Of a stretch of DNA of 64,000 nt, positions 1 to 64,000 are shown piece by piece (the stretch's first letter is position 1; each line of letters begins with the position of its first letter). The stretch covers positions 992,001 through 1,056,000 of the forward strand of contig ML978130.1 of assembly GCA_010015805.1 (NCBI GenBank), read 5' to 3'. The stretch is from Rhizodiscina lignyota. Its lineage: Eukaryota. The notes under the pieces are model-generated. The model was not told where the DNA came from and ran no database searches. It was given only the letters and a program-made list of their open reading frames with translations. The translations under genes were made by a program, and so were the position numbers.

Positions 1-369
1 GGCCAGACGGCATCCACTTGAGGTACCGCCTGTAGCCACCGCAGGTAACTTTCCGACGCGCACATTGCTGGCAATTTGGCTTCGTTTCATCACACTTTAT
101 CTTTCTTCCTCTGCAAGTAACGCAGCCTGCAGGAATACAATAGTCCGTTAGAGTCCCAATCACTTAGGCATCAAGCAGAAGCATGGACTGACACTTGGGA
201 ACTTGCCATTGCGACTCTTCGGCTGCTTGCGTTTTGAGGACTCGTCGATTTTCCTGATGCCATCGGTCCAATCTTTGGAACGTAGGAGGCGAAGTCGCGG
301 CGCATGTCTGGCATTTGCTGTCGGCGTGATGGACAGAGAAGGTGGGCAGCCAGCATCGACTTCTTCCAT
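1..369 (-). CDS. Zn2Cys6 (GAL4-type) transcription factor, N-terminal part; runs off the window edge
   Basis: ATG at 369 (MEEVDAG...KSRNG). An 80-nt intron 206..127 has a GCAAGT donor, CTAAC branch and CAG acceptor. The next exon reads CVTCRGRKIKCDETKPNCQQCARRKVTCGGY, a complete six-Cys binuclear cluster. Confidence 0.9.
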
Positions 370-1206
370 GTGACTTAGGCTGCCAGGCAGGAAAATTGAG
401 GACAGGACTGAAGGGAATTGGCTGGTTAACGGCAGGCGAGTTGAAAGTTCACGAGATGCGATCAGATCGGGATATCGGCTGCCCTGATAAGGACCACGTC
501 TAAGGCACGATAAGGAACCCCGGTTTAAAATCCCGCTCACGGAAGCACGAGAGTTAGACAATTGTACTTACTACGATTATGCTTTATCTACAGCTGTCTG
601 GTCTGGCACGAAGTCCACAATTTTCTAGGCAGTTTTGATGATGAAGGAGCCTCGAATTTCTGTCTCTATTCTGTCAAGTGCCTTTTCAAGCAGCACAAAA
701 GAGATTCCAGCATTGACTTTGATGACGCACGAGCCGAACAAGGCATATCAAGGACTTGTTGTGAATAAGCAGGGAATAGCTGTTGAAGAGCAAGTTGAAC
801 AACCCCCAAATCTTGAGGATCTGAATATGAGATGCTGTAAGGACAAGAGTTATGCAGAGCCAATAAGAACCCTTCATTCGTGCGCCAAAGTCTACCCATT
901 TGAGTCTAGCGGGGGCAAACGTCCAGACTCGGATTTTGTGGGTGCAAGTCACAACGCGAACCTATCGCTGTAGACTGCTCTTTTGACGTGCTCTTCCAAT
1001 CATGCTATCGGAATCGTTCACCCAACGTAGAAGTCCGGGGCAAATGGCAGGCTTCGTGCGGCAGCTACGGAGCCCAACAAGCTTGTAAATAATATAAAGG
1101 AGATGAAGTGAAATGAAGAGATCGGTTTAAAGAAACAGCCGTGTCGGTAGCAGAGTACACCATTTATACTTGATTTCTAACAAAACCGCACTCTCGATTC
1201 CCTATC

Positions 1207-2471
1207 ATGTCTCCTTCAGTTGTTCAACCTTTGCCAATGGAAGGCACTCTGCCCGCTTCTTGGTACACCAGCCCAGATATATACGAGCTTGAGCGTCGCG
1301 CCATCTACTCGAAACATTGGCAGCTCTTAACCCACAAGATCCGAGTTCCAGAGGTGGGCTCATTCGTCCGATATGAAGCTGCTGGCTTCCAGTTCTTCAT
1401 TATCAAGGACCGTAAGGGCGAGGTCAACGCTTTCCATAACGTGTGCAGGCATCGAGCATATCCCGTAATTGAAAAGCCCTCGGGAAAAGCATCGATTATT
1501 GCTTGCAGGTACCATGGTACGATATTACTGCAGCGAAGCGGAGATCGAATATTGACGTGAGTAGGCTGGTCATACGGCTTGTCGGGGAACTTGGCAAAAG
1601 CGCCAGCCTTCAACGACGCCTCTGGATTCGACAAAGGTCAGTACTCTCTGTTCAAGATCCATACTCGTGTCGATAAGCGCGGATTCATTTGGATCAATTT
1701 CGACGCTTCCGAGACGCCGGTCCCCTGGGAAGAGCTGAACGAGAGCGTCGATGTGGAGCCTCGGCTCGATAAGTATGATCTGGAGAATGGCTACAAGTAC
1801 GACCATACGTGGTCGCTAAAAGGAAACTACAACTGGAAGGTGATGCAGATAATTTCAATGAGTGCTATCATTGCAAGACTAGTCATCCCGGCATTGCAGC
1901 AGTCACGGACCTCGACAACTACGCTGTGAAGCCTGCAACTGGCCGAATCGAGCACTACGCGCCGGGAAAAAAGAGAACTGAAGGAAGGACAATTTGGCCA
2001 GTACGGCGACTCAGCTCTTACACTTGTCTTTCCGAATGTCGGCGTGAGCATCAGCAACCCGTACTTCTACATCATGCGAATCATCCCGCCGGGGCCGCGT
2101 AGTGTTGTGCAAGAGTACGAGGTCTTCCGCAACGTAAATATTTCTGACCAGGAATTCGAGGACGCCGATAAGTTCTTCAAGGAGTTCGAGGCCGAGGATA
2201 AGGATCTCTGTAATAATGTGGGCGTCAATTTGGCCAGCAACACCTACGTCCAAGGGCCGCTACACCCCGGCAAGGAAAATGGTGTTCTTCATTTAAAGCA
2301 CTTGTGAAGTCGGAGCTGAAGAAGCACGACGCCGTTGAGAAGGAGACAGGGAGACAATATTGGCCGGCTCGCTGGAACCAAATGCTGGAAGGCTCTGTGG
2401 ACGAGGATGAACTCTTTTGTAATAACATCTGTGGTGCGGGCGGTGAAAACCACTCGGGCTTGGGTTGGTGA
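1207..2471 (+). pseudogene. Rieske [2Fe-2S] ring-hydroxylating/choline-carnitine monooxygenase-like alpha subunit with three frameshifts (pseudogene or assembly error)
   Basis: Rieske motifs CRHR and CRYHGW (intron 1517..1564) and iron motif DNFNECYHCKTSHP. Single-base frame changes are needed at ~1844 (-1), ~1970 (+1, A-run) and ~2293 (-1, T-run) to reach TGA 2469-2471. Confidence 0.85.
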
Positions 2472-3160
2472 CAAGTAAATAGATATTGAAGTCGAATGGT
2501 GAAGCTGAATACGTCAAGATAGCTGTGTACAGCAATGAGTGATCGAATGCGAGCGTTAGATTACGTACATTTAATTAGCGTGATTGAAGCTGCTGAGGTG
2601 CTAATGAAGCACTTCAGAAAAGCTTGGATACAGCTATTTCGCTAAGAAAGGGGGTTTGCGGCCGTGCGAGAAGGTGAAGCCGAAGGACTTCGGAAATTGC
2701 AGCGGCGGCGGAGACCTGTGGATTGTGACAAAATCTCCCTTCCAACCTCAACCCCGTTCGGCTCCCACGGCCCTCGCACGAGGTGTTATCGCAAGAGCCG
2801 TGGCTAAGATCCCAATGTTGGCGCCTCCGCCTCGAAGTCATCCTGTCTTCCCGTACATATAGATGGTTCCCAATACTCTATCGTATGTATTCGGACTGGA
2901 GCTGACTGGACAGCCGGAGGCGCGTCGATTTACCCTATCGGGAAGCCAAAATCAGTGCACAAGGGAGAGATTCCCCGGAACTTTTACTCATTGAAACGCA
3001 ATTATATGTTCGAGATGGCGCAGGTAGGACAAATACTTATTGTTCTGGAATCTCTGAGTCGGCATTGGGTGATTTGTTTTGCGATACACTCTCAGTTCTT
3101 CCATTAGATCGCGCCAGCATATCCGTCCGAGCTCACATATTTATTCAAGCTATTCACAAG

Positions 3161-4579
3161 ATGTCTGGATCTCCTGAGGGAATTTATGAGCCTGGCATTG
3201 TGGACCCCAAGACGCCTCTGCCAAAGTACACCTCTCCGTACTGGCATATTGCGCCACACAAGCATGCCAACCATCAGTCGCCCTGGCCAAAAGACACCGT
3301 GGATGTTGTAATTATCGGCTCTGGTATCTCGGGCATGAGCCTGGCCCGCACGCTTACGACCAAGAACCCACGCCTGAGCGTCGTGCTTGTTGATGCGAGA
3401 CAGCTCTGTGCTGGAGCTACAGGTCGCAATGGCGGCCACATCAAGACCATGACCTTTGCCATGTGGGAGGAGCGCAAGAGGATATTTGGAATTGAAGAGG
3501 CCATCCGGATCTCGCTTTTCGAAGACAGCCACCTGGAAGCGACGCACGCGGCAATGAAGGAGAATGCCATCGACGCCGATCTGGTCCTGACCGAGGGTAT
3601 TGAGGCATATTACGACCAGGCTGTGTTTGATAGGGCCGTCAAGGCTCTTGAAGACATGCGTGCTCATATCCCCCAGCTGGCCGCAAAGCACAAAGTCTAC
3701 AATAACTCGGCCTCCCTGCAAGAGATGAAACTGTCACCGCGATGCATTGGTGCTATCGGTATTGCGGCCGCATCAGTTTGGCCTTACAAGTGGATTACAG
3801 GAGTCTTAGGCAAGCTTATTGACGCCGGAAAACTTAATGTGCAGACACATACTACGGTGACGGCGATCGAGGATGAAGACTCTGACTTTGCCGTTGTGCA
3901 CACAAATCGCGGCACAATCAATGCCAGGAACGTAATCCACGCCCAAAACGCTTGGGTTGGCCACCTGCTGCCCGAACTGAGACCTTTCGTGTCGCCTGTC
4001 AGAGTTAATGTGGTCCACTATGGCGCCCTCACGAACGATAAGAATGCAAGCGCTTCGAGCAAGTCTCCTCTGGGACTCGACAGCAAATACTCTCTCTGGC
4101 TTCGATATGGTGAGAAGGACTACGACTATGTCATCCAGCGCAAGGACGGAGGCCTTGTTGTTGGGCGTGCCTGCACTGGTCGTAAGACAACCTCCGATGA
4201 CAGCACGACAGATCTGCCGCCAATGCAGCATCTGCGCGGCTTCGCGGAAGAGACCCTTACTACTGCTCCTCCCGGCTGCTCCTCCCATGTCGATCGTACT
4301 TGGTCCGGCATCGTGGCATTCACTCAGGACGGCGTACCATTTGCAGGCCGGCTGCCGTTTCCAGGGCGTAAGCATCAGTGGGTGTGTGGTGCCTTCCATG
4401 CTACCGGCATGATCAAGTCTTTCCGCACTTCGCAGAACGTTGCCGCAATGGTTCTCGGGGAGGAGGTCAGTGAGGATTTCCCGAAATCGATGCTGATAAC
4501 GAAAGAGAGGATCAACGGGCTCAGGCGATCATTGGATGTTGGCGGATACCCAATCCATGTGCAGAAGGCAAAGCTGTGA
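3161..4579 (+). CDS. FAD-dependent oxidoreductase (DAO/PuuB-like amine oxidase family), probably peroxisomal
   Basis: DVVIIGSGISG dinucleotide fold, GATGRNGGH, WSGIVAFTQDGVPFAG, C-terminal AKL (PTS1). Intronless, ATG at 3161. Confidence 0.9.
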   Translation: MSGSPEGIYEPGIVDPKTPLPKYTSPYWHIAPHKHANHQSPWPKDTVDVVIIGSGISGMSLARTLTTKNPRLSVVLVDARQLCAGATGRNGGHIKTMTFAMWEERKRIFGIEEAIRISLFEDSHLEATHAAMKENAIDADLVLTEGIEAYYDQAVFDRAVKALEDMRAHIPQLAAKHKVYNNSASLQEMKLSPRCIGAIGIAAASVWPYKWITGVLGKLIDAGKLNVQTHTTVTAIEDEDSDFAVVHTNRGTINARNVIHAQNAWVGHLLPELRPFVSPVRVNVVHYGALTNDKNASASSKSPLGLDSKYSLWLRYGEKDYDYVIQRKDGGLVVGRACTGRKTTSDDSTTDLPPMQHLRGFAEETLTTAPPGCSSHVDRTWSGIVAFTQDGVPFAGRLPFPGRKHQWVCGAFHATGMIKSFRTSQNVAAMVLGEEVSEDFPKSMLITKERINGLRRSLDVGGYPIHVQKAKL

Positions 4580-4779
4580 ATCCTTTACTGTTTCAAACTC
4601 ATCACGGAATGACGTTTCATGGCCAGACAATATGATATAACCCAGCTGCAGGAGGTTGTCCTTAAAAACGATCCTCAACACCTCTTTAAACATTCAATCA
4701 ATGGCGCCAAAGTTTCGTAAAGCTCATAGATCATCCCAATTCGTTGATCCCTTCACAGTTTCTCCTCCTGCAAGGTCCA

Positions 4780-6258
4780 TCACAGTTCTCTGCTTCCCTG
4801 TGCCTCGAAAATTCTTTTGATCAAGTCCTTCCCTACAGCTTCAGCATCATTCGTCTCTTTCCATTCCCCCTTTCCGGCTACGACGTCGCTCAACACGCCA
4901 ACACCCTCCCAATTCGTGCCAGTAACAGCGTGAACGGGCCGCTCTCTCGGCACCGCAACAACCCACCAGCTCTTCCCAAAAATGTCCTCGCAAATAAATC
5001 TCGGGTTGGTAACGGGATTGGCCGCGCCTGCTGTAGCATCATTGCCTTCTCCAATCACTGCTTTACTGCGTTTGAATGCTTGCAGATCGTACGCCATCTC
5101 TTCGCCGCCCGAAATAGTATCCTTGGCCGTAAGTACGAAAAGCGGCTTTGTGCCCCCGAAACATGTGGTACCTGCGGGAAGTTCGGAGACTGGAAGGGTC
5201 GAGAAGGACTTGATAATTTCCCCAGAACGGTCCACCATGTCGAGTATATGTACGGGAGCGTCATCGACGAAGTAGGACAGGACAAATGCCACGGTCCAAG
5301 GGCTTCCTCCTTCATTCCGACGGAGGTCAATAATTAGTGCATCGGTATCTGAGACGGTGCTGAGAATCTTGCCTATAGCGGCGCGAATCTCTTGATATTC
5401 AGGGAAGTCCGGTTCGGTGGGGAGGAAGCCGTTGATCGCGACGGTGACAATGGTCCGGCTCGGAATGGTGTCGTAATCGAGGGAGACGTTGAAGAGGAAG
5501 TTTACGCTGCGGAGATCCTCAAGGAGCTTTCCAGGAGGTGGTTTCTTAGGCTCGCCATCAGGGTCGCCCCGAGGCTCGATGAAGAAAACACCCATGTGCT
5601 TATCGTGTCCGGACGCGTGTAAATCTTCTGTCAGGCGAACGGCGTACTTTTCGCTCTCGGTAAAGTTGTCATAATCGCCGTTGTCGAGGTGGCCTTTCAG
5701 CGCAGAGACCATAGTCTCTACTTTGTCTGGGATGACATATTGATTTCTCAAGACCTCTCCAATTCCATCAATTAGGGCTCCTCGGGTGTATGTTGTTAAT
5801 GGGTGGAGAGCCTTCTCGTACCTAGGTCGCCGTGGATCGTCTTTTGGAATGAATTTGATTGGTGTTGTGATGGGATGAATACCAAACTTCGTGACCGGAT
5901 GGATGTCTTTGGACACATCCACAACCATCGAAGCTCTGGCATATTGAGGACGGAGTTTCTCCTTCATGACCACTACGACGGTGGACGGTTCTGATATAGA
6001 CTCGATGTCTACAACATCAAATCCACCAGTGGCTTTAGCGAGTCTCAGCTCCCGGTTGATATCGTCGACATCATGGCTGGCGGCAGAGTATGGAAATGCT
6101 GGTCCTGTGTGGTATTCAAGCAGTGCTTGTTTGTCGGCGCGATTGAAAACGGTGAGCCACGCTGAGAACTGAATTGATGCAGGGTGATCTGAGGGCAAGG
6201 TTGGGTATGCTGGGCCCATCAGCCCTCCGATTTTTAGGATTGTCTGCCAGAAATTCAT
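4780..6258 (-). CDS. Peptidase family S41 (IRBP-like/tail-specific protease)
   Basis: DALIIDLRRNEGGS, catalytic-Ser motif TISGGEEMAYDLQ, and TNWEGVGVLSDV. Intronless; first ATG at 6258 (the ORF track start at 6270 is TTG). Confidence 0.85.
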   Translation of the reverse strand: MNFWQTILKIGGLMGPAYPTLPSDHPASIQFSAWLTVFNRADKQALLEYHTGPAFPYSAASHDVDDINRELRLAKATGGFDVVDIESISEPSTVVVVMKEKLRPQYARASMVVDVSKDIHPVTKFGIHPITTPIKFIPKDDPRRPRYEKALHPLTTYTRGALIDGIGEVLRNQYVIPDKVETMVSALKGHLDNGDYDNFTESEKYAVRLTEDLHASGHDKHMGVFFIEPRGDPDGEPKKPPPGKLLEDLRSVNFLFNVSLDYDTIPSRTIVTVAINGFLPTEPDFPEYQEIRAAIGKILSTVSDTDALIIDLRRNEGGSPWTVAFVLSYFVDDAPVHILDMVDRSGEIIKSFSTLPVSELPAGTTCFGGTKPLFVLTAKDTISGGEEMAYDLQAFKRSKAVIGEGNDATAGAANPVTNPRFICEDIFGKSWWVVAVPRERPVHAVTGTNWEGVGVLSDVVAGKGEWKETNDAEAVGKDLIKRIFEAQGSREL

Positions 6259-6882
6259 GGTGGCGAACAATAGATGCTGTGATCTGAAGAGAAAAGGACA
6301 CTCGCGCTACATCAGTCAATTATTTAAAGGTAGGCATACACAAAGGTTAGAGAGCCATCTTGCAACGTATTAGTTCTGATCAGGCAACCAGAAGGAGACT
6401 AAGCGGAGGTGGAGGTGTACCATCGTAAAGAGGGTGGGGTACGACGAAGGGAATGTGATGCCTGCTGCCTGAGCTACTCTTATACGCCCAATGAGTGCAC
6501 AAGGATTCAGCTCAAATCTAATTGGGAAATATCTTGGAAGGTCTTTCGTGTCAAAATCAGAGAATTAGCGCTTGCCAGGGTTGCAGGTACCTAGAAAGAA
6601 AGCAGGTATGCATGTCGTTAACCGGCGGGGCATGAAATCCTTGATTCCTTGTACAATCGTAATTAAGTATTATCATGTAGTCTCATGTACATACAGATCA
6701 AGCAGCCTTATTCAGATCAGGATAAACCAAGTCCTAGACTTCGTCGCCGACAATGTTTCTTAAATATACTCCAGATATCAAAAACGATGCCGAACAATAT
6801 CATACGCTGCCTTTTTAGCTTAGGAAAAGAAGATATCGAATAAAGAGCTGGGACTCTGATCACTCACCATCCGCCACCCATA

Positions 6883-9800
6883 TTAGTAGGCCCGTTCCGA
6901 AAGCTCGATGGCTCTCTGGAGCTCTATCAAGTTCGTCCCGTTCGCCGTATATCGGTTGGGCGTTTGTAAACTCTTCGCTATAGCTCGAGCTAATTCTTCC
7001 TCATCCTCATCAATTTCCAGTAAGCTCTCTCGTCCGCTATCTTCATAAGGACTTGATGGTGCCGGGGAGCTCGCACTTCCAGTGACGGATGCGGTAGAGC
7101 TCACATCTTCGTTCGATCCTAAAAAGCGCAAAGAGGGCATGATTCGCAGGGCGTTCCGAAACCGAGTGGCCGTTAAACCACCAGTACGCTCTGATTGAGC
7201 GGTTTCCCAATCTGAGAAGACAGATGATGATGCTCTCTCCACTCTAATCTCTGGTGTCTCTACTGGTAGTTCTACGGTCTCTGCATCTTCCCCCAAAGGA
7301 AATCCTATGACAATCGAGGCAGTATCCCCGCAATCATCTTCATTTTCCGGGACGTCGAAGAGCGATATCGGTCTATCTTCTGCTACAAGTGCCACTTCTC
7401 TCTCCCTACCACTTCTGGTGGGCCGAGGTCCTGGACGGAGCATACCAACTTTCGGGCTTGCGCTGCTTTCTTTGGCTAAAGAATCCATGAAATCAGTGCA
7501 GATTCGCCCAGTTTCTAACCATCATATGACTCACAATCTTGCAAAACATCTAACACCAAGTTTCGGGGAAAGCCAGAGATCTGAATTAGGTCTACTCCCC
7601 GCCATTGGTCCCAGAGCGCTAGAGCAATTGCGATTTCGCCATGTTTTTCAGAGACTTTGACTCTGATTGATCCCATGTCAAAGGACGAAGTCGTGCACAT
7701 TCCTTCAATCACGATAGGGTCAATTCGATGCACCATCTCCCTTTTATGGCCAGACCGATGCAGTTCCCTCACGCTGAAATGCAGCTGGAAAGCTTCACCT
7801 GCAGCAAGCTGATGATCCTTAAGGAATTGACCCAGTTGACGAAGCTCTTCAGAACCAGTTGCAAATTTGCAGTTGATTTTGCCTACTCCGCGTCAGCATT
7901 GCTCGGCGGGGGGCACAAAACAGGCCTTACCCCAGCAGTGATAGCCATCGTCTTCTTTGTGCACACTAAGTCTTTCAAAGTAGAATGAAGATGCCACAAG
8001 CTGATGGGCTACCCTAGATATCTTTTTCAGGTATCGTTCCTCCTCTTGAAGTTTCACTCGGACTGTTGCCTGAAGGAGATCCAACTGGCGCTTGTCATCC
8101 AAGTTTGGTGGCCGAAAGCCCAACTTTGGATTTATGCGCTGATACCGTCGAGAATCCGGAGAGTTCTTAGATGGCAGGACATCCTTCTTGAAATCTTCCC
8201 ATGCCTGGTCGGAATTTAGAATGTTGTCAACGCGATTGATCATCACGCTCAAGCTTTGACCGAGCTCTGTGCCCTTGATCCACTCAGCAAGTCGGAACTT
8301 CCTCTCTCGAGGACTCGGAGTAACTATGATGTCAGATATGATCTCAGCGCGCCGCCAGCGCCTTTCGTACGGTTCAGCTGTCCCGGTTGTTTCTTCTCCG
8401 TTATGGCCAGTGCCGATTGAAAGAAGAATATCGGGCTGGTATTCCGCGACATCCAACCACAAAAGCTTGCTCTCATGATATGCAACACGGACTGGATTGT
8501 TGTGATATAGTGCTCCATCCAAGTAGCCTTCTTGTGTCTCCTTTTTCACAAAGGGCTTGAAATAGCCGGGAGCAGCCGAAGCAGCACGAAGCCTGAAGTG
8601 AAAACTTAGCGAAGATGCAATCTGAGTCAAGACACAGTAATCGTACACTTCCCATCGCTTTAGCTCGTTGCGAGGATTGTCGGGACGAATCAATTTGTAG
8701 CTTACTACTACGGCATTAGCACAGTATGACACAAGCGAGCATATCAACTACACTTGAACTAACCTTGTCGCTCGACCTCTCTATTATAGTTAGTGAATAT
8801 GACCGGACTCTGCCCTGTATCGGTTGTGCTGGTTATCGCGACTCGTCTGTGGTAGCTCCTTGGGTCATCGTGTTCTCCGCCAAACATGTACTCATCGGGG
8901 AGAACCTCTTTCAGACACTCTTCGAAAGGTCGGGTTCTATACTTTCGCCCAAGTCTCATGCCAGGCAGGCGTAACGTGAAGGCTTTGTCGCACAGTCTTG
9001 TGAAGTGCCTGATGCATGTTTCGACGGGCCAGTTTTCAACCCCGAGACCCATTGCCAGAATACCTCCAGTGCTGTACTATAGCGTAAGTATAAGATAGAA
9101 GATAGTATCTGGAATGTAACATTATTACCTGGTTCCGACAATGAGATCGAAGAATGACTGGATCGGAATGCGCCCGCCAAGATAGAGTTCCAATGCTCGT
9201 AAAACCTCGAGCTCTACGATGCCCCGAACTCCACCTCTGCAAAAGTCAGACAGAGTTGAACTATACAGCTGTTCTCTAGAGTACCAAATACGCACCCATC
9301 AAGAGAAAGGATACGAATACCAGATAGGTCTGGTTTTAATTTAATCTCCCATGGCTCAGTGAACCAGAGACCGTAGCCCTCCAGGGTATGACTGTGCAAA
9401 GGACATCTGTGCAATATGATGCTGTTCTTGTCCTTTGATTCACTTGATCTTTCCTGCTCGTCCAGTTTCTTCTCGTCCAGCTCGCTGTATGTCCTCGCAC
9501 ATGGTGTGCACAGCACATGACCACAGTCAAGAGGGTGTTCTGGCAGGCCTCGCAAGCAACAAAAACAAGCAGTGTGACTGCAAAAGCGCCTTGAGCTTTG
9601 ATAACGTCGATAGAATTCTTGAACATTGCTGCGATGCCTCTCTGAGACTGAATCCTTCTCGGAGACTGTTGGGTTGAGACCCATGTCTTCGACAGTCATC
9701 TTTTGAAATTTGATGACGTTCAGCATAATGGACCTACGCCAGATTGGTCGATACTGCTCAAAGGAGAAAGTTGAAATGTAGTCTCCTCCACTGATGATTT

Positions 9801-11699
9801 TTCCCTTTTCGTTTTGATGTCCTTTTTTGTGACCTTCCAGTACGTTGATGCAGTGCCCTAGTCGATTGCTGAATTCACAGGGCCAGAAACGCCTGCAGAA
9901 ATCCTTTAATGCATCATCGCAGAATGACACGTAGTTTCTTTCGAATAGTTCTTTCGCGGGGCCTATCGACACTAAAAGTCAGTTCCATTTGGGGAGTCCA
10001 AGGAGACCACCTGCCTTTCAATCCATGCCGTACTAAATCAAGGACGATACATGAAGCGACCATGACGCTTAAGCTTTCGAATATTGTCGACACCGGTGGT
10101 CCCGTTGAGACACTCAGGATAGCAACGGCCAGTTTCAAGATGTTGCCTCCGAAATCCCTGGGTATCGGGCTGTTCCGAAAGGCCACCTCCATGAAATTGA
10201 ATGGCATGTCCAGATTCTGCGCAAAGTGGTCAAAGCCGGCCTGTAAATACTGATGCAGTTCGTCTGAGTTGGCCAGCATACGTGATTTCCGCTTTGTATC
10301 ATAAGATTTTGCGCAGGCGATGTTAATTTCCTCGTAAGGCTTAGAAACTTGTTGTTCAACGAGCATGTAACGGTCTCTTGGAATCCGTACAACGCGAATT
10401 GAGGAATAGTAGCAACCAATGAGATCTGACATCGAATGAACTGGTTTGCCGTGGCTACTCCAATATTCTACGTATTTTCGATACTTTTCGTCCTGCCATA
10501 TACTCGACGAGACTCTATCCATGAGGTCTTGAGTCGAGACATCGACGTCCCACTGGCTTGCATCGATTCTTGGGTCGCTTGCGTTTAAAGCAATAATAGC
10601 ATGAGGCAATACCGGCTGGTTTGTTGATTTCTCGACGACTGCATCTGCCCACTCGATCAACTTGCTCAATACAGATGATTGGAAAACTCTATTATATGGT
10701 CAGCGTTCTCTATCCAACAGCATGCAGATTATTGGCGACAGACTTGGGATTCTGAAGAACAAATACAACAACATCAGAAAATGTATAAAGGAGTCTTGGA
10801 TAGAGTTCCGTGACTCCATACTCTCGCTTTTGCTTCTCGGGAGAGTCAGCCCACGTTATATCTCTCTGCACATTTCGCGAAAGTCTGAGGCGCTTTTTCA
10901 GTCTGCCACTGTCGTGAGCTCGGGAATCTCCTCCAGAATTCCTGGATTGGGCTCCGATCGGGAGTGTTTCTCCCCCGTCGAGTCCCTCGCAGTCCGCATA
11001 CAACAACGGGAACTGGCCGAAATATGTAGGAGGGTCGGCGTAAAGATGCACATCTCCTGAGGTTGGAACGATATCATTTTTCATCGTCCCAACAACTGGA
11101 GTTGGAAAGAGATGTCTCTCATCGAAACCGTTCGTCTTCCTCTCGATTAACATTTTGACCAAAGTGCTCTTTCCAGCTCCAGTCTGGCCGATGAATGAGA
11201 CAAGTCGTGGAAATCTGACCGCGTTCTCCTCAAATGCACTATTGGCGAAAAGCGTCGCATACCTTCCATAATCTTGGAAGATTGGATGATTGGCCGAGTC
11301 TCGAGCGATCCCAAACCACGTGGTCTCTTCATCTTCGAGATGTAACCTTTCCTGAGTCACCTCGTCCGAGGGTGGATTGAACGTCGCTTTCAAGCGATCG
11401 ACGACCTCGGGCAACGCTTGTTCATGGGGAATTCCTTTTGGTTGCTTTCCTGGCCTGTGTAAAACTTGCGTTTTCCAGCACTGCCCACAAAAATAAGACT
11501 CGCACTCTCCACAAAGGAAGATCGGAGGCTCAGCGATATCGCAAACAGCACAGCTGGGAGCCGAATGACTCTGATCTGCAATTGAAACGGCAGAGGCAGC
11601 ACCTGGCTCGCCATAGTCGTACAATGATGATGAGTCGTATTGAGATTTTTGCATCTCACGCACACCTGCCTCGAAAGCGTCAAGTAAAGATTCGTCCAT
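6883..11699 (-). CDS. Multidomain protein (~1,470 aa): Zn finger + P-loop GTPase + RING-like finger + patatin-like phospholipase + UIM-like tail
   Basis: Eight exons: 11699-10744, 10688-10015, 9962-9296, 9236-9129, 9071-8764, ~8707-7931, 7882-7535, ~7475-6883. Motifs: CAVC..CGEC..CGQCW..H; GQTGAGKS; DCEG; CFCC..HPLDCGHVLCTPC; DGGGVRG; GTSTG; DGA. The N-terminus could extend further upstream. Confidence 0.85.
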
Positions 11700-12640
11700 C
11701 TCAGCGCCGTCTTCAGCGCTTCAGGTGGCCTTGCGTGCTTCACTTGGAAAGTAAAGGATCGAGGCACCCGCAAGCCTTATAGGAGCTGAAAGCCGCATGG
11801 CCTAGCCCGGCCCTTGGAGTTTTGCATTGACAAGGCTGAAGGAGCCTCGCTTGCCGTGTCCACGGCATGGTCAGGTGGAGAGATTACCCCTGGACAATGC
11901 TCTTCTTCGATACTTACTTTGAAGCACAGGTTTATTTTCTTCGAGAAAGATTCTATAGCGGCCGACATCATGTTCAAATATCTTTGCGCTGGAGTAACTG
12001 GTTGAAGGTTGGCCGCTGGCCGAGAAGGGACCGAGCTCCGAGATAACGCTCGCGAACGCCATGTGTCCCTATCACGGCTCTCCATCACTCGTTTGAGCGA
12101 TTCTGCCAAGCACAGAACGCTCTGCAAGCGCGCCAAATGGCCCGTCCGCAGGCGGTGAGGTCGTGCTCAGCATTCCCGAGACATGTGGCGGGAGGTTGAG
12201 CAGCTAAACTTGACGTCCGCTATCTCGAGTTGAGCTCCGCCCGCTCTTCCGCCGCGTCTCAACAACCTCCCCTTCTCTCTGAATACGCTGTATTTCTGAG
12301 CACAGCTTACCATCCATCCCACGTTCTCACAACTACTGTGCGATCAACAGGAGCCGCGGTGACTCACATGAAAAATCCATTTGGAATGTGCATTTTCCGA
12401 AGTCCGTCAGCCATTTGACCCACACCCGTATCTGTCCGAAGATGCATTGAACATAGCTCAGCTTCATGTTGATAGTCCCTGATCGATGATGATACACCTC
12501 CTCACTCTCCGCATCTTGGTCAAGTAGTTCTCGTCCCTTATCCGATCTTTTGCTTCTTGTCTACTTTATCGTCGGCTGCTTTCCTGTTTGGTGTTTCTGG
12601 TTAATCTCCACTCCTTTTCTTTCTTTACATATTGTAATTC

Positions 12641-14489
12641 ATGATGAATTGTTATAGAAGAATTTATTCCACGCTGCTGCGGAAGCAATTGAGCCCCGGC
12701 GCGCATTATAATGCGCTGAAGGTCGTCTCGGGCATACAGCAGATTGCTATCCGAACGGCATCATCAAGCTCACCACAGCCATCACAATTTCCCAGCTCAC
12801 ATTCGACTCCGCTATGGAACGTCACACAAATTCAAGGCGACCAGCGTAGAACAATCGTCACCGTAGCCGATCTCGATAGAACTCAAGACGGACGAGAGCG
12901 AGTCGTGATCCTTGGTTCAGGTGGGTTGTATCCAAGAAAGGTGCCAGACGCGTAGCTGACAATACGTAGGTTGGGCAGGGTATCCACTCGCACGCGAACT
13001 TGACCACAAGAAGTTCCAGGTCGTAATCGTCAGTCCTCGATCCTACTTTGTCTTCACACCGCTCCTCGCCTCAACTTCAGTCGGCACCCTCGAGTTTCGT
13101 ACTGCTCTCGAACCCATCCGAAATCGACGAAACAAAGCACGCTATATACAAGGTTGGGCTGACGACGTCGATCTATTCAACAAGACTATCACTATTGAAG
13201 AGGCTGTCGCAGACCCAAATACAAGTCTTGCGCCAACGGGATGCAGAAATGAAGGCAAAGATGAAGTTCAAATGGAGTATGAGAAGGTCTCGAAGAGCCG
13301 GAGAGGGCAAATGTTTGACTTGCATTATGACAAGCTGATCATCGGCGTCGGAGCATACAGCCAAACTTTCCGGACCCCGGGTGTGCGAGAACATGCGCAT
13401 TTCCTCAAAGATGTTGGCGATGCGAGGAAGATCCGCAAAAGGCTTCTGGAATGCTTCGAAACTGCCGCGCTGCCAACGACGCCAGACTCCATCCGCAAGC
13501 AGATATTGCACTTCGCAATAGTCGGTGGTGGACCCACAGGTGTCGAGTTCTCCGCCGAATTGTACGACCTAATCCACGAAGATCTCGTAAAGATCTATCC
13601 CGAGCTCCTTCCGCATGCAAAGATTTCTCTCTACGACGTATCTCCCAAGGTACTCACCATGTTCGACGACAAGCTCGCCAAATACGCCATGGACACCTTC
13701 GCACGTGGTGGCATTGACATCCGCACCTCTAAGCAGATCTCCTCCCTCTCACCAGGCCTTCCTTACACTGGTGGCCACGCCGCGGGTCGAGTCGGCCTGA
13801 CTCTCAACGTTAAAGGAGAAGATCCGCAAGGCGTGGGGATGTGCATCTGGTCGACTGGTCTCATGGCGAACCCTTTCATTGCCAAAGCTCTCTCCACGAT
13901 ACGCCGCTTCCCACCCAAGGAGGTCATTTTCAAGGATCATTATCCGCAGGCCGAAGAGGCGCAGTGGAACATTGCACGTGACGAGAAGACCGGACGGATC
14001 GTGACGAACGATCGTCTGCGTGTGGTTATTGATGCACCTCTACCCAAAGACGTCGAGCCGCTGGTTACGTCGGTGGATCCGACGAAGATGTCTGCGCGTT
14101 TGAGAGACGTCTTTGCACTGGGTGATTGTGCGTTCATTCAGCATACGAGCTACCCTGCTACCGCACAAGTTGCGAATCAGAAAGCTGCGTGGCTTGCGAA
14201 GCGACTAAATGCTGGCGATATGGACCGTCTTGGCGTAGACAAGTTCACGTACAAGAGCTTGGGTATAATGGCGTATCTGGGCAATGCGAAGGCTATTGTT
14301 GGCGGTCTGGGTGGACTGAAGAGGAAGAGCGCCGATGGCGATCGGGAGCTCAACCTGAGTGGACGCATGGCGTGGTTGGTGTGGCGTGGGGCGTATCTTG
14401 CCAGGAGTATCAGTTGGAGGAACCGAGTGCTTATTCCGGTTTACTGGTGCTTGAACTGGGCTTTTGGAAGGGACATTTCGAGATTCTGA
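12641..14489 (+). CDS. Type II (alternative) NADH:quinone oxidoreductase, NDE/NDI-like, mitochondrial
   Basis: Arg/Ser-rich presequence. VVILGSG|WAG across intron 12921..12969; FVFTPLLAS, IVGGGPTGVE, VFALGDCA, PATAQVA, FGRDISRF. Start is 12641 or a downstream ATG. Confidence 0.93.
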
Positions 14490-14880
14490 GATGGACTGGG
14501 TTTTGTTCAGGCAGTACATTGCCTGAGCATTTAGAAAAGTCTCACTTTACAAACGGCTTTCACGGGGACAAGGCGTTGGCAGAGAACATTGCATAGAGAA
14601 GGATAGAGAACGGCACCGTTTATGATGTAGACTTTGATTGTCTAAGGTTTTAGACAATCCATATTAGATTGTAACTAGCAATCGACCTTTGTGGGTCATG
14701 CAATACCTTAATTCCATTTCGAAATCATCAAATTGAAAAACTCCGTTGAGGCGCCTTGCTCGTCAATTCATGGCCGCATTGCATCAATTTTCATTCAAGT
14801 AACTCTGATCCACCGGGACGCTGAACACCGCAAATATGCTGACGCCATGAAGCGAGGACGATGATCAAGTGCAGGAAACT

Positions 14881-15615
14881 TCATGCCTTGATCTCGGCAA
14901 CCGCAATCCTGATTCCGTCGGCTCTCTTCTCGCCGTCCTCATCCTCCTCAGGAATTGCCCACAAATTTGTGACCTCCGGTGCATTTTCTTTGTGACCATG
15001 ACACGGACACTTCTTGATGCTATTGTACAGATTTACAAGTAGCTCGTCGCTATCGCCCTTTGTCATTGCACGCAGCGTCGCCTCGTCTGGTTGTTTTCGG
15101 GGTGGAAGAGACGGAGCAGCTGCTTGAACTGGCGGTTCGTCTTCGTCGGAGGATGATGAGTCGTCGGAGGGGTCGAGGGGCGGTGGCTCAGTGCCGATCT
15201 GGGGAGCGGGTTGGCGTGTGGGTTTTGTGGCACCAGAGGGGAAGCGTGTGAGGGCTAGTTCGTCTTGGTCCGAGTCGCTGGAGAAGTGCTCTGGATCGTC
15301 CTCTGGCTCATCATCTTCGTCATCCTCCTCTACTTCGTCGGGGTCGATTGCGCATAGCCTGCTCGGCGGAGGACTCCTCTTCCGCGTCGTGCTGCCGGTA
15401 CCGGCGGCTTTGAACTTAATTCCTGAGGCGTGCTTTGGCTTGTGCACTGCTGCTGTCTCTTCCTCTATCTCGACGAGTCGGAGAGTGAGATTATCGAGTG
15501 TGAGCGCGTGACCGAGAACGAAGCGAAGATTACGGTCTGGCCGGGTTGCGGCGAGGTGCAATTTGCACTGCGCAGTGTGCGCAAGAGACATCGTTTCACG
15601 AAGAGACGTAGCCAT
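14881..15615 (-). CDS. Conserved fungal acidic low-complexity protein, ECM13-like
   Basis: N-terminal SLAHTAQCKLHLAATRPDRNLRFVLGHALTLDNL resembles the ECM13-family motif (from memory). Asp/Glu/Ser-rich tail; intronless. Confidence 0.75.
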   Translation of the reverse strand: MATSLRETMSLAHTAQCKLHLAATRPDRNLRFVLGHALTLDNLTLRLVEIEEETAAVHKPKHASGIKFKAAGTGSTTRKRSPPPSRLCAIDPDEVEEDDEDDEPEDDPEHFSSDSDQDELALTRFPSGATKPTRQPAPQIGTEPPPLDPSDDSSSSDEDEPPVQAAAPSLPPRKQPDEATLRAMTKGDSDELLVNLYNSIKKCPCHGHKENAPEVTNLWAIPEEDEDGEKRADGIRIAVAEIKA

Positions 15616-16337
15616 CGTGGTGGTGGGATCAATAATCACTCCGGGATACTTTGGTTCTCAACACGCGTAGGATTGGTGTTCGAAGCGTTGAAAGGTCAAG
15701 AAAAACGGTGAGGAATGAAAGATGGAGACGCTTAGCCTTTTCTTTGTCGTCGATATAAACTCGCCGGTCGCTCGGCTTTCGCGTCATCAAAGTTTAATGG
15801 CAGGCTTGCCGAAAGAGGAACATCTGCTATGAGTCAAAAGCAGCGAGCTGAAATCTGCAATTGCCAATTGGAGGAGGCGGTCCTCGGCGGAGACTTTCTA
15901 GATGCCGCGAGCGGATCGGTGATTGATAATCGACGCCATTTCACGTGGCTCGTTTGATTACGCGACGGCCAAGAGATTCGCCTGAGCTTCTCCGAACGTC
16001 GTCCATCTCGGCCAGGAAACTGCATTCCTGATCTGTCTTGGAGTCTTGATATAATAAGCTGTATTTCCCAGTTCCGCTGCTAATGCAGGCGGTTATTCGA
16101 GAGCGTCATTTGCAGGGGAGTAGAACGACGATTGGCAGGTTTCAAGATCATCTCCATGATTCGACCGAGACTACATGACTTCGAAAGATATGCGAGCGCT
16201 GGCGTTCAAAGACATCCCAAATCATCTCACTTGATCGACACACTCTGTACACGCAGAAAATGTTCATCGAACTGCAACCCAGAGCATTCCAGCTCCGTGA
16301 GCTCAGCACCCGCCTTCTAGTCAACGATTGAATCGTT

Positions 16338-16676
16338 TCAAAGCGGCTCGCTGCAAAAACCACTGTTGCCTGCACCGCCGTCCTGGCAGCCATCAGCGTA
16401 GAATGTCTGGAAAATGAGGTAGTCGTAACCGTTGTCCGTCGCGAAGAACGTCGAGCCGTCAACGTGGCCCTGGTCGACCAGCTGCTGAGCGCGTTGAAGC
16501 TCCTCCACGATTGAATCGTAGTGGCCACCAAATACGAAATGAGATAGAACATCTTAAGCCGACATGAAAGGGTACGTACGGGCAAGTATAGAGCTTCCAC
16601 AATAGTCAAGATCCCTTCGAGCGGTGACAAGGCCACTGAGAATGATGAGCATGCTAATGGTTGTAGAAAACTTCGT
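16338..16676 (-). pseudogene. Probable decayed small secreted Cys-containing (effector-like) protein gene
   Basis: One frame reads (ACG)KFSTTISMLIILSGLVTA-RRDLDYCGSSILA, then a GTACGT donor with an in-frame TAA at 16554-16556, then GHYDSIVEELQ...DGCQDGGAGNSGFCSEPL*. The expected start is ACG rather than ATG, and there is no normal-length acceptor. Confidence 0.5.
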
Positions 16677-17279
16677 GACAACTGAAATTCGAACAGATTC
16701 TGCTAATTGGCTTTGAAGAAATCGATACGATAGCAAGGACAGCCATCGTCCAATCTCACCCTTATATATATACCTTTCGAAGATCCAGTGTTGTCCAGGA
16801 TCCTCTCCTTTCTTTCCGAATCACTGTGGTAAGTACGACTCAGATCTCTTGTCTTCCCTGTTGAACATTTCACATTAATATTTGAACGGACGGCTCCGGA
16901 GTCCTGCGAGTCGGCGCTGTACACGGCTGAGGCAGAACTGTGGGCCTCATTGTAAGAGATATTGTGTGGAATAACCCTTCGACATATGCCTTTCTGTTGA
17001 TTTCGAATGTTTGTGGGCGGTGAGGCTTGAGCCTACTCTTTATATGAGAGTCGAATGGTCGAGGACCGAGGCGGCGCTTGGGCCATTTCCCTTTTTGGCT
17101 TGCGGGTGAGCATTTAACACTTACGCAAGTGAACACAAGTAAACACGGCTATGACGTTACGCATATTTGTTCTATCACTTCTTCAAGCTCGATCCATTCC
17201 ATTTCCTCTTTCTCAGTTACACCAAGCCACGAATCGCTGGTATACTCTGCTTTGTCTTCGTTGGCACACGCTAAAGACT

Positions 17280-18266
17280 ATGGCGCCACGAGAACCGCAC
17301 GCGACGGGAATCTTCAGCCTTCTCGCGAAAACCGGCAATCTGGCCCTACCATCCACGACAGCAACATGGGGATCACCTCAATTGAATACCCACACCTCTA
17401 ACCCGACGCCCTCTCCTCCTCGGAACCTTCAAGATCTGCCAACAGAGATTCGACTTCAGATCCTCAAGTGTCTAATCCCAACTGGCATAGCCATTGACAT
17501 TGTAAGAAATTTCCGCCAATATGTAGATGGAACAGAATATTACGTGGGCATGGATGTGCAGGAACGGGAACGTGTGAGGATCCCAGAGCTTGCGGTAATG
17601 CGTTCGTGCCGACGCCTCTACAACGATGTACTGTCATTGCTCTACGGAAGCAATTCGTTTCACCTCCCTCTCGGCCTCGCGAGTAAGGCAAGACCACCGC
17701 TCAGGATGAACTTCCTACGTTGCCTTCCGACCGATGGCTTGCTTCTTGTTAAACGACTACATCTGAGGGTACAAGATGAATTCGGTGAATCACGGAGATA
17801 CCACGCCATGGAACGTACTCTCGAGAAGCTTGTGCAGGTCCTATCTAGCCCTTCTGGCCATTCTTTGACGCAGTTGACTGTGTCATACACAAACTTCCCG
17901 GCCTACATCTCGGACCACTTCAACCTCATTGTATTCAAGCCTGTGGCAGATGATCCAGACTCAAACAAATATCAGTACGTCCTGGAGCCTTTGGCCATGC
18001 TTAAGGTCGCAGAGGCGATGATTGAAGGCACGAGCCAGGAGTTCAGCGAAAAACTCTCACACTACATCATGGCGAAGAATAGGCCAATCTTGCACCGCTT
18101 GCAGTACCGAACAACCGAAGTCCGGACCTATCGTCGCGCTGGTCATTCGAAAGCACGCAAAGGAACCTGGACTGCGCACACGAGGTCACTGAAGAAGTTC
18201 TGGAAGCCGACATGGGACTGGACACGAGTGAAGCAGGGCGAGCTTGAGGAAGAGCCAGAACGTTGA
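17280..18266 (+). CDS. F-box-like motif fungal hypothetical protein
   Basis: LQDLPTEIRLQIL...VMRSCRRLYNDVLSLLYGSNSF is a typical Pezizomycotina F-box-like signature. Intronless; start is 17280 or 17151. Confidence 0.7.
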   Translation: MAPREPHATGIFSLLAKTGNLALPSTTATWGSPQLNTHTSNPTPSPPRNLQDLPTEIRLQILKCLIPTGIAIDIVRNFRQYVDGTEYYVGMDVQERERVRIPELAVMRSCRRLYNDVLSLLYGSNSFHLPLGLASKARPPLRMNFLRCLPTDGLLLVKRLHLRVQDEFGESRRYHAMERTLEKLVQVLSSPSGHSLTQLTVSYTNFPAYISDHFNLIVFKPVADDPDSNKYQYVLEPLAMLKVAEAMIEGTSQEFSEKLSHYIMAKNRPILHRLQYRTTEVRTYRRAGHSKARKGTWTAHTRSLKKFWKPTWDWTRVKQGELEEEPER

Positions 18267-19537
18267 GCGTGTCTGGGATGGGCGCATGATTCTATGTGGG
18301 ACTTATCTCGACTCTCGACGAAGTTCCCGCGATCACAGTGCGTTTTGAGGAGTTTGGAAAAGATTGATAACCCTGTCTCTTTTTAGAGAGGCCCTGACGA
18401 GGATACCCAGCTGATGGATTTTGTTGGACGGATAAGTGCTGAGGGCGATTGAAAGCTGGAAAAGTTTCACCATGTGGAAGAGCTCGATTGGAAAAGCGAG
18501 GCGGGAACCGGAGACTTTGGGTGGACATACCAAACGTTGATGGAGGACTGTCAATGGACTTGATGCATCATTATGTGTGAACTTTGCACGCGATGCTCAG
18601 AAATGGACTTCGATATTGATTTCAAACACTAGCACTGTTATAAATACTCCTCATGCAAGAAGCTGTGATTCCAAACATGTGGCGCACAACGTCGCCAACC
18701 CCTGAAAGTAACCCGGTGCTTCACCACACCAAGTGAACTGCAAAGCCGCTTTTCCAAAGCGCGAGAGCATCGCGTTCATTTTAGCTGTGGCTGTGTTTGA
18801 GGAAGCGGGCGCGTAGTGTCTGGTCGCTATCGCTCGAGACATATTCTTCCTACAGCCTTGTTGTGATGCTCTGCCTTGTCCAACAGGACAAGGCAGTGTC
18901 AAGGCAACAACTGTGCGGGCAAAGCAAGGCTGAAATAGCCGTTTCATATTCCAAGTCCCGCTCGTCGACAGTTCATATACTGCTATCCCGTCTCTTCTCT
19001 CGCTCTCCTCGATGATTTCATGACTTCCATATAATCCTTAACTCAATTTAGCCGTCATGCAAGACAAGGCGCAAGCGCTTATGGTGGCACAGGCACACCG
19101 AGGAAGTTTTACTGGGAAATTGGGCGCACGGATGTTGTTTTGTGCCAAACCTCCCTGATCGGCGTCCCCGCAGCTCATACCGATAGAGTAGCTCGCCCGC
19201 TTCGGCGCTTAGCTGCTGTGCCGTACTGTACCTTATCATTATTAGTTCAAGCCTGTGAGCCTTCTTATGTCAATCTGTTTACCATTACTCCAACTTTACT
19301 TCTAAAGATCATGTCCAGAATAGCATCATCGCTCTAGTGCGCGTCTTTCAGTCCGCATCGAGTCAATCACTAGGCCCGCCAGCCCTTTCCGTTGCTCACT
19401 ATATGTACACATTAATGCGTTAACTCTCCTTTCCACTTAAGACTGGCATTTTGAACGTACACCTGTAATGAGAGTCACACGTCCGGCGACCATTTTAGCG
19501 TTCTGCTTCAGTCGATTGTTCCGAGGCGAATGTCGCG

Positions 19538-22500
19538 ATGTATGATGTTTTTGCACATAATTTTGGCACCGCCGTTTTGCTAAAGCATCTCACCGACGTC
19601 CGCAGCAGTGTTGAGAAGCTGATCAACTTAAATTCGGAACCGGAGGCGACGAATTTACTAGAACAGATCAAGGATTTAATTGCCGTGACCACCTCAATTG
19701 ATGACTTGGCTACTCAAGAACGAAGGAAATCGTCTGAGTATCTAAGACTTCTCTCGCCCAAGGATCATGTCTACCTACAATCAGTCAACAGTAGCACGGC
19801 CGCGATTGTCCAGGACTGCGTGGAACTCATCGAACCCCTTCGAGGCGGACTGGATGACCTTCGAAGCACCCGTGAAAGAGAAGCTGTCGAGATTATTTAT
19901 CAGGACAGCCGACTTGCAGAGTTTGGCTGGTTCAGAGAGACGTTCCAAGATTTGCAACTTCGAACAGCAGTGCTTCAGGTTATGCTCTCGGCTATGAACT
20001 TTCTTCGTCATAAGAATGACACTGATGAAGAAGGCAATATCTCGGCAGAGGCGAGGTCACTGGCGTCAATGCTGCAGTATGAAATCGCGTCTGTTAAGCC
20101 AAAATTACATGGCACCAGTAGACAACGTACCGAGAAGGTAATGTTTAACCATCCTGTTATTGCCGTGTGGAACTGTGGCTTACCGTTTCCAGCTGCAAAG
20201 AGCACTGGCTGCTGCTATCGGAGTCACGTTGGCCGTTCCGATGTCTCTCAACAAGCACTTTATCCTTGGCCGATCGGTGAAATCTTTCTACACCGGCCGT
20301 GAGCGACAGATGGCACAGCTTAAAGAAGCTTTTGAAGACACGGCCTACTCCGGGCAGAAACGATTCGTCATATTTGGTCTGGGAGGATCTGGGAAGACTG
20401 AGCTAGCACTGAAGTTCGCTGTCGACTTCATGCAGAACTACTGGGGAGTCTTCTTCCTTGATGGAAGCTCCAGAAAAAGTGCTGCCGGAAGCTATTCAGA
20501 AATTGCGAAGATAGGTGGCGTCGAGCCAAATGAGAAGGCTGCGAAGAACTGGCTCACGACCCGGGCTCTACCCTGGCTCTTGATCATCGATAACGCTGAT
20601 GATGATGAAGTCCAACTTGATGACCTACTGCCACCTGGATTACATGGATCCATTTTGGTAACGTCTCGCAATCCAGCCCACAAATCCTACGGTACCGTAG
20701 GTCAGAGATATCTGGAACTCCAATCGATGGAGAGAGGAGAAGCGAATGAGCTTATCCTAAGGGCAGCCGAGGAGCCGACGCCTTACGCCACGTCTGCTAT
20801 CGAGGCTGCAAGCAACATTTGTTCGACGTTGGGCTTCTTGCCGCTTGCCTTGATTCATGCTGCTAAAGCAATCTTGCTGGGTCTGTGCACTTGGCACGGA
20901 TATTTGCCTTTTTACGAACGGCATATTCAACGCATCCGACATGAACGGCTCCAGCAACGAAGCAGGAGTCCCTCTCAACATAGAAAACGCTCGAATGAAG
21001 ACGACCACAGCATGAACGTCTTCTCCAGTTACGAGATTTTATACCAGTCCTTAGAGTCATCCCACTTGCAAAGCTATCAGGATGCTGTCGAGCTACTACA
21101 CCTATTCTCGTATTTACATTTCCAAAATATCCGGCTAGACATCTTCATCAATGCTGCCAATAACCCTTCAATAGAGGCGGACTACACCAAAAAAGAAGCA
21201 ATAGAGCTTCAAAACAACTTGGCGAAGTTGAGGAAGAGAGCAAAGGCAAACCATGAGTCAAGAACCGTGAGATCGATCTCGTGGTCAAAATGGCTCCGCA
21301 CATTAGTACATCAAGTCTTGCGCCATTTTGATACTCCTGCCCTGCTCCCCGCCATCCTCAAGTGCCCAGACGGACTTGATGCAGAAACTTTCAGGGAAGA
21401 AATTCAAGACCGTCTTAACATGGCCTTGGCGGTTCTCGTCTCCAGATCTCTCGTAATGAAGCTGGATAGACATGAGAATCGATGCAGCATGCATCCACTG
21501 GTCCATAAGTGGGTAAGAGAGCGACCAGAGATGTCGGCATCACAGCAAGCCCTCTGGTGCCAATTAGCGGCAACAACATTAGCAACGAGCGTTCTTTTCC
21601 CTCCTCCGCTTGGAAATACTGAATTTGATCGGAGCATGAGACGGGAGCTTCGTCAGCATGTCATTCACGTGCGGGAGTGTCAAAGAACAGTTGATGAACG
21701 GTTGATGAAGAATCGAGCACTGAGGAGAAGTGTATGGCCTGTGATAGAGACGAACTTCGGGAGACATCGAGCTGTTGAAGCAGTACGCTTCAGCCGCATC
21801 TACTCGGAATGTACGGACTACAACGAAGCGTTTCAACTTCAGTCCAAAGTACGAACGTTTGTTGTTAATGCACTCGGAGAAGATCATCAACTTTCGATCA
21901 CAATCTCCCTTCTGCTGGCAGGATCGCTATGGGATCTAAGCCGAGTTTCCGAATGCACTAAACTGTTACGACGCTTGTATGAGATCTGCGCAGCATCGTT
22001 AGGTCTCGATCACCCCTTGAGTCTCAAAGTTTCGGATTCCTTGGCCTCAATTCTATTTTTTCAGGGCCACCTCGCGGAGTCTCTTGCCCTTCACCAGGCA
22101 ACCGTAGACGGGATGGTCACTCTTTACGGCGAGGAGAATGAGAACACCTTGAAAGCTAAGAACAATTTGGCCCGCGTACACCGCACTTTCATGGATGATG
22201 AAAAGGCTGCTGAGCTTCATTTGACTGCTTGGGAAGGCATGCGGAGGCTGCTTGGCGAAGCCCACATGGATACTCTTGATTGCCTCGAAGGTTTGGCGAT
22301 GACCCGGCTTCGACTCGACGCGAAGTATCATATTGAATGCCATGACCATATGCAATTTATTCTGGACGAACGCCGGAAGACTTTGGGCAAAGAGCAGAAC
22401 TTTACATTAATTGCTGTTTGTAATCTTGGCCAGGTAAAATCTGCCTTAGGCCATCACGAGGAAGCCGCCAAAATCATGGAGCCAACAATTCGAATCGCGG

Positions 22501-22871
22501 AACGCAATCTCGATGAGGACCACTTTGGCATATCATGGGGCAAATGTCATTATGGTCGCGTTCTCGTCCAGCTTCAACGATATGAGGAAGCAGAAGAAAT
22601 CCTGACTGAGGCTGCGGACATGCGTTACTTCCGGAAGGTGACCGACGGAGGTGAACACCCAGACAGGATATTTGTGATGTGGTGCCTGGCCAGCTGCTTC
22701 AAAGAGCAGAAAAAATTCCGAGAAGCCCTAGAAACCTGCGAGCTCATCGTACAAGCCTTGCAGTCGATTGGCAGAGGCGGCACGAAGCACAAGATGGCTG
22801 AAATGGTGCACGAAGAGATCGCGGCACTAAAGCTAAGCATTAACAGCCAGTTACAAGCTAGTGAGCCATGA
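19538..22871 (+). CDS. Fungal NLR: helical N-terminal domain + NB-ARC + TPR repeats
   Basis: Exon 19538-20137, intron 20138..20192, exon 20193-22871. FYTGRE, Walker A GLGGSGKT, Walker B LLIIDNAD, ILVTSR, LGFLPLAL, MHPLVHKW, and kinesin-light-chain-type TPRs (LGEDHQ, LGLDHP, YGEENE, LGEAHM, LGKEQN). A possible acceptor at ~19498 suggests an additional 5' exon. Confidence 0.93.
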
Positions 22872-23164
22872 AGAGAGACAGCCTTTCGCCTGTAGTATCG
22901 TTCAGCTTGTTAGAATCTGGCATACTTTAAGCTATCTGCTTGCATGTACGAATTATGCCTACTGAAGTCCTACATTCATGATTATCAATGTAATTGTTGC
23001 GTGGGCGATATAACCAATTTCCATAAATAGATCAATAGGTCGTCGTAATCACATTTGGTTGACGTTTGGCAGTTCAGCTTTGTGCTTTACGCGATATTAA
23101 TCCGAGATTCACCGCAATTCTAGCCAAAGAAAATGCCACACATCTTGTCTCTGAGCCGAACCCT

Positions 23165-25262
23165 TCATGTCCTGATACACGCGGTAAGAATTTGTAAAGT
23201 GCGTAGATCCATGTCGACATTCGCTGCTGCTGCAGGTTTAGGAACCCAATTTCGAAAGGATGACTTCGTGCCAGGCACATCAGCCACATCTGCCCTGCCT
23301 ACTAACATGAGAGGTGTATTAGCCTCTTGTGGGCTGTTCGTTTCTCGAGACGGGGCCCGGGACGGAGTGTATCGCATGATCGCAGCCGCACTGCAGTTCC
23401 AGAACCGCACAATGATATCCCCCGCTCTCGCTGCTGGCGGAACCAGCATGATAAGACAGTCTGTGCCCAGCGATATCCTTGGAGCACAAAGGGCACTGCA
23501 CTGGTCGCCACCTGCATTCGTGCGCCCGAAAATCTTGCCATATTCGACGGCATTCTGGCTGCAAGGTCGTTCTTGTTGATCACTGTTCCATGCCACAACG
23601 TTGGGCGCACAAACGTCTTGAATTCTGGCCAAGTAAGACTCGCTGTAATCCATGATGTCTCTTGTGTATTGTTCGTTCGTCTTGCTCAATGTTTCCAAGT
23701 CCTCTGGTTCGTCGTACACGTGAGTCCAGCAAATGGGCCACTCTCGTTGCGCTTGAAATGTGGATATGAGAGTGTTGTAGTCAGGACCGAGTTGTAGAAT
23801 TCGTCCAGCCACATAGCCAATGACTTTGACTATAGGGTTTTTACCAGCCAGCTGTATATCACAAGCTTTAGCAGTTGCTGCTCTCTACGACGAGAATACT
23901 CACCTTAGAGCCTGAATCGTCAGTTACATCTTTTTCCAGTTCCTGGCGTAAAGCTTCTTGCACAACACCCGCTGTTCTCATGATAGTCACTCTTTCTGGT
24001 GCATGAGGAAGGCCTGAGGTAGCTAGATCCTTGCCTCTGCGGCTGTTTAGCCGTTTTTCTTGATCTCGGGTGCTGTTGTAGATGAATCTCACAACATCTG
24101 CCCAGATATCATATATTGACTGACTGTAGTCAACTTTGATGTTATGAAGGTCTACGGGAGACCTCTTGCTGTCTGTTGCTGAATCTGCGAAAGGGGCCAC
24201 ATCCTTAGCAAGGCCCAGAAGCGCATAAATCTTGTCTTTGACCCTGGTACAAGCATGCGTTGCAAAAAGCTCTATTAGGTTCTCGAGCTTCATATCGCTC
24301 GCATGTTTCCGCTTCCTCACATCAAGCAACCGCAACATCTTTGCCTGTTCGATCCTTTTTGAGTGTTGAGCGTTGTCGGATGATTGTTGGGGCACTTGGA
24401 GTCGGGCCTGCGCCATGCATTCCCACTGCTCGATATCTTCACCCGGCCAGATTTTTGATCCATATACGAAAACAAGTTTATACGCAAGGCATACCTCCTG
24501 CACGATCCACAGTCTGCCCCAATAAGTACTTTCCATAATGCGAGCAAACGTATGCAGGTCTGGCTCTTGTGAATAAATCATTCTCGCTGAATCAGCCAAG
24601 AAGTCCGGATATCGGTTCGTTTGTCCGGTCATCCAGTCCAGAGATAAAGCTCGAAAAGGTTCAAGCTGCGTGGTATATGCCTTAGTTCCGAGCCATGCAA
24701 CAACAGTTCGCGCTCTTGTGTAGATAAATGGCATAAGTGCAACCTGGGAATTGCGTTCCAGAGTATCTGACTGGGAGATACAGATCGCATCGATCCATAT
24801 GGACAAAGTATGGTCTGGTGAGCGAAGATGCAGCAGCGCCAAATACAGATTATGATGCACCGGAAATGGCTGCCCGTTCACAGTAATTGCTGTAGACCTA
24901 GACAGTGCTATCTGTGAATTTTTGACAGATGACAGCTTTGGATTCCTATGGGTGGGGACCGCATTCAGGGAGTAGTTGGAAGACATTGTTTTCGCATGTA
25001 ATTGTTGGCCACCCATGGAGCTGGTCTGCGAAATCTCGCCCTCTGGCGAAGTGGGAAGCGAGGCAATATCCGCATAAGGGCTTTCCCATGTGTAACTGAG
25101 CGCAACATATTTAGGCTTGTCACCGAACGTATAAGACACCGAAGTACAAGTGAGAGGATCGTCGAAGTTCCCAGGCTGCAGATTTAGAATACGAAGAGCA
25201 TCCACACCGGCGGGAAGAGGAGGGTAGATGACGCTCTTTTCTACAAGCGACTGGATGTTCAT
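23165..25262 (-). CDS. Heterokaryon incompatibility (HET domain, HET-6-like) protein
   Basis: YVALSYTW, NLYLALLHLR, IWIDAICISQ, ERNSQVALMPFIY, YWGRLWIVQEV, DKIYALLGL. Intron 23903..23852. Confidence 0.93.
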
Positions 25263-25381
25263 GCTTCTGCCGTTCACTATTGTTGGTTCGCATACCGGTG
25301 AGAGGAATCATTGAGAGTGATTGTTGCCAGGACGTTCTTGGAAAGGAGACGGGGAAGTCTTAGAGTAAGTACCTGCGACAC

Positions 25382-25439
25382 ACCATCCGCCCCTCAAAAA
25401 CCGGGGGGCTTCTCCCGGGGGTATGAGGGGAGGGGTGGT
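25382..25439. other. GC-rich imperfect stem-loop / G-quadruplex-like tract upstream of the HET gene
   Basis: accatccgcccctca (25382-25396) pairs imperfectly with tgaggggaggggtggt (25424-25439), with an inner ccggg/cccgg stem. The + strand has G6, G5, G4 and G4 runs. Confidence 0.55.
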
Positions 25440-25556
25440 CGGCCTACACCAACAACTCCCATCTCTCGTGCCAAGAAAAATATGTTGCGTACTTGACTAA
25501 ATTATAGTCTTTATAAATAACTTTAAAAAGTCTTTTAACTTTCGATTTTAGTTATA

Positions 25557-27542
25557 TTAATGCTTATTCACTATGTAGTTACCCAGCTCTCGCTCGACTT
25601 CTGTTGCGCTCTTAACTGTTCCGGAAGTCCACTGCCTAATTGCCTTGCCCTTCCAATACATCAGTGGCAAGAAAAGCAGAGCGAAACCAAGAACTCCAGC
25701 GTAGATGCTGAAGCTGCTGAGGAAGCCGCGTTGTTGGATCCACGTAATTGCGCGGAAGGACATCGCAAAACCGATGATGCATCGAAAGGAGGAGACATTG
25801 ACAAGAACGGGGCTGTAGTGAGTATGTCAGTTACCGATTTGTTGTGGAACATGTTTAGGGGGGATAGGCTTACCCAGCCCACTGAGGATAGCTTTCTACG
25901 ATGTATACGTTCATAACCGTGTTCGCCGTCATGGAACCCAGCACAATCAAGAACATGCCGACCAAGGATGGAATTCCTTTTTGCTTGGTGTGATCGCCAA
26001 AATTGCCGAATAGAATGCATCCGACTATAGTGCACAGCAGCGGGAAGACGATATTGGCGAGATGTGCCTCTGGCTCTCTGCGGCCGCCATTTTGACGAGC
26101 AATTGCATTGGATGCTTTATCGGCTAGGACGCCACCCAACACCCAAACGCAAGGGGCAGCAAGGACAAACGGGGCGACCGCGAAGCCGAGAGTCTTGAAA
26201 TTCCAGCTGTAAGACCAAAGAGGTAAGTAGCGTGCAGCAAATGGCTTCGAACAGGCAATTTGGAAGTGATCACATACCCTGAAGCAATGAGAACAGGTGA
26301 GAGGACCTGGCCTGCTGCCATATCAATAGAGAGAACAACGCCGTTGATGATGACGACCCACAAGACATTGGGATAGAACATCGTACGCAATGTATCGAGC
26401 ATTGATTTGGCAGCCGCGCGGTGCTCGAAGCCACTCTGGAACAAGCCAAGGTCTGTCCACAAGGTTCTCTCGCCGTATGACGTGTAATTGAGGCATGGGC
26501 GAGTCCGACCAGAACATAGCGGGGATACTGGTTGACCATCTGTGTGATATGTTAGTGTCTTGTCGGCATCACGGTGATGGTTGGTACCCTACTCAGTTCC
26601 TCTTTCGATCGCATCCAGCGAGTCTCGGGTACGAATGCGATAAGAGCGAACCAAGCCACAACGGCAATAGAGGCGGAGATATAGTAGAGATAGCGCCAGC
26701 CCAGGTTCGCAGCAATGACTGGAGTTGCACTCCCCAAGCCGATCATAATGAGACCTTGTGTTGCCCATATCGCACTCATAGCGTTGTTTCTCTGATGGAT
26801 GAAGACGAGATCCTGTACAATTAATGGGATCAAAGCTTCTACCGCACCAGCACCAATCGCCTGCACGCACCGTGCTACAATATGACTCTCCAGGCTTTTA
26901 CTACAGCCGGCCCAGAAACCGCCAGTCCATGCAAGGATGCCACAGAATAACAGCACGGGCCGTCGGCCAATTGATATCGATAGCGGGACGAGGAAGTAGC
27001 TACTAATTCCATTGGTGAGTAACGGTAGCGAGGCAAGCAACGAGACCTTCCAGAGTGGCGGTCCTCCTAGGTCGTCAAGGAAGGAGAGTGGGTCCAAGTT
27101 TACGACACCAGGGGGATTAAGGGTTGAGATGTCAAGGTCATTGAGAATTTTTGGATCAATGCCGGAATATTCGAGTGCAAATACAGGAATGAGACCGCCG
27201 ATGAGTACTTCCGCGGATAGGGCAAGAGCGCCAACTACGCACAGCAACTATTAGGTGTTGACATCAAACGTGGTTATTCTAAACTCACAGAAGCATATAG
27301 CAATGAGTGCAGCTCTCTTCCTCCAAGTCTTCAAATTCAATGGATCTAAGTTCTCCGTGTCAGTGAATCAGTATAAGAATTAGTACATATATTTACATAC
27401 CCTTGGGATCGGGAGTAGGCATCGGAATATATCTAATCTGGCCATTTTCGTACAGTGTACTCGTGCCCATCACCTCCGAATAGGCTGCCGTGCTGGGAAT
27501 CCGCAGCTCATTGCTGGTATCGTGCGGTGTCCTTTTCTCCAT
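25557..27542 (-). CDS. MFS transporter, HOL1-like (about 6 exons)
   Basis: IPMPTPDPK-DPLN start, SIGRRPVLL, ARCVQAIGAG, LGWRYLY, FVPETRW, REPEAHL, YIVESYP. Multiple TM segments and GT-AG introns. Confidence 0.88.
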
Positions 27543-28789
27543 CCTGGTTAATTGCTTAGGCTGCTCGAGCATACAAATCGGAGTTGGAGTATATTTCACG
27601 GAGCAGATCGCGAATGGAAGTGTCTAACTAGGAAAAGGAAAGGAAAGACAATGGGAAAGACAGATATTACTCGCATCAGCTGGTATTCAATGGAGAACAT
27701 ATCGTTCAGACAAAATACTTGGATATGAATTCCGAACACTTCTGTTGGGCAGAGGTTGATGTGAAAGTTTGGTTCGCAGTGCGGCTCAATAGATGTCAAC
27801 AAGTGGGGTTTGAATGTTGAGGAACGTTTTCTAGAAACCAACGAATGTGAGAGCTAAATATCATCGAAATGTTGATAAGACTGTAATGATCTTTGTCGTT
27901 CCAATGCATCAGTTCATGGCATCGCTCAGGTTAGTACTAATGGAAAGATAGTGTCGCAGCATGACATCGTATAGTGCGAGGCGTCGATGTGTCTACAGTG
28001 GATGTGGTGAGTGAGAAGGACCGGAACACGCACGTGCACAAAGTTGGATTTCTCGACTGGTGAATTCTGGAGTGGCATTAATCACTGGGTCGACAAGCTG
28101 CTGGTTGAGCCAGCGCGAATCGTTGTGGAGGTATTCTGTTGCCAAAGTCGGATTAAGGGTCGCAGGATTGGCTTTCTCCATTTGGATGCACCCGTTGGAA
28201 CTGGCACAAAAAATTTAATAGTAGCGGAACTGATGCCCTCTGGATAGGATAAACAGCACTATTGATCAATGCAGATGGTGTAGTAGGAAATGGAAAGACG
28301 TTTGTGCCATGAAAGGACTCGAAGACATCTGAGGGTCCATAATGATTGAGGCTGCTGAAAAGGAGGCTATCCACGGCAAACGGTGAGCGCGCTATGCCAA
28401 CTTTGCACTAGCGCCCCGCCAGGATATGGCGGTCCTTTCGACTGATGGCTTTAAGGATATCGGACTTCCGTTACATAGTGTCTCTGTCTTCCGCAACTCG
28501 TTCCGCAGGGGATAGTTAAGGAGACTCGGACGATAAGAGTATAATTCAAGACCCTTTATAAAGTCCAACTGAGAATTTCTGCCATAAATGGAGCAGGTTG
28601 TTGGATTCACAGGATAAATTGAGACACGAGTGGAACCAAGATGCATCTCAATGGTTGGGAAAGGTGTTGATATTGCCAGCTTCGTTCTATTTTTTTCCTT
28701 CCATTCGTTGCCAAAAAGTCATGACCTGCGTTGCACGTTTGTATGAGCTTCAAGTGGGCGTATCATATCTCCGTCTGAGGTGTAAAGCT

Positions 28790-29540
28790 CTACGGCTTCT
28801 CGTAAATCCAGTCGAACTGAGCAGGCTTCCAGCTCACGACCTCCTCCTTCTTGAACCAGAGGTTAATCTCCTTCTTGGCACTCTCGACGCTGTCAGAGCC
28901 GTGACAGACGTTGCGGCCGACATCCTAATTGAACAAATCAGTCAGTACTGTGCCAGAGATTGGGCAGAGGGAGTACGGACGATAGCGAAGTCACCGCGAA
29001 TGGTGCCAGGAGCAGACGCAAGGGGATTGGTGGCGCCGAGGATGACACGACCAGTCTTGACGACATCACGGCCCTCCCAGACCATCGCGCAGACGGGACC
29101 AGAAGCCATATCTAAAATTTCTCAGCTTTGTCCTCCATCGAAAATGTCTCTTTAGCAGAACTTGTTCGGGGGGCCGTACAGGTGACGAGACCCTTGAAGA
29201 AGGGCTTCTCGGAGAGGTCAGCGTAGTGGGTCTCGAGATGCTCCTTTGACGCGGTCATGAGCTTGATAGCTACGAGCTTGAAGCTGTTGAGCATTTGTTA
29301 GCGCGTGTCGACAATAGACATAATATGGAATGTGCAAGCTCACCCACGGTTCTCGAAGCGAGAGATGATAGGACCGATAAGGCCACGCTGTGAGAGACAT
29401 CAGAGAGTCGTTGAAGAGAGCTGTTTAGAAAATTTACCTGGACGCCATCTGGCTTCACAGCAATGAAGCTGAATTGGGCATCAGCATTGACCTCACCGCT
29501 CAAGTTCTAGAATAGCTTACGTCTGCTCGGAGGAACTCAT
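28790..29540 (-). CDS. ndk1: Nucleoside diphosphate kinase (about 6 exons)
   Basis: [75 protein letters not shown]. Confidence 0.96.
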
Positions 29541-29871
29541 TTTGGCAATTGGATATGTATGACTTTGTAGTCGAAGTTGTGAAGCTTGTGGTAAAGTATC
29601 AGCTTCTGGCACGATAAACAAGCAACGTTATTGGGATTCTCACCAGCTCAAGGACTTTTTTCGATGCTTCAAACGAGACGAGACCCTGCAGCAAGGGTTT
29701 GGATGGTGGGGCTCGGTGATGCGGGATTTCCGTTTCTCCGCAAAGCTGAGACGCTGGAGCTCCTGAAAGCTGTCGCTATCGAAGGAGTCGAGCTGGCATG
29801 TCCAATTGCTGCCGCCTTTCTCTTCCTTTCCTTTCGTGCTTGAGAGTAGGCACTTGTATGGATTTTGGAAC

Positions 29872-32800
29872 ATGATGCACAGGACTGGTCTGTCCCAACG
29901 ATGGGCAGCTGTCTTCCTCTTTCTCTCGCTGCTATGTAGCTTGTTTACACCAGCTTGTAAGCGCACATCTATACCTGGCCTATACCGATTTTTTCAAGCA
30001 CCATTCAATCAAAGTAATAGATGTCGAGCTGACAATTTCCAGTAATGGTGAAGCATGAAAACTTCAAGACTTGCGACCAATCTGGGTTTTGCAAGCGCAA
30101 TCGAGCATATGCCGATTCTGCCTCTGCCGCATCCTCTTCCTGGAGATCCCCTTACGACCTTGATTCGAGCTCCATCATTTTCAAAGATGGCAAACTCTCT
30201 GGCACAATAATCAAGACTGTCTCAACAACTGGCGAGAAGGTCCGGCTCCCGCTCACGGTGAACTTTTTAGAATCTGGAACTGCAAGAGTTGTGGTGGATG
30301 AAGAGAAGAGACAGAAAGGAGACATAGTCCTGAGACACGAGAGCAAAGCAAAGAAAGAGAGATACAATGAAGCGGAGAAGTGGGCGATTGTTGGTGGATT
30401 GGAGCTGAGCAAGGGAGCTGCTGTCGTGAGCTCCGAGGCCGGATATACCAACGTGAAGTACGGGCCACAAAGCAGCCATGAGGCCGTTGTTAGACATTCA
30501 CCTTTTGGCATCGAGTTCAAGCGAGATGGCGAGACGCAAGTTCAATTCAACGGCCGCGGCCTCTTGAACATGGAGCATTGGCGTGCAAAGGTCGAGAAGC
30601 CCGAGCCCAAAGAAGGGGAGGAACCACCTCCCGAGCCTGAAGGTGAAGACGAGAGTACCTGGTGGGATGAGAGCTTCGGTGGGAACACCGACAGCAAGCC
30701 AAGAGGCCCAGAGAGCATTGGATTGGACATCTCCTTCCCTGGATACGAACATGTTTATGGTATTCCTGAGCACGCAAGCTCCCTCTCGTTGAAAGAAACA
30801 AGAGGCGGAGATGGCAAATACAGCGATCCATATCGACTGTACAACGCGGACGTCTTCGAGTACGAACTTAATAGCCCCATGACCCTTTATGGTTCGATCC
30901 CGTTCATGCAGGCTCATCGCAAAGACTCGACTGTTGGAGTGCTGTGGCTCAATGCGGCAGAGACGTGGGTCGACATTGTTAAGAACAGGCACGCAGTAAA
31001 CCAGCTCTCTCTGGGGACTGTTGGTGCTGTTGACACGGAGACACATTGGTTCTCGGAAAGCGGCCTGCTGGATGTATTCGTCTTTCTGGGTCCGCATTCG
31101 CAGAATGTTGTAGAGAGCTACAGTGCTCTGACCGGCTTCACCGCTCTTCCTCAATCGTTCGCCATCGCTTATCATCAGTGTCGCTGGAACTATGTGACCG
31201 ACACCGATGTCATTGATGTCGACCGCCGAATGGATAAGCACAAGATCCCATACGATGTTATTTGGCTTGACATCGAGTACACCGATGGCAAGAAGTATTT
31301 CACATGGGATCCTCTCACCTTCACAGATCCTGAGCGTATGCATAAGACTCTCGACAAGCGCGAACGCAAACTCGTAGCCATTATCGACCCACATATTAAG
31401 AACACGCCTGACTATTCCATCGTGGATGAGATGAAATCCAAGGACCTGGCTGTGCACAACAAAGACGGCAACATCTATGAGGGATGGTGCTGGCCCGGCT
31501 CTTCGCATTGGGTTGACTGTTTCAGCCCTGCAGCAATCAAATGGTGGATCTCGCTCTTCAAATACTCCAAGTTCACTGGTACATTCAAGAATACCTTCAT
31601 CTGGAACGACATGAATGAGCCGTCTGTCTTCAATGGACCTGAGACCACGATGCCTAAGGACAATCTGCACTTTGGGAATTGGGAGCATCGTGATGTGCAT
31701 AACATCAATGGCTTAACATTCCACAATGCCACATACGAGGCTATGACACATCGAAATGATGACGACAAGAAAGAAGGCCCAAAACGTCCGTTCGTCCTAA
31801 CTCGATCATTCTACTCTGGCTCCCAGCGTCTAGGCGCAATGTGGACTGGCGACAATGAGGCTAAATGGGACCACCTCAAGGCGTCCATCCCCATGATCCT
31901 CAACCAAGGTATCAGCGGCTTTCCTTTCGCTGGTGCCGATGTTGGCGGTTTCTTTGGTAACCCTAGCAAAGAGTTGTTGACGCGTTGGTATCAAGCCGGC
32001 GCATTCTACCCTTTCTTCAGAGGGCATGCGCACATTGACACTCGACGCCGTGAGCCATATATGGCGGGCGAGCCTTATACTGGTATCATGACTCAAGCTC
32101 TTCGTCTCCGATACTCTCTTCTACCTGCATGGTACACTGCTTTCTACGAGGCCTCTACACGTGGATCACCAATCATCAGGCCAAATTTCTATGTTTACCC
32201 TGGTGATGAGAAGGGCTTTGCTATCGATGACCAGTTCTATCTCGCCAACACGGGACTACTCGCGAAACCCATCACTGAGGAAGGCAAGGAGTCAGTCGAC
32301 ATTTATATTGCGGATGGAGAATCCTACTTCGATTATTTTGACTACACTGTTCACGCCGGCAAGCCAGGCCGAACTGCCACCGTTTCTGCTCCTTTGGAAC
32401 GCATCCCTCTGCTCATGCAGGGAGGACACATCATTCCTCGCCGCGATCGTCCTCGCCGGAGCTCGGGTCTCATGCGATATGATCCTTTCACCCTTGTCGT
32501 TGTGCTTGGAAACGATGGCTCGGCGGACGGTGAGCTCTACCTTGATGACGGAGAGTCCTTCGATTACCAGGAAGGAGCGTATATTCACCGCCGCTTCGCT
32601 TTCTCTAATGGCATTCTCTCGTCAGAGGATATTGCCGTAGCGAAAGGCTCGAAGACGGAGAAGTATCACAAATCAATGAAGGACGTGAGAGTGGAGAAGA
32701 TCATTGTCGTAAATGCGCCGGAGGCATGGAAGAGCAAAAACGAAGCTTCTGTCAGTGAAGAGAAGGATGGGAAGAGCGGGAAGAAGGGCGACGCAACGGT

Positions 32801-32897
32801 CACTTTCGTTGGGAAGACTGGTGGGAAGGCGAACTGGGCGGTTGTGAGGGACCCTGGTGTTCGGATTGGAAACGGGTGGAAGATCGACTTCAATTGA
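29872..32897 (+). CDS. gls2: ER glucosidase II alpha subunit (GH31)
   Basis: Signal-peptide exon 29872-29956, intron 29957..30042. VKHENFKTCDQSGFCKR, IWLDIEY, catalytic WNDMNEPSVF, WTGDN. Confidence 0.96.
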
Positions 32898-33092
32898 ATT
32901 TGACGCAAGTTCTCGGCATACGAGCAACAGCGAGCGTTCTTTTCGGGATGTCGAGAGATGATGCTATGCCCGGTGCATTTCCGTGAGTTGCACAATGTAA
33001 AAAGTAGCTGGCGTTTCAGAGGCGATTTGCATGGTCTGCTAAACAATTGCAACTAGAATTGAACTCTCACATTCCTCAAGGACCTCTCGCGT

Positions 33093-33905
33093 TCACTGAG
33101 AATCACTATCAAAGTATTGCAGAAGTTCCTTCCAATCATCGAAACGATCCCACCACGGCCTACAACCGTGCCTGAAGTGATATATAACCCTTTCTACATT
33201 AACATCAGTTATTTGACTGATGCGCTGAACATATGCTGCGCGCTTCTTAAGCTTCTGTTTCCTTGGACCGTCCCGTTCTGTATCATCTTCCTCATCTTCC
33301 CAGTCTTCATTTCGGTTAACCGTCATAACCGCTGCGTTCTTCGGCTTGATATTAGGGTGGGTTTGAACAATATCCACAGGGCTACATCTCAACTTTACCG
33401 CCTTCGCACGTGCCTGCTCATGCTGCATTTGTTCTCGTACCCATTCATGTCCACGTTTCCACTCTCTCCATATATTCCACCTCCGTTCAGAGTCTTTGCA
33501 ATCCCACTGCCGTGCTTCTTCCTCGCTTGTACAAACCCACCCGAACCCTTTACTTCGCTCGAATCTTCTACAGCGAACCAGTCTATCAGCCTCCGAGATC
33601 GACAACTCTTGATGCTGATTACCTCCATGAAACTGAATGGTGGTGATTCTACTCTGTTGCGCAGTTTTCCAGCTCTCGTTGCGCAAGCCATCATATCGCT
33701 GCTGATGGCTATCGGGCGACGCCAATCGATCCAGATCCTCATGGCGTTTTATGCGACATATTGAACATACGGGTATGTATACGATGCGCTGCTCCGGTTC
33801 GGCGCAGTGGCGCCCAGAGGGGTGGAAGATGAGACATGGAACTGGCGTGGTACGTGGAGGTTCAGCATGCCTGCAGTATGCGGAGAAGTGAATTGTATGG
33901 CACAT
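33093..33905 (-). CDS. Hypothetical 270-aa protein with Cys/His-rich N-terminus
   Basis: ATG-initiated ORF (MCHTIHFSAYCRH...C..C..CSIC); no recognised family. Confidence 0.45.
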   Translation of the reverse strand: MCHTIHFSAYCRHAEPPRTTPVPCLIFHPSGRHCAEPEQRIVYIPVCSICRIKRHEDLDRLASPDSHQQRYDGLRNESWKTAQQSRITTIQFHGGNQHQELSISEADRLVRCRRFERSKGFGWVCTSEEEARQWDCKDSERRWNIWREWKRGHEWVREQMQHEQARAKAVKLRCSPVDIVQTHPNIKPKNAAVMTVNRNEDWEDEEDDTERDGPRKQKLKKRAAYVQRISQITDVNVERVIYHFRHGCRPWWDRFDDWKELLQYFDSDSQ

Positions 33906-34332
33906 ATCGTTATGATATTGGAGTCGAATAAGTTTACGAACATCATGGCACCAATTTGGAATTTATTTTATACTGGACCGACATACTCTATCATCAAAGA
34001 GTTTCCAGCGCTTAAGCTGCCATTTTCATTTGCTCTTTTAGATCGTTGCACAACCACATGCCAGCCCAATGACACGTTTGTGACACGTTTTTTCTGGCCT
34101 GATGACAGCTCTTCCCTAGTCCAAACAGTAGCACGAAGATTCTCCATTTCGACACTTTTGTGACAGGAGAGAGTGTCATGGTACTAGGCATGTGTAACTA
34201 GAACGCCCCCTGCAGACTATGCGCCAAACCCGATTCTGATGTGGACATCATATGGTGATGCCCAATGATACCATATACCTTCTAAGAAAGAGTGAGTAAA
34301 GCAATGATCGGAATAATAAAAGAATATGTTGT

Positions 34333-35965
34333 TCAAATCATCTTCCGTTCCTCAACTGTTATGAAGATCGATTTAGGTTTCCGAATCGCAGAAATTCCTC
34401 TCGGTTCAAGCACAGAGTCTGGATCAAGTGTGATCTACGCAGCTGTCAGATGTTCGCTCAGGGGCGCAACCGTAAAGAGTGGACATTACCTTAAAGTTCA
34501 TTAGCAAATGAGGGATGAACTTCTTCCACTCCATCTGTGCGATATGCATTCCAATGCAGATTCGTTTTCCAGTTGAGAAGCCCAAAAACGTCTTCTCCAT
34601 CTTCTTCCGTTGCTCATCAGTAGCTTCCAGCCATCGTTCTGGTCTGAAAGTTTCCACGTCTTTGCCGAAAACTTCCTTGTCCTGATGCATTGTCACCTGC
34701 TGACATCCGACGACAGTGCCTTCCGGTAGGAACGTGCCAGCAATCGTCGCACCTCCTTTTGGCACAATGCGATCGATTGAGAACTGGCCAATAGGATAAC
34801 ATCGCAGCGTTTCCTTGAGGACGGCATCCAAGTATGGCAGGACATTGACCTCGTTCCACAGGGGTGAGTCAGAGAGCTTACCCGCGGCCGCAGCAGCCTT
34901 GAGCTCTTCCATGACTTTGTCATACGTCGAAGGATTCTTCAACAGATAGTATATTGTAGCTGACAGAGTAACAGCGGTAGTATCTCCGCCTGCCGCAATC
35001 GTCGAGATCACTAGCGAGAGGACTGAGTCAGAAGATATAGTATCCGGATGCTTCTCTGCCGCATCCATGAATTTGGCAAGCAAGTCCTTTTGCGCCAGCG
35101 GTTGTGTGGCCGTCTTCCTCGCCCGGATTTTACTGGCTGCCATTTCAGCCAATGGAGAGCCTTTGCTAGCAGCCATCCTAACGAGCAGGTTTTTGTGAAT
35201 CAATTTTTCGAGCGCCGGCAGGGCAGCCCACTTTGCCCAATACTCGAAGCGAGAACTAATCGCTGCCATACTGTTACCAACATCTGTACCAGATGAAACA
35301 AACGCAGGCGTTTCGCTGAATGCTATGCGACTCATCGCATCCATTGTGTAGAAAAACAGCCAGGGTATCATGTCAAACCTTGCCCCTTGCTTCTTACGGA
35401 AGACGTCTAGCACTTCCTCACTCGATTCCTCCAGGTATTTTTCGTAGTCAAGGAGGGTGTAGGTCGCGAAGGCATTTCCGACGCCTTTTCTGAGCTTTGT
35501 GAAGTAGTCTTCGGAAACGGTGCTGACGATGCTTGGCATGACCTTGCCTTTGTTGATCGACATCAGAGGGTGATAAGAATCTGCCTAAGATATTTATTAG
35601 ACACAGGTATAGGAGAAAATCCGACGTCATCTATAGATAGAAATTATACTCACCTTGATCCAAACTGGTCTCGTGCCATATATGATTGGTATTGCTGCTG
35701 GATCTGCAACACTCACATATCTCGGACCGAGTCGTACAAGTTTACCATACTTCTGGTGAAGTGAATAAACGTACTCGGCATAAAAAGGCTGCCGCATCTT
35801 TGATGCTCTCCATGCATTGGTAAGGCTGGCGACAAAGGGTCCCTTGATGCCGGTAGAAAGGAGCCGGAAATGATTGTATACCAAGCGGCCGAGGAGAACG
35901 ACGAGAAAGCTGCCAATAATGACTATTGGAGGATACATGTTCAAGGAAACAAGATTTGGAGACAT
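34333..35965 (-). CDS. Cytochrome P450 monooxygenase (pisatin demethylase/benzoate hydroxylase-like clan)
   Basis: N-terminal TM, KYGKLVRLGP, AGGDTT, KETLR, FRPERW, heme motif FSTGKRICIG. Two GT-AG introns. Confidence 0.93.
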
Positions 35966-37185
35966 TTTCCTAGATGCAGAATTCGCTTGAAATGCTAAGA
36001 GCGTGAGGAACGAACAACTGCAGAAACTAGCCTTATATCCTCACCTGTGGCAACTAGAGTATTGGATAGTTCTCAAGCACCGTCTCTAGCCGCTTGATAT
36101 GTAAAATAAAGCTAATCTTCTAGCGGAGACATAACGCTCGAGATCTGCCGTAAGTCTGATAGTGCCATAGCTCCTTAAGGTAGTCTTAGCGTTTTCGAGA
36201 CATTAGCAAGGGTGATCTTCGAGTGTCGTGCAGCAGGAGCCTAGCTCTAATCGGATGGACGGAGTGCTACTCGGCGAACCTTTGGAAGCTCTCAGGGTTT
36301 CTCAGAAGACATTCCAGGTTAAGACTAGACCAAAGCCATGCTTCTTGCGAGATATCATGATGCTTTGGAAGCAGGTACAAGCCCTCTCCTGCGCTGACGA
36401 GACGGCATCGGTTCCGCGGAACGAGTGCTGAGTGGCTCGGAGTGCATGAATTCCAAGGCAGAACTAAACGTGACTGAAAAGGGGTGAGAGTCACATGAAC
36501 AGCTCGCACTTTCTCGTATCCATGATCTCTGGCACACTGACTTGACGGGAGGGAAAAATGGCCGCGAAGAGAGAGCCAATTAAATTTGCTGCGTACGTAC
36601 ATCCTCCGAAGTTGAACCGAACGTTAGAGTAGGCTTTAACCGTTTTGGGAATGATTTTCAAAGGAGAAGTGGCTGCATACGGAATATATTAATTATTCTT
36701 CTCGTCTATACCGTATTAGCACTATCTCTCACCAGACTCGTTACTATGGCGATATCGGCTTTACTTAACCTCCTCTCACCGTCTTACATACAACACGGAG
36801 AGACCGGAACTCGGAAAACTCTTCAAATTATTCGCTTCTGTTCGCCCTTTTCTTGTCTTCAAATTGTCTCTATTGTATTTAAAACCAGTATCCAGGCCAC
36901 TGTGAGAACTATATGCACCAATGATCGTTCGTATCCTATAGCTCAATAGTCTACTTTACTGACTAAGGTCATCGCGTTCCACACATAATTGTTAAGTGCA
37001 TCAGCAGCCCCAACCAGGTTACAAACATCCAATTCTGTATATCCGGATGCTCCTCATTGCGCTGGCAGAATGACCTGCATATTTCAGCGGAATTTTGACA
37101 ACAACAGATTCTTAACAAAGACTATGAAATTCCCCCAAACTTTGAAGTAGACTTCTTGACTGCTAGTGAATCCGTATGGTTGTAG

Positions 37186-37220
37186 GCGTGCGCGCGCGCG
37201 CACACACACACACACGCACA
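37186..37220. repeat. Compound (GC)n(CA)n microsatellite
   Basis: gcgtgcgcgcgcgcgcacacacacacacacgcaca: about 35 nt of alternating purine-pyrimidine. Confidence 0.85.
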
Positions 37221-37678
37221 GATTATTTATTTGAATGCTGCAAACTACCAAATGGGAGTAAGAAGCCATAAATCAAGGAATAATGGTAAATGGATGCCAT
37301 AATGAGGACAAGCAAACGCCAAGGAGGATAAAGGTGATCGTGAGGACGACGCTGCTGAGAGGGAGCCAGACAATGAGGAAAGTCCAGGATCGCCTTCGAG
37401 ACCAGGACGCCGAACGACGAAGAAAGCCGATGATCATGCTTCGAGGGTTCAGAAGCCAAAAGAGAAATACGTGAAAGATGGAGGTAGCTCTCTCTCACAC
37501 ACAGAGTATAACACGTCACGAACGACACATTGCTGATGGCCTCCAGAGCTACATCCACAGTGCCGCCAACCACGCATCAAGAATCCAGACAGGACAAACG
37601 ATATCTACTGCCAAGTGCACTACGTGAGTTACCGCGCTCAGTTCGGAATGTGAGGATAAGGTGCTGATGTTGTAACAG

Positions 37679-37924
37679 GACAGGCGTCAGGAGGAAGCGA
37701 AAGAGCAGAAGGCTGCGAAAGAAGAAAAGAAGCTGAAGGAGATGAAGAAGGAGTCTGCAAAGAGCAACAAGAAGACACGGCAGAAGGGTAAGCGGACCAT
37801 AAAACCTGAGTACACGGAGAACAGGACCAACAAGGAAGACGACGAGATTGAAGAAGAGAAGGAGGGCAAGAAGCGCACTAGGTCGCCAACGGAGAAGCAC
37901 CAGAAGCGGGCTCGCGGGAACTAA
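37679..37924 (+). other. Possible terminal exon of a Lys/Glu-rich hypothetical or decayed gene
   Basis: The branch/acceptor-like gctgatgttgtaacag precedes RQEEAKEQKAAKEEKKLKEMKK...RARGN*. Charged coding-like sequence lies upstream (~37300-37620) but gives no clean model. Confidence 0.3.
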
Positions 37925-38126
37925 AGATGCGCAGCCTTCCGAAGCGGTAGGGAACTCAGTCGGACATATCAGGATATCTTTGTAAAAAGGTGAATTTGAT
38001 TTGCTTCCAGGCTCTTGAAAAACAGGTTACATCAGAGAACATATTTTACCCATAATCGTCTAAACCGTAACCAACCCTGTCCCAAAAATAGCCGTCGCCC
38101 GTAAAACTCCAGCCAGACTAATAGAC

Positions 38127-40086
38127 TCAACCCCAAAGACTCCAATGTCCGGAAAGCGGCGAACTCATTGTGTAACTCCATGCCTCTTCGCCATCGATGA
38201 AAAGCCGGTAATGCAGCATGCTCTGATCGCTGGCGCGCGGAGACGTGATCTCGATTGCACCGAACTTCGAGTTGCCATCAGGTAAGTACCTATGCGACGC
38301 GGATAGTTAGCACAAATTCTCAAGAGACATGAATTTTGAGGAAGCGCTTTTCGAAGACTGTTGGAGATTCGCTCACTTGATGGTTATATCCTCCCCGTCC
38401 GTCTGCTGGTAAGTCCGAATTGGTAGGTAAAACATATTCAATGGACTTGCACTGAACTCAACTACTTCTTTTCGACCTTTCTCTTCCCCTTCTGGAGGTG
38501 GAAATCTGGTCGCTGCGAACTCATGCCGATCGCCACTGAGCACTATCACGCCTGTGCCTCTTGTAGTAGCATCCCACATAGCTTCGAGCACGATTTGGCG
38601 TTCTTCAAGAAAAGCGCCCCAGGTGTCATTTCCGCTGTAGTGCCAGTTCTTCGTGAATGGGACGGAAGAAATGACAAATTTCCACCGCACCCCTCGCGGG
38701 GTGGGAGCGCGCAGCCACGTGAGAAAGTCTGCGAGCTGTGCGGCACCTAGCATCGTTTTGCCATGTGCAGGGTCGTTATTGTGAGAGCGATATTTCCGAG
38801 CATCAAGCATGAAGAACGATGCGGGGCCTTGAATGAAGCTGAAATATGTCTGATCTTGACGATGTGTAGGTGGATTAACGGAGGCATGATAAAGCTGGAA
38901 CGCGTCGGATGCCGCTGGATACACGCCACTCGTACCATTGTCCCAATCATTGGCAATCTCGTGGTCATCATAAACATGGATCCACGGTAGTTCCTTGGCA
39001 GCTGCTGGCCAGTCTGGCGAGCTATACTGCCGCCTGTACTCACGGCGGTATGTATCAATGTCGGATCCGAAGCGGTGCGGAACATCGATATAAATGAAGT
39101 CGCCAAGGAACACCATAAAAGAAGCCTTCAAATGTGGTATCTGACGGGCAAGATCCCGTAACCCAAACATGGAGAGTGGATGCGACCAAGGAACGTACGG
39201 CACGCGGACCTTCATGCAGCTGCTGTGCAAAAAGGTGAACTTGCCACCATCTCGTTTGGGCAATTTTCCAACAGGTGGCGCAGTTCTGAAGAAGCCAGTT
39301 TGATTATTCGTGAAGGCGTACTGGTAGCGCACATCGGCTTGAAGACCAGTCAGAGTGATATGGTAGGTGTAGTCGGTATCGTTGGAAAGCGCAGATATGG
39401 TCCCTGCATGTTTCCATGTAGAATCAATCTCTCCGGATGTATCGTCACTGGCTTGTTCCGCCTCTCGATAGGACAGACGGATTGGTAGCTCGTTAGATTG
39501 AGGCTCGCGGACCAGGAGGCTGGCTGTTGAAGATGAGACATAGCCGACGCGAGCAAAGGAGAGATCATCGACCTGGTAGAACCATTGGGGTGTGAATATG
39601 TAGTCAGTTACCATCAGGATCAGCATGATATTGATAGCTGCCGTGAGGAAGGTCCACAAGGTAGATGAGGGGCTCGGTAGGCCAAACAACAATGTCTGCA
39701 GTATTTGAGGATCTTTTTTCTCAACCACAATCGTCTCCTCAACGTCTAGCTCTTCCAGAACCCCATCCTCTGCGCCTTCTATTAGATCAACATTGCCATT
39801 TGTCTCGGTCTCTTCTGGCTCTTTGACGATAATATCGACCTCATCTGAAAGAACGTCGTAAGGTGTGGATCGGAGGAATATCTGGAGGAACGAGACAAGC
39901 CATATTGCGAATCCGGTGTATGCGACGGGTGGCGCATGCTAATAAAGTAGAGTCAGCAGTTTGGCAAGCTTAGGATGTAGTTAGAGATGTGCTTGCATGA
40001 CCTGGGATCCATCGCAGGAAAACATACGCGCTCAGTCTCAGCGCGGTAGAGCTCAGGGCCGTTATCACATCTGCTGGAGTGACCAT
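38127..40086 (-). CDS. PhoD-like alkaline phosphatase family membrane protein
   Basis: FLGDFIYID, HVYDDHEI, FFMLDARKYR, LSGDRHE. First intron 39996..39939 (GC-AG), last intron ~38376..38290. Confidence 0.92.
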
Positions 40087-40343
40087 TCTGACTGCTCTGC
40101 AGCTTCTCAAAGGGTCATGAAGGGAAATGATAAAGATATAGGTCCATATGGGGTATTGTTTGCGGATTGGAAGCTCCCTCGTTGCTGAGAGACGTGGACA
40201 GCTCCGAGGAATGACCAATGACGCAATGTGCTCTGGCCACGCCCCCTGAACCTTAAATTTTAATTCCCAACCTTAAAAATCTCCGAACTTGGCGATGTCC
40301 CTCATCAAATGCTCAACTCTCACCAATCTCTGTTTAAGTCGTC

Positions 40344-41039
40344 TTATGATGTTGCAATGGCTGTTTCCGTGATGCCCGCATCTTCCGGGACCGGTGCTGC
40401 TGTGGCAGCAGCATCACCTGCCCTTTTGTCTAATGGCATCTTCTTAATTCGGTCTTCAACAATGCTTCCCAAGTCCCAATTCATGCCCTCTGTTCCTAAC
40501 GAATAGCAAGCTAATTCTGCTCCGGTGGGGAGTCGATGCTCCGCCTCCAGCTTGAAGCCCAACCTCTCCGCCAACGCCCGACTCGCTTGGTTCCACGACC
40601 GCGTAAAGCACAAGTACTGCTGCTGGTTGAATTCATTTCGACAATAGTCCAGCAGCGCTTGACATGACTCTGTTGCATACCCTTTTCCTTGATATGCATC
40701 CAGAAAGGCATATCCTATGTCAGGTGCTGGTGCATTTGGTTCCCTGACCATGGTGACTGTGCCAATGGGCTTTGGTTCTGGCAAAGACGGATCCGCAAGT
40801 GGCTTCAGCCAGACGATATAATTGCCGTATCCCCATTTCTCGTATATGTCTGTCCACCGACGCTGCAGAAACGCTCGGATCGTGTCAATGTTGGTCGTAC
40901 TTGTCAAGCCATCTAGGTTTTTGATGAATGTAGGCTGCTGGTTCAGCTCGACGTATAGTTGACAGTGAATGTCGTTCTTTGGATTGGCGAGTTCAATACC
41001 GAGCCTTGGTGTCTCAAAGGTGTAACCCTCCGTTGCCAT
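40344..41039 (-). CDS. GNAT N-acetyltransferase (RimJ/RimL type)
   Basis: FETPRL, PDIGYAF, YQGKGYATE, NQASRALAERLGF. Confidence 0.88.
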   Translation of the reverse strand: MATEGYTFETPRLGIELANPKNDIHCQLYVELNQQPTFIKNLDGLTSTTNIDTIRAFLQRRWTDIYEKWGYGNYIVWLKPLADPSLPEPKPIGTVTMVREPNAPAPDIGYAFLDAYQGKGYATESCQALLDYCRNEFNQQQYLCFTRSWNQASRALAERLGFKLEAEHRLPTGAELACYSLGTEGMNWDLGSIVEDRIKKMPLDKRAGDAAATAAPVPEDAGITETAIATS

Positions 41040-41860
41040 TGTGGGCTTCAGAAAGGTCGAAATGAGACAAGATGAGATGATGCGTGTGGCAATATCGTAG
41101 CTAATTGTTCGATAGAGGATAGTTTAGTTTTGCATCATGAGCGAAAGTACTTTGATTATTTTGTAGAACGACGATGCTCAACGCGACTTAGATATCCTCT
41201 TAGCGGGATAACACGGCGGAGTACGATATCAGCGACGCCCTCTTTCGTAGCAGTCACTTTTTTCCGCACGGAGGTTCCTGCAGTAAGCGTAAAGTGGTCG
41301 AAATCAATACGATGAAAGTCAGCATCACCTTCCCACTCGAGGATAGCGATTCCACACACTTGCCGACAGCGGCATTGCCGTGATCGTTATCGTCGTCGGC
41401 GATGGCTCGGCAGGAGATTGTCGCTACCGAAATCCCGAATGAATGACAAAGACCACTCCCCTGAACGTCTAAATCTCTCGGCGACTTTGACATTGATGCT
41501 CTCCGGACATTGATACCTACTACTCTTTCAGTACTCTTCTCGCACGGCCATTATGGTAAACTGCGATGGCCACCCTGAGCTGAGGCTACGCATGCATCGA
41601 AAGGGAGCAGCGGGGAGCACGATGCTGAGTAACCTACGGCTGAAGCAATCAAGATGCCTCACAAGCTCCCTTGAGTTTCGGGGTCTCTGTCAGCGACCTG
41701 AATTCCCTACAGTATCCATTTCCTTTTTCATCTGAACGTTTCCCCAAATTCAATCAGAAAGCAGGCATATATAGTCTATCCATTTGAATCTCTCATTCTC
41801 ATTCTGCTCCATAATTCAGAGTCAAACACTGCAAGCAAGACTTTCAATCTTAACCTTACA

Positions 41861-42904
41861 ATGAAGAATCTTCTCGCCTACTACGATCCCAACTTCACGA
41901 CCAAGCTCGAGGACGCCCCCGTCCCAGAGCACGGCGCTGACGAAGTTCTCATCAAGGTCGTCGCCGCTGGCTCAAACCCCAAGGATTGGAAACATCCCAT
42001 GCCAAACTACTTTAACAACAAGCTCAACCAAGGGGATGATGTTGGTGGGATCGTCGAAGCTGTCGGCTCCAAGGTAAAGAACTTCCACAAAGGAGATCGT
42101 GTCGCTGGATTCCACGAGATGGACACTCCCCGCGGCGCATATGCAGAGTACACGGTGTGCCCTGAGAACACCGTCTTTCACATCCCAGAGAGCATGAGCT
42201 TTGAGGAAGCTTCCACAATGCCGCTTGCCATCTTCACGGCGGCAGTGGGCCTATATCGCAATCTGAATCTTCCAATGCCGTTCGGCCGCTCAGACGACCA
42301 CTCGCCACAAGAGAAGACGCCACTTATTGTCAATGCAGCATCCAGTGCTGTCGGAGCATTTGCTGTTAAGCTAGCCAAGCTTAACCCGATCATTTCACCC
42401 GTCATCGGCATTGCTGGTGGCTCTGCGGCGTACGCGAAGGAGGTAGGCTGTGACATCGTGGTCGACTATCGCACCGACAATGTAGCCGATCAGCTGAAGC
42501 AAGCGCTCGGCGGTAAAAAGTGCCGCCACATTTTCGACGCGTCAAACTCGATCACGAGCGTCAACTATCTCATCCCCGTGTTAGAAAGGGATGGTATCTA
42601 TACGTCGACGACGGGCCTGAAGGTCAACGGTCAGGACGAAGCCCTGCAAAAGGCAGGCGTGTGGCACGAACAGATTTGGGTTGGGAGTGTTCACGAGTCG
42701 AAGCTGGCGGGCGGGAAGATGTTTGGCGCGGTAATGAGTCAGGTGTTTGAGTGGGCGATAGAGGAGGGAAGGTTGAATGGTCATCCGTATGAGACTGTGG
42801 AGGGCGGATTGGATGGAGTCTATGCAGCTTTAGTAAAGCTGAGGGATCGAAAGGGTGGGAATGCGAAGTTCGTCACGCGCATTGCGGATACTAAGGGTCT
42901 TTGA
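41861..42904 (+). CDS. MDR-family NADPH enoyl/quinone reductase (ToxD/LovC-like, Zn-independent)
   Basis: VLIKVVAAGSNPKDWK, GDDVGGIVEAVG, GAYAEY, ASSAVGAFAVKLAK. Intronless. Confidence 0.9.
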   Translation: MKNLLAYYDPNFTTKLEDAPVPEHGADEVLIKVVAAGSNPKDWKHPMPNYFNNKLNQGDDVGGIVEAVGSKVKNFHKGDRVAGFHEMDTPRGAYAEYTVCPENTVFHIPESMSFEEASTMPLAIFTAAVGLYRNLNLPMPFGRSDDHSPQEKTPLIVNAASSAVGAFAVKLAKLNPIISPVIGIAGGSAAYAKEVGCDIVVDYRTDNVADQLKQALGGKKCRHIFDASNSITSVNYLIPVLERDGIYTSTTGLKVNGQDEALQKAGVWHEQIWVGSVHESKLAGGKMFGAVMSQVFEWAIEEGRLNGHPYETVEGGLDGVYAALVKLRDRKGGNAKFVTRIADTKGL

Positions 42905-43561
42905 ACGTACCGAACGAGGCTATCGTGTTGATGAATGTAACGGCTTTACACAAATTGGAAATGATTTGAACTCTTGAAATCTTATGAGGTTTCTACAGCT
43001 GCCTCATTGCAAAAGTTTATACTATAAGCGGCGAATACAGAAGCTAGAGTAGCAACCTATCAGGGCTTCTTAACAAGGATTTTTGAGGCTGATCGTTCCA
43101 AGCAAGGTCCGGCAGCCCCTTTCTATCTAGGGTATATCGCGACAAGCCACCTAAGTCTTGATGTCGCACACTAAAATCCAACATGGAGGCGTTTAGAGTG
43201 CGCCAATTGCGAAAGACTTTACGCATATCAAGTCTTTTGGATTTCCCCGCAGCGGGGATTTTGGAAATACAATCTCTAGGCCGATTTATTTCCGTATTTA
43301 CGATACAGCTCAAATGCCATCTCTCTCGGATATAGGTGCCGTCTGCGGGCTAGTCCATTTAGCTTCACAGGCCCGAGGTTCGTGACTTTCAGTATTTGGT
43401 GGATCGTCAACCTCCACTCTTGCATAACGTATATCAAGTGACACATTAAGTTACAATGGTATGTATATTCTATCGAAAAGAAATGATATTTACTCACTTA
43501 TACAGCAGCTGCATACTGTATATAGCCGACAACGGCTATCCTTCATCGTTACTCATTCAAA

Positions 43562-44986
43562 ATGGCTGCTGTCAAACAGCTAGCGCCCACAAGCTGTAAC
43601 GACAACTTCGAATACGCGGAACGAACTCCGTCAAGTGTCCCAGTTATGAATTTACCAAGCAGTACCGTGGGACCACCTCCGGATGGTGGATGGGTCGCAT
43701 GGTCTCAAGTTCTCGGCGGTCATCTTGTGGTCTTCCTCTGCTGGGGATACATCAATACGTTTGGCCTCTTTCAGACGTATTACACGACAGAGAGCTCAAT
43801 AAGCGCTTCAACTTCCGACGTAGCCTGGATTGGGTCCATGTTGATATTCCTCCTCATGTTCATCGGTGTATGGTCCGGTTCAGCATCAGACTCTGGATAT
43901 TTCCGCCTTACCACCCTGCTCGGCAGTTTCATGTTTGTGTTCGGCGTGTTCATGACAAGTATCTGCACGAAGTTCTGGCAACTTATACTTGCCCATGGCA
44001 TATGCACAGGTTTGGGCAATGGCTTGCTTTTCGTTCCGACGATATCCGTGGTCGCGACATATTTCTCTCCAAGGAGAAAGAGCCTAGCAATCGGGACAGC
44101 CCTTACCGGTACTTCTGTGGGCGGACTGATCATTCCAGTAATGTTCAACAATCTATTACCGAAGATTGGATTTGGATGGTCAATGAGGGCGTTTGGACTC
44201 CTCGCTCTTGTCCTTTCTGCGATTTCGCAATGCCTGCTACGACAAAGACTACCCCCAAAACAGGCGAAGAGAATCCTGGAGTTCGAAGCGTTGAGGGATG
44301 GTCTATTCGTTTTGTTCGTTATCGGGGCATTCATGAACTTCTTAGGACTGTACTTCGCCCTGACCTTTGTTGGAGCTTACGCAAGGAACGTTCTTGGCCT
44401 GAGTTTCTCCCGGTCGATCAATGTATTGCTGGTGATAAATGGCACTGGTGTTCCCGGCCGGCTGATCCTGATGTGGCTTGCCGACCAACGACAAATAAGG
44501 GGCATTCGGCCAGTAACAGTATATATACCCGTGAGCTTGGTGACAAGCCTTCTCTTCTTCGTTTGGATTGGAGTACATGACCTCAGAGGCTTGTACATTT
44601 TCGCTGCTTTCTATGGCTTCTTCGGCGGCGGATTGCAGTCGCTATACAATGCATCGCTTACAGACATGGCTTTGGACCCGACCAAGATAGGTGCTCAAGT
44701 CGGCTGGGGCTTTACCATTGACAGCTTCTCCATGCTGATCGGCAATCCAATCGCTGGCGTATTGGTTCAGGCGGATAATGGCCGCTACTTATACGCGCAG
44801 CTATTCGCCGGCGCTTGCACTATGGCCGGCTTTATCATCACTTGTATTGTGGTCTGGTTTCGATCCCGCCAGGAGCGGAAATTGGTTGACGAGCCTTCAG
44901 AGATGCGGTCGGAAATGGTCGATGTCGATGTCGATGTCGATGTCGAGCGTACAGAAGATGTAGCTCCTCGAATTGCTGTGGCATGA
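43562..44986 (+). CDS. MFS monocarboxylate-transporter family (Mch-like)
   Basis: PPDGGWVAWSQV, WGYINTFGLFQTYY, VAWIGS; about 12 TM segments. Confidence 0.92.
   Translation: MAAVKQLAPTSCNDNFEYAERTPSSVPVMNLPSSTVGPPPDGGWVAWSQVLGGHLVVFLCWGYINTFGLFQTYYTTESSISASTSDVAWIGSMLIFLLMFIGVWSGSASDSGYFRLTTLLGSFMFVFGVFMTSICTKFWQLILAHGICTGLGNGLLFVPTISVVATYFSPRRKSLAIGTALTGTSVGGLIIPVMFNNLLPKIGFGWSMRAFGLLALVLSAISQCLLRQRLPPKQAKRILEFEALRDGLFVLFVIGAFMNFLGLYFALTFVGAYARNVLGLSFSRSINVLLVINGTGVPGRLILMWLADQRQIRGIRPVTVYIPVSLVTSLLFFVWIGVHDLRGLYIFAAFYGFFGGGLQSLYNASLTDMALDPTKIGAQVGWGFTIDSFSMLIGNPIAGVLVQADNGRYLYAQLFAGACTMAGFIITCIVVWFRSRQERKLVDEPSEMRSEMVDVDVDVDVERTEDVAPRIAVA
44918..44946 (+). repeat. In-frame (GTCGAT)n hexamer repeat encoding VDVDVDVDVE
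   Basis: Nearly five copies in the transporter C-terminal tail. Confidence 0.85.
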
Positions 44987-45671
44987 AACAACTAAGAATA
45001 TGCCAATTAAATTCTTATTCAGAGACAACATACCACAATCAAGATAACGGCACCCTAACCTTGTCGGGAACATAGCCTATGGATATCCGGCTCATGGCAA
45101 TTGTCCCCGGCATGAAGACTACCTCTGATTGTCTGGAATTCGGCCCTCACCGTATCGCGATCTGTTCAATGGAGAATATATTCGGCTTGAACCTGCTCGG
45201 ATCCGCACGGATCCGCAGTACCGCAGTTGCGGTTGCGAGGATGGTTTCTACACTCTACTGAGCCATCCGAGAATAACTTCTTGTATTATGCCACTAAACT
45301 GGCAATGCTCATCATACTGAATACATTGTCGCGAAATTGTTTGAGCAGTCCCGCGTGGATTCTTCATTTGCTCCATATCTCCTTCAAATAACAAGATTTC
45401 TGCGGTGAAATCTTGTGTCACTCCATCGGACGAGACGACATTCAAGACCCCCTTCGCAATCGGCATTATGACATCTGGAATAATACCAAGTCATGATACC
45501 ACCTTTTCCGAACCCTCTGAGAAAGAACCTCGATCGGTCTAATGATGGCAATCTCGATCTTGATATGAAGAATCGGTGCCCGGACGGGATGAATGTGCAG
45601 ATTTTGGCAAGGTAGATCCAAACTCATCAACCGCGAGGCTTTGGTTTTGGATTTGACGCTCTAACCTTCGC

Positions 45672-47884
45672 TCAGAAACACCCTTCCATCAATGCATCGC
45701 CGAATTCGTGCAGTAAGTCTTTCATGACGATAGCAGCAGATATCGAACCGGATATTGTCGTCCCTAGCGCAGAGAGCCAAGCGAGAAGCGGCTGGATTGT
45801 GACAAATTCAGCCGCACTGGAAGCATTGCTCCGAAGGGCAAATCGTATTCCTTTAACTAAAGTGGCGACAACAAGAGAGGTGTTGGCGTGAAGTTGGCCT
45901 AATAACAGCTCACTTGTGAGGTTGAAAAGCTGGACTTCTTCTACCAATCGTGCGACTCTGGTCAAGGTCGCCATTGCTTCCGTGGCATACGAATCTCTCT
46001 TGCTGAAGGTTTCGAGATTCTTTGCAGTCGGACCCGATGGACTGGCAGCAATTGCATCCAAAGTCTCAACGAAGGAGAGAACACCGAAGCTCCAGAATGC
46101 CAGAAAGAGTGCTGATACTGTCAGCGAGTCACTCTCATTTCAAAGAATGTCAACCATACCTGAGGACGCTTGGGTGGTGCCAGAAAGGTCAGAGCATTGA
46201 ATTTCAAGTGTTTCCAGCCACTTTCTACAAGTTGGAATTGTCCACTCAATGAAACTGGAGCAGCGTTGAATTGAAGTCTCCAATCGTGATTCGTTCAATC
46301 TTGTGGCCCCAAAACTCTCCTTTGAAGCAGTCTTGACTCTGAGAACAAGCCGAAGAAGCTGAAAGAAGCTTTCTGATCCGTGTTCGCATCCACCCGGAGC
46401 ATCCCCAATTACACTGGCGTTCAGTAATTGTGGTTCGGGATCTAGCATTGAGTTAGAAGGAGCATTGATATAGGCAATGAAACTGAGCCAAGCGCTCATA
46501 TATAACATATACCTTCGTCGTAATGAGTGGCATCTGGAAGGAAGCAAGGACGTTCCCCAACGGAAGAAGCTACAGTGTCTCTTATGTATCCGTACCATTG
46601 AAACACTGAGACGGCAGTTTCTAGCAATGTTCCATAGATCGAATGACTTGGCAGCTGCTTGCAGTACCTCTGCACAAAACCCGCCAACACCTGCATCTCT
46701 TGTAATGCGCGATCCAAGAGACCATTCGGAGTGGTGTCCTCAGATAATTTCTTCTCCATCTCAGTCGGAACAGTCACCATGTGGAAAAGCAATACAGAGT
46801 ATATGTACCGGAATGAGCGTGTTTTGTGACATCTGATAAGGAAATGGTGTGCTCTGTTCCAGGTATCACAATATCTCTCTTCGCCGTCCGACGGTGGTAT
46901 CCACTGCATTGAAAATGCCTGAACAACAGCAAGTACCATCTCTTCCTGTGCATTCTGCTCCTTTTTGGTAAGATGGTTGCCATAGAGATTGCCAAAGTTG
47001 TCCAGAAATCTCGCAATACCGATAAGCGTGAGCTGTGCGGTAGATTCGTCAGAGGCCAATGGAGGGGATTGAGAAGCGGAAAAGCCACTATCAACGTTGC
47101 AATTCCAAATAGTACGTTCGATCTGATCGCTTGAATGGTGACTCTTGGTTTCGCTGGGACTGCTAGGTTTTGAGTAGTTTTGATGGTCGACAAGCGAGTA
47201 CGGGCGGGATTTTGCATATGTGTTGCAAGACTGAGAAAGAAACCGAGATGCACATTCACCGAAAACTGCCTTGTATACTTGATTCAATCTGTCGCCAAGC
47301 ACTTGCGTCATGAAGGCAGAGTTCAGCAGGCCGATCGGGCTGTTCGGTGCGACCCGTGGAACCTCTTGTTCGTACACAGCGATGGCTGAAGAAAGCATCT
47401 CGCCAAAGGAGACGGTCCCACTATCTTCGCTACTTGATGGCGTATCTTGATATGTGATAGGCGAATTGGTAGGATGCTGGTTCCACGCAAGCAACAGGTC
47501 GGCTAGATCTGGAAAGGCCACAGGAAGGAGTTCGAGAAGTTGATTGTCTCGGTCACGTAAGGATGCAGAATGGTCCGTAGTGAGGACTTCTGAAGATCTT
47601 GTCACATCTTGATCCAACCTATCCAACCATGAGATCGCGAACCGATCTTGAATACTCGAATGAGGATCCGGAGCATCGTGAATATTCGGCTCCAGGGAGT
47701 CGTTTTCGGCGAGTATCTTGCGTTTTTCTCCCGCCCGGGCGGTGACAAATTCAAAAGTACATCTTCGCCCAAGATGGTAGCAGTGTCGACACGTCTTTGA
47801 GCCCTCTAGCAGCATGCATCGTCGCTTTGAGCGCCGACAAGAATCGCAGCTCGAGTTCTGGCGTCGTGTGACGTTCAAATTCAT
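45672..47884 (-). CDS. Zn2Cys6 transcription factor, AlcR-like
   Basis: RRQNSSCDSCRRSKRRC...CRHC...CTF resembles the AlcR N-terminus (from memory). Introns 46512..46442 and a 48-nt GTATGG...CTGAC..TATCAG intron spanning 46140 join the three ORFs. Confidence 0.85.
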
Positions 47885-50284
47885 AACTTCTCTGTCACCT
47901 CAGGACGTGCGAAGGGTAGGCGAGAATGTCTGAAAAGGAGGTTAATTGCAGGTAGCAGAGCATTCAGAAATGAAGAAAGCATGGTCGGGACGAAAAACCT
48001 GGGGTTAACTGGAGAAGACATGGAGCCGGGTGTTTGTGGGGAGGCAGAAAGGAGGGCCAGGGGGGGGCGCTTGAACGGCTCGCCCGAGTTTCGGCGTTAC
48101 GCTCTATTTTGCGACATGGCGCATAATTGAAGTTGGATCTCTACAAGGATCAATTAGCTCCTTCCTCTCGGCCAGTATGGAGTCTCCCATCGGATCTGCT
48201 CATCCTGCATACCGAGATCCACGGCTTCTCCGATAATTGCAAGCTTTACTATGCGGAATTCCACATAGGGTAGGACTATGGTCAGCAGGGGCGAACAGTC
48301 AAAATAATGAACGAATCGACACTGATTATTAACTATGACGACCCTGCACGTATTTGATGACGAAATTGTTCTTATCTTTCCAACGAAACAATGTATATTG
48401 TCAGAACTCCAGCGTGTTCGGGATGTGCGGGTCCATAGCTTCAGCTTCAGATCGCACGTAAAACTATCAGGGCCAAATGTTTTATTGGAAAATAATCTCA
48501 TAACATTGGAGGCAGCTTTTTATCAGGAACCAAAAAGTCTAGCACTACCCCAAGATGATCGAAACCCCAAACACTTATGGTGTCGCCATTTTCTCTTTCA
48601 GCCACTACCCATGGTACCCCGCAGGCACCGTCGCGGAACACTTCATCTGTATACTTCTTCAACAAATTCTTTGTTTCTTCAGTTTTGCTCTAGAGACTGG
48701 TTAGCATGTTCGTATTCTGACATTTAAGGCGGCAAAATACACACCAGACTGATGATCTCCTCCGACTTTGATGCACCCAGCACATTCTTTAGAATGGGCT
48801 CAAATTCATGCTCTGGATATATATACAGCCCTCTTGCCCACATAGATTCGTACAGTGCGGCAAGAAGAGGCCCGAAATCGTTAGGATACTTCTCGCCGCA
48901 CGCAGATAATGCCCTTTGGATCTTGACTTGTGTAAGTTTTTCTGCTATCGTATGCGTGAAGGTTCAAGGGTGTACGCTACCTGTAAGCTCGAGGGCGAGG
49001 GATAGTTTTTAGGCCACAGTGGTGCGAGAGGGATGTGAAATCGGCTTGCCCATCGCTGAACGTCGTTTTTCATATTATTCGACCTATCTTTGAAGCTGTG
49101 AGAAGAACTATCAAGAGTGCGTAAGCTGAACGTACTTGGAGAATGCCATGGGGGACCTCCTCCGGCTGCCTTCGCCAGTGCAGCGAGATATACCGGTACA
49201 TATTTCTTCGTGATGTTTCGAAAATTTGCATTATTCTATTCAGGCGTCAGGAAATGTTCGTTGTAGATTCTCATATGTAGGTTGTGGACCTCAAGCATAT
49301 ACCACACAAAGTATGTGTAAGGGCTGTGTATGTCGAAATATAAAGTTATTTGAGGGCCCATCTTCATCGTTAGAGCAGGGCAATCGAGAAAACATCTTTC
49401 TCATAAAAATAACGTCTCCTTCATCCTACACGATTTCTTCTCGGAAGTCCGACATTTCCATCACATTTCCAGGGACATAAGCGGCTCCTGAAGGTAAGAC
49501 GGCGAGTCCTCGGCTCTCGGGACCATCTTGTGGAGCCTCGTGCGGATCCGATCAGAACAACATCCATCTATACAACAACTTGCCGAATTTTAATCCAAGT
49601 GCGAGACTTCAATTGCTAGGCGCTCATGTTGCGGTGTGTCTGCGGCGACCCAGAATAAAATCAATGGTTCACCGCCATTTGTTGCTCACCCATGATTTAT
49701 GGTCATTCAGGGGGTATCCCACAATGTTGCAGCACGGTATCTCCACGATTCCTTCTCTTCTTCCTTCAGCACAGAAGCTTAATTATGCTGCAAACATTCC
49801 CATGACATTATGTACTTCTTAAGTCATCTTTTCAGTCTACATGCTGGGGCCATCGAGTCTCGGCATCACATTGAGTGGGTGTATTCCGAGTTCGTGGTAG
49901 GCGTCTCCAATTAAGTGGGTACAATTGGTACTGCATATAACCTGGGCGCAATCATGAAACGGTTGGACGGGGAGAGATGGTGTCAGTATTCGGGAATTTC
50001 TGCCAATACCTTTAGCCGTCTGATCGAATATTCTCTAACCCGCTTCGATAGACTCTTCATCTCGTGTCGGCATACCTTCTGACGCCAGATAATCCAGCAT
50101 CCATGCACAAACAAACAAGGAAGGAGAGAATGCGGGGGCATTCCATTATAGCCCCAATCGTGTAGTAGCAGATCTCGTACAGCTTCCACAGTCGAGCTTT
50201 CCAATATCGTGTACAGAGACTAGCGCTCTCGCGAAGAAAGACGTCCGCGAGTCAACCCTCTGATTTTCTTATAAGCTTTGAAAG

Positions 50285-50989
50285 CTATTCCTGTGCGCGT
50301 CGACGCCTGCTGAGTGACACAAATGTCACTAACGCGATCAAAATGCTCGGTATTCCCATACCCAGTCCGACACCAATCGCTATTTTATCCGACTCGCTCA
50401 GACCGCTCCCATCAGAGAATTTGCCTGAACTAGTGGTTGTTTGCGTCGAATTAACACTAGTGTCAACAGACGTAGAGGAGGATTGGCTTGCAGGAGTTAT
50501 ATTCGATCTCTCTGTAGCTGTGTTCCCAACCGTAATGGGACCTGTCGAGGATGAACCACTCGTCGCTAGCGACGTCACACTGGGGAACACGACACCGGCC
50601 GCGGTGCTGCAGTAGTGGCTCCAGATCGAAAGCGCGGTAGATATTTCACGAGCGATGTCCGGTACAGATGCGCTAGAGCACCTGCTAGACACGCAGCTGC
50701 CGAGGAATGAGGTTACGGAGGTTTCGAAGTCGGTTCGACAGAAGCATCCGTTCAGGTAGGGTGAGCCAGGACAGTCCAGGAACATGACGATGTCAGAGTA
50801 CGGCGCGCCGATATGACCTGAGTCGATCCACACACAGCGCTGTCCGCATGCGCGCTCCTGGATCCAGGCAGGGTCCTGTGAGATAGACAATGTTGCTGTT
50901 GTGCTATCGCTTTGTACATCGTGGAGGAGTAACAAGAGTAGAGGTAGGGTTTCGAAGTAATGGAAGGAAAAGACACGCTGACCGAGCAT
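50285..50989 (-). CDS. Type I membrane cell-surface protein: signal peptide, CFEM-like Cys-rich domain, Ser/Thr stalk, TM
   Basis: ACGQRC..C..CFCR..CVSSRC..YC, an S/T-rich linker, and LSESDKIAIGVGLGMGIP TM followed by a basic RRRR stop-transfer. Confidence 0.8.
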   Translation of the reverse strand: MLGQRVFSFHYFETLPLLLLLLHDVQSDSTTATLSISQDPAWIQERACGQRCVWIDSGHIGAPYSDIVMFLDCPGSPYLNGCFCRTDFETSVTSFLGSCVSSRCSSASVPDIAREISTALSIWSHYCSTAAGVVFPSVTSLATSGSSSTGPITVGNTATERSNITPASQSSSTSVDTSVNSTQTTTSSGKFSDGSGLSESDKIAIGVGLGMGIPSILIALVTFVSLSRRRRAQE

Positions 50990-51536
50990 ATTAGCGACGA
51001 TGTGGTAATTTGGCGCGAAGGCTCCACGAGATACTTACGAAATAATGGGATTTATCTCAACTCGAGTTAGTGAAGAAACCAATCAAGCTTCCCGTGCTGC
51101 GAGTCGGGGAACTTCAGCCACGCTATGCAGCCAAGCTCCAGTTGACAGTTGAGAAGCTTTATTGGTTTGGTCTAGAAGTGCCACACTCCTTGGCAGACCA
51201 CATAAGAAAGTTTCACCAGCTTATTCACTTCAGCTGTATCTCCAACCCATCTAATTGCGCGCATGGAATTCGCCCTTGGGCTATTTTCCACACCAGCAGT
51301 CAATGCTCTGGCGACATAAGCGGAGGAAAATATTTGCGACTTGTTTCAACGTTAAAGATTCTGCAGATGAACCGAGCTAAACCTTCAAAGCAGAAATCTT
51401 GCGCAATTACATGCCCAGAGACATTTACGCCTGTTTCTGGCCTGAATAATTGAAAGAACCAACGTACATCCATCCTGATAGCGCATCAAAAATTGATACC
51501 GTTATTGTAAATAAGCCAAGAATGCCTAACTGAAAA

Positions 51537-52722
51537 TCAATAAATTTCTTCAACAGTTGTGACATATGCCCTCCCCTTGTCCTGAACATTCTGCTCCTCT
51601 CTCATAAGAGGAATGAATCGGCTTGCCGCATTATCGGGACTGAGTCTCAAATGCCAGTGCCTCTGCTTCTCAGGCAAGTATCCCACGGCGACATTATCAT
51701 GGTCAATACCCGGAGGCGGCGGCATCATCGCAAGGAAGAGGATACAGCTGTAAGCTATGACGGAGAACAACCTGTAGAAGACGGTATGAATAAGCCTCGT
51801 CGTCAAACTTTCTTCGATTTCAGCTTCGCATGTAGTTCGAGGACTTTAAATACGAGTGTCCACAGAAAGTCGAGAAGTGTGCGTAGTGTCATTGCAAACG
51901 CGAGGAGAGCCAAACAGGCCTTGAAGTTTCATTTGGTTTCTTTCAGATACTTTATGGCGAGGTAGACAACTGCTGCGAAGACCGGCATGCAGATGAGAAG
52001 CATGCCGGTGAAGCCAGAGAGTTTCACCAGTTTGTCTTCAGCCTTGTCGAAATTCTTGTCTTTGGAAATGTTGTATGCCTTTTGAGTCTCAAACACCCAG
52101 CGTATTGCCGTGACGACAATATCAGCTATGTTGATCGCGTTGATCAGGCAGGTGAGGAAGTAGCAGAAACGAATCGTCCATTTGCAGCGCGTGTCAGAAG
52201 CATTCCCGTATTTTAGGAGAATTGGCGTTAGTTGCCAAAGGAGGAAGACGACGAGTAGCCCTTGTGTGGTGCCGTTTAAAGCGCTAATGCTCACACTAAT
52301 CGCGGCAGGGTAGAACCATCGAATTGGCTGCCTGATTTCCTGGACGATGTGGTTGTACACTTGCACTGCGTAGATTCTGTACACTTCTGTATCAGCATTT
52401 GTGCGCATAAACAATGCATAAATCGGGTGTACTACTTACAAACCCATACAAAGAGTCGATGCAATAATCGGTTGTCGAAGGTATTTACGACTGAAGCTTT
52501 CTCAACTCGGTTTATTTTTGCCGCGATGCCGGACCCAGCAAGTAGACACTGTCAATATGGTGAAAATGGTCAACCATGCCAGGTCTGCCACAAATTGTGT
52601 TGTGGCCAGAGGGTTCTTGAAGTGATATCCATATGGCATGATCGTGCCATTCATCTGAACTTGGAAGAAAAGAGATAGGAATTCCCACTCGTGTCAGTGT
52701 AGTTTTGGTAATATTCAGACAT
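51537..52722 (-). pseudogene. Decayed multi-pass integral membrane protein gene
   Basis: Successive hydrophobic helices with one GTAAGT..CAG intron (~52439-52377). In-frame TGA at ~52503 (KPS*ESF) and 51929-51931 (ETK*NFKACLALL), plus frameshifts near 52670 and ~51810. Confidence 0.6.
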
Positions 52723-54859
52723 AGCGCAATTACGAGAAGCTCGAACAGGCAAGGCAGTAAATAGCAGAGATAACCAATAGTCTTAGTAGAATGAGCTTAA
52801 AGAGAGCCCTACTGGCAGTAGAAGATGCTTTATCTTGCGCTGCTTCGTGGGTTGAATTTGGATGAGGGAGCTAACTTAATGAGATAGGGCGCGGAGTTGC
52901 TAGCGCTCATGGACCGGTGGAGAGAGCGTATTGCCCATTGTTCCCTTCTCGATGCACACATGTCCTATACCTTCAAGGCGACTATTAATTTGCGACTTCA
53001 GCTGAATACCTTAGGTGTCCAGGCTTCCTGAGACTAGCAATTAAGATTTCCTGCCAAGAAAGGTAACGAAGCTAAAGGACCGAGAAGCGGGAGCCTAGGC
53101 CCTATAGCCAATCGGAAGGAGTGCCAGGATGGAGATTTTTGTAATCGCTGTTAAGCGAACAAGGTTGCGGCAAGTCTTCAGTTGATATCAGCCCTACCAC
53201 GGATTATCAGACGTTCAAGCTGAAGCGGGAAGGATGGAAGAAAGGAACAAGGGCTGATTGCGTTCTGAATGATTAAGGCGTCCGTATCGCATATAGATGA
53301 TATGGAAATGTTGATGGATACAGCTTCCCCAGTTTCAAAAGCCGATTCTGTTGCTGTTGGAATTTCGTAAGTCGTACCACACCATGGCCGGCGCGTACTC
53401 AAGCTTAAACAAACAATTCCCCAGAAAGGAGCCCAGAGAGGCAAGGCATGAGGCTGAACATTTCGTAGAATCAATTGGAGGGGCAATATTTGGACAGGCT
53501 GCATTAAGGCCAAGAAGCGGCCTATTTTGGACTGCTCGAGAACAAAGCCATCACCGTTCTATAGCCAGTCCATGGTGCGCGCGGTCTTCCCGGCACCTAG
53601 GCTGAGCCTGTTGACGAATTGAAACCTCCGAGGAATGACTGCACAATCCCTTTCCAGAACTCTGGTACAGGCACGTTATTGTCATTTATGTTCTTTGTCA
53701 TCCTGCCCTCAACCATTGTCGATAGATAACTGTGAAATCCCATAGAAGTATCGTCTAGAACATCTCTAGAGATGACAAGAAGACTAGAATCTGTTGAATT
53801 GATGACCTCGCGAATTACCTCTTATGGCCATGATGCCAAATCTAAAAACATAGTGGGCTGTGGTGGGCCCACTTCGTGGGATAGAGACTGAGTATTCTCG
53901 TCAAGTAGTGGGGATTGTGCGAGGGCCCCATAGATATGGCCCAGAGCCTCCCATCCGAGCGCTGTACTTGACATTACCTCTTTGCCGAAGTATGGTGTGG
54001 ATCGTCTCGTCTAGGCCGAATTTCCCAGCGCGGATGGTGCCGTCGGCCATTTGAAGCGATCGATATGATTCATCAGTCTTTGGTTGGCAGCGGTAGAGGA
54101 ATGGTGTAGCAGGCCTAACTGCTCTGGATAGTGTTCTCTGCGACATCTTCGCTATAATTTAAAACATGAACGACCGCAACGATATATGATTTCACGCTTG
54201 AGGTTGATGTTGCATGAATTAGCTTACCTAAGCTTGCTCCAGCCACCTTGACTCCCGTGCCCACCCTCTAGCTCAGGTACCCACGTACCTAGGACGCGGC
54301 AACGCGCAGCACGGGAATTCCCGACGCATTATCACGTGCTCTTCAGTGGCCGGGATGGGCTGCTGGTGGGGCCTGGGCAGAGAGATGGGCTGCCCGAAAA
54401 GGTAGCTTATTCTGACTCCTCTTATCGAGCCGACAGTAGCAGATATCTCCTCGTTGCTCTTGTTCCGAGTCTGTACACTCTACTCTTATCTCGCAATAGC
54501 CCAGCGCGACTTCTGAAATGGTAGGGTCTTCAAAGTGTTGTCTCCACCGCCGGAAACGGCATTCCAAGGTGGAATGCGAGATGCCATCCGCGAACGTGAT
54601 GGTGCACAGCTCAGCTCGCACTAGAATGATACGATTTCGACCTCCTTTGGGCATCTGCTTGCGGCTAATCACCGTTCGCGGCAATTTACTGTCTCTGTAT
54701 GTCTTGGGAATGCATCGGATGGTCAATAAAAAAAAGGTTTGCCAGCCCGGCCCATTGAAAACCATGCTCTGCAATCGCAACGAAGATCAATGCACTCTTG
54801 TCTAACTTTGTCGTTCATTCAAATATCTCCATTGCAGTCTTTTATGGTCTCCATTCAAC

Positions 54860-57154
54860 ATGGCCTCAGCCCCCAGCGAGGAGTGGGTCGACCTCGACGT
54901 CCAAACGATGGCCGGCCAAATCGGGTTGTCCACCAACCAAACGTCTGAGAGACTCAATCAGATTGACCGTGTCCGCGCTCTTGGCGTCGCAGAGCACATC
55001 GATCTCCCTCAACTTGTTGTTTGTGGCGACCAGTCTGCCGGGAAGAGTTCTGTCCTTGAGGGAATCACAGGTATTCCTTTCCCACGTCAGGAAGGTATCT
55101 GTACAAAGTTTGCTACCGAGATCATCCTTCGCCATCAACTTGGGATGAACTCTATGACCGCCACAATCTTTCCAAGTGCCAACCGAACGCAGCAGGAAAA
55201 GGGCAGCCTGAAGCAATTCCGACGAGCGTTGTCCTGCTTTGATGAGTTGCCTCAAATCATCGAGGAAGCTTCCGACCTGATGGGGATACGTGGACACACG
55301 ACAGCAGCTGACGCACCTACTTTTACGGCCGACGTCCTTCGATTGGAAATTGTCGGTAATACTGGTCTTCATCTTACCGTTGTGGATGTCCCGGGGCTTA
55401 TATCTGGTGCGGATGACGAAAGCGATTCAGCTCTAGTCGAGGAGCTGGTAACGTCTTATATGAAGAAATCCCGCACGATCATTCTTGCAGTGATTCAAGC
55501 AAACAATGATATAGAGACGGAAACAATCATTCGACGAGCTAAGAAGTTCGACAGATCCGGAGATCGGACAGTTGGAATCGTCACCAAGCCAGACCTCATT
55601 AACGAGCATACAGAAGCACGAGTTGCAGCCTTATCAAGAGACCGGAACAAGCTTAAACTGGGGTTTTTCTTGCTCAAAAATCCGACACCTTCTCAGCTAC
55701 GAGAAAACATCACGTGGCAAAAGCGTATTGAAGCGGAGCGCCTTTTTTTTGATTCCAGCCCATGGAAAGAGCAGGTCTTAGATAAGAGTCGTATTGGTGC
55801 AGGAAACTTGAGAATCTTCCTCCAGGAGCTCCTGGACCGTCATATCGAGCTAGAATTGCCGAAAGTTCGCGGGGACATCCAAGAGCTACTTACCACGGCA
55901 GTTGCAGAATTGAAGCAGCTTGGGATCGAGCGAACCTCTATTGGCCAGAAGCGCATGTTCCTGACCGGACTCAGCATGGAATTCTACAGCATTTCCAAAG
56001 CCGCTTTGGACGGGAACTACTACGGGCGAGAATCACCCTTCTTTGAGGCCTTGGATATGAAGGATTCGAACCGACTGAGAGCAATCGTCCACATGGAAAA
56101 CATGTCGTTCGCAGATTATATGCAAGATCATTCCGAGAAGAGAAAGGCAGTGGGGGATGGGGATTCCTCAGAAGATGGACAGGGAGATAGACAAGAGAAG
56201 AAGCAAGACGATAGACAAAAGAAGAAGCAAGACGATAGACAAAAGAAGAAGCAAGACAACGAGCAACTATGCCTGACGCCTAAACAAATGAGACAGTGGG
56301 TCAAGACAGTGAGTTGAAGCACCCTATCTAGGATGGACAGTTGTTCTAACGTGGCAGGTATACCATGCGACTCGTGGACGCGAATTGCCCGGAAATTATA
56401 ACCATGTCCTCCTATCTGAGCTCTATCATGAGCAGTCTTCACATTGGGGGGACATTGGGCGAAATCACCTACGCGCTGTCACGACTCTAGTTAGTCGATT
56501 CGCCCACTCTGCGCTGCACCGCGTAGTGACAGACGTGGACGTCCGGCGTAGTTTGCAAGTTGTCATTGATGAAAAACTGCAGCAGAACTACGATGCTGCT
56601 GAGGCCGAATTTGAAAGATTGTTAGGTGATGAACAGTTCCATCCTATTACGTATAACCACTACTTTACGGATAACATTCAAAAATCACGACAGGACAAAA
56701 TGAAGAAGCAAATTACGTCGTCAATAAGCCGGGTCATCACTTCTGACTTCAACGGCCACTTTCACGTGAAGAATTCACCTGACGAGATCAACCGACTGGT
56801 TGTGAACCTGCAGAAAGGAATTGTGGTGGACATGGATGAACAAGCTTGTACTGAGGCACTGGATGGCCTAAGGTCATACTACAAAGTAAGCGGAGTTTTT
56901 GGATATTTGGTGATAGATACTAATAGACACAGGTCGCACGGAAGACGTTTGTCGATAATATGTGCCGCCAAGTCATCGAGAGGCACGTACTCGACGGGTT
57001 GGCCGGTGCTTTCGATCCTGTCAGTGTGAGTGAGTATGAGGAGGTGGAGGTTGAGAGAATCACCGCAGAAACTCCCGAGCTGCAGCGCCGCCGCAAGGAA
57101 TTGGCAGATTTGAAGCAGACACTCGAGTGTAGTCTTAGAGAACTGAGAGAGTGA
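54860..57154 (+). CDS. Dynamin-family GTPase, Mx-like
   Basis: G1 GDQSAGKSS, G2 CTKF, G3 DVPG, G4 TKPD, RGRELPG, PITYNHY, GED region YYK|VARKTFVDN. Introns 56309..56357 and 56886..56932. Confidence 0.94.
56186..56257 (+). repeat. Three in-frame 24-bp tandem repeats (DRQ[E/K]KKQD)
   Basis: gatagacaa(g/a)agaagaagcaagac x3, with a single mismatch. Confidence 0.92.
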
Positions 57155-58405
57155 ACGTGGTTATTCTCTTAGCGCACCGGTTGAGTTCTTTAATGCATTA
57201 GATGCTCCTGGCTGTCTTTTTGGTCTGTTTTTTTTGCTATATTCAGGCACACTTTCTCGATCATGAAAGCATACTTAGTGAGATTACTACAATGACTGCG
57301 CCGTTTTGGACACTGAATGCAGATGCGTTTATTCAAGGGAAGATCAGAGAAAAAGAAAGCTACCATGAACGCTCGGTTGCTTTGCAAATTCTGTCGTGAA
57401 ACAGCTTGACGACGTCCAGGATGCCCTTGTGAATTGCCCAGTCCAATGTGCTGTGACTATTTTCATCCTTTAATTAGGAGAATGGACCAGGATATTCGCA
57501 AAGGTGACGCCGTCTACAATGCCACTCAAGACGCTGCGAAGTGGGCCCGGAGGCTTCGTCACAGGAGGGCTGCTCAACTACACGTGTCCGAAGCGGGGGT
57601 CATTGCAATTCATGTTCCGTTGCGCCAAAGGTATGATAAAGGATAACTCTCTAGCTAATGTACAGTAACAGGTCGCGAAGCCTGTGCGAGCCTGCCTTAA
57701 GAGACGCCGACGTCGTAGCATGAATGAGAGAATTTTCATGGGGATGGTCGGAGTGGATCACGCCACGGGAATAGATAGGATATGTCGATACGCTAGGGAT
57801 ATATGACGGTGGTTGGGAGCGCGTACATATGAGGCATTCCGCCCTGTCTATAGCTTCAGACACGACATCACTTCTACATAAAGCTACTTGAGTCGTACTC
57901 GACAATGCGTAGGTTAAGGTCAGACTCATATCTATTAACTACTTGAGGTCTAACTGCATAATCGGCGTAGAGATCACATAATCCCTAAGACGTAGCTAGA
58001 TAAGAAAGTCGAAGAGCTCGGCAATACGATAGTAAGCTATTCCCTTTATAATTGAATCTTTAATAGCCTCATAGCACATTTACGAGTACGTCATCCACCC
58101 AGCAACCTAGATCAACACCGCTGACAGGTTTCGGAGTTGGGACGCCCTTGGCCAGTACAGAAATCTCCAGGGAGCTTAATGATTAGGTTCCTCACGCTGA
58201 ACCAGTTTCCGGGCTGTCCAACAAACGGGCATTCGTCACTCGGGCCCCGTTTAATGACTATCCGACGGTATTAAAAAAACGAGATAACAAAGGTGGAGCC
58301 CAATTAGAAAGGTGGTGATGAGGAAGCGATGCGACATATGAGATCAGAGTCGGAAGACACGCTGTGTTCGTGCTGGGGCTAAGAACGGATAATTCTTCTA
58401 GTTAT

Positions 58406-60043
58406 CTATAACTTAGCGGAGCTACCCCGAACCCTGTTCAGGGCTAACTTCTCAAGCTTATCAGATACTCCATATGCTGCTGCCAATTGCTCCGTTTTAC
58501 TCTTCTGTGACTTGATCTTTGCCAAGGCTGCGTTGCCTTTCTTGTTTTCCGCACGACCGAGTTGTAGCAGGTGGATTTCATCAGGGCCGTCGACAAGTCT
58601 GTGAGTCAAGGTGAGCTGGCAACTCTAAAGCAAAAGTTGGACGCAATGAAAGGAAAAATCGTATCTTACCTCATAGTCCTCCCTCCGGCCCACATGCTTG
58701 CAAGTGGCGTATCTTGGGAAACGCCGGCCCCGCCGTACGCTTGAATGGCCCAGTCGACAACCTCACCAAGAACCTTGGGCACAAATACTTTCGCCTCTGC
58801 AATCTCCTTCAGGGCCTCCTTTGCATTCATCTGATCAATCTTAACCGCGGCACTACAGACGATGAGTCTCGCAGCGTCGATATTCAAGCGAGATTTGGCA
58901 ATACGCTCGGAAATGACTCCATGGTCGCGCAACAGTGTCCCAAAAGGCTTCTTCCTGGGGTCTGCGGCACGGGCAATGAGATATTCGAGAGCTCTTTCGG
59001 CCTATTGCTCTTGTTATTATGGGGTTGGCTGTAATGATGAGAATTGCTAGTAACGTACAGCACCAACAGAGCGCATTGCATGATGGATTCGACCCGGTCC
59101 CAGCCGGCCTTGCATAATCTCAAAGCCGCGACCTGGGCCGAGGACCATATTACTAGCATGAACGCGGACATTCTCGAAAGTAATATGTCCATGGCCATGA
59201 GGAGCGTCATCGTATCCGAAGACGCTGAGCATACGGTCGACGGTCATGCCAGGAGTGTCTGCCGGGACCAGGATAAGGGATTGTTGGCGATATGGGTCGG
59301 GGTTGTGCGGGTCAGTCTTGCCCACGACAAGGTAGACCTCGCAACGGGGGTCTCCAGCACCGCTTGACCACCATTTCTATATAGCACGCAGTCAGTGATA
59401 CTGAGATCGAAATGGAGAAATGGGGAGAGATAAAGGTAGATAGTCGACTGACCGCGCCGTTCAGGACCCAATAATCACCGTCCCTGGTCATTTGCAAGCC
59501 GATGTTTGTAGCATCGCTGCTCGCAACATCTGGTTCGGTCATCAAGAAAGCTGATCTGATCTTCCCATCCAGGAGGGGCTTCAGCCATCTTGCCTGCTGT
59601 TCTGCTGTTCCGTACTTGGCCAAGACCTCCATATTACCAGTGTCTGGGGCAGCGCAATTAGTGACTTCAGGGGCTATCGCGCTCTTGCCCAGAATTTCGG
59701 CCATCAAGCCATATTCGATGTTGCTGTAGCCCGCGGAGATGTCTTTGCCGTGGGCATCGTGGAAGTGGCCCTTGGGAGCGAACAGGTTCCAAAGGCCCAG
59801 TGACTTGGCTTTGGACTTCAAGTCTTCGATGATTTTCGGATGAGCAGAGAAACGCTCTATTGTGTTACGGCCTAGGAGAGAATCGAATACGGGGTCGGAA
59901 GGAATGCACTCATCTTCGACAAAGCGCTCGAGCACATCTAAGGTGCGCTTTGCTTTGTCCCCAACGAGCGGTAAAATGAGGGTGGGTATGCGCTCCGAGG
60001 CAGGGGGGATGGGAGAGTCTTTGATCGGCCTGTTGGAAGCCAT
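58406..60043 (-). CDS. Acyl-CoA dehydrogenase (ACAD10/11-IBR3-like), peroxisomal
   Basis: [56 protein letters not shown]-terminal AKL. Three introns. Confidence 0.95.
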
Positions 60044-60872
60044 TGCTATTGGATGTGAAGTTACCAGGATGGGACAGAGGATTTAGTTCTGGTAGACCAG
60101 CGAGAGACGAAAACTTTTTTATGATGTCACATGAATGATACGTTGCGACGGATATCTACTAAAACTCATCGATATCGGCGGATGTCGGAGACTGCCAAAA
60201 CGTTGATTTACTCTGCCTTCAAAATTCCTCGGGACAGCGACAAATATAACAAAAGATGGCAAGGGTGATGCTCACACCACACTCAACTGGAAAATTGCCT
60301 CGGTCGAGATTCATCGCTCACTTAGGCGGGTATCCATGTCCATGATGCCCTTAGTCAGACGCTCTGTTTAGTGAGCACCCCCGAGCCGCACGTGATTTGG
60401 TGTTTGTCTCCAAGGGGCACTGCAGGGGGTATCATTACCCTTATAAATATGGAAGCCTTGCAATAGAGGCTGAACCCCGCTTTGATGTGGCTACAAATAC
60501 TCACAAAATGTTGAGTAATGTAATATCTTATAAGAGACAGTATTTTGCCAAGCCGCCAGTTGAAGAGCCGAAGCGACGGAAAACTCTAAGTCTGTGTTCC
60601 TGAGGCAGAAATGTTACACCACGACCCATAGCCACGTGTGCCACATGTTGTATATAGCCAATTTTCTTCTTCCTAGAATTCTCTCATGCGTACTCCGACT
60701 GTTCCCTCGATATAACTTTCCCTTGAGCCTCTACTAAAATGAGTGGAACGGTTCGGATCATAACTGTCTTACTTTGCCGTATTTACATTCACTTAATATG
60801 AATCCTGAATATCAACGCTTACAGTACTTCCCCTGCCATCTCAAGCACCTCTATCCCACACCATCAGCAGCA

Positions 60873-62231
60873 TCAAGGCCACTCCCCCATGCTCCTCTCC
60901 ATCCGATCAATCAGACATTCCCCCTTACTATTAATCTGCGTCCTCAAATACCTCAGCGTCTCGGGGTCCTGCGTATACAACTCCTCGCTCCGCGCTCCAC
61001 ACGCAATGTTCGGCGCACCATCCTTCTTCGGCCCGTCTTCGTCCTCCTGTTCGTTCACAGCCGCGATCTCGCTTGGCCCGTCGTCGTGATGAAACAGCTC
61101 CGGATTGACGCTGTAGCACAGCCAGCCGAGGTCGCGGCAGGCCTCGAGGATGCGCACGTCGTACGCGGGCGTGCCCTCGTCGCCTTCCTTGTCGAATTCT
61201 TCGAGTATTCTTTCTGCGCTTTTTCTATTGACTGCGTATGCGAATGTGCAGAGGGGCCAGACGGAGCGGTGCACTAGGCGTGATTGGTGGGGGAGCTGCA
61301 GGTCTTTCCAGAATTTCCGAGTGCGGACGTGTAAGTGTGAGACGGGAGGGAGGGTGGTATCGTGGATGGTGGTATGCGGGAGGTTGTTGCGTAGACGATT
61401 AGCAGAGAAGAAGTCGCCGCAGTGGCCGAGGTAGAGTATCTCCCATTGTGAAGGATGGCCCCAGTAATCAGTTTCGGGGTTGTCGATGAGGGCGGACATG
61501 CTATTGTTTTGGCTAATGTTGTTTGGAGGTGCTTTCTTCAGGCGCTTTGTAGATGTGGGGGATGATGATGGCGAAGGCGATGAAGAAGATTGTGATGAGG
61601 AGACGAGCTTGCGGAAAGCGGCCGAAATGGCGGGGACTTGGGTGGATCGGAGATGGATGTCCCAATCCACGTCGTCCTCGATTATTACTGCTGTGTCGAG
61701 GTTGCTCTGCATGAACCTGCGCCAGTATTATGAGTGTACATAAGCCAGATTGGAATGCATGATATACATACCATCTTAGAGCGTGCAAGTGACCCAGCCA
61801 TGCTCGAGCAGAACCACGGCTAATTTTCGATCCGTCCTTCTTTCGTATTTTCTCAATGTCTTCGTCCGACCAATCTGGCTGTGTGGGGATGGTGATATCG
61901 ATGTCTGTGAGATTTGCTGCGTACAACAAACGCTCTTGTCTCTTCGATCCTTGTCGTGATACTGCTATGACTGTGCCGAACTATATCGAAGGTCAGCGAG
62001 GGTTCTCCGACATGGTAGAGGGCTGCGAGGCCGCTATAGCCATTCGGATTGACATACACCTAGAGTTGCGTTCGCGGGCTCAGGTTTCGCTTCCCTTTCT
62101 TCTTCGTGATGAACGGTGGGGATAGTACGCTTGTGGAGAGATACTGTAGCTCGTGTGGAGCGGAGATGGATCAAGGTTCCGATGCAGCCGAGGAAGAAGA
62201 TAACTAGGAGACGCGTAATGAGCGTTTTCAT
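60873..62231 (-). CDS. Glycosyltransferase family 25 protein
   Basis: N-terminal TM, PANATLG, GSARAWLGHL, AVIIEDDVDWD, WEILYLGHCG, PLCTFAYAV. Two introns. Confidence 0.85.
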
Positions 62232-63561
62232 ACTCTCCACATCCTCTTCTTGTGATGTACCGAATATTAAGGACGCTAGAAGGGTATGCGTCACCAAAGC
62301 TGGGTATGTCGGTCAACGACGCCAAGCCTTTCAGTCTGGTCGACAGACGAACGAATGGAAGAGCAACGAAAGAGAGCAAAAAAGAGGCTGGCAAGAAGAA
62401 ACGAGTCGCTGGAGGATTGGAAGAGATATATTGGAAGCAAGAGCATGATATTTCAGCGAATGGGCTCCACGTGCAGCACCGCGACGGTGTGCGTTTCAAG
62501 AGCTCTCGGTCCGGAGAGGACAGCGGTGGGGTCTTCCACGCCTGCCATCTTGCAAGCAGGAGACTCTGAGAAACTCCAGACGATTGAGGTCGCAGAGACA
62601 ATGGAGATGTTCGCAGAAGTACGCAAATGGACAGATCGTTTCTGGGCTGTCGCTGTTAAGGAAACTGAATTGAGTACACATAGGGCTCGACGTGGCAGCC
62701 CTACGAGAAATGAAGTGTCTCAAGAGAATTACAATAAGAGTCTTACAGCTTACTACAGATAGCGAAGTGCTTGATTTGGGTTATCCTTCCAAGGTCGAGC
62801 TGATGCTTTGGACATACTTTGTGGGGAGATGGAAGGAGGTCGAGCGATGCTTCTTGGCAAGTCTGGCAAGCTTCTCGAAGCTCATGCGGCGACGGCACGC
62901 GTTTCGAGCTGCCTCTTGGCCGTAGCACGGCATGCGGTCCGAAGGAGAGAAGAAAGAGCGCTCGATTGCAATCCATGTGGCTGACAGGCTCGTGTTACTT
63001 GGCTATCCGCACCGCCAATTGATCGCACAGCGTCCCAGCGACGGTGATCGCCAGGAGAAGCTGGCAAGTCACCGTGTGCGGATGCCTTCCTTCGCGGCCA
63101 GGGGTAGAGTCATGTGCCACAAGCGCGGGAGGCAGGTGAGGCTGGCCTGCAACATGGAAGGCGTGTCGCTGCACCTGCTGTGCACTGCTGCGTGCTGCAA
63201 ATGGCACGCAGAGATGTCTCGAATAAAGTGAGAAGAGTCTGAAGCATCTCAAATAGCGACCTGTCAGACACAAACTCTCCGCAGAGGCGGGCGCTAACGG
63301 GCGGCCCCTGGGCCGATCTCCATCCACGCTCCATCACGCGACCGCATCTCATCTCCACGCCGAGCGAATGGGCAGCAATACGAGCGGAAAGCATGTTTGC
63401 TGCCCTTTTCAGCTCCACCTCCACTTCTTTTGTCACATCTGTCTCTCGCTTCTTTGTGCACGCTCGTCCTTGCATGCCACGCATTCCACTGCCTCGCGAC
63501 ACCCCGAGCAGAACCCCAGCCACTTGCTGACCGGAACATTAAAAAGCGGGCACAACCCACA

Positions 63562-64000
63562 ATGGCGGATGCCGCCGATCCTCCTGGCATAGGCGATTCA
63601 TCTGTCAAAACCGCCGTTGCGCGCTCGCTCTCACGCTACCGTTCGGTGCGCAGGCAGCAGAGCCTCACCTCTTCCAGCCCTCCGCCAGTTCCTGTGCCTG
63701 AGCATGCGGCGCTGCCGCCCAATCGCGCAGATATGAATCAGCAGAATGTGCAGCGCAGCATGTCGCGCTACCACCGCAACCGACCCGCAACGTCTGCTGG
63801 CGCTGAACAGCCGCAGCCAGTCCCGCAACTCCCACCGCAAATGCCACCGCAGACTCAGGCGCGTCCTCTGCGTTCCCCCACCAGATACAAGCACATCTCG
63901 CCTCAGCAGAGCTACGATGAAATCATCGACAACTACGCCCAAGCCCCGCAGCGTCAGCGAACAACCACACGGCCGGGCACAGCAGTGCGGCCCCCTGCAA
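63562..64000 (+). CDS. 5' part of a Pro/Gln-rich protein, possibly Ras-association/PH-domain adaptor; truncated by window end
   Basis: Open frame from ATG 63562 (MADAADPP...SRYRSVRRQ...VQRSMSRYHR) to the edge. The family guess rests only on the recalled SRYRSVR/SMSRY motifs. Confidence 0.6.
   Translation, partial: MADAADPPGIGDSSVKTAVARSLSRYRSVRRQQSLTSSSPPPVPVPEHAALPPNRADMNQQNVQRSMSRYHRNRPATSAGAEQPQPVPQLPPQMPPQTQARPLRSPTRYKHISPQQSYDEIIDNYAQAPQRQRTTTRPGTAVRPPA

Follow-up and report, generated by a model that had tools for sequence, protein, structure and literature searches.

The stretch of Rhizodiscina lignyota DNA that we analysed (the window; 64,000 nucleotides of contig ML978130.1) contains an NLR gene and a HET-domain gene that face each other tail to tail. 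The NLR gene lies on the forward strand at join(19538..20137, 20193..22871) and encodes a 1092 residue product. Its first exon (19538..20137) holds a family-specific N-terminal domain of 200 residues, a five-helix bundle according to an AlphaFold2 model of the translation, and a 55 nt GT..AG intron (20138..20192) falls at the boundary between this domain and the NB-ARC. The second exon (20193..22871) carries the NB-ARC ATPase (about nt 20292–21512, with the Walker A motif at 20376–20399), a TPR region of the kinesin light chain type (about nt 21765–22787) and the TGA stop codon (22869–22871). A spacer of 293 nt (22872..23164) separates the two convergent stop codons. The HET gene, on the reverse strand at join(25262..23904, 23851..23165), encodes 681 residues. 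Its exon 1 (23904..25262) contains the HET domain (residues 52–256, nt 24495–25109, with a poorly modelled insert at residues 81–121) followed by a helical middle region, and after a 52 nt GT..AG intron (23852..23903) exon 2 (23165..23851) encodes the rest of the protein, with a C-terminal beta domain that resembles the Het-6 barrel (residues 455–681, nt 23168–23848), and the stop codon TGA (TCA on the forward strand; 23165–23167). Both reading frames are open, and the spliced products are identical at every letter to two deposited R. lignyota proteins (P0005 for the NLR, 1092 residues; P0125 for the HET protein, 681 residues), which bears out the original prediction of two intact convergent genes with stops some 290 bp apart.

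Architecture of the two proteins

The window NLR is a STAND NTPase of the NB-ARC–TPR type. It has the P-loop motifs GLGGSGKT (Walker A, residue 262) and LLIIDN (Walker B, residue 329), a GLPLA-like GFLPLA (residue 414) and an MHD-like MHPL (residue 633), and G262, G265, G267, K268, D333 and D336 do not vary among 30 orthologues. Compared to the PDB, the family profile matches the NB-ARC of plant NRC4 (E = 2e-07, profile positions 259–426), AfsR (E = 7e-07) and the TPRs of kinesin light chain (E = 1.2e-23). With Pfam, TPR_12 scores 98–100 bits (cut-off 30.1) and TPR_10 60–62 bits (cut-off 27.5), while AAA_16 reaches 24.6 bits, under its cut-off of 32.6; PF00931 has no match to the window NLR and is recorded for its relatives P0102 and P0107. 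The best 30 relatives have similar lengths and are 52–61% identical to it over the full length. DNA tandem repeats are absent, and the TPRs are therefore not a highly conserved repeat array.

The N-terminus of the NLR is modelled as a confidently folded five-helix bundle (AlphaFold2, 25-sequence alignment; pLDDT 91.2, pTM 0.87), with helices at residues 11–31, 35–63, 74–117, 130–158 and 170–192 and thus only about 10 residues ahead of the first. No Pfam family is found in the first 200 residues; the HeLo, PigL_N and SesA models (PF14479, PF17111 and PF17107) have no match in the NLR at E ≤ 10, and none at E ≤ 1 in the 25 sequences aligned for the domain. Among 1.84 billion representatives the domain has 41 matches at E ≤ 0.001, of which eight are proteins of 775–1094 residues (three of them NLR relatives already listed) and 33 are proteins of 73–277 residues that we read as exon-1 fragments. 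Foldseek gave nothing at E ≤ 0.001. When the model was compared by VIA-align to 48,161 chains, every match named here fell below the Z of about 13 under which similarity between helical bundles may be due to chance: IncA, the top match, had a Z of 11.8, and other matches were the Rx CC (9.7; rmsd 2.9, 104 aligned), MLKL (9.3; rmsd 2.5, 100 aligned; and 8.7), the NRG1.1 CC-R (8.1) and MLA13 (8.1). In the Atlas, the nearest 30 clusters include 13 of PigL_N (score 0.92), three of PigL_N with SesA and two of SesA; scores for PigL_N and SesA clusters are 0.90–0.92, and the match has 163 features in common, where true family members typically have 170. The modelled domain thus weakly resembles the MLKL, plant CC and HeLo-like (PigL_N, SesA) death domains, and so this bundle may be an executioner built into the NLR. 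The original prediction of a helical N-terminus with no enzymatic or amyloid motif stands as far as these results go (five helices, no Pfam family, no motif shared with the HET protein), while its picture of a headless sensor that needs a separate executioner is perhaps not correct, given these weak likenesses.

The HET protein matches the whole Pfam HET model (PF06985, positions 1–146) with 89.4 bits (cut-off 22.5; E = 3.7e-25). The conserved blocks YVALSYTW, WIDAICI, ERNSQ and WIVQE are intact, and 32 orthologues all agree at D158, Q164, E169, W252, Q255 and E256. The AlphaFold2 model (pLDDT 82.4, pTM 0.84) has beta strands at residues 539–668, and the C-terminus, a strand (662–668) and a helix (669–676), is modelled within the barrel. 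By protein-language-model features, all 30 of the nearest Atlas clusters to the C-terminal part are in the Het-6_barrel set (score 0.98, 195–199 features in common); hmmscan finds no match to PF26639 (Het-6_barrel) in the protein even at E ≤ 10. This is probably the common stand-alone architecture of a HET domain with a Het-6 barrel. The HET domain is remotely homologous to TIR (PMC9815663). Many HET genes that are not NLRs have been described (PMC7849911, PMC13449251), and the earlier view of HET domains as mostly NLR fusions agrees neither with these two sources nor with the build seen here.

The two proteins show no sign of a common signalling motif. BLASTP between the NLR and the HET protein gives only E ≥ 2, and profile–profile comparison of the NLR N-terminal domain with the HET protein gives a probability of 0.1%; with neither sequence nor profile similarity, there is no indication of a homotypic adaptor contact. 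An amyloid-signalling pair, with motifs of the HET-s, sigma or PP type, was considered and rejected, as no motif is common to the NLR N-terminus and the HET C-terminus. That there would be no amyloid motif had been anticipated correctly.

Conservation of the gene neighbourhood

Fungal genomes can hold many HET genes, with 124 HET-domain ORFs reported in Cryphonectria parasitica (PMC7849911), and by our estimate the chance of an immediate HET neighbour for any given gene is about 2%. With HET genes so common, a single NLR–HET adjacency could be due to chance; that these two orthologues are again neighbours in other fungi is more than chance. We looked for this recurrence among the best 120 relatives of the NLR, the best 120 relatives of a cytochrome P450 that commonly lies beside it, and a HET clade of 82 proteins (E ≤ 7e-53, the next match being at 1.5e-38 and generic HET proteins at about 1e-23). 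Proteins were taken to share a contig when their contigs had identical sizes, and as the lists hold the best 120 matches and are also bounded by protein length, the counts are lower bounds. At least 27 NLR–HET pairs lie on one contig, as do at least 35 NLRs with a listed P450 relative and at least 19 HET-clade proteins with a listed P450 relative; at least 13 contigs have all three. Among the matches listed, 22 of the 35 contigs with NLR and P450 have no HET partner. No listed NLR or P450 relative lies on the contig of any of the 38 generic HET matches. Of the 73 NLR matches ranked 1–97 whose contig measures 10 kb or more, at least 45 have a HET-clade member or the P450 on that contig, compared to at least one of the 21 ranked 98–120, and 27 of the 50 NLR matches on contigs of 8–100 kb have neither among the matches listed.

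Judged by the order of GenBank accessions, the NLR and HET genes are one to three genes apart in 12 species of the Pezizomycotina classes Sordariomycetes and Dothideomycetes, including Rhizodiscina, which serves as a control since its adjacent accessions (176/177) agree with the window. The order NLR, P450, HET is consecutive in Hypoxylon crocopeplum, H. trugodes, Xylariomycetidae sp. FL2044, Bombardia bombarda and Melanomma pulvis-pyrius; in Tothia fuscella the accessions are 668 (NLR), 667 (P450) and 665 (HET). A single gene separates NLR from HET in Diplogelasinospora, Triangularia setosa, T. verruculosa and Amniculicola, and the two adjoin directly in Naviculisporaceae sp. PSN 640. Thermocarpiscus, where their locus tags are consecutive, is a thirteenth species. 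In Chaetomium olivicolor and Xylaria acuta the NLR and HET relatives are on separate contigs. The condition named at the outset as refuting the pairing, orthologues that are unlinked in relatives, is thus not borne out, since they are linked in many relatives, and this through several gene orders.

The usual form of the locus is a triad, in which a CYP52-like (‘n-alkane-inducible’) P450 lies between the NLR and the HET gene, head to head with the NLR and transcribed divergently from it; the haem-binding cysteine motif of the P450 is intact. The triad cannot be recognised from the window, because Rhizodiscina is a lineage in which the P450 has been lost, and NLR and HET genes directly adjacent with no P450 between them are found in Rhizodiscina, Naviculisporaceae sp. 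PSN 640 and Thermocarpiscus. The proposal of a two-component pair therefore keeps its linkage of NLR and HET, but two genes are not the usual unit.

Environmental DNA gives a similar picture. In four environmental fungi (L008/9/10/28, L014, L021 and L022/23) this same NLR, including the N-terminal domain, and the P450 lie beside the HET gene, with both NLR and HET within 5 kb. Two gene orders are seen there (<-NLR P450-> HET-> and HET-> <-P450 NLR->), and the window (NLR-> <-HET) is a third, so at least three exist. No similarity was found outside the three genes between the compared loci, and an unsystematic look at these loci showed no transposase-like gene between or beside them. Of the HET-clade metagenome loci with usable flanks, those of about seven distinct organisms have a P450 and/or an NLR beside the HET gene, and those of about 11 (L001, L002, L003/L015, L004-7, L011/12, L016, L018, L025, L026, L027, L032) have no partner and are flanked by unrelated genes. 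The NLR, the HET gene and, where present, the P450 are a conserved gene cluster in distant lineages with differing flanks. A full-text search of the literature returned no description of a cluster of NLR, P450 and HET genes.

Distances among the NLRs and among the HET proteins are correlated over 27 pairs (Mantel r = 0.55, reached by none of 9999 permutations); such correlated divergence is also expected from the plain vertical descent of unrelated neighbours. Linked members are scattered through the core clade of the HET tree (77 rows). Among the matches listed, the Rhizodiscina NLR is 59–61% identical to those of Leotiomycetes and Sordariomycetes, compared to 55–56% for other Dothideomycetes.

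Discussion

We read the window pair as the R. lignyota copy of a recurrent three-member cluster in which the NLR and the HET protein belong to one regulated-cell-death pathway, a reading to which we give an even chance. The linkage has outlasted both rearrangement and the loss of the P450, and it is from this that we infer the common pathway.

Several known systems share parts of this arrangement. In Podospora anserina an NLR gene, nwd2, lies beside the cell-death gene het-S, and this is conserved in several fungi (PMC9815663, PMC3321046); the present NLR likewise adjoins a gene of a cell-death family in a neighbourhood kept across species. The nwd2/het-S relay, however, is a short amyloid motif found at the NLR N-terminus and the effector C-terminus, whereas the Rhizodiscina pair has none: by the models, its NLR opens with a folded 200 residue bundle and its HET protein ends within a folded barrel. 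The partner is also different, being a HeLo protein there and a HET protein here, with a P450 usually in the cluster. In plp-1/sec-9 (Neurospora), het-Z (Podospora), vic2 (Cryphonectria) and Bcvic1/Bcvic2 (Botrytis), an NLR lies beside the protein it monitors (PMC13449251, PMC11138114, 10.1101/2022.04.03.486892). There too distant fungi keep an NB-ARC/TPR or NACHT NLR in tight linkage with a partner gene, and the death domain is within the NLR itself, for which the N-terminal bundle is the weak candidate here. That group has a SNARE partner and a patatin or esterase effector, in contrast to the P450 and HET neighbours and the helical bundle of the present cluster. The cluster NLR may monitor in a similar way. 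In the HNWD proteins het-e, het-d and het-r, a HET domain and an NLR act jointly in cell death (PMC13449251), but as a single polypeptide of HET, NACHT and WD40, where the cluster has two genes, NB-ARC with TPR, and another NLR N-terminal domain. The plant TIR to NRG1/ADR1 helper NLR route also combines a TIR-like domain with an NLR bearing a helical bundle; this is an analogy only, as the likeness of the bundle to NRG1.1 (Z 8.1) and MLKL (Z 9.3) is within helical-bundle noise and no EDS1-like genes are seen here.

Stand-alone HET proteins with a linked partner are found in pin-c/het-c, het-6/un-24 and vic6/pix6. In these loci, as in Bh/Bp, the HET protein has a recognition domain at its C-terminus and is encoded in tight linkage to its interactor, and polymorphism is a hallmark of all four. 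To our knowledge, and as far as our literature searches reach, none of the known partners of stand-alone HET proteins is an NLR or a P450. In Bh/Bp of het-B the partner is adjacent (PMC10890737).

The genes might have no functional link, being inherited or transferred together as a small block, or belonging to families that gather in the same variable regions. HET and NLR genes are both numerous (PMC7849911, PMC12258605), the greater similarity of the Rhizodiscina NLR to those of other classes would fit transfer or paralogy, and many HET-clade members have no partner. We nevertheless consider this rather unlikely, since neither rearrangement into at least three gene orders nor the loss of the P450 has separated these orthologues amid unrelated flanks, none of the 38 generic HET matches is linked in this way, and no transposase-like gene was noticed by the three genes in our unsystematic look at the compared loci. 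An allorecognition (het/vic) locus, where haplotypes would diverge within a species and fused cells would die from the HET protein interacting non-allelically with a neighbour’s product, has a precedent in Bh, a HET protein with a lectin fold that acts with the adjacent Bp (PMC10890737). Its probability here seems low, as the NLR is well conserved across classes (52–61% among the best 30 matches) and its TPRs do not form a hypervariable repeat array.

Two other wirings of the same genes can be considered. In the original prediction, the NLR is a sensor only, its bundle serves as the adaptor for trans activation of the HET protein, and the latter is the sole, TIR-like executioner, with no amyloid involved. 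The conserved linkage, the three lineages where the genes adjoin with no P450 between, the restriction of the N-terminal domain to this NLR family and its want of an enzymatic signature, and the intact conserved residues of the HET domain are all consistent with this. We think it improbable, because the N-terminal domain has no similarity to any part of the HET protein that would indicate a homotypic contact, its nearest, if weak, structural and language-model neighbours are themselves executioner domains, and 22 of the 35 NLR and P450 contigs have no HET gene among the matches listed. What survives of the split sensor and effector is thus the linkage and the lack of an amyloid motif; the headless NLR may not, as the bundle might be its own executioner, on weak evidence. 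Conversely, the HET protein, TIR-like and with its barrel as sensor, might lie upstream and produce a small-molecule signal, perhaps modified by the P450, which a ‘helper’ NLR would execute through a CC- or MLKL-like bundle. The combination of domains is the sole support: HET–TIR remote homology (PMC9815663), the conserved haem-binding motif of the P450, and the noise-level neighbours of the bundle, among them the helper-NLR CC-R of NRG1.1 (Z 8.1) and MLKL (Z 9.3). The P450 is absent from Rhizodiscina and two other lineages, which tells against such a scheme. We also know of no nucleotide binding by TPR sensors of this kind, and regard this wiring as very improbable.

If the NLR and the HET protein do act in one pathway, as we favour, a ligand recognised by the TPRs would cause the NLR to oligomerise through its NB-ARC, and the N-terminal bundle may act on membranes as an executioner like MLKL, plant CC or HeLo-like domains, for which the evidence is weak. 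In that case the HET protein would not be the sole effector but a partner, either as a second, TIR-like executioner or as half of a monitoring pair like those of pin-c/het-c, het-6/un-24, Bh/Bp or plp-1/sec-9. In clusters that have one, the P450 is the foremost candidate for the protein that is monitored or for what supplies the ligand. The recurring neighbourhood of these genes suggests that they have a common role in controlled cell death.

The gene pair in Rhizodiscina

The NLR gene (join(19538..20137, 20193..22871), forward strand, with a 55-nt intron) encodes a protein of 1092 aa, and its convergent neighbour, the HET gene (join(25262..23904, 23851..23165), reverse strand, with a 52-nt intron), one of 681 aa. 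The exon translations, joined by script, are 100% identical to the deposited Rhizodiscina lignyota proteins of 1092 aa and 681 aa. As 293 nt separate the two stop codons, the original prediction of two intact genes lying tail to tail with stops about 290 bp apart was correct.

Recurrence of the linkage in other fungi

A fungal genome has about a hundred HET genes (124 in Cryphonectria parasitica, according to PMC7849911), so that the adjacency of an NLR and a HET gene in a single genome need not exceed chance. We rejected chance adjacency on the tables of NLR and HET relatives, where contigs were considered shared when the carrying contigs were exactly equal in size. For at least 27 of the 120 NLR relatives listed, the contig also carries one of the 82 closest listed relatives of the HET protein (the HET clade), a count that, like all those for shared contigs, is an underestimate, since the tables were restricted by protein length and hold one representative per 90% cluster. 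Fourteen of these 27 contigs are only 11-80 kb long. None of the 38 remaining, generic HET hits among the matches listed shares a contig with an NLR relative. Accession numbers track gene order in the window (the Rhizodiscina NLR and HET proteins are numbered 176/177), and by GenBank accession order the two orthologues lie 1-3 genes apart in all 12 species checked, Rhizodiscina included; in Thermocarpiscus their locus tags are consecutive. When considering the 27 linked pairs, the distances between NLRs correlate with those between their HET partners (Mantel r 0.55, reached by 0 of 9999 permutations).

We also compared 80 metagenomic loci that encode relatives of the HET protein (L001-L080, from environmental fungi), in one scan started from the HET side. 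In 4 distinct metagenomic organisms the HET gene has an NLR gene with the same N-terminal domain no more than 5 kb away; this is so at none of the 46 loci having only generic HET genes (L035-L080). The expectation that the NLR and HET orthologues would be linked across species is borne out in many relatives by shared contigs, accession order and metagenome DNA. Linkage is a property of the closer NLR relatives: when contigs of 10 kb or more are considered, a HET-clade gene or the P450 discussed below is present for 45 of 73 NLR hits ranked 1-97 and for 1 of 21 ranked 98-120.

At two loci (L059:781-2940 and L060:303-2459) a distant TPR protein, with 22% identity to the NLR and without its N-terminal domain, is encoded about 7 kb upstream of a generic HET gene, so loose HET/NLR proximity exists without the specific pair.

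The cluster takes in only part of the HET clade. Some 11 distinct metagenomic members lack both partners in the available flanks and their neighbours are unrelated, and in 2 named species the NLR and HET relatives are on different contigs. In a FastTree tree of the HET proteins, with many unresolved forks, the linked members are scattered through a core clade of 77 rows, with none in a basal group of 6. Immediately upstream of the HET-clade gene in two environmental fungi without the NLR and P450 lies a second, different HET-domain gene (L004:7108-9552, reverse strand; L018:6816-8711, forward strand), making these HET-HET pairs; L018 additionally has a PARP-catalytic-domain gene 3 kb downstream.

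Among the matches listed, the NLR of Rhizodiscina, a member of the Dothideomycetes, is nearest to those of Leotiomycetes (Cudoniella 61%, Chlorociboria 59%), with Sordariomycetes at 57-59% and other Dothideomycetes less close (Melanomma 56%, Tothia 55%). This mismatch of class, as judged by sequence similarity, would fit either old paralogy or gene transfer of the cluster.

A cytochrome P450 as the third gene

In metagenome loci, the NLR and HET genes have between them a gene for a cytochrome P450 whose haem motif is intact. Its relatives carry source names such as "n-alkane-inducible cytochrome P450" or "alkane hydroxylase". At least 35 of the 120 listed NLR relatives and at least 19 HET-clade proteins share a contig with a listed P450, and all three genes are found together on at least 13 contigs among the matches listed. 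The P450 accession lies between those of the NLR and HET proteins in 6 named species, and Nemania has consecutive locus tags for NLR and P450. For Tothia, one unexplained accession number stands between the P450 and the HET protein.

The NLR and P450 genes are head to head, their starts roughly 0.5-0.8 kb apart as estimated from coordinates in the metagenome loci. The HET gene comes after the P450 at three loci (L009, L014 and L021) and on the opposite side at L022/L023, while L013, L017 and L020 start or stop inside the P450, which immediately precedes the HET gene. At L023, the 2.7-kb stretch separating the HET gene from the P450 (12102-14810) has additional open frames, among them a low-complexity one of 198 aa, and this form of the cluster (HET-> <-P450 NLR->) may contain an extra gene.

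A search of the window with the full-length cluster P450 found neither this gene nor a relic of it near the pair. The sole match (34457-35374) falls in an unrelated cytochrome P450 (34424-35584, reverse strand; Pfam 218 bits), 9 kb from the HET gene, and at only 24% identity this is no replacement for the missing one.

Outside the three genes there is no similarity among the loci compared, nor between them and the window, where the genes around the pair look unrelated to it by Pfam-type hits. Upstream of the NLR gene is a DUF7730 protein (17151-18266, forward strand; a weak hit of 23 bits against a cut-off of 27), a type not found next to the cluster in the other loci compared. On the far side of the HET gene is an MFS transporter, and a GH31 glycosidase, the different P450, a PhoD phosphatase and others are farther from the pair. 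The reverse strand at 7893-11720 holds a run of open frames with weak Pfam matches below the cut-off, to a ZZ domain and P-loop kinase (10713-11720, reverse strand) and, at 7896-8747 (reverse strand), to the C-terminus of a patatin phospholipase. Together these frames could make up a single, unusually built gene with several exons, which might be a further one related to cell death, at 8 kb from the pair.

Features of the two proteins

Walker A, Walker B, GLPLA-like and MHD-like motifs are all present in the NLR. With a profile built from 30 orthologues, matches were obtained to the NB-ARC of plant NRC4 (E 2e-07), to bacterial AfsR (E 7e-07) and to the TPRs of kinesin light chain (E 1e-23); there are no tandem repeats at the DNA level in the TPR region. 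The N-terminal domain comprises the first 200 aa, exactly exon 1, and corresponds to no Pfam family. A search of 1.84 billion representative proteins gave only 41 relatives at E<=0.001: 8 are of 775-1094 aa, 3 of which were already in the table of NLR relatives, and the other 33 are of 73-277 aa and are read as exon-1 fragments. The NLR intron (20138-20192) falls exactly at the boundary between this domain and the NB-ARC, and its position seems conserved, judging by the exon-1-like fragments, which are consistent with intron-blind gene calling.

The AlphaFold2 model of the N-terminal domain has five long helices (pLDDT 91, pTM 0.87). Foldseek found nothing in the PDB at E<=0.001. An exhaustive structural comparison placed IncA at the top (Z 11.8), followed by the Rx CC (9.7), MLKL (9.3 and 8.7), MLA13 (8.1) and the NRG1.1 CC-R (8.1), values that, as the tool warns, helical bundles reach by chance. 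By language-model features, the 30 nearest clusters include 13 of PigL_N (HeLo-like), 3 of PigL_N with SesA and 2 of SesA, with scores of 0.90-0.92, and 12 without a family. These two weak, independent leads hint that the domain may be of the MLKL, CC or HeLo-like death-domain kind. The N-terminus is helical, as had been noted from the sequence, and weakly death-domain-like in structure and language-model features.

The HET domain of the HET protein reaches 89 bits (Pfam) and its conserved residues are invariant in 32 orthologues, and the remainder of the protein is conserved up to the final residues. The model is one compact body (pLDDT 82, pTM 0.84) in which aa 455-681 resemble the Het-6 barrel, a build that is ordinary for stand-alone HET proteins. 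Foldseek of the entire model found nothing in the PDB at E<=0.001, and the profile search gave no solved relative. We found no motif common to the NLR and the HET protein. Prediction of a complex between the HET protein and the NLR N-terminal domain, run without supplied alignments or folded controls, gave a score of 0.00 and a mark of 0.34, values that speak neither for nor against an interaction.

Discussion

Fungal genomes encode dozens of NLRs and frequently over 100 HET proteins, nearly all without a known function. The cases known to us of an NLR with a linked partner depend on relay through an amyloid (nwd2/het-S) or on the guarding of a SNARE (plp-1/sec-9). The linkage described here is kept through three gene orders, loss of the P450 and unrelated flanks, which argues that the NLR and HET protein work in one pathway, a conclusion to which we give even chances. 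Within such a pathway the NLR might be purely a sensor that triggers the HET executioner in trans, which was the wiring of the original prediction, though this is weakened by the death-domain-like NLR N-terminus, by the absence of a shared motif, and by the many contigs among the matches listed that carry NLR and P450 without a HET partner. The known linked systems plp-1/sec-9 and Bh/Bp suggest, by analogy, that one protein might instead monitor another, with the P450 as a candidate target or ligand source.

A fuller scheme, which we consider unlikely as a whole, would be an amyloid-free fungal immune circuit of three parts. The stand-alone, TIR-like HET protein and the NLR with its CC/MLKL-like bundle would act as sensor and helper, much as plant TIR proteins do with their helper NLRs or, alternatively, as in bacterial TIR-based systems. 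The P450, having a promoter region in common with the NLR, would be either a guarded host target or an enzyme that makes or shapes the activating ligand, and Rhizodiscina would retain a minimal two-gene core that still functions.

Full-text searches of the open literature, including PMC9815663, PMC13449251, PMC12258605, PMC11138114, PMC7849911 and 10.1101/2022.04.03.486892, revealed no account of a cluster of NLR, P450 and HET genes, nor of a conserved pairing of NLR and stand-alone HET genes; supplementary neighbour tables (e.g. S2-S6 of PMC9815663 and S6 of PMC12258605) might list such. What these searches turned up were pairs of an NLR with an amyloid-motif effector or with a SNARE, clusters of NLRs, and HET proteins whose partners are not NLRs. 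The cluster thus belongs among the fungal NLRs with a linked partner gene, the triad itself not being described in the text searched. It would provide a concrete pair or triad for tests in many tractable fungi, for which the P450-less Rhizodiscina locus is a natural reduced version, and it could show what controls a stand-alone HET protein, whether amyloid is dispensable when fungal NLRs signal in trans, and whether the monitored target or the ligand source can be an enzyme of metabolism.
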